Of a stretch of DNA of 18,053 nt, positions 1 through 18,053 are shown one piece after another; the first letter of the stretch is position 1, and every line of letters begins with the position of its first letter. This DNA comes from a virus. The stretch lies in the IMG/VR virus record IMGVR_UViG_3300045816_000022, one strand, 5' to 3'. Both the position numbers and the translations under genes were made by a program. The notes under the pieces are model-generated. The model worked only from the letters and a program-made list of their open reading frames with translations. It made no database searches and was not told the DNA's origin.

Positions 1-127
1 CCCACTTCTCTACATTGATGACGGTTTTCTCACTGTATTTCGTGGGGATATTCATAAAGCCGCGTAGAAAATCCGCATGGCTATTGTTTTCGGGTTTTGC
101 TTCCTCGGCAAGATCATCGAGGGTAAT
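1..127. repeat. Terminal overlap, copy 1 (identical to 17927-18053)
   Basis: Base-for-base identity by direct comparison of the two window ends. A 127-bp overlap is typical of a k-mer overlap left on circular assembly contigs. Confidence 0.95.
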
Positions 128-907
128 AAGCCCTTCGAGGCCGGGGTGGAACCCCCACGAGGCTGGATCGTAGGGGTCGTCGTCTTCGTTCATCGACCAT
201 TCGAAATAGGCGGTCGTGGAGTTCGGGTCCAAGGTCGCGGCGCGTCCTGCTTCACACAGTGCGTCCCACCACGTTGAGTCCACGTCACCGGCAGCGCTGA
301 TGATCCACCATTGGCGGTCGCCCAGCGTGATCTGGGCGGGCCGGATCGCCTTGGCCAAGATATCGCCTGATTCCTGGTCGAATTTCCAGCCCTCGTCGGT
401 GAACACGAGCGGCGGTGTTTCACCGTGGAGCGCGTCACGCCCTGGGGCGAACGGCGCGATTTTCGAGCCGTTCGGCCACGTCAACGATTCTGATCCTTGG
501 GAGCGTTTGATGTTCGCGAAATGGAACAGCGCGGACGATGATTGCAGGTCATTGACCAGGTCATTCCAGCGGGCCGTGGAGTACTTACCGAGCTGCGCAC
601 ACATGAACGCGTTGGTGTTCTTGGTCGAGAGTGTGCGCTCAATCATGACCGGGCGCTGGAGCACGGTCTTCCCCGTCTGGCGCGGCTGAGACACGATGAC
701 CCGCTGGTACCGGTATTTCAGGTGCGAGCCAGGCGGGTTGAGTTCGTTGGCCACGTCCGCGATATACCGCTGGTGAGAGTACAAAGGTTTGCCCAGGGCC
801 GCACCGATAGCCGCGACCTGCGGGCCACGTGTGGCCAGGTCAGGGTTACGGCGCGTCGCGTATTTGGGTGGGTGGGGCAGATCCTCGGGCAGGATGATCC
901 CGCTCAC
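1..907 (-). CDS. terL: Terminase large subunit, N-terminal (ATPase) part; continues across the circular junction into 17926..17403
   Basis: My own translation of the minus strand starts at GTG 907, which overlaps the upstream TGA as GTGA. It reads VSGIILPEDL...YQRVIVSQPRQTGKTVLQ (Walker A) ...PPLVFTDEGW (Walker B-like) ...FLRGFMNIPTKY. This runs in frame into ORF 17403..17981. The ORF track omits it because it runs off the window edge. Confidence 0.9.
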   Translation of the reverse strand, partial: MSGIILPEDLPHPPKYATRRNPDLATRGPQVAAIGAALGKPLYSHQRYIADVANELNPPGSHLKYRYQRVIVSQPRQTGKTVLQRPVMIERTLSTKNTNAFMCAQLGKYSTARWNDLVNDLQSSSALFHFANIKRSQGSESLTWPNGSKIAPFAPGRDALHGETPPLVFTDEGWKFDQESGDILAKAIRPAQITLGDRQWWIISAAGDVDSTWWDALCEAGRAATLDPNSTTAYFEWSMNEDDDPYDPASWGFHPGLEGLITLDDLAEEAKPENNSHADFLRGFMNIPTKYSEKTVINVEKW

Positions 908-1218
908 TGGTCTGTGTCTTCCAGCGCCTTGACCAACCGGTTAAACGAGTCATCGACTGCGGCCTGGACCGTGGGCAGACCGTCAGCGGTATCGAGAACC
1001 TTTGTATACAACTGCATCGCGGCGATGGAGAGTTTATCTTTACGAAACTCATAATCCAACGCCTTCGCACCCTGCATAATCAATTCAACTTTGAGCGAGT
1101 GAGTCCCATCCAGTGCGCCATGCGCGTGAAGGGCTTGAATTGTCTTATATGCGGCCTCGGCAATAGAACCCCCCAACACCTTGTCATCGGGCATTTCGAA
1201 AAGGTAAGGATTATCCAT
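904..1218 (-). CDS. Putative terminase small subunit (104 aa)
   Basis: A small helical protein immediately upstream of terL and coupled to it by a GTGA overlap. A GAGGTG Shine-Dalgarno precedes the ATG at 1218. It follows an HNH gene, as in HK97-type cos phages. The assignment is positional; I have no strong motif. Confidence 0.55.
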   Translation of the reverse strand: MDNPYLFEMPDDKVLGGSIAEAAYKTIQALHAHGALDGTHSLKVELIMQGAKALDYEFRKDKLSIAAMQLYTKVLDTADGLPTVQAAVDDSFNRLVKALEDTDQ

Positions 1219-1316
1219 GCTTCACCTCATATTCTTGTCTATTTCGATTTCTAAACTTTTTTTCAGAGCATTTCAGGGGGAACAGGACACTGCGGGGGGT
1301 GTCCTAGGGGTGGCGG
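1219..1316 (-). promoter_or_regulatory. HNH-terS intergenic region, candidate cos / packaging-recognition site
   Basis: Only AT-rich gap in the late operon (ttctaaactttttttcagagc). It is flanked by C/G runs and contains a 7-bp stem hairpin (AGGACAC 1284-1290 / GTGTCCT 1299-1305). In HK97-like phages the cos site lies between the HNH and terS genes. Confidence 0.3.
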
Positions 1317-1625
1317 TCAGAAAAACCCGGCCCGTAACCCGGACGCTCTGGCCGGGCGGGACCGGAACCGGGCCAACAGGGCCGGTGTCAACGGGCGGTT
1401 GCCACGCCGGGAGTTACAGCGCTGATGCGCGGGACGCAGGTTGCCCATGTCGTTGCCGCCACCCTTGGAACGCGGGATCAGGTGATCCACCGATGGCCCA
1501 TCTGGGTGGCGCTGACCGAGCAGGCGCACGTCGATAGGATGCTGGCACAAGTGACACTGATTGCCATAGGTCGCCAGCACCCGGCGCAACAGCGTCTGCG
1601 CTGAGCGTCCACCCCACCCACTCAT
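1317..1625 (-). CDS. HNH endonuclease (terminase-associated type)
   Basis: The protein contains CHLCQ ... VDHLIPRSKGGGNDMGNLRPAHQRCN, a classic HNH signature with flanking Cys ligands. Its ATG overlaps the upstream stop as ATGA. It sits just upstream of the terminase genes. Confidence 0.9.
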   Translation of the reverse strand: MSGWGGRSAQTLLRRVLATYGNQCHLCQHPIDVRLLGQRHPDGPSVDHLIPRSKGGGNDMGNLRPAHQRCNSRRGNRPLTPALLARFRSRPARASGLRAGFF

Positions 1626-1825
1626 GGCTTGACCTCTGCGAGCAGGCGGGCCAGGGCCGTGACTGTCTCGGTCAGGTCGGCCACATCCACCGCTGCGTCA
1701 GCGACCTCTTGCGATGAGGACTCAAACGTCACGTTGAACAGGTGGCAATGCGCGTCGTTGAGACGGGCAGCGGCTTCACGCAGATGGGTGCGAGCCACGC
1801 GCAGTTGATCGGTCGGTGTCAGCAT
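1622..1825 (-). CDS. Hypothetical protein (67 aa, helical)
   Basis: I trimmed the track ORF 1622..1933 to ATG 1825 (MLTPTDQL...). That start is preceded by GAGGA and by the TAA stop of the upstream gene. Its own stop overlaps the HNH start as ATGA. Confidence 0.55.
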   Translation of the reverse strand: MLTPTDQLRVARTHLREAAARLNDAHCHLFNVTFESSSQEVADAAVDVADLTETVTALARLLAEVKP

Positions 1826-1830
1826 GGCGG

Positions 1831-2115
1831 TTAGTCCTCTACGAGTCGAAGGGTGTGATAGTCGAGCGTGTCCTGAGCACCCACCACAGGACGCGAGGCG
1901 GGCGGTGGTGGCGTGGCCAGCGAGTGACGGCACAGGGCACAGGCCGGTAGCCCCTGCGAGGTAGTACGGGACAGGTCTTCACCGTGCTGGCAGATCGGCT
2001 TACCCTGCTCGATAGCCACTGTCAGGGCGCGTGGATCGAAGGCAGGGTGACCGTCTGGCTTTGTAGGTTGCCCACAAGTAGGGCAGGTACCGTGGCGGCT
2101 GGTCTTGCTTCCCAT
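1831..2115 (-). CDS. Cys-rich hypothetical protein (94 aa), possible zinc-ribbon
   Basis: An AAGGAG Shine-Dalgarno sits 8 nt upstream of ATG 2115. The protein has CPTC near the N-terminus plus CQH and CALC motifs. It is the first gene after the long non-coding region. Confidence 0.6.
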   Translation of the reverse strand: MGSKTSRHGTCPTCGQPTKPDGHPAFDPRALTVAIEQGKPICQHGEDLSRTTSQGLPACALCRHSLATPPPPASRPVVGAQDTLDYHTLRLVED

Positions 2116-2465
2116 CTGTTCATCTCCTTGCGTCAGGTCGTGGCTTAGTCGTGCATACCTATGCAGACCGCTACGCGGGCAGTCTCACCAAGCGGAAGGG
2201 CAGAGCCCTAGATCTCTCGGAGCGAAGCCCACATGCCCTTTTCCCGAGATCCATAGCGCCATATCCCCTCTGGCCATACACAAACAGACCCCCTCACTAT
2301 TGAGAGCGTCTTGTATTGGGTATGCCCGATTGCACGCTTCGCGACGCTATGTAACCGGTGCCCGTGCCGTTCACGGGACAATGCTTATGCCGGACCCCAC
2401 TGAGTTACGGCTAGGGGGCAGGAACGCCGGGAACGCTGGGTTATCTCTCCCAGATCGTTGAATCC

Positions 2466-2501
2466 AAAACCCCACACACGCGAGCGATTTCGTGTGTGAG
2501 G
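2466..2501 (-). terminator. Intrinsic terminator on the minus strand
   Basis: The minus strand reads CCTCACACACG-aaatcgctcg-CGTGTGTGGGG followed by TTTTGGATT. This is an 11-bp stem with one G-U pair, plus a U-tract. Confidence 0.6.
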
Positions 2502-2521
2502 CGTTGCAGCCAACGAGAGGG

Positions 2522-2562
2522 CTGTTCCCGCGCCGGTGGAAGGCGGCACGACGCGGGAACAG
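2522..2562 (-). terminator. GC-rich stem-loop immediately after the last early gene
   Basis: Perfect 11-bp inverted repeat CTGTTCCCGCG / CGCGGGAACAG with a 19-nt loop that has its own GCCG/CGGC sub-stem. It starts 5 nt after the TAA at 2567-2569. There is no U-tract. Confidence 0.45.
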
Positions 2563-2566
2563 GGTC

Positions 2567-2782
2567 TTAAAGGTGCGCGGTGTACTTGGTGGGGTCCACC
2601 TTTTCCAGCGCATCAGCAGCAGTGGCCAACGGTTCAGGGTGGCGCAAACGCGGGTTCAACTCGCGGATCACGATCCAACCCAGACGCGGGTCATGGAATA
2701 CGGACTTCACACGGCAGGTGCCCCGCGTGACCTTGTGCCGGGCCAGATCGCCGGGCTTGAACGGCGGCTTAAGCGCGGTCAT
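2567..2782 (-). CDS. Hypothetical protein (71 aa)
   Basis: I trimmed the start to ATG 2782 (MTALKPPF...), which overlaps the upstream TGA as ATGA. This is the last gene of the early operon. Confidence 0.6.
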   Translation of the reverse strand: MTALKPPFKPGDLARHKVTRGTCRVKSVFHDPRLGWIVIRELNPRLRHPEPLATAADALEKVDPTKYTAHL

Positions 2783-2787
2783 GATGC
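2766..2787. repeat. 22-bp direct repeat at a gene junction, copy 1
   Basis: The sequence ggcttaagcgcggtcatgatgc is identical to 3092-3113. It covers the stop/start overlap and the first six codons (MTALKP). Confidence 0.9.
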
Positions 2788-3108
2788 CCACTCCCAGAGC
2801 AGGCCTTCATCGTGGTTGACGGCGGTAATCTCGATAAGCCCGGTCTTGGCGACGGGCGGTGGCATCCAGTCAACTGCGTCAAGGCCAACGTAGGTGGTGC
2901 CTTCGAGACCGATGCCGAACCAACCCGATGCAAAGCACTCTTGCCCCGGTTGAGGCGCGTGGTCACATTCCTGATCGCAGTCGGGGCAGTAGGTGCGGCA
3001 GGAAGCGTCAGGGGCTGCGGTACACGTGAACGTGATCCGCTCGGGGTACGTAGATTCCCCGCTAGGGTCTACGTGGACAGTGACGGCGTGAGGCTTAAGC
3101 GCGGTCAT
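2779..3108 (-). CDS. Cys-rich hypothetical protein (109 aa)
   Basis: ATGA overlaps at both ends. The protein contains FTCTAAPDASCRTYCPDCDQECDH...ECF. No family recognised. Confidence 0.6.
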   Translation of the reverse strand: MTALKPHAVTVHVDPSGESTYPERITFTCTAAPDASCRTYCPDCDQECDHAPQPGQECFASGWFGIGLEGTTYVGLDAVDWMPPPVAKTGLIEITAVNHDEGLLWEWAS

Positions 3109-3113
3109 GATGC
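3092..3113. repeat. 22-bp direct repeat at a gene junction, copy 2
   Basis: Identical to 2766-2787. The two copies are 326 bp apart and bracket gene 2779..3108. Confidence 0.9.
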
Positions 3114-3416
3114 TGGTTCCTGGTGGGCTATGAGGACTTCGAGCTGAAGTGCCATAGCCTGTGCTTCAGCAAGCAACTCGGTCGGGATCGGGCACCACGG
3201 CGGGACTTCACACGGCCATATACGGGTTTTCACCGGGTAACTTGCTTCCCCACGTCGCCACTTCACGCGGGTAGCAGGGCCGGACACGTTGAGGAAGATA
3301 GATTCCGAGGTTACGCGCCACTTCAAGACCTCGGGCTTGAAGTAGCAGGTTGTACCCTTCGTTTCCGGCGAGTCAGCCGGAGCCGGAGTGTAGAACGTGA
3401 TGGTTGGATCGTTCAT
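3105..3416 (-). CDS. Hypothetical protein (103 aa)
   Basis: ATGA overlaps at both ends. No family recognised. Confidence 0.55.
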   Translation of the reverse strand: MNDPTITFYTPAPADSPETKGTTCYFKPEVLKWRVTSESIFLNVSGPATRVKWRRGEASYPVKTRIWPCEVPPWCPIPTELLAEAQAMALQLEVLIAHQEPAS

Positions 3417-3838
3417 GACTGACCGCCTACGGTGAAACTGATCATGCCGGACGGCATACCGCGCATGATCGAATAGGGCAGGTCGAGCACTGCCGCGAAC
3501 ATCGCGTCCTTCTCGCCGTCCGGCACGGCCATATAGACCTCGTTCACAGCGGCGTGGTTACCGTCGAATAGCGCGATGACCAGGCGGGCGGCGCGGGCAT
3601 CGTCAATGTGGATACCCTGCGCGGTGTGTTGTAGACGAGAGTCCACAGCGTCACGGTGTGGCTCTGGCAGAGCGCGGATCAGGCCCACTACCGTCTGGAT
3701 GGTCTGCGAGAGCACCGTGGTGATCTCCACGCCACCATTCACGAACTCGGCCACGAGGTCGGTAGCCGTCTTGTCACGCGAGAGCATGGCTTGGGCCAGA
3801 TCGTTCAACTGGTCACGAGTGAGTTGCTTGACCGTCAT
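3413..3838 (-). CDS. Hypothetical protein (141 aa)
   Basis: I trimmed the start to ATG 3838 (MTVKQLTRDQ...), which overlaps the upstream TGA as ATGA. No family recognised. Confidence 0.6.
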   Translation of the reverse strand: MTVKQLTRDQLNDLAQAMLSRDKTATDLVAEFVNGGVEITTVLSQTIQTVVGLIRALPEPHRDAVDSRLQHTAQGIHIDDARAARLVIALFDGNHAAVNEVYMAVPDGEKDAMFAAVLDLPYSIMRGMPSGMISFTVGGQS

Positions 3839-4080
3839 CGTGTCCACACCTGACCAGTTGGGGTGATCATCAGGTCAGAGCGTGGGTAGAACACGCGGCG
3901 ACCGGTGATCTGAGAGTCACCATCACAAGCGAAGTCAACGAGAGCGCGCATAGGCGGTGATTTAGGTGCCCTCACCTGGTCAATGCGGGTGAGGTTCGCG
4001 TTGCGTTGCGGTAGGTGCGCTTTTTCAGTCGTGTTGACGCACAACGGTACGGGGTGGGGTTTGGTGAGGGTCTTACTCAT
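3835..4080 (-). CDS. Hypothetical protein (81 aa), first gene of the early operon
   Basis: I trimmed the track ORF 3835..4209 to ATG 4080 (MSKTLTKP...). An AAGGAG Shine-Dalgarno sits 6 nt upstream of that start. Confidence 0.6.
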   Translation of the reverse strand: MSKTLTKPHPVPLCVNTTEKAHLPQRNANLTRIDQVRAPKSPPMRALVDFACDGDSQITGRRVFYPRSDLMITPTGQVWTR

Positions 4081-4090
4081 GATTCGCTCC

Positions 4091-4120
4091 TTTACCTGGT
4101 GCAGCAGTGCACGAGATGAT
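4091..4120 (+). promoter_or_regulatory. Candidate promoter for a leaderless transcript of ORF 4127..4504
   Basis: -35 TTTACC (4091-4096), 18-nt spacer, -10 GATGAT (4115-4120), then 6 nt to the ATG with no Shine-Dalgarno. The geometry matches the repressor promoter. The spacer holds the palindrome GTGCA-gcag-TGCAC (4099-4112). Confidence 0.3.
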
Positions 4121-4126
4121 GTGTGA

Positions 4127-4504
4127 ATGGGAATTTTTGGAAAGAAACAGCAAACTCCAGCCGATGCGTTGCCCATGGTTTGGGGTGATCGAGAAACAAG
4201 TTTCACCATGGATGCGGACGGTCTGGCGCGAAACTACAAGAAAGTGTTCGCGCCGCACGGTCTGAAACGTGGCGGCAAGAGTGAGCGGGTCACAGTAGTG
4301 GTGCGTAAGCGCTTTGGTGTGCCCTGGATCGAGTTCGAGGGCGTGTGGCTCGGATTTATTGAGCCGGAAAGTAGCGCAGGGACTCTGGTGAAGCGGGCAC
4401 AAGCCGTGTACGGCGAGGAATTCCGGTGCCGTGCTTACGCATGGCACAGTTGGGAACACGGCGGCTATGGCCTGCGTGTTTTCTTGCCGGAGTATCACGA
4501 CTGA
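4127..4504 (+). CDS. Reverse-oriented hypothetical protein (125 aa); candidate prophage-expressed accessory gene
   Basis: Its amino-acid composition looks natural. By my hand count about 40% of its codons start with G, against about a quarter for the codon-aligned antisense ORF 4073..4498. A hairpin follows its stop. No family recognised, and strand choice is not certain. Confidence 0.55.
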   Translation: MGIFGKKQQTPADALPMVWGDRETSFTMDADGLARNYKKVFAPHGLKRGGKSERVTVVVRKRFGVPWIEFEGVWLGFIEPESSAGTLVKRAQAVYGEEFRCRAYAWHSWEHGGYGLRVFLPEYHD

Positions 4505-4686
4505 ACCCTTTGGAGTCGCACTTGTTCGACCTGTTCACGGTCGAACAAGTGCGAACCAGTAACGCCGGGGAGTTTCAGGGCTGGTTCGAGTAGTCCGCGA
4601 GCAGCCCATTTGTTCACCGTGGCAACCGAGACGTTGAGAATACTCGCAACATCTCGCGTTGTGATCAGTTCACCATTTTTGATCAT
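4495..4686 (-). CDS. HTH DNA-binding protein, excisionase/MerR-like (HTH_17-type); Cro-like by position, possible Xis
   Basis: The 63-aa protein contains LITTRDVASILNVSVATVNKWAARGLL, the typical excisionase-family helix-turn-helix. It is divergent from the repressor across a 91-bp control region. Confidence 0.75.
   Translation of the reverse strand: MIKNGELITTRDVASILNVSVATVNKWAARGLLEPALKLPGVTGSHLFDREQVEQVRLQRVQS
4521..4549. terminator. Perfect 11-bp inverted repeat (CTTGTTCGACC-tgttcac-GGTCGAACAAG), candidate bidirectional terminator/attenuator
   Basis: It begins 17 nt downstream of the TGA of ORF 4127..4504. It lies within the 3' coding region of the convergent HTH gene (residues HLFDREQVEQV). 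There is no U-tract on either strand. Confidence 0.4.
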
Positions 4687-4693
4687 GTCGTCA

Positions 4694-4723
4694 AGATTGA
4701 CGCAAGATTGCTCATATTGTCAA
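4694..4723 (-). promoter_or_regulatory. Candidate leftward (lytic) promoter, leaderless
   Basis: The minus strand reads TTGACA (4723-4718), an 18-nt spacer, CAATCT (4699-4694), then 7 nt to the ATG at 4686. There is no Shine-Dalgarno. Confidence 0.45.
4701..4712. promoter_or_regulatory. Candidate operator O1 (cGCAAgaTTGCt)
   Basis: This 12-mer is repeated at 4755-4766 with 11/12 identity. It has an internal GCAA/TTGC dyad. It lies in the spacer of the leftward promoter. Confidence 0.45.
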
Positions 4724-4743
4724 GACTGCGGTTTGGCGGCGTG

Positions 4744-4771
4744 TTGACCCATGGCGCAAGTTTGCTAAGAT
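4744..4771 (+). promoter_or_regulatory. Candidate repressor promoter, leaderless
   Basis: -35 TTGACC (4744-4749), 16-nt spacer, -10 TAAGAT (4766-4771), then 6 nt to the ATG at 4778. There is no Shine-Dalgarno. Confidence 0.5.
4755..4766. promoter_or_regulatory. Candidate operator O2 (cGCAAgtTTGCt)
   Basis: Second copy of the 12-mer. It lies in the spacer of the repressor promoter and reaches the first base of its -10. Confidence 0.45.
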
Positions 4772-4777
4772 GTTGGC

Positions 4778-5134
4778 ATGTCACAGAATCACGAGTTCGC
4801 GGGCTTGGTCCCCGTGTGGACCTTGAGCGACCGCATTAAAAAAGCCCGTGAGGTCACGGGCTTGTCTCAAAAAGATTTGGCTGAAAAGACTGGAATCTCC
4901 ATGTCTACGATCAGCAACTATGAAAGCGGGGCAACTTCGCCACGCAAGGCACAGATCACGCTGATTGCATGGGCTACTGGCGTGGATCGGGGTTGGCTAG
5001 AAACAGGAATAGCCACCCCAACTTCTCCCGATGGAGAAGAAAAGGCGGCTATTTCCGACAGTGTGCGCTCGAAGGGATTCGAACCCCCAACCTTCTGGTT
5101 GGTGGACAGTTTGACAAACGCTATCGCCGCGTGA
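4778..5134 (+). CDS. XRE/CI-type phage repressor (118 aa, virion-encoded form) with an ssrA-like C-terminus
   Basis: The protein contains LSDRIKKAREVTGLSQKDLAEKTGISMSTISNYESG, a canonical HTH_3 motif. It ends ...LTNAIAA. The tRNA-like attP core lies inside codons 96-107. Confidence 0.85.
   Translation: MSQNHEFAGLVPVWTLSDRIKKAREVTGLSQKDLAEKTGISMSTISNYESGATSPRKAQITLIAWATGVDRGWLETGIATPTSPDGEEKAAISDSVRSKGFEPPTFWLVDSLTNAIAA
5064..5098 (-). other. Candidate attP common core: 3' 35 nt of a tRNA (anticodon-stem 3' strand through discriminator)
   Basis: The minus strand reads CCAGA AGGTT GGGGG TTCGAAT CCCTT CGAGCGC A. The T-stem needs two G-U pairs. No matching acceptor 5' strand, D-arm or anticodon arm follows, so this is a fragment and not a gene. 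Confidence 0.6.
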
Positions 5135-5141
5135 TCGGACG

Positions 5142-6080
5142 ATGCTCCATTTAGTCCCCGATATAGAACCGCATGAATCTTTGCAGGTAGCCGATGTTGT
5201 CTACATGCAAACGATCAAAGGTGATTGGGAAAACGAGATCAAGAAATGGCTCGATTATCTTGCAGCGGCTGGACGCGCAGATTCCACGATGCGGTCACGG
5301 CGGGAACACGTCTCATGGCTTGCACGAGACTTCTGCACATCGAAGCGACCGTTCGAGGTCACGCTCGATGATCTGATGCAATGGGCTGCTGGCTTTACCT
5401 GGGTGATGGAGACCCGGCGCGGGGTCCGCACGAGCGTGCGGCAGTTCTACGCGTGGGCCGTCGATACCGGCCGGGTTGAGGAATCCCCGGCCGAGAAATG
5501 GCCCAAAGTGCCCAGTGTCATTCCCCAGCCTCGGCCCGCCTCGGAACGCGACTATGAGCACGCTCTATCCAAAGCCCGCAAACACCGTGATCGGGTCATG
5601 GTGCGCCTCGCGTGTGAGGCCGGGCTGCGGCGCGCTGAGGTCGCCAGCGTTCACGCGAACGATCTGTTCGAGGACTTAGACGGCTGGATGCTGTGGGTCC
5701 ACGGTAAGGGCGGCACGCTCCAAACGGTGCCACTCACGGACTCTGTGGCGCGTGATCTGATCAATCAGATCAAGCGTGAGAATGACGGGCAGTTGGCTGG
5801 GTGGGCGTTCCCCGGCGAGTGGGGCGACACGGGCCACATGTCGCCCCAGTGGGTCGGTAAGATCGTGGCGCGGCTGCTGCCTGGTGCGGCGACCATGCAC
5901 CAGTTGAGGCACAAGTTCGGCACGGACGTGCACGCTGAGACGGGCGACCTACTCACCACCCAGCAACTCTTACGCCACGCCACGGTTGCTACCACGCAAC
6001 GCTATGTGCGGGTTCCGGCGGAGCGTGCGCGGGCTGCGGTCAAGAACGTCTACGAGGACCGGCTACGGCGTACTGCGTAA
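5142..6080 (+). CDS. int: Tyrosine integrase (XerC/D-like, 312 aa)
   Basis: Catalytic signature visible: AGLRRAEV (Arg), HGKGG (Lys), MHQLRHKF (His-x-x-Arg), LLRHATVATTQRYV (His and Tyr). It starts 7 nt after the repressor stop. Confidence 0.9.
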   Translation: MLHLVPDIEPHESLQVADVVYMQTIKGDWENEIKKWLDYLAAAGRADSTMRSRREHVSWLARDFCTSKRPFEVTLDDLMQWAAGFTWVMETRRGVRTSVRQFYAWAVDTGRVEESPAEKWPKVPSVIPQPRPASERDYEHALSKARKHRDRVMVRLACEAGLRRAEVASVHANDLFEDLDGWMLWVHGKGGTLQTVPLTDSVARDLINQIKRENDGQLAGWAFPGEWGDTGHMSPQWVGKIVARLLPGAATMHQLRHKFGTDVHAETGDLLTTQQLLRHATVATTQRYVRVPAERARAAVKNVYEDRLRRTA

Positions 6081-6086
6081 CCACGT

Positions 6087-6118
6087 ATAGCCCCACACCA
6101 TCGAGGGTGTGGGGCTAT
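6087..6118. terminator. Bidirectional stem-loop between convergent int and lysis genes
   Basis: Perfect 13-bp stem ATAGCCCCACACC / GGTGTGGGGCTAT with a 6-nt loop. It sits in the 51-bp gap between the int stop (6080) and the stop of the last minus-strand gene (6132). Confidence 0.65.
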
Positions 6119-6131
6119 CGTGTGCGGGTGG

Positions 6132-6347
6132 TTACTGGATGACGATCACCACGCCGATCAGGGCGGTGATCACCGCGCCGATCACGATCCTCATGGCCCA
6201 GGTCTGCCATGATTCGAGTTCAGCCACGCGGCGGTCAAGGTCGTTGACAGTGGGCATCTTCTCCACCACGTCATCGAGCTTTGTTTCGATCCGCTCCAAG
6301 CGCTTGCCTAGGCTGAGATAACCCTCTCCCACCGGTGGGGTGGTCAC
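6132..6347 (-). CDS. Small membrane protein (71 aa) with coiled-coil region and C-terminal TM anchor; lysis-cassette associated
   Basis: I trimmed the start to GTG 6347, which overlaps the holin stop as GTGA. The C-terminus WAMRIVIGAVITALIGVVIVIQ is a clear TM segment. An internal ATG (MPTVNDL...) is an alternative start. Confidence 0.5.
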   Translation of the reverse strand: MTTPPVGEGYLSLGKRLERIETKLDDVVEKMPTVNDLDRRVAELESWQTWAMRIVIGAVITALIGVVIVIQ

Positions 6348-6517
6348 GAGGTGGCCTCGGAGTCCTCGGGGGTCAGGTTCAGCAGCGCCAGCACGAGCGG
6401 CAGCACGAGCGGCAGGGCGGCTGGGTCCATCCATCCCAGATACACCGCCAAGGGCGCAAACGCCAGGGCGACGCTGTACACGTACTTGCGGGTAGACCGC
6501 GTGAAAGTGTTCTTCAT
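6344..6517 (-). CDS. Putative holin (57 aa, two hydrophobic segments; resembles r1t-type holins)
   Basis: I trimmed the track ORF 6344..6706 to ATG 6517, which is preceded by AAGGAG. The hydrophobic segments are YVYSVALAFAPLAVYLGW and AALPLVLPLVLALLNL, followed by an acidic tail. It lies directly downstream of the endolysin. Confidence 0.55.
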   Translation of the reverse strand: MKNTFTRSTRKYVYSVALAFAPLAVYLGWMDPAALPLVLPLVLALLNLTPEDSEATS

Positions 6518-6525
6518 GCTTCTCC

Positions 6526-7338
6526 TTAGTTGAACAGGTCTGTACGCACAGACACGTTGGTGATCGCCGCGCCAGGCGCGTCGGTCCACACTTGCCAGCG
6601 CAGGCGGCGACCCTGGGCCAGGGTGCCCTTCTGCGACTGTGAGATGAACGTCTGCCCGGACGTTCCCCGGTGTTCGGTGATCGGGTAGCGGGTCACGATA
6701 GCCCATGACCCGTCTTTGACCTTCTCCACCAGGACGGCGCGGGCCTGCAACGTGAACTCTTGTGGAAGATCCACGGCGGTGATCTGTAGATCGCTGTCGA
6801 ACAGGCCCGGATCGCGCAGAACGGACACGTCGCCCTTATCGTTCATGCGTAGGTATTTCCACTCGCGCTGCGGGAGTTTCTGGGTGGGGGTCTTGTCTAG
6901 CCGGTTGATGCGTTTCACGTGCTCGGGTTCCTTTACTTGAGATGGTGCTGGCGTGGTGGTGAGTGGCCAGTCGCGTTCGGACGCTGCGGCGGTGGCGGTG
7001 TGCTTGATCGAGATGTGAATGTGGCTGGTGTGCGGGTTCAGGCCGGTGTAGGTGCGCCACCCTGCGCCTGGTGTCCAGATACGCCGCTCGAAGATCACGT
7101 AGGCGGTGCGGTCATCAGACATGACAGCGGCCAGGAGCCGGTCAACCTCGATTCCGTCCTTGTCCACGTCGATAGCCCGGACCACACCCCCGGCGCTGTA
7201 GTCCGGGTTGTGATCCGATTTGACGGCCTGGTGACGGGTGTCGCCTATCCACCCGTCTGAGGTCGTGTCGCGCTGCGGCCATTCCTGGTTGATCTGTTCG
7301 CGTAGGCGTACGAGGGATGGGGCGAGATGGTAGGACAT
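6526..7338 (-). CDS. Putative endolysin (270 aa): N-terminal zinc-peptidase-like domain plus unknown C-terminal domain
   Basis: I trimmed the start to ATG 7338 (MSYHLAPS...), which is preceded by AAAGGAA. The motifs DTRHQAVKSDHNPD and NPHTSHIHISI resemble the H..D / HxH ligands of LAS/M15-type peptidoglycan peptidases. It sits between the tail genes and the holin. Confidence 0.6.
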   Translation of the reverse strand: MSYHLAPSLVRLREQINQEWPQRDTTSDGWIGDTRHQAVKSDHNPDYSAGGVVRAIDVDKDGIEVDRLLAAVMSDDRTAYVIFERRIWTPGAGWRTYTGLNPHTSHIHISIKHTATAAASERDWPLTTTPAPSQVKEPEHVKRINRLDKTPTQKLPQREWKYLRMNDKGDVSVLRDPGLFDSDLQITAVDLPQEFTLQARAVLVEKVKDGSWAIVTRYPITEHRGTSGQTFISQSQKGTLAQGRRLRWQVWTDAPGAAITNVSVRTDLFN

Positions 7339-7357
7339 GAGATTCCTTTTCAGTTGA

Positions 7358-7777
7358 CTAGCCCAGGAGCCAGACCTGGGAGATGCTGCACCATGCGGAG
7401 CCGCTGGCGGAAACTGCAATCTGGACTTGACCACCAGTGGTGATGATTTGGCGGTGGTTAACGGCCATGGCTTGGCCGGTAGTGGCCCGGTACAGCCATT
7501 CAGCAGGCACGAACTCGGGTGGGATGATCACCACTGTGGTGTTGTTGGTGGGAAGTGTCCCGGCTTTCGGTTTGACCAAACCGCGCAACTCCACAGTCAT
7601 CCCCGTACGCCTGATTCGCGGAGTACCGGACCCTTGAGGCTCGAAATCGGCTTCATATGTGAGCGGAACCCAGTCCGTGTCTAGCGGGTCACCAGCAGCA
7701 GGTACGTCAGGGGTGATGGTGTTGAGGTTGGCGGCGGTCACGATTTGACCGTCCACAAAGATGGTGAGTTTAGCCAT
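7358..7777 (-). CDS. Minor tail protein / candidate receptor-binding protein (139 aa)
   Basis: Last structural gene, overlapping the preceding tail gene by 8 nt. The sequence looks beta-rich. Assignment is positional. Confidence 0.45.
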   Translation of the reverse strand: MAKLTIFVDGQIVTAANLNTITPDVPAAGDPLDTDWVPLTYEADFEPQGSGTPRIRRTGMTVELRGLVKPKAGTLPTNNTTVVIIPPEFVPAEWLYRATTGQAMAVNHRQIITTGGQVQIAVSASGSAWCSISQVWLLG

Positions 7778-9803
7778 GAGGGATGCTCCAAAGGGTCAGG
7801 GTCAGCAGATCGCGTGGCGTGCGGCCACGGCGCGGGGTGGACCGGCGCTGCATACCGGTAATCACGCACGGATAGGTCACCCCGGCGCGGGTCACGTTCA
7901 CCTGGTCGTTAAGGTCGAGCCGTCCTGATGCCTCAAAGAACTCGGACGCGTCAAACGTCAGGGAGCGCGGTGTCATGCGCGGGTACGCCTGGGCGGTCAG
8001 GATCGTGGACGCGAGGGAACGTAGTTGGCCTTCATAGCCCGGCCCGGTATACAGGCAGGTGTCCACACTGGTGGCGTACTGGCCGTAGGTGGCCTGCGAG
8101 GTCTGATCGGTGAACGAGCGCGTGTAGTCATCCGCATACCAGCCGCCCTGGTCCGCGTCGTACTTGCGGCCATGCTGAGAGATGGTGAGCGCGTTGACCA
8201 GGGCCGTGTCATCGAACGCCATATCAAGATCGCTGTAGCACACGTGGTATCGGTCGCTCGTGTGTACGTCGGAGAACTCATAGGGCATCAATCGCGGGCC
8301 GTCTTGGAAGCGCAGGGCGTAGTCTTTGGTGGCGTGCCAGAGCATCTGCCCGCTGTCACACGCCAGGGCGAAATGGTTGGCCAGGTTCGATTCGTAGACC
8401 ACATCGGTCAGCACGTCGCCGGACTCGGCGCCAGCCACGAGCAGGCGGGCCACATACAGGTCTGCAACCGGGCCACTACCCACAGAGACAAATGTGTGGG
8501 CGGAGCGGTTGGCGATAGTGAGCGTGTGCGATGTTGAGGTAGCCGTGAACGTGGCGGTTAGGGTCCGCACAGCCGCGGGGCTACTTTCCAGCGGGTCTCG
8601 AAGGATGATCGAACTGACCTCGGTGGAGTCGATGCGGGCGGCATACTCGGTGACGATGCCAGATAGCAGTTGCAGGGTGATAGCGACCTGGTAGGGCTGA
8701 TCCGGTACGAGGCCGGTCAATGTGTGGCGTACCCCGAACGCCTGAGCGGGCAGAGTGGCGGGCGGGGTGTTCAGCGAGTGTGCAGTGATCCGCACCTGGT
8801 CGCCGTCTTGGGCGCGGTCTACCCGATATCCGCTCACACCAGTGGGCGTGGCGGGGATGACCTTACCCAGGAGGTCAGGTACTGGCTCACCTAAGTGGAT
8901 ACCGCACGCGGTGGGATCGAGGCCGATGGATTCGAGCAGCGTGACCAGGCGGGCGTTGAGCGACTGGGTGCCAGACGGGTTGCCGGAGACCACGCCGTAG
9001 CGCATTTGTGCGGCAAGCGCGCTCATACGGTCATGCGCCGTGACCACGGTGGTGTATTTGCCGTCCTCGACCGATGGGGTGATCTGCGGCAGTTTCAGTA
9101 CACCTGTGAAGATGGTTTCACGCGTGGGCGTGCCTACGGGCACCCAGCGCACAGCCGCAAAGGTCAGCGTTCCAGATCGGGAGCGCTGAGGGTCAAACAG
9201 CACAGAACCCTGCTCGATGAACGGCGGGCGATACCAGGTAAGGTCCTCGGCCACAGTTTCGTTTCCGTTGACCGTGCGCACCGTGATCGGGTCACCAGTG
9301 TTACGCAGTTGCACCTCAACGATGGAGCCTGCGGGGATACCCATCTCGCTCGTGTTGAACCAGGCCGGGTTGAACACGCCGGTCCCAGGCGGGTCCGTAT
9401 ACCAGGTACTGACCATGCCCTGTGAGGTGTATGAGGTGGAGGCGTGGAAGAAATGCCCGTTACCGTTCGTGATCCAGAACGGTCGATCACCTGGTGCCAG
9501 GTCGGATACGTGTATCTCATTCCAGTCGGTCACCGCGTCCTGGGTGACGCGCACCATGCGCCCCGGCATCAGGGCCGGATCGGTCACCGGCGAGGGCGCA
9601 CGCGTGGTGAGAGTGAGCACCCCTGGACCCAGACGGGTCGAGGCCGGGTCACGATCCCCACCCCGGGTGATCGTGATCGCCGTGCCGTCACACGTGTAAT
9701 CCGTCCACGCCTGCGCGCCGTCCAGAGCGGTCAGGGTGTGCGGCAACTGGGTGCGTCCCAGCACGAACGCGCCTTGAGTGGGTGCAAGGATTTCGAGCTT
9801 CAT
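7770..9803 (-). CDS. Large minor tail protein (677 aa), distal-tail/tail-tip component
   Basis: Its ATG overlaps the tape measure stop as ATGA. It occupies the position of Dit/Tal genes in siphoviruses. Confidence 0.65.
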   Translation of the reverse strand: MKLEILAPTQGAFVLGRTQLPHTLTALDGAQAWTDYTCDGTAITITRGGDRDPASTRLGPGVLTLTTRAPSPVTDPALMPGRMVRVTQDAVTDWNEIHVSDLAPGDRPFWITNGNGHFFHASTSYTSQGMVSTWYTDPPGTGVFNPAWFNTSEMGIPAGSIVEVQLRNTGDPITVRTVNGNETVAEDLTWYRPPFIEQGSVLFDPQRSRSGTLTFAAVRWVPVGTPTRETIFTGVLKLPQITPSVEDGKYTTVVTAHDRMSALAAQMRYGVVSGNPSGTQSLNARLVTLLESIGLDPTACGIHLGEPVPDLLGKVIPATPTGVSGYRVDRAQDGDQVRITAHSLNTPPATLPAQAFGVRHTLTGLVPDQPYQVAITLQLLSGIVTEYAARIDSTEVSSIILRDPLESSPAAVRTLTATFTATSTSHTLTIANRSAHTFVSVGSGPVADLYVARLLVAGAESGDVLTDVVYESNLANHFALACDSGQMLWHATKDYALRFQDGPRLMPYEFSDVHTSDRYHVCYSDLDMAFDDTALVNALTISQHGRKYDADQGGWYADDYTRSFTDQTSQATYGQYATSVDTCLYTGPGYEGQLRSLASTILTAQAYPRMTPRSLTFDASEFFEASGRLDLNDQVNVTRAGVTYPCVITGMQRRSTPRRGRTPRDLLTLTLWSIPHG

Positions 9804-12712
9804 ACCCGCCCCCCAGCACGCTCGAACTTCTTGATGGACTCGACCACCTTGCGGCCTACTTCCTCGGTCGCTGTCAACGCGTTCACGGTGATCTCATAGG
9901 TCACCGATCCGGCGGTGTGGGGTTGTGCCCCGTTGGGCAGGGTGGGAGATAGCGAGGGGTTGTAGCCGTCTGTGACCAGACCGGTAACCTTTTTCATGGA
10001 CTTGGTTACCCGTGAGGCTTCATCAGTCAAGCCGATCGCCAAGCCCTCGGTGGTGAACCGCCCAAACCGGCGAAACAGTTTGGATGGGGACGCGATGCCC
10101 AGTTCCTTTTTGACCCACTTCGCCAGGGTCTTCGCCAGGTCTTTAGCAGCCTTCTCGGTCTTCTTCGCAGATGCTTTGAGCCCATCCACCAGCCCTTGGG
10201 CAGCGTCCACACCCACGGAGAACATCGAGTTCGAGACGGTCTTACCCACCGAGAGGGAGGACTTCTCGATAGAGGCCCAGTCCGCCTTGATCGCCGCGTT
10301 CGCTGCGGTTGATCCCTTGCCCTTGGCCAGCAGAGCGTTGGCCACCTCGATACCCTCATCCCAGCCCAGCCCGGCCACATGCTGCACCAAGGAATCAGGC
10401 CAGCCTTTAGCCACCAGGTCTTTCATGCGAGCGGCAAAGGTCTTGGCTTTCTTCGCCAGACCGGAGACGTAGGAGGCTACATCTTTCTTGGTTGTCTTGC
10501 CCTTGGCTATGTTGCCGTCTTCGTCTTTGGCCACCACCGATCCCAGGTTGACCGCACCGCTCAAACTCGAGGCGATTTGATCGCGCATGGAGCGGCGGGC
10601 ATCAAGCAGAGCCTTGAGTTCGTCCTTGGCTTTGGCCAGTTTCTTGACCGTGGCATCATGTGATTTCCACAGTGCGTCGAGGTCGCGTCCCTGGGCGCGC
10701 ACGTACTCCACCAAAGCGCTCTTGCCTTGGAGGTGCTTAGCGTCCGTGATCTTGTTGGCTATCTTGGTGATCGCCACGCCAGCACGCTCACGGTTCTTAT
10801 CCAGACCCGATACGAGACCCTGCACGATGTTCGCGCCGAAACCTTCGAACACCTTGGACGGGGAGTGGATACCCAGGATCGACTTGAACTTGTTCTTGAT
10901 ACCAGAGCCGATAGCAGAGAGCGCTTCACCAGGCGCAGACGCGAGAGACTTGAGGCCACCCACCAGGCCGCGAATGATGTTCTTCCCGATCTCACCCATA
11001 CCACTGGCGAGGTTCTTGAACGTGTTACGGATACCGTCGGTCATGGACGTGACGATCTGTTTGATGCCGTCCCAGGCACCCTTCCAGTCGCCCTTCATGA
11101 TCGAGGTGACGGTTTTGATGATCCCCTGGATCACACCCAGCGCGGTCTTGATCACGTTCTTGATCTGGTTCCAGATCGTTTTAATGACCACGCCCATGTT
11201 TTTGAACACGGTCCCCACGCTCGATCCCATGACCGAGAACAGACGTTTAATGTAGTTGATCAGCGGCGGGCCTACCGCGTCCCACAACGCTTTCATGCGC
11301 GGCCACATCACGTCCCAGTAGGCTTTCAACTCTTTGAGGACGGGCTGGATAGCGCGCATAGCGCCCTGGAACGTGGACTTAATCCCGCTCCATATACGGT
11401 CCCAGGTGCGCTTGCCGGTCTCGGTCTTGGTAAAAAACCACACCAGGCCAGCGGTCAGTGCGGCCACCGCTGCAATCACCAGGCCGATAGGGTTGAGGGC
11501 CATCGCGGCGTTGAGGGCCACTTGGGCGGCTTTGGCTGCGACGACAGCGGCCTTCCAGATCGCCATGACTTTGATGTAGGCGTTGTACCCGGCCACAGCG
11601 GACGCAATCACGGTGACCAGGGGCACGAGCCAGTCATGGTTGTTTTTGATCCACTGCGCTGTGGTCTGTAGGGCAGCGTAAGCGGCTTGCAGGGTGGCAA
11701 TGAACGCGGCCAGGACGGTTTGGCCTATCTCGGTGAGTTTCGCGCCCAACTCTTCGAGGGTGGCCCGGTTCGACACGATCCACGCGCCGAGTTCTTTGAG
11801 GGCGGGCACCACTGTTGTGGTGATCCACGTGCCCAGGTTTTGCAGGGCGGGGATCACGGTCCCTTCGACCCAGCGGCCAAAGGTTTGACCGAGTTTTTCG
11901 GCCAGTGGTGCAATCTTGTCCAGCAGCCCGGTGATCCCGGTGAAGCCCTTTTTGAAGTAGGGGAATACGCCCTTGAGGAACGCTTCACCACCACGGCTGA
12001 GCGCGGCCAGCATGTTGTTCCACGCTCCACGAGTGGTGTTACCCATCGCTTCGGCGGCGTTGCCCACGGTGCCTTCGAGAACGCTGGCGAAGTCCTCGGC
12101 GGAGACTTTACCGCCTGAGACCATCTTGCGTAGCTCGGTGCCGTTGACCTTGTAGTGCTCGGCGAGTTTCGTCCAGATCGGGATACCACGATCGGCTATC
12201 TGGTTCAGTTCAGTGGTCGAGACCTTCCCAGCGGTCCAGACCTTGTTGAGGATCGACCCCATCTCATTCAGGCCAACCTTGGCCAGGGCTGCGGTGTTCG
12301 CGGTCAGTTTCAGGGTGCGGGTCAGTTTCTCCCCCGGCTTGATCCCCGCCGCCACCGCTGTCGAGGCGATAGTGGCCGCATCGCCTAGACCGAACGCGGT
12401 GCCCTTCACCGATTCCAGGGCTGAGCCCATGATCTTGTCGATGGATTTCGTGGAGTGGCCCAGACCTTCGAGGGAAGCGCGGGCGTCCTCGATCTTCATG
12501 GCACGGTCAAAGCCACCCTTGATCGCCACGGCAGCGATAGCCACGGCAAGACCGGCAGCAGCGCCGGTGGCTTTCTTGAGAAAGCCACCGACCTTTTTCA
12601 CGCCGTTGCCGACCTTGGACAGGCCGGTTTCGGTGGACAGGTTTTTCATGGACTTGGCGAAGTTCTTGGTGTCTGCCAGCACCGCGATAGTGATCGCGTG
12701 TTTGTTCGCCAT
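9800..12712 (-). CDS. Tail tape measure protein (970 aa)
   Basis: Largest ORF in the window. It is Ala/Gly/Lys-rich and helical, with a central hydrophobic block (aa ~360-427). The N-terminal region looks like the TP901-type TMP core. It follows the chaperone gene. Confidence 0.9.
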   Translation of the reverse strand: MANKHAITIAVLADTKNFAKSMKNLSTETGLSKVGNGVKKVGGFLKKATGAAAGLAVAIAAVAIKGGFDRAMKIEDARASLEGLGHSTKSIDKIMGSALESVKGTAFGLGDAATIASTAVAAGIKPGEKLTRTLKLTANTAALAKVGLNEMGSILNKVWTAGKVSTTELNQIADRGIPIWTKLAEHYKVNGTELRKMVSGGKVSAEDFASVLEGTVGNAAEAMGNTTRGAWNNMLAALSRGGEAFLKGVFPYFKKGFTGITGLLDKIAPLAEKLGQTFGRWVEGTVIPALQNLGTWITTTVVPALKELGAWIVSNRATLEELGAKLTEIGQTVLAAFIATLQAAYAALQTTAQWIKNNHDWLVPLVTVIASAVAGYNAYIKVMAIWKAAVVAAKAAQVALNAAMALNPIGLVIAAVAALTAGLVWFFTKTETGKRTWDRIWSGIKSTFQGAMRAIQPVLKELKAYWDVMWPRMKALWDAVGPPLINYIKRLFSVMGSSVGTVFKNMGVVIKTIWNQIKNVIKTALGVIQGIIKTVTSIMKGDWKGAWDGIKQIVTSMTDGIRNTFKNLASGMGEIGKNIIRGLVGGLKSLASAPGEALSAIGSGIKNKFKSILGIHSPSKVFEGFGANIVQGLVSGLDKNRERAGVAITKIANKITDAKHLQGKSALVEYVRAQGRDLDALWKSHDATVKKLAKAKDELKALLDARRSMRDQIASSLSGAVNLGSVVAKDEDGNIAKGKTTKKDVASYVSGLAKKAKTFAARMKDLVAKGWPDSLVQHVAGLGWDEGIEVANALLAKGKGSTAANAAIKADWASIEKSSLSVGKTVSNSMFSVGVDAAQGLVDGLKASAKKTEKAAKDLAKTLAKWVKKELGIASPSKLFRRFGRFTTEGLAIGLTDEASRVTKSMKKVTGLVTDGYNPSLSPTLPNGAQPHTAGSVTYEITVNALTATEEVGRKVVESIKKFERAGGRV

Positions 12713-12714
12713 GG

Positions 12715-12879
12715 TTAGTCCTGTTCGAGGGTGTCTAGGAGTTCGTCAAAAACCTGGTAATCGGCAATCGTTAGTCGATTGAAGTCGCGCCAGGAGATAG
12801 GTCCACCGGATCGGTTGACTCTGATCCAGCGGGCAACGGCGGCTGTGGATATGTGGGAATCTGATCCAGTGCTTTTGGG
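12715..12879 (-). CDS. Candidate -1 frameshift extension of the tail assembly chaperone (GT-like product, about 143 aa)
   Basis: Slippery heptamer C_CCA_AAA lies in the zero frame (12879-12873). The -1 frame is open for 52 further codons (STGSDSH...VFDELLDTLEQD) and stops at TAA 12717-12715, 2 nt before the tape measure ATG. Confidence 0.45.
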   Translation of the reverse strand, partial: PKSTGSDSHISTAAVARWIRVNRSGGPISWRDFNRLTIADYQVFDELLDTLEQD

Positions 12880-13145
12880 TCTTCCTCATCGGATTCCTCG
12901 GCCTCGTCGTTGTCGAGGTGGGTTTCCATGAGGTTTTGCGCGTCTTCCAGGGTCAAGCCGAGTGCTTCGTTCCAGGTGAACCGGGAGTTCACGAACCGCT
13001 TGGTCAAGATGTAGGCCAGTGCGGCCATTTGCGCGGAGGTGAACGAATCCCCGATGTTGCCCAGGTCAAAGCCGCCCTGCTTTTCCAGGACGGACAGTTC
13101 ACCCAGGGTGAGTTGTGAGAACTTGATCTTCTGAGGCTGTGTCAT
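12771..13145 (-). CDS. Tail assembly chaperone (G-like, 124 aa)
   Basis: A small protein with a strongly acidic C-terminal half (DNDEAEESDEEDP), directly upstream of the tape measure gene. Its ATG overlaps the upstream gene stop as ATGA. Confidence 0.65.
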   Translation of the reverse strand: MTQPQKIKFSQLTLGELSVLEKQGGFDLGNIGDSFTSAQMAALAYILTKRFVNSRFTWNEALGLTLEDAQNLMETHLDNDEAEESDEEDPKALDQIPTYPQPPLPAGSESTDPVDLSPGATSID

Positions 13146-13543
13146 GTCAGTTTTTCCTTGTCAAGAATGTCGATCAGGGCCGCTTCGAACTCGCGCAGGA
13201 TGCGGGGCATCTGCTCGGCGCGGGCTTGGTCGAGGAACGGGTTTGCAGGGATGTTGCGGGCAGGCCACCCGTAGTGGATGACCCCCGCATAGGGGACGGA
13301 CGCGTATCCGGCCCGTACCACGGCTTTGGTTTTGGTCTTCGATGCACGGATCGTGCCCGCCAGAGCGCCGGAGCGTGTGGGTGGGCGGGCCGCGTGGACC
13401 ACGATCATGCCGAGTGAGTGCATGACTTCCTTCATGTCCTCGGCAGCAGCGCCAGCACGCGACATGGCGCGTAGGGTGTCGCGCAGGCCGGTGACGCGGA
13501 CTTGTACCCCGTCACCGGCTGCGAGAGTGAACGCGTCAGACAT
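13142..13543 (-). CDS. HK97 gp10-family head-tail joining / neck protein (133 aa)
   Basis: I trimmed the start to ATG 13543 (MSDAFTL...), which overlaps the upstream TAA by 1 nt. The segment PTRSGALAGTIRASK...VRAGYASVPYAGVIHYGWP...ANPFLDQA matches my memory of the gp10-family pattern. Confidence 0.55.
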   Translation of the reverse strand: MSDAFTLAAGDGVQVRVTGLRDTLRAMSRAGAAAEDMKEVMHSLGMIVVHAARPPTRSGALAGTIRASKTKTKAVVRAGYASVPYAGVIHYGWPARNIPANPFLDQARAEQMPRILREFEAALIDILDKEKLT

Positions 13544-13971
13544 TACGGTTCGGTGGTAGCGCCGACCTTGGTCGGTTCGCTTTCCACTTCCCACTCCAAC
13601 TCGAACGTGTGAGTGGTCTGCGAGCCTGCTTCACCACCGATAGAGGGCTTGCGACCGATCTTGACCATGCCGATGAAGTGCGGCTGGTCATCGGTAGGTT
13701 CAGCGTTACCCCACGGCGCGGCAGTGAACGGCACAGTTTCGCCGGACTGTTCCCACGCGTAGGTCCAAAACGATTCGGTGTCAGTGGACTGGATCGCGGT
13801 CATAGACAGTGTCCACGGGGTCTCACCGTCTGGGTTGCAGTAGGTGACGGTGTCGGTGTCTGGGTCACCTGGTGCAAGCGTCCAACTGGTCACGTCGCAC
13901 TTGTAATCAGTGCCGGGCGTGCCCAGTTTCATCAGGAGGTATTTACCCTTGATGCGGGTTGATTCAGCCAT
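13543..13971 (-). CDS. Putative major tail protein (142 aa)
   Basis: The sequence is beta-rich and Thr/Gly/Trp-rich, typical of small siphovirus tail tube proteins. It has its own Shine-Dalgarno (AAAGGG). Assignment is by composition and neighbourhood, not by motif. Confidence 0.45.
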   Translation of the reverse strand: MAESTRIKGKYLLMKLGTPGTDYKCDVTSWTLAPGDPDTDTVTYCNPDGETPWTLSMTAIQSTDTESFWTYAWEQSGETVPFTAAPWGNAEPTDDQPHFIGMVKIGRKPSIGGEAGSQTTHTFELEWEVESEPTKVGATTEP

Positions 13972-13986
13972 GATGTACGGCCCTTT

Positions 13987-14364
13987 CTATCTGTCGATTT
14001 CGACCGTCACACCGATGGAGACGGCAGGAAAACTGGTGGCTCCCCCGATGACCAGGGAATAGGGTTCAGAGATGCCACCGAGCGCGAGGCGGTAGTCATC
14101 GCCCAGGTGCTCGAACACGGTTTCCGCCATCTGTTCGAGCTGATCGAGGGCGGTTTCGGGTTGCTGCGTCTGCGGTGCCACGAGGCGCAGTTCGTAGGTG
14201 ATCAGCGCTTTGGTGAACACCATCCCGTCACTGACGTAGGGGTCACCGGGCACGAGGATCGCGCACGGTGGGCGTAGTGCGGGTGGGAGCATCGCGTGGG
14301 TGTGGATCGTGGTTTCGTCCTCGATCACCTGGGCGGTGGTACGGCGCGTTGAGGTCAGTTTCAT
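13987..14364 (-). CDS. Tail terminator / tail completion-like protein (125 aa)
   Basis: I trimmed the start to ATG 14364 (MKLTSTRR...), which overlaps the adaptor stop by 1 nt. The position and general pattern (PPCAILVPGDPYV...) are reminiscent of DUF3168-type proteins. Confidence 0.4.
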   Translation of the reverse strand: MKLTSTRRTTAQVIEDETTIHTHAMLPPALRPPCAILVPGDPYVSDGMVFTKALITYELRLVAPQTQQPETALDQLEQMAETVFEHLGDDYRLALGGISEPYSLVIGGATSFPAVSIGVTVEIDR

Positions 14365-14669
14365 CAGAACGCCGGTACCCATCGCCGTAGCAGCGGATAG
14401 GTGGTGATCATCGGATCGAGCGGGGCCGGGATACCCGCCCCACCCTCGGTGATCCCGCCATAGGCGGCTGGTGTCGCGATACGGCGGGCCGAGAGTTTCG
14501 AGGCCGTTTCCAGGTAGGCCTGATCCATGACCGGGTCAGGCACCTGGTTTTGTCCTACGAACTTGTCCACCAGGTCCCGCGCTGCGTCCAGGTGCCCTTG
14601 GAGCACCGCGGAATCGGTCACTTGGTCCCCGATGTAGGCGCGAAACTGATCGACTGTGGGCAGTGCCAT
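14364..14669 (-). CDS. Head-tail adaptor (gp6-like connector, 101 aa)
   Basis: It lies immediately downstream of the capsid gene with a 1-nt overlap (TAATG). Its size and N-terminal pattern (LPTVDQFRAYIG...) are typical of gp6-like adaptors. Confidence 0.65.
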   Translation of the reverse strand: MALPTVDQFRAYIGDQVTDSAVLQGHLDAARDLVDKFVGQNQVPDPVMDQAYLETASKLSARRIATPAAYGGITEGGAGIPAPLDPMITTYPLLRRWVPAF

Positions 14670-16249
14670 TAGTCGAGGGTGACCGGCACGATAGCGCCGG
14701 GGATTTCGTGGGCGAACGCTGCGTAGAAGTACAGCGAGAACGCCTTGGACAGGTTGATGATGTTCTCGTCTTGGAGCGAGACAACGGGGCTGGAGTACTC
14801 GCGCAGGGCGAGGCGGTTGGTCAGCGCTGCACCTGGTGCGGCCTGCTTGAGGTTGACGCGCACCTCAACCCCGGCAAGGTTCGCAGACAGTCCGGTCGGG
14901 TTCAAAGTTCCCACGCTGTTGGTGCCGTCGTTGCGGACGGTCAGCAGCGGGCGACCTGCGGTATCCGTGAGCGCGGCCAGTTCCTTGAAGATGCCTTTGG
15001 AGACCACGAGGTGTTCCAGGGCCAGACCCAGGTCCACGAACTTTTCCGCGCCGTCTACCAGAGCACCTACCCAGTCCACGTAGGTTCCTGCGCCAGCATC
15101 CACGGTGTTGCCTGCGGTGATCTGGGCGGCGACCGCGTTAGCGTACTGGGCGCGCTTGTTGGTGATCTTGCGGCGCGCTGCGGCCAGCGCGAGGGCACGC
15201 AACGCGTGGTCGAGGTAGTTCACGTTGGAGCGCTCAATGGTCTGGCGCGTCAGTTCGGTGTATCCACCGTAGGTCTTGATGTCGGCAGTCTCGGTGGTCA
15301 GCGCGATTTCACCATAGGTGAGGTCGTCGCCTTCGTTTTCCTGCTCGTCCACGGCGCTCGAATCGGATTCGAGTTGACCGTATTCCAGCCTCATTCCCTG
15401 GGCGGGTAGCGCGCCGGTGGAGAAGATGCCGTTGAGCGGGTCCGGGGTGTCGATCAGACGGGTCAGGTCGCCTACCCAGGTCGGCAGGAGGATCGAGTTA
15501 TCGGTGGTAGCGCCCTCATAGGCGCGAGCCATCATTTCGGTGTACTCGGCGCGGGCTTCGTCACCGTCTGGTGCGATAGCGGCCTTGAGGAACTCACCAG
15601 CGCTGCGGAACTGGGATAGTGGCGCAACATCGGTTGCGCTGGCGGTGTCGATTTGCTGGGTCAGCAGGGTTTGACCGCGCTTGAGGTCTTCGATTGCTTC
15701 ATGCAGCGGGGCGAGGGTTTCGGGGTCCATGCGTGTGTTCTCCATTTCGGTGGTGGTGGGTGGTGCGGATTGTGAGCGAACGGCACTGACAGTTGCGCCC
15801 TCGTAGGCGGGGAAGTCCACGAGGGACACTTCGCGCACGAGAACCTTGGTGCGGATAATCTGGGTCAGTTGGTCCTTGGTGGCCGGAACCTCGGTGTGCT
15901 CAAGGGACTTGAACCGAACCGAGAGATGTTCGATTACGCCGTCACGCAGGAGGGTGTAGGCTTCATCGCCACGAGCCGTGCGCGACAGGTAGCCGGTGAT
16001 CTCCCAGCCCTCGTCGGTGTCGCGGGCGGAGATGACTTTGCCGATGGATTCGCGGTGTTGCCAGAAAATCTTTGCGCCCTCGGAGTCCTGGACTGCGCCA
16101 CGCGCAAAGGATTCCTCGTACTCGGTGGCCATCCACCAGTCATTGATCACGGTGGGCGACTCGTACGGGACGGCCAAGCCGGTGAATTCACGGGTTTCCT
16201 CGTTGAACTCACGGATCAACAGGGAGCGTTCAAGCAGTTTCGTTGACAT
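14669..16249 (-). CDS. Prohead protease - major capsid protein fusion (526 aa, HK97-like)
   Basis: I trimmed the start to ATG 16249 (MSTKLLERS...), which is preceded by GAAGGAA. The N-terminal ~175 aa look like an HK97 prohead protease. A helical linker follows, and the C-terminal ~300 aa look like an HK97-fold capsid protein. There is no stop codon and no internal Shine-Dalgarno between the two parts. Confidence 0.8.
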   Translation of the reverse strand: MSTKLLERSLLIREFNEETREFTGLAVPYESPTVINDWWMATEYEESFARGAVQDSEGAKIFWQHRESIGKVISARDTDEGWEITGYLSRTARGDEAYTLLRDGVIEHLSVRFKSLEHTEVPATKDQLTQIIRTKVLVREVSLVDFPAYEGATVSAVRSQSAPPTTTEMENTRMDPETLAPLHEAIEDLKRGQTLLTQQIDTASATDVAPLSQFRSAGEFLKAAIAPDGDEARAEYTEMMARAYEGATTDNSILLPTWVGDLTRLIDTPDPLNGIFSTGALPAQGMRLEYGQLESDSSAVDEQENEGDDLTYGEIALTTETADIKTYGGYTELTRQTIERSNVNYLDHALRALALAAARRKITNKRAQYANAVAAQITAGNTVDAGAGTYVDWVGALVDGAEKFVDLGLALEHLVVSKGIFKELAALTDTAGRPLLTVRNDGTNSVGTLNPTGLSANLAGVEVRVNLKQAAPGAALTNRLALREYSSPVVSLQDENIINLSKAFSLYFYAAFAHEIPGAIVPVTLD

Positions 16250-17354
16250 GGGTTTCCTTCGGGGCGGGTAGGTCGGTGCGCGGTGGCATGTGCTCGATGT
16301 CGCGTGGCTCGTCTGGGTGCATCCACCCACCATCCAGCGCGAGTTTGTACGTCTCGTACCTGGTCTTGGTGTCAGAGCGTAGGAGGGCTTCGACGTTGAA
16401 GCGCACTTCCTGGGTGCCAGGCACCAGGTCCGTCAGCAGGTCCTCAATCGGTTTGAGGTAGGCCATGAGCGTGAACCGGGTGAAGCCGATCCATTCCTGC
16501 TCGACGTTCTGATAGGTCATGCCAGAGCCTTCGACCGCTGCAAGCATCAGCGAGGCGGGCACACCGAGCAGGCGGGCCACATCCAAGACGGTGAGTTGGC
16601 GGGTTTCGACGTACTGGGCGACCTTCGGGGTCATGATGATCGGCGTGTAGTTCAGGCCGTGGCCGAGCACGCGCACCTTACCGTCAGCGGTATCGACCCA
16701 GCGTGTCTTGTATTCCTGGGCATCCTCACCGTTGAGTTGCTGGTCCGTTGAGAGCACGCCACTAGGTACGTCATCGTCGCGGAAGATGTTTGAGGTGTAG
16801 TCGCGTAGGTCCATTGCGCCGCGCAACTCTGGGGTGCCCGCCTCGATAGGTCCCAGGCCCCGCTTGCGGCCAGGAACCGGCACGAACTTAGCGTGCACGA
16901 TCTGGGTCGGTGTGTACTCGTCACCCTTGTACCCATACCGGATGCGGCCTCGGTCATCCTTGTAGACCTGGACCTCATGGGCGGGCAGTACCTCGGCGGT
17001 CAAGATCGACCCGTCCGGCCCGGTGTTCTTACGCACGAACAAGTTGCCGTTCAACGCGAGGTTCATGATCGCAGTTTGAATCCACTCGGACCGGCTGATC
17101 GCCGTGTCCGGCTTACGCACGATAGAGGGCTGGACCGGGACCACTTGCCCGGTCGTGCGCTGGTACGAATCCAGCGAGAGTTGCCCACCAGCAGTGGTCA
17201 AGACCTGCACGGCACGGAATACCGCGCCCAAGCCGAGTGGGCTGGAACCGGCTGGGGTGCGTGGTGGCGGCTTGATCCCCGCCTGCGGGTCTTTTTCACT
17301 CTCGGAGCGCGTGAAACCCAGCCACGCGGCAGTACGTTCAACCCAGTTGATCAT
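16230..17354 (-). CDS. Portal protein (HK97 family, 374 aa)
   Basis: Its size, its position between terL and the protease/capsid gene, and overall sequence character match HK97-type portals. Confidence 0.85.
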   Translation of the reverse strand: MINWVERTAAWLGFTRSESEKDPQAGIKPPPRTPAGSSPLGLGAVFRAVQVLTTAGGQLSLDSYQRTTGQVVPVQPSIVRKPDTAISRSEWIQTAIMNLALNGNLFVRKNTGPDGSILTAEVLPAHEVQVYKDDRGRIRYGYKGDEYTPTQIVHAKFVPVPGRKRGLGPIEAGTPELRGAMDLRDYTSNIFRDDDVPSGVLSTDQQLNGEDAQEYKTRWVDTADGKVRVLGHGLNYTPIIMTPKVAQYVETRQLTVLDVARLLGVPASLMLAAVEGSGMTYQNVEQEWIGFTRFTLMAYLKPIEDLLTDLVPGTQEVRFNVEALLRSDTKTRYETYKLALDGGWMHPDEPRDIEHMPPRTDLPAPKETHVNETA

Positions 17355-17402
17355 GTCGTCAACTTTGATCGTTTAATCAACCTTTGTCAAGGGGTCGGCG
17401 TG

Positions 17403-18053
17403 TCACCACATCTGCAAACCGATGTTTTTGCCCGCGCCATAGGTGGCGACGTGTGCGGCTATCAGCGAGGGGATCGCCGAGCGCGAGCGGCGACGCGAGA
17501 GGGTGGCCACGTCCCCCGCATAGGTTTCGACGGCGTATTTGATTTCCTCGGTGATCTGCGTCGAATCACAATGCGCGAGCACGCCCAGTTCGACGTGTTC
17601 CTTGAACGATGCCCACGACAGCGCGGACGCACGTCCGTCGAGCACGGTCACGCGGTGGCCTTTGGTGGCCAGGCGGGCGGTCACCAGGCGGGCTGGTCCC
17701 CCGTCATCGGCGTACATGGCTTTGGGGCGGGTTTTCTTGAGCAGTTCGAGCAGCCACGGCGTGAGCCAACTCGATCCTTCCCGCTGTTCGAACATGACCA
17801 GGTCGATCCGCGCACCAGACCGTTTGGCCAGGTAGACACTCGCGTAGGATTCGTCAATGGCCACGTCATAGGCCAACGTCCATTCACGAATATTAATGTC
17901 CTCGGTGAATTCGACTGTGCCCTTTTCCCACTTCTCTACATTGATGACGGTTTTCTCACTGTATTTCGTGGGGATATTCATAAAGCCGCGTAGAAAATCC
18001 GCATGGCTATTGTTTTCGGGTTTTGCTTCCTCGGCAAGATCATCGAGGGTAAT
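17403..18053 (-). CDS. terL: Terminase large subunit, C-terminal (nuclease) part; 17927-18053 duplicates 1-127
   Basis: The track ORF 17403..17981 stays open upstream to the window end. Position 17981 corresponds to position 55, and 907-55 is a multiple of 3. The total is 476 aa. Its position just upstream of portal fits a large terminase. Confidence 0.9.
   Translation of the reverse strand: MTLDDLAEEAKPENNSHADFLRGFMNIPTKYSEKTVINVEKWEKGTVEFTEDINIREWTLAYDVAIDESYASVYLAKRSGARIDLVMFEQREGSSWLTPWLLELLKKTRPKAMYADDGGPARLVTARLATKGHRVTVLDGRASALSWASFKEHVELGVLAHCDSTQITEEIKYAVETYAGDVATLSRRRSRSAIPSLIAAHVATYGAGKNIGLQMW
17927..18053. repeat. Terminal overlap, copy 2 (identical to 1-127)
   Basis: Same comparison as copy 1. 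The overlap lies inside the terL coding sequence and is in frame. Confidence 0.95.

Follow-up and report, generated by a model that had tools for sequence, protein, structure and literature searches.

A BPs-type cassette for integration-dependent immunity, as proposed for a 17.9-kb temperate siphovirus

We have analyzed a stretch of 18,053 nucleotides (hereafter, the window) from the virus record IMGVR_UViG_3300045816_000022, and we consider it very probable that this DNA carries an integration-dependent immunity cassette of the BPs type, which is composed of a cro-like gene, a control region, a repressor gene (rep) containing attP, and an integrase gene (int), in a temperate siphovirus with a genome of 17.9 kb. 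In the mycobacteriophages BPs, Charlie, and BigNuz, integration is said to truncate the repressor, remove its degradation tag, and disconnect int, as reportedly described by Broussard et al. in 2013. An earlier reading of the window (called the sequence-only reading below) had proposed the same integration-coupled switch and, furthermore, its extension beyond the phages in which it was described. The location of attP in rep, the truncation of the repressor, and the removal of int to the far end of the prophage are now backed by integration junctions, but the claimed novelty has to be given up: earlier reports of the switch exist for Gordonia phages, among them the 17-kb phages of Cluster CW (PMC5559632), and for small Bifidobacterium prophages (PMC6109161). 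The mechanism, its occurrence in a small genome, and its spread beyond mycobacteriophages are hence already published, and the conceptual gain is small.

The window was assembled as a circle with a unit of 17,926 bp, and its positions 1-127 are identical to positions 17927-18053 (a terminal overlap of 127 nt). A complete set of genes is present (terminase, portal, protease-capsid, tape measure, tail, lysin, and holin), and the phage is a temperate siphovirus of high-G+C Gram-positive bacteria; its host would be a member of Micrococcales near Populibacterium. When the whole window was compared by megablast with 50,697 phage records, no match was hit. Among known virion modules, the closest is that of Microbacterium Cluster EE phages, which are similar in genome size (about 17.4 kb) and have a portal protein 40% identical in amino acid sequence. 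The Cluster EE phages are lytic and are not known to be equipped with an integrase or a repressor.

The attP common core spans 36 bp (5062..5097; TGTGCGCTCGAAGGGATTCGAACCCCCAACCTTCTG on the plus strand) and falls within codons 95-107 of the XRE repressor, a protein of 118 aa. Read on the minus strand, the core consists of nucleotides 40-73 of tRNA-Arg(ACG) plus 2 nt: namely, the 3' strand of the anticodon stem, the variable loop, the T-arm, the 3' acceptor strand, and the discriminator, followed by the 2 nt. The minus strand of 5064-5098 indeed reads CCAGAAGGTTGGGGGTTCGAATCCCTTCGAGCGCA, exactly as given in the sequence-only reading, and this tRNA 3' fragment occupies V96-W107 in frame in the ORF 4778-5134, after which LVDSLTNAIAA follows. 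While the assignment to a tRNA 3' end stands, the host-identical stretch is 5062-5097 (36 bp) but not 5064-5098. The right edge of the core is set by the loci L001, L003, and L004 (A in the host versus G in the phage at 5098), and the left edge is set by the attL in L020/L029 and by L005 (..AAC/TG.. in the host versus ..CAG/TG.. in the phage). Identity with the host thus breaks off first at base 5098 (G in the phage, A in the host), which lies outside the core; the removed tail is therefore composed of 12 residues (W107-A118), not of the 11 residues counted before.

A stretch of 34 nt, TGCGCTCG...CTTCTG, gave 17 perfect matches when 185,579 species genomes were searched. Fourteen of these fall at tRNA-Arg genes without defects across the 60 nt displayed; of the other three, one is an attL junction (L020), one is a MAG copy into which 1 nt has been inserted (L022), and one is a fragment diverging after 8 nt (L028). 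The match to the tRNA is thus confirmed not to be a chance event, and a tRNA-Arg matching the fragment is present in bacterial genomes, where the sequence-only reading had suggested looking for it. Another locus, L025, was considered as a further lysogen and then rejected; it has no repressor upstream, and a partial duplicate of the tRNA end is located beside an unrelated 491-aa ORF.

A complete and functional tRNA gene was also rejected for the window itself. ARAGORN found no tRNA gene, and the Rfam tRNA model (RF00005) gave 25 bits, below its gathering score of 29, with the D-arm missing; the cloverleaf is thus incomplete, as had been noticed from the letters. It might still be supposed that the tRNA-like stretch does not serve recombination and instead gives rise to a truncated but functional RNA resembling a tRNA, or belongs to some other minus-strand RNA gene of the phage. 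The Rfam model does align with 5064-5121 end to end (E=0.0047) in a D-arm-less fold, and a strong hairpin comes after the tRNA-like stretch. With a score below the gathering score, nothing from ARAGORN, and no promoter-like site on the nearby minus strand in the consensus scan, however, we give hardly any credence to such an RNA gene, all the more as the stretch is precisely the direct repeat bounding a prophage.

This prophage is carried by Populibacterium corticicola KCTC 33576 (JBHUOP010000002.1, 487960-505181), a strain available in culture, and is a sibling of the phage in the window; the two are 88-94% identical in int, in the lysis and virion genes, and in a portion of the early region. 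P. corticicola has a second copy of tRNA-Arg as well (locus L027). The ends of the prophage are exact 36-bp direct repeats of the core, and it is these repeats that define the core given above. At one end, the truncated repressor overlaps a complete tRNA-Arg(ACG) with its stop codon inside the tRNA-Arg, and the opposite end contains int together with intact codons of the tail. The sibling is heteroimmune; the DNA-binding domain of its repressor has diverged, and its immunity region is different.

Junctions were also found for the exact phage. Two metagenome contigs, L003 and L004, match the window repressor with 100% identity as far as they cover it, through position 5097, and then continue into the host tRNA with TGAT/TGATCC. 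On the int side, the junction of the exact phage is seen in L005 with just 3 nt of host-like flank. L005 is also polymorphic at core position 17, which suggests that the exchange takes place to the right of this base. When JGI metagenome contigs were scanned for the int-side junction, we obtained 0 matches for the host-type left edge and 0 matches for the core plus its right flank, so that the attL of the exact phage is known only from L005. A degenerate pattern composed of the core and the tail codons gave 0 matches in genome contigs and 0 in viral contigs, and the P. corticicola site, whose tail codons fit the pattern, was not returned by the scan of genome contigs either. Many contigs encoding the exact Int protein, furthermore, begin at or within the core. 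The phage is accordingly split exactly at the core, both in the sibling prophage and in the contigs of the exact phage, and no junction maps to the gap at 6081-6131, which the sequence-only reading had named as a place that would speak against it. These junctions support the conclusion that the attP common core is inside the repressor ORF and that integration truncates the repressor. For a single environmental phage, attP and integrated forms alike have thus been captured.

The viral (attP) form of the repressor is a protein of 118 aa (4778..5134, plus strand) with an HTH_3 domain (E=3.5e-13) and homology to gp33 of phage Angel, and its residues 1-115 match phrog_2328, "transcriptional repressor" (E=3.4e-28). 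Its XRE HTH domain occupies residues 20-74 and is followed by a linker, then by VRSKGFEPPTF, which is encoded by the tRNA fragment, and finally by the tail WLVDSLTNAIAA. In the lysogen, the codon TGG of Trp107 becomes the stop codon TGA, in which TG is provided by the core bases 5096-5097 and A is the host base replacing 5098; the lysogen therefore makes a repressor of 106 aa without WLVDSLTNAIAA. The coding part of this prophage form (M1-F106; 4778..5095, plus strand) is given by the junctions in L003/L004, by the ends of the proteins P0001/P0003, and by P. corticicola, and translation of the junction, which had been proposed as a check, has thus provided the 106-aa form. P0001, P0003, and P0004 end with ...EPPTF (...GFEPPTF in P0001 and P0003), and P0002 and P0005 are full length. 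The motif VR(S/P)(K/E)G(F/L)EPPTF is common to the relatives, and the homologues can be categorized into two classes: namely, those with a stop exactly after PTF/PTY and those that are extended and end mostly with AA, VA, or AS. In the extended homologues, the residue after PTF/PTY is W in seven, C in two, and R in one; the codons for W and C both begin with TG. The repressor family is abundant in metagenomes, as judged from a search of representative proteins.

The exact 118-aa repressor has no record in a gene index of 153 billion gene positions. This would be expected if the intact junction between rep and int were an assembly artefact, in which a linear prophage contig had been circularized at the 36-bp repeats; the integrated form alone would then be real, and the element might be defective. 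The core and its right flank being together in no JGI contig and the breakage at the core of most contigs with the exact Int are also consistent with such an artefact. The terminal overlap of 127 nt is, nonetheless, far longer than the 36-bp core, from which we infer, given how an assembler works, that 127-mers across rep, the core, and int must have been read and hence that reads across intact attP must have existed. Two relatives (L030 and L031) were, moreover, assembled independently with an intact rep-attP-int junction, recombination between attL and attR yields exactly the window sequence anyway, and the set of phage genes is complete. An artefact is thus highly improbable, and we take the intact rep-attP-int arrangement as the viral form.

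A tyrosine integrase of 312 aa is encoded at 5142..6080 (plus strand; PF00589, E=3.7e-18), and its ATG at 5142 is 7 nt past the repressor stop, where the sequence-only reading had placed it. Public gene callers start int at Met22 (base 5205), which gives 291 aa, and the gap between rep and int is thus 7-70 nt depending on the start. The catalytic domain PF00589 is the sole Pfam match of Int, which fits the absence of an arm-binding domain, and the alignment shows no variation at the catalytic residues R, K, H-x-x-R, H, and Y. In the consensus scan of the plus strand over 4772-6080, no sigma-70-like site was found, in agreement with the remark that int has no visible promoter of its own. The int and rep genes are on the same strand, and after integration, int is at the opposite end of the prophage, about 17 kb from the putative repressor promoter (P_rep). 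Integration would thereby disconnect int from the repressor promoter, from which rep and int are predicted to be co-transcribed.

The tail WLVDSLTNAIAA (W107-A118 plus the stop codon; 5096..5134, plus strand) is present only in the attP form and is a putative ssrA-like degradation tag. The 118-aa repressor does end with IAA, as had been pointed out, and the tail is encoded identically at the attL of the P. corticicola prophage and nearly identically in P0002. Among the extended family members with the same motif, 7 out of 13 end with AA, corresponding to a binomial p=3e-8 when a background of 3% is assumed. Small homologues without the GFEPPTF motif were tried as a negative control for this ending; they are mostly integration-dependent repressors on other tRNAs, and 34 out of 60 end with AA. 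They were hence unusable as a control, and the assumed background of 3% was taken. When all of the extended small homologues are counted, the AA ending is found in 41 out of 73. In BPs, degradation of gp33-136 occurs via an ssrA-like tag, the gp33-103 form is active and stable, lysogeny is raised by the change of A135E, and Int is tagged too (PMC4557955, PMC3694055). By analogy, the AIAA end of the repressor in the window may act as a tag for proteolysis.

Alternatively, the presence of attP in rep and the truncation might be real, and immunity might nonetheless be independent of them; both forms of the repressor would then be stable and active, the overlap would reflect compaction of the genome, and the tail would have no regulatory role. 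Indeed, gp33-136 and gp33-103 of BPs exhibit similar DNA binding, so that the tail is without effect on binding (PMC4557955). The tails among the relatives are also widely variable in sequence with lengths from 9 to about 50 residues, and the C-terminus of Int in the window (...RLRRTA) has no clear ssrA-like tag at -RRTA. The Int relatives end with -RPA, -RVA, -AAA, -TAA, -IAS, and -WAA, and 32 and 63 of the 120 Int homologues end with AA and A, respectively. Immunity that is indifferent to integration is, however, unlikely in our view. The ends of the repressor tails are strongly non-random, as is evident from the frequencies of AA in the same-motif and all extended forms; the tail coding is identical in the heteroimmune sibling despite its diverged DNA-binding domain; and the homologous BPs protein was experimentally found to be degraded via its C-terminal end (PMC4557955). 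We thus prefer a regulatory role of the tail as a putative tag.

Upstream of rep, a control region of 91 bp (4687..4777) was examined by promoter and pattern scans. A palindromic pattern, KCAAGWTTGM, matches the window three times (4691-4700, 4702-4711, and 4756-4765), all in the control region, against a chance expectation of 0.23, and none of 200 shuffles reached three matches; these sites are candidate operators. A P_rep-like promoter, TTGACC-16-TAAGAT with an upstream TG, is likewise confined to the control region; it matches the consensus at 4744-4771 on the plus strand and ends 6 nt before the ATG at 4778, which implies a leaderless rep mRNA. A convincing consensus for P_R was not found. 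The roles of promoter and operators in this region are thus assigned as candidates from the sequence.

The first early gene, which is divergent from rep (4495..4686, minus strand), encodes a protein of 63 aa with an HTH_17 domain resembling excisionase/MerR proteins (PF12728, E=1.9e-8; PHROG families of MerR-like regulator and excisionase). This gene occupies the cro position of a BPs-type cassette, a position that is kept in L001, L030, and L031, and the order of the HTH_17 gene, rep, and int is the same in these three loci, Barebow, SallySpecial, and Angel. With gp34 of Angel (Cluster G), the gene at the cro position gave no alignment, and similarity is undetectable. Given its excisionase-like character, control of the direction of recombination may differ, and it is possible that the divergent HTH_17 gene provides a separate recombination directionality factor.

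A mechanism can then be proposed as follows. Int recombines attP with the host tRNA-Arg gene, by which rep is placed beside the rebuilt tRNA and int at the opposite end of the prophage. Upon infection, a leaderless rep-int transcript from P_rep would provide the full-length repressor, which by analogy with BPs may be degraded via its -AIAA end, probably by a ClpXP-type protease. With the full-length repressor degraded, immunity would be set up only where integration by Int comes first. The truncated repressor, being stable, would bind the KCAAGWTTGM palindromes and shut the divergent early promoter, and excision would restore the unstable repressor and commit the phage to lytic growth.

Among the closest known systems is Cluster G (BPs, Halo, and Angel; int, rep, and cro are genes 32, 33, and 34; Villanueva et al. 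2015, PMC4557955), with which the window shares gene order and orientation. Rep of the window is 41% identical to Angel gp33 (E=7e-19); for Int and Angel gp32, the identity is 42% over 275 aa (E=3e-58). Also shared are attP in the 3' part of rep, an antisense tRNA 3' end, the peptide VR.(E/K)GFEPPTF, a prophage form ending after PTF, a viral form whose tail finishes with small residues, and a control region that is short and contains palindromic operators, which in the window are candidates. The two differ, however, in several respects. The tail is 12 residues in the window versus 33 in BPs, and its AIAA end is nearer to the canonical ssrA end than that in Cluster G (-KAS in Angel gp33). Int is 291-312 aa versus 398 aa in Angel, and the gene at the cro position is unrelated to its Cluster G counterpart. 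Furthermore, the genome is 17.9 kb versus about 41 kb with unrelated virion genes, and the host is Mycobacterium for Cluster G but would be a member of Micrococcales for the phage in the window.

Among the Gordonia phages, Cluster CW (Jeanie, McGonagall, GMA5, and GRU3; also SallySpecial) is a group of temperate siphoviruses of 16-18 kb with reported integration-dependent immunity and a 37-bp attP in rep, and about half of the Gordonia phages with a tyrosine integrase and an identifiable attP have integration-dependent immunity (PMC5559632). The Cluster CW/SallySpecial repressors are 42-49% identical to the window repressor, and in SallySpecial, the repressor ends with -SAA and Int with -WAA. 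In contrast to the window, attB of Cluster CW is a tRNA-Lys gene instead of tRNA-Arg, the tRNA-derived motif is IRDSNPEPAD, the host order is Mycobacteriales, and megablast gave no nucleotide similarity.

By the repressor (51% identity), the closest isolated phage is Curtobacterium phage Barebow (PQ868957, 18,292 bp), of which Int is 40% identical. Barebow has the same cassette order and a host also in Micrococcales; its core is a tRNA-Arg 3' end with one mismatch to that of the window, and a hairpin is located upstream of the core. The tail of the Barebow repressor is longer (28 aa, ending with -RAS), and megablast gave no nucleotide similarity between Barebow and the window. The repressor is labeled in its record merely as "helix-turn-helix DNA binding protein," and no paper was found in a literature search for phage Barebow. 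In Bifidobacterium, finally, the small prophages Bb423phi2 and 689b-1 have int beside attL and the repressor beside attR, and in silico construction of the viral genome gives a longer viral form of the repressor (PMC6109161); these are likened to the window by description, and their host family differs from that of the phage in the window.

In terms of significance, the documented host range of the switch is extended to Jonesiaceae and related Micrococcales, and the switch is now tied to a virion module like that of Microbacterium Cluster EE. The sibling prophage in a cultured strain fixes the core to the base, and the cassette, which is compact with about 1.6 kb from the cro-like gene to int, is a possible integration vector or synthetic switch for such hosts.

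A hairpin is encoded in the linker codons of the repressor and is followed by CUGUUUCU on the tRNA strand (5004..5057, minus strand; folding at -33.5 kcal/mol, z=-4.35), directly 3' of the tRNA end. It is found with different letters in the stem in the P. corticicola prophage, L030, and Barebow, and compensatory changes occur in 4 of 24 pairs across three sequences. This hairpin is probably a terminator supplied by the phage, at which transcription of the rebuilt tRNA-Arg would end after integration. Between int and the holin gene, which are convergent, a GC-rich inverted repeat (6082..6119) was detected as an inverted self-match; it is conserved in the P. corticicola prophage and is probably a bidirectional terminator.

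More tentatively, and with doubts prevailing on our side, the region of about 130 bp at 5004-5134 can be read as overlapping codes, including the replacement of a terminator, a conserved TG+A junction stop, and a tail derived from a captured antisense tRNA. The region would encode the repressor linker, the tRNA-derived motif, and the degradation tail and would contain the attP core, and the other strand would carry nucleotides 40-73 of tRNA-Arg and then the hairpin conserved in structure, which upon integration would take the place of the terminator that the tRNA had before. Across the family, the way in which the junction stop is built, with TG from the phage and A from base 39 of the host tRNA, seems to be conserved. 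The DNA coding for the tail, furthermore, resembles a decayed 5' half of a tRNA (GCGTTTG versus GCGTTCG of the host in the acceptor strand), which would suggest an origin of the tag in a captured tRNA gene, read antisense.

The first 127 nt of the window are identical to the last (17927-18053), and because this exact overlap joins both ends, the window (G+C, 60.5%) is a circular assembly with a unit of 17,926 bp. Nearly every gene lies on the minus strand, including those for an XhlA-type holin, a lysin, a 677-aa minor tail protein, a 970-aa tape measure protein, a protease-capsid fusion, and a portal as well as the early genes; also, the ends of the window probably fall within the large terminase gene, as the order of genes in sibling contig L002 suggests. 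Two plus-strand ORFs were confidently assigned: namely, a 118-aa XRE repressor (rep, 4778-5134; HTH_3, E = 3.5e-13) and a tyrosine integrase (int, 5142-6080; PF00589, E = 3.7e-18). A 63-aa HTH_17 gene (4495-4686) is divergent from rep with a 91-bp spacer between them. The region from the early genes to the cro-like gene has a pair of long, mutually overlapping ORFs, one on each strand (4127-4504, plus; 4073-4498, minus); the former, a 125-aa ORF called by JGI, runs in the same direction as rep, and neither of the two has a PHROG match. No nucleotide-level relative of the window was found in the INPHARED phage collection, and the nearest portal (40% amino-acid identity) belongs to ~17.4-kb Microbacterium phages, which we take to be the lytic Cluster EE.

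The sequence-only reading proposed that a tRNA 3'-end fragment on the minus strand of 5064-5098 marks an attP inside rep, so that integration would truncate the repressor. The letters of the fragment are exactly as given there; it is held by repressor codons V96-W107, and the tail ends in AIAA. No full cloverleaf surrounds the fragment; ARAGORN found no tRNA in the window, and the Rfam tRNA model, aligned to 5064-5121 without a D-arm, reached 25 bits, which is below its gathering score (29). Repressor homologues from a protein search fall into two classes: full length (P0002, ending ...PTFWLVDGLTNAIAA, and P0005, ending ...PTYWSVAERFAA) and ending ...GFEPPTF (P0001, 100% identical to the window; P0003 from Populibacterium corticicola; and P0004). 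In P. corticicola (JBHUOP010000002.1), the repressor gene runs in its final codons into a complete tRNA-Arg(ACG) gene of the opposite strand, and the TGA stop comes from the anticodon stem of this tRNA. Furthermore, the JGI metagenome contigs L003 and L004 are base for base the same as the window repressor over the part covered, up to 5097, beyond which they read TGAT and TGATCC, whereas the window reads TGGTTGG; these contigs are repressor-side junctions of the same phage. Junctions hence split the phage at the core in the sibling prophage of P. corticicola and, on the repressor side, in this phage, and none maps to the 6081-6131 gap, where the sequence-only reading had placed a possible refutation. 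Supported by these junctions, the location of attP inside rep and the truncation upon integration are regarded as practically certain.

A host tRNA was also found, as that reading had anticipated: in a scan of 185,579 species genomes for an exact 34-nt stretch, 17 sites were hit, 14 of which are tRNA-Arg genes that stay intact across the displayed 60 nt. Of the remaining three, L020 is an attL junction in P. corticicola, L022 is a MAG copy bearing a 1-nt insertion, and L028 is a fragment in Ca. Planktophila that diverges after 8 nt. Contigs with tRNA-Arg matches are labeled as Jonesiaceae, Promicromonosporaceae, Cellulomonadaceae, and Xylanimonas, and also as Sporichthyaceae, Mycobacteriales, Corynebacterium, and Aeromicrobium. 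P. corticicola has three sites, namely, the repressor-side junction, an empty second tRNA-Arg copy, and the int-side junction, the last being ordered as host tRNA terminator hairpin, core, GTTGGTGGACAGTTTGACAAACGCTATCGCCGCGTGA, and int. The downstream terminator flanks of the two tRNA-Arg(ACG) copies (L027:4202-4235 and L020:7962-7995) are nearly identical, and since the prophage occupies just one of them, the empty copy is a second potential attB. Comparison of host and phage sets both edges of the core: on the left, the phage reads ...CAG and the host ...AAC, and on the right, base 5098 is G in the phage and A in the host; the core is therefore 5062-5097. The exact Int of the window was located in 68 or more contig blocks, and each of the four contigs inspected starts at the core, inside it, or, for L005, 3 bases ahead of it, as expected when assemblies break at a repeat. 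L005 (Logan contig SRR35919830_19590) reads AAC left of the core, as in the P. corticicola host flank, and its core position 17 (L005:1-40) is G, not T (GGGAGTCG); if this G is host-derived, strand exchange falls right of window 5078. The length of L005, 17,959 nt, equals 3 + 17,926 + 30 and would fit a linear prophage assembled junction to junction. In a Cellulomonadaceae MAG (L025:4140-4220), we also noticed that the tRNA-Arg 3' end is duplicated in part (GTGTGCGCTCGAAGG) immediately outside the tRNA, adjoining a 491-aa ORF with no repressor there, and in the Ca. Planktophila locus the tRNA sequence stops matching after ATCCGTAG; the same tRNA-Arg is probably used by other integrated elements.

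It follows from these sequences, and from translation of the junction, that the lysogen repressor has 106 aa (M1-F106), with 12 residues (WLVDSLTNAIAA) lost upon integration, while the tRNA is restored without change. The integrated int lies at the far prophage end, behind the host tRNA terminator hairpin and ~17 kb from the P_rep-like site upstream of rep. Regarding the start of int, the ATG 7 nt past the repressor stop is present as had been claimed, but public gene callers chose Met22 (base 5205); because of this choice and of the poor conservation of Int residues 1-17 among close relatives, the rep-int gap is put at 7-70 nt. A consensus scan of the plus strand (4772-6080) gave no promoter-like site, in agreement with an int that has no visible promoter of its own. 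The full explanation, including the immunity logic that we infer, is considered very likely, if less firmly so than the truncation itself.

On the tRNA strand (minus), a long hairpin (5004-5057; folding energy, -33.5 kcal/mol, z = -4.35) within the repressor linker codons starts a few bases past the 3' terminus of the tRNA, with a U-rich run, CUGUUUCU, after it. The same hairpin, with altered stem letters and the pairing kept, is found in the P. corticicola prophage, in L030 (a relative with intact rep-attP-int), and in the Curtobacterium phage Barebow, and compensatory changes are seen at 4 of the 24 pairs (three sequences). Because the tRNA's own terminator stays at the int-side junction after integration, a replacement supplied by the phage is the simplest reading; from three to four sequences, the hairpin is thus probably the terminator of the rebuilt tRNA-Arg. 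In the tail-coding DNA past the core (5098-5121, minus strand), a relic of the tRNA 5' acceptor strand is kept (GCGTTTG, compared with GCGTTCG in the host), due to which Rfam aligns 5064-5121 as a D-arm-less tRNA. The relic may stem from a captured tRNA that has decayed, or it may reflect imperfect Int-binding symmetry; by eye, the flanks of Angel (a Cluster G phage) and Barebow past their cores look tRNA-like too.

The tail lost upon integration is a putative degradation tag, as suggested at the family level. Angel gp33 and gp32 are 41% and 42% identical to the window Rep and Int, respectively, and the motif VR.(E/K)GFEPPTF aligns in both repressors. In BPs, the 136-aa form of gp33 is broken down by way of an ssrA-like tag, whereas the 103-aa prophage form is active and stable, the A135E change leads to more lysogeny, and Int is likewise tagged (PMC4557955, PMC3694055). 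When 1.84 billion representative proteins were searched with a profile, 21 small homologues sharing this motif with the window Rep were retrieved: eight end exactly after PTF or PTY, and among the 13 extended forms, seven end in AA and 11 in A (for AA, binomial p = 3e-8 against an assumed background of 3%). The residue following PTF/PTY in the extended forms is W (n = 7), C (n = 2), or R (n = 1), and since W and C codons begin with TG, the TGA at the junction looks like a conserved design. Other small homologues (P0173-P0276) mostly carry other motifs (DSNPEP, GLEPRTR, ESNRRP, and GTRTPNP), which read like antisense T-arms of other tRNAs, and 34 out of 60 end in AA; given these varied motifs and ends, the family of integration-dependent repressors appears to be very large in metagenomes, with many tRNA targets. 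The signal is weaker in Int: the window Int ends in -RRTA, close relatives in -PA, -VA, or -AAA, and 32 of 120 homologues in AA.

The cassette agrees with the published BPs-type definition in layout, truncation upon integration, and homology, whereas the gene in the cro position is unrelated to Cluster G gp34. The claim that the switch is here extended to small genomes and beyond known phages fails, however, because about half of the Gordonia tyrosine-integrase phages with an identifiable attP show its features, the switch is carried by the 17-kb Cluster CW phages, whose 37-bp attP lies in a tRNA-Lys gene (PMC5559632), and small Bifidobacterium prophages are reported to have it (PMC6109161). 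Barebow (unpublished, 18.3 kb) has the nearest isolated repressor (51% identity), a tRNA-Arg core that is almost identical, and its genes in the same order. The term itself is matched by a Streptomyces phage genome announcement (PMC12243558), a match at the level of wording. What is new is hence modest, comprising the host lineage, a virion module that resembles the one in Microbacterium Cluster EE, and unusually complete natural evidence of both forms.

In the spacer upstream of rep, a P_rep-like site matching the consensus (TTGACC-16-TAAGAT with an upstream TG, 4744-4771) ends 6 nt before the ATG at 4778, from which a leaderless rep mRNA would be predicted. A 10-bp palindrome, KCAAGWTTGM, has three copies in the window, all in this spacer (4691-4700, 4702-4711, and 4756-4765), compared with a chance expectation of 0.23 and at least three copies in 0 of 200 shuffles; the third sits between the -35 and -10 of the P_rep-like site, and the copies are candidate repressor operators from their sequence. 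For the divergent early promoter, no convincing consensus was found.

The P. corticicola prophage, a unit of 17,186 bp, is bounded by 36-bp direct repeats that match exactly (record positions 487960 and 505146). Its identity to the window is 93.9% over 5062-7348 and 88.2% from 7668 through the origin to 2569, and the sole divergent stretch, about 2570-4993, contains early genes together with the cro-like gene, the operators, and the HTH domain of the repressor; the prophage is thus a sibling with a different immunity region. Identity returns at repressor codon ~73, and by this alignment the stretch is a swap of the immunity module with its breakpoint at the start of the repressor linker. A GC-rich inverted repeat (6082-6119) between the convergent int and holin genes, probably a bidirectional terminator, is kept in the sibling prophage. 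Upstream of int in the lysogen (L029:14620-15000) lies a host glycoside hydrolase family 6 gene in the same direction, with ~220 nt and the tRNA terminator hairpin between, and read-through from the host gene could allow int to be expressed and the prophage to excise in P. corticicola.
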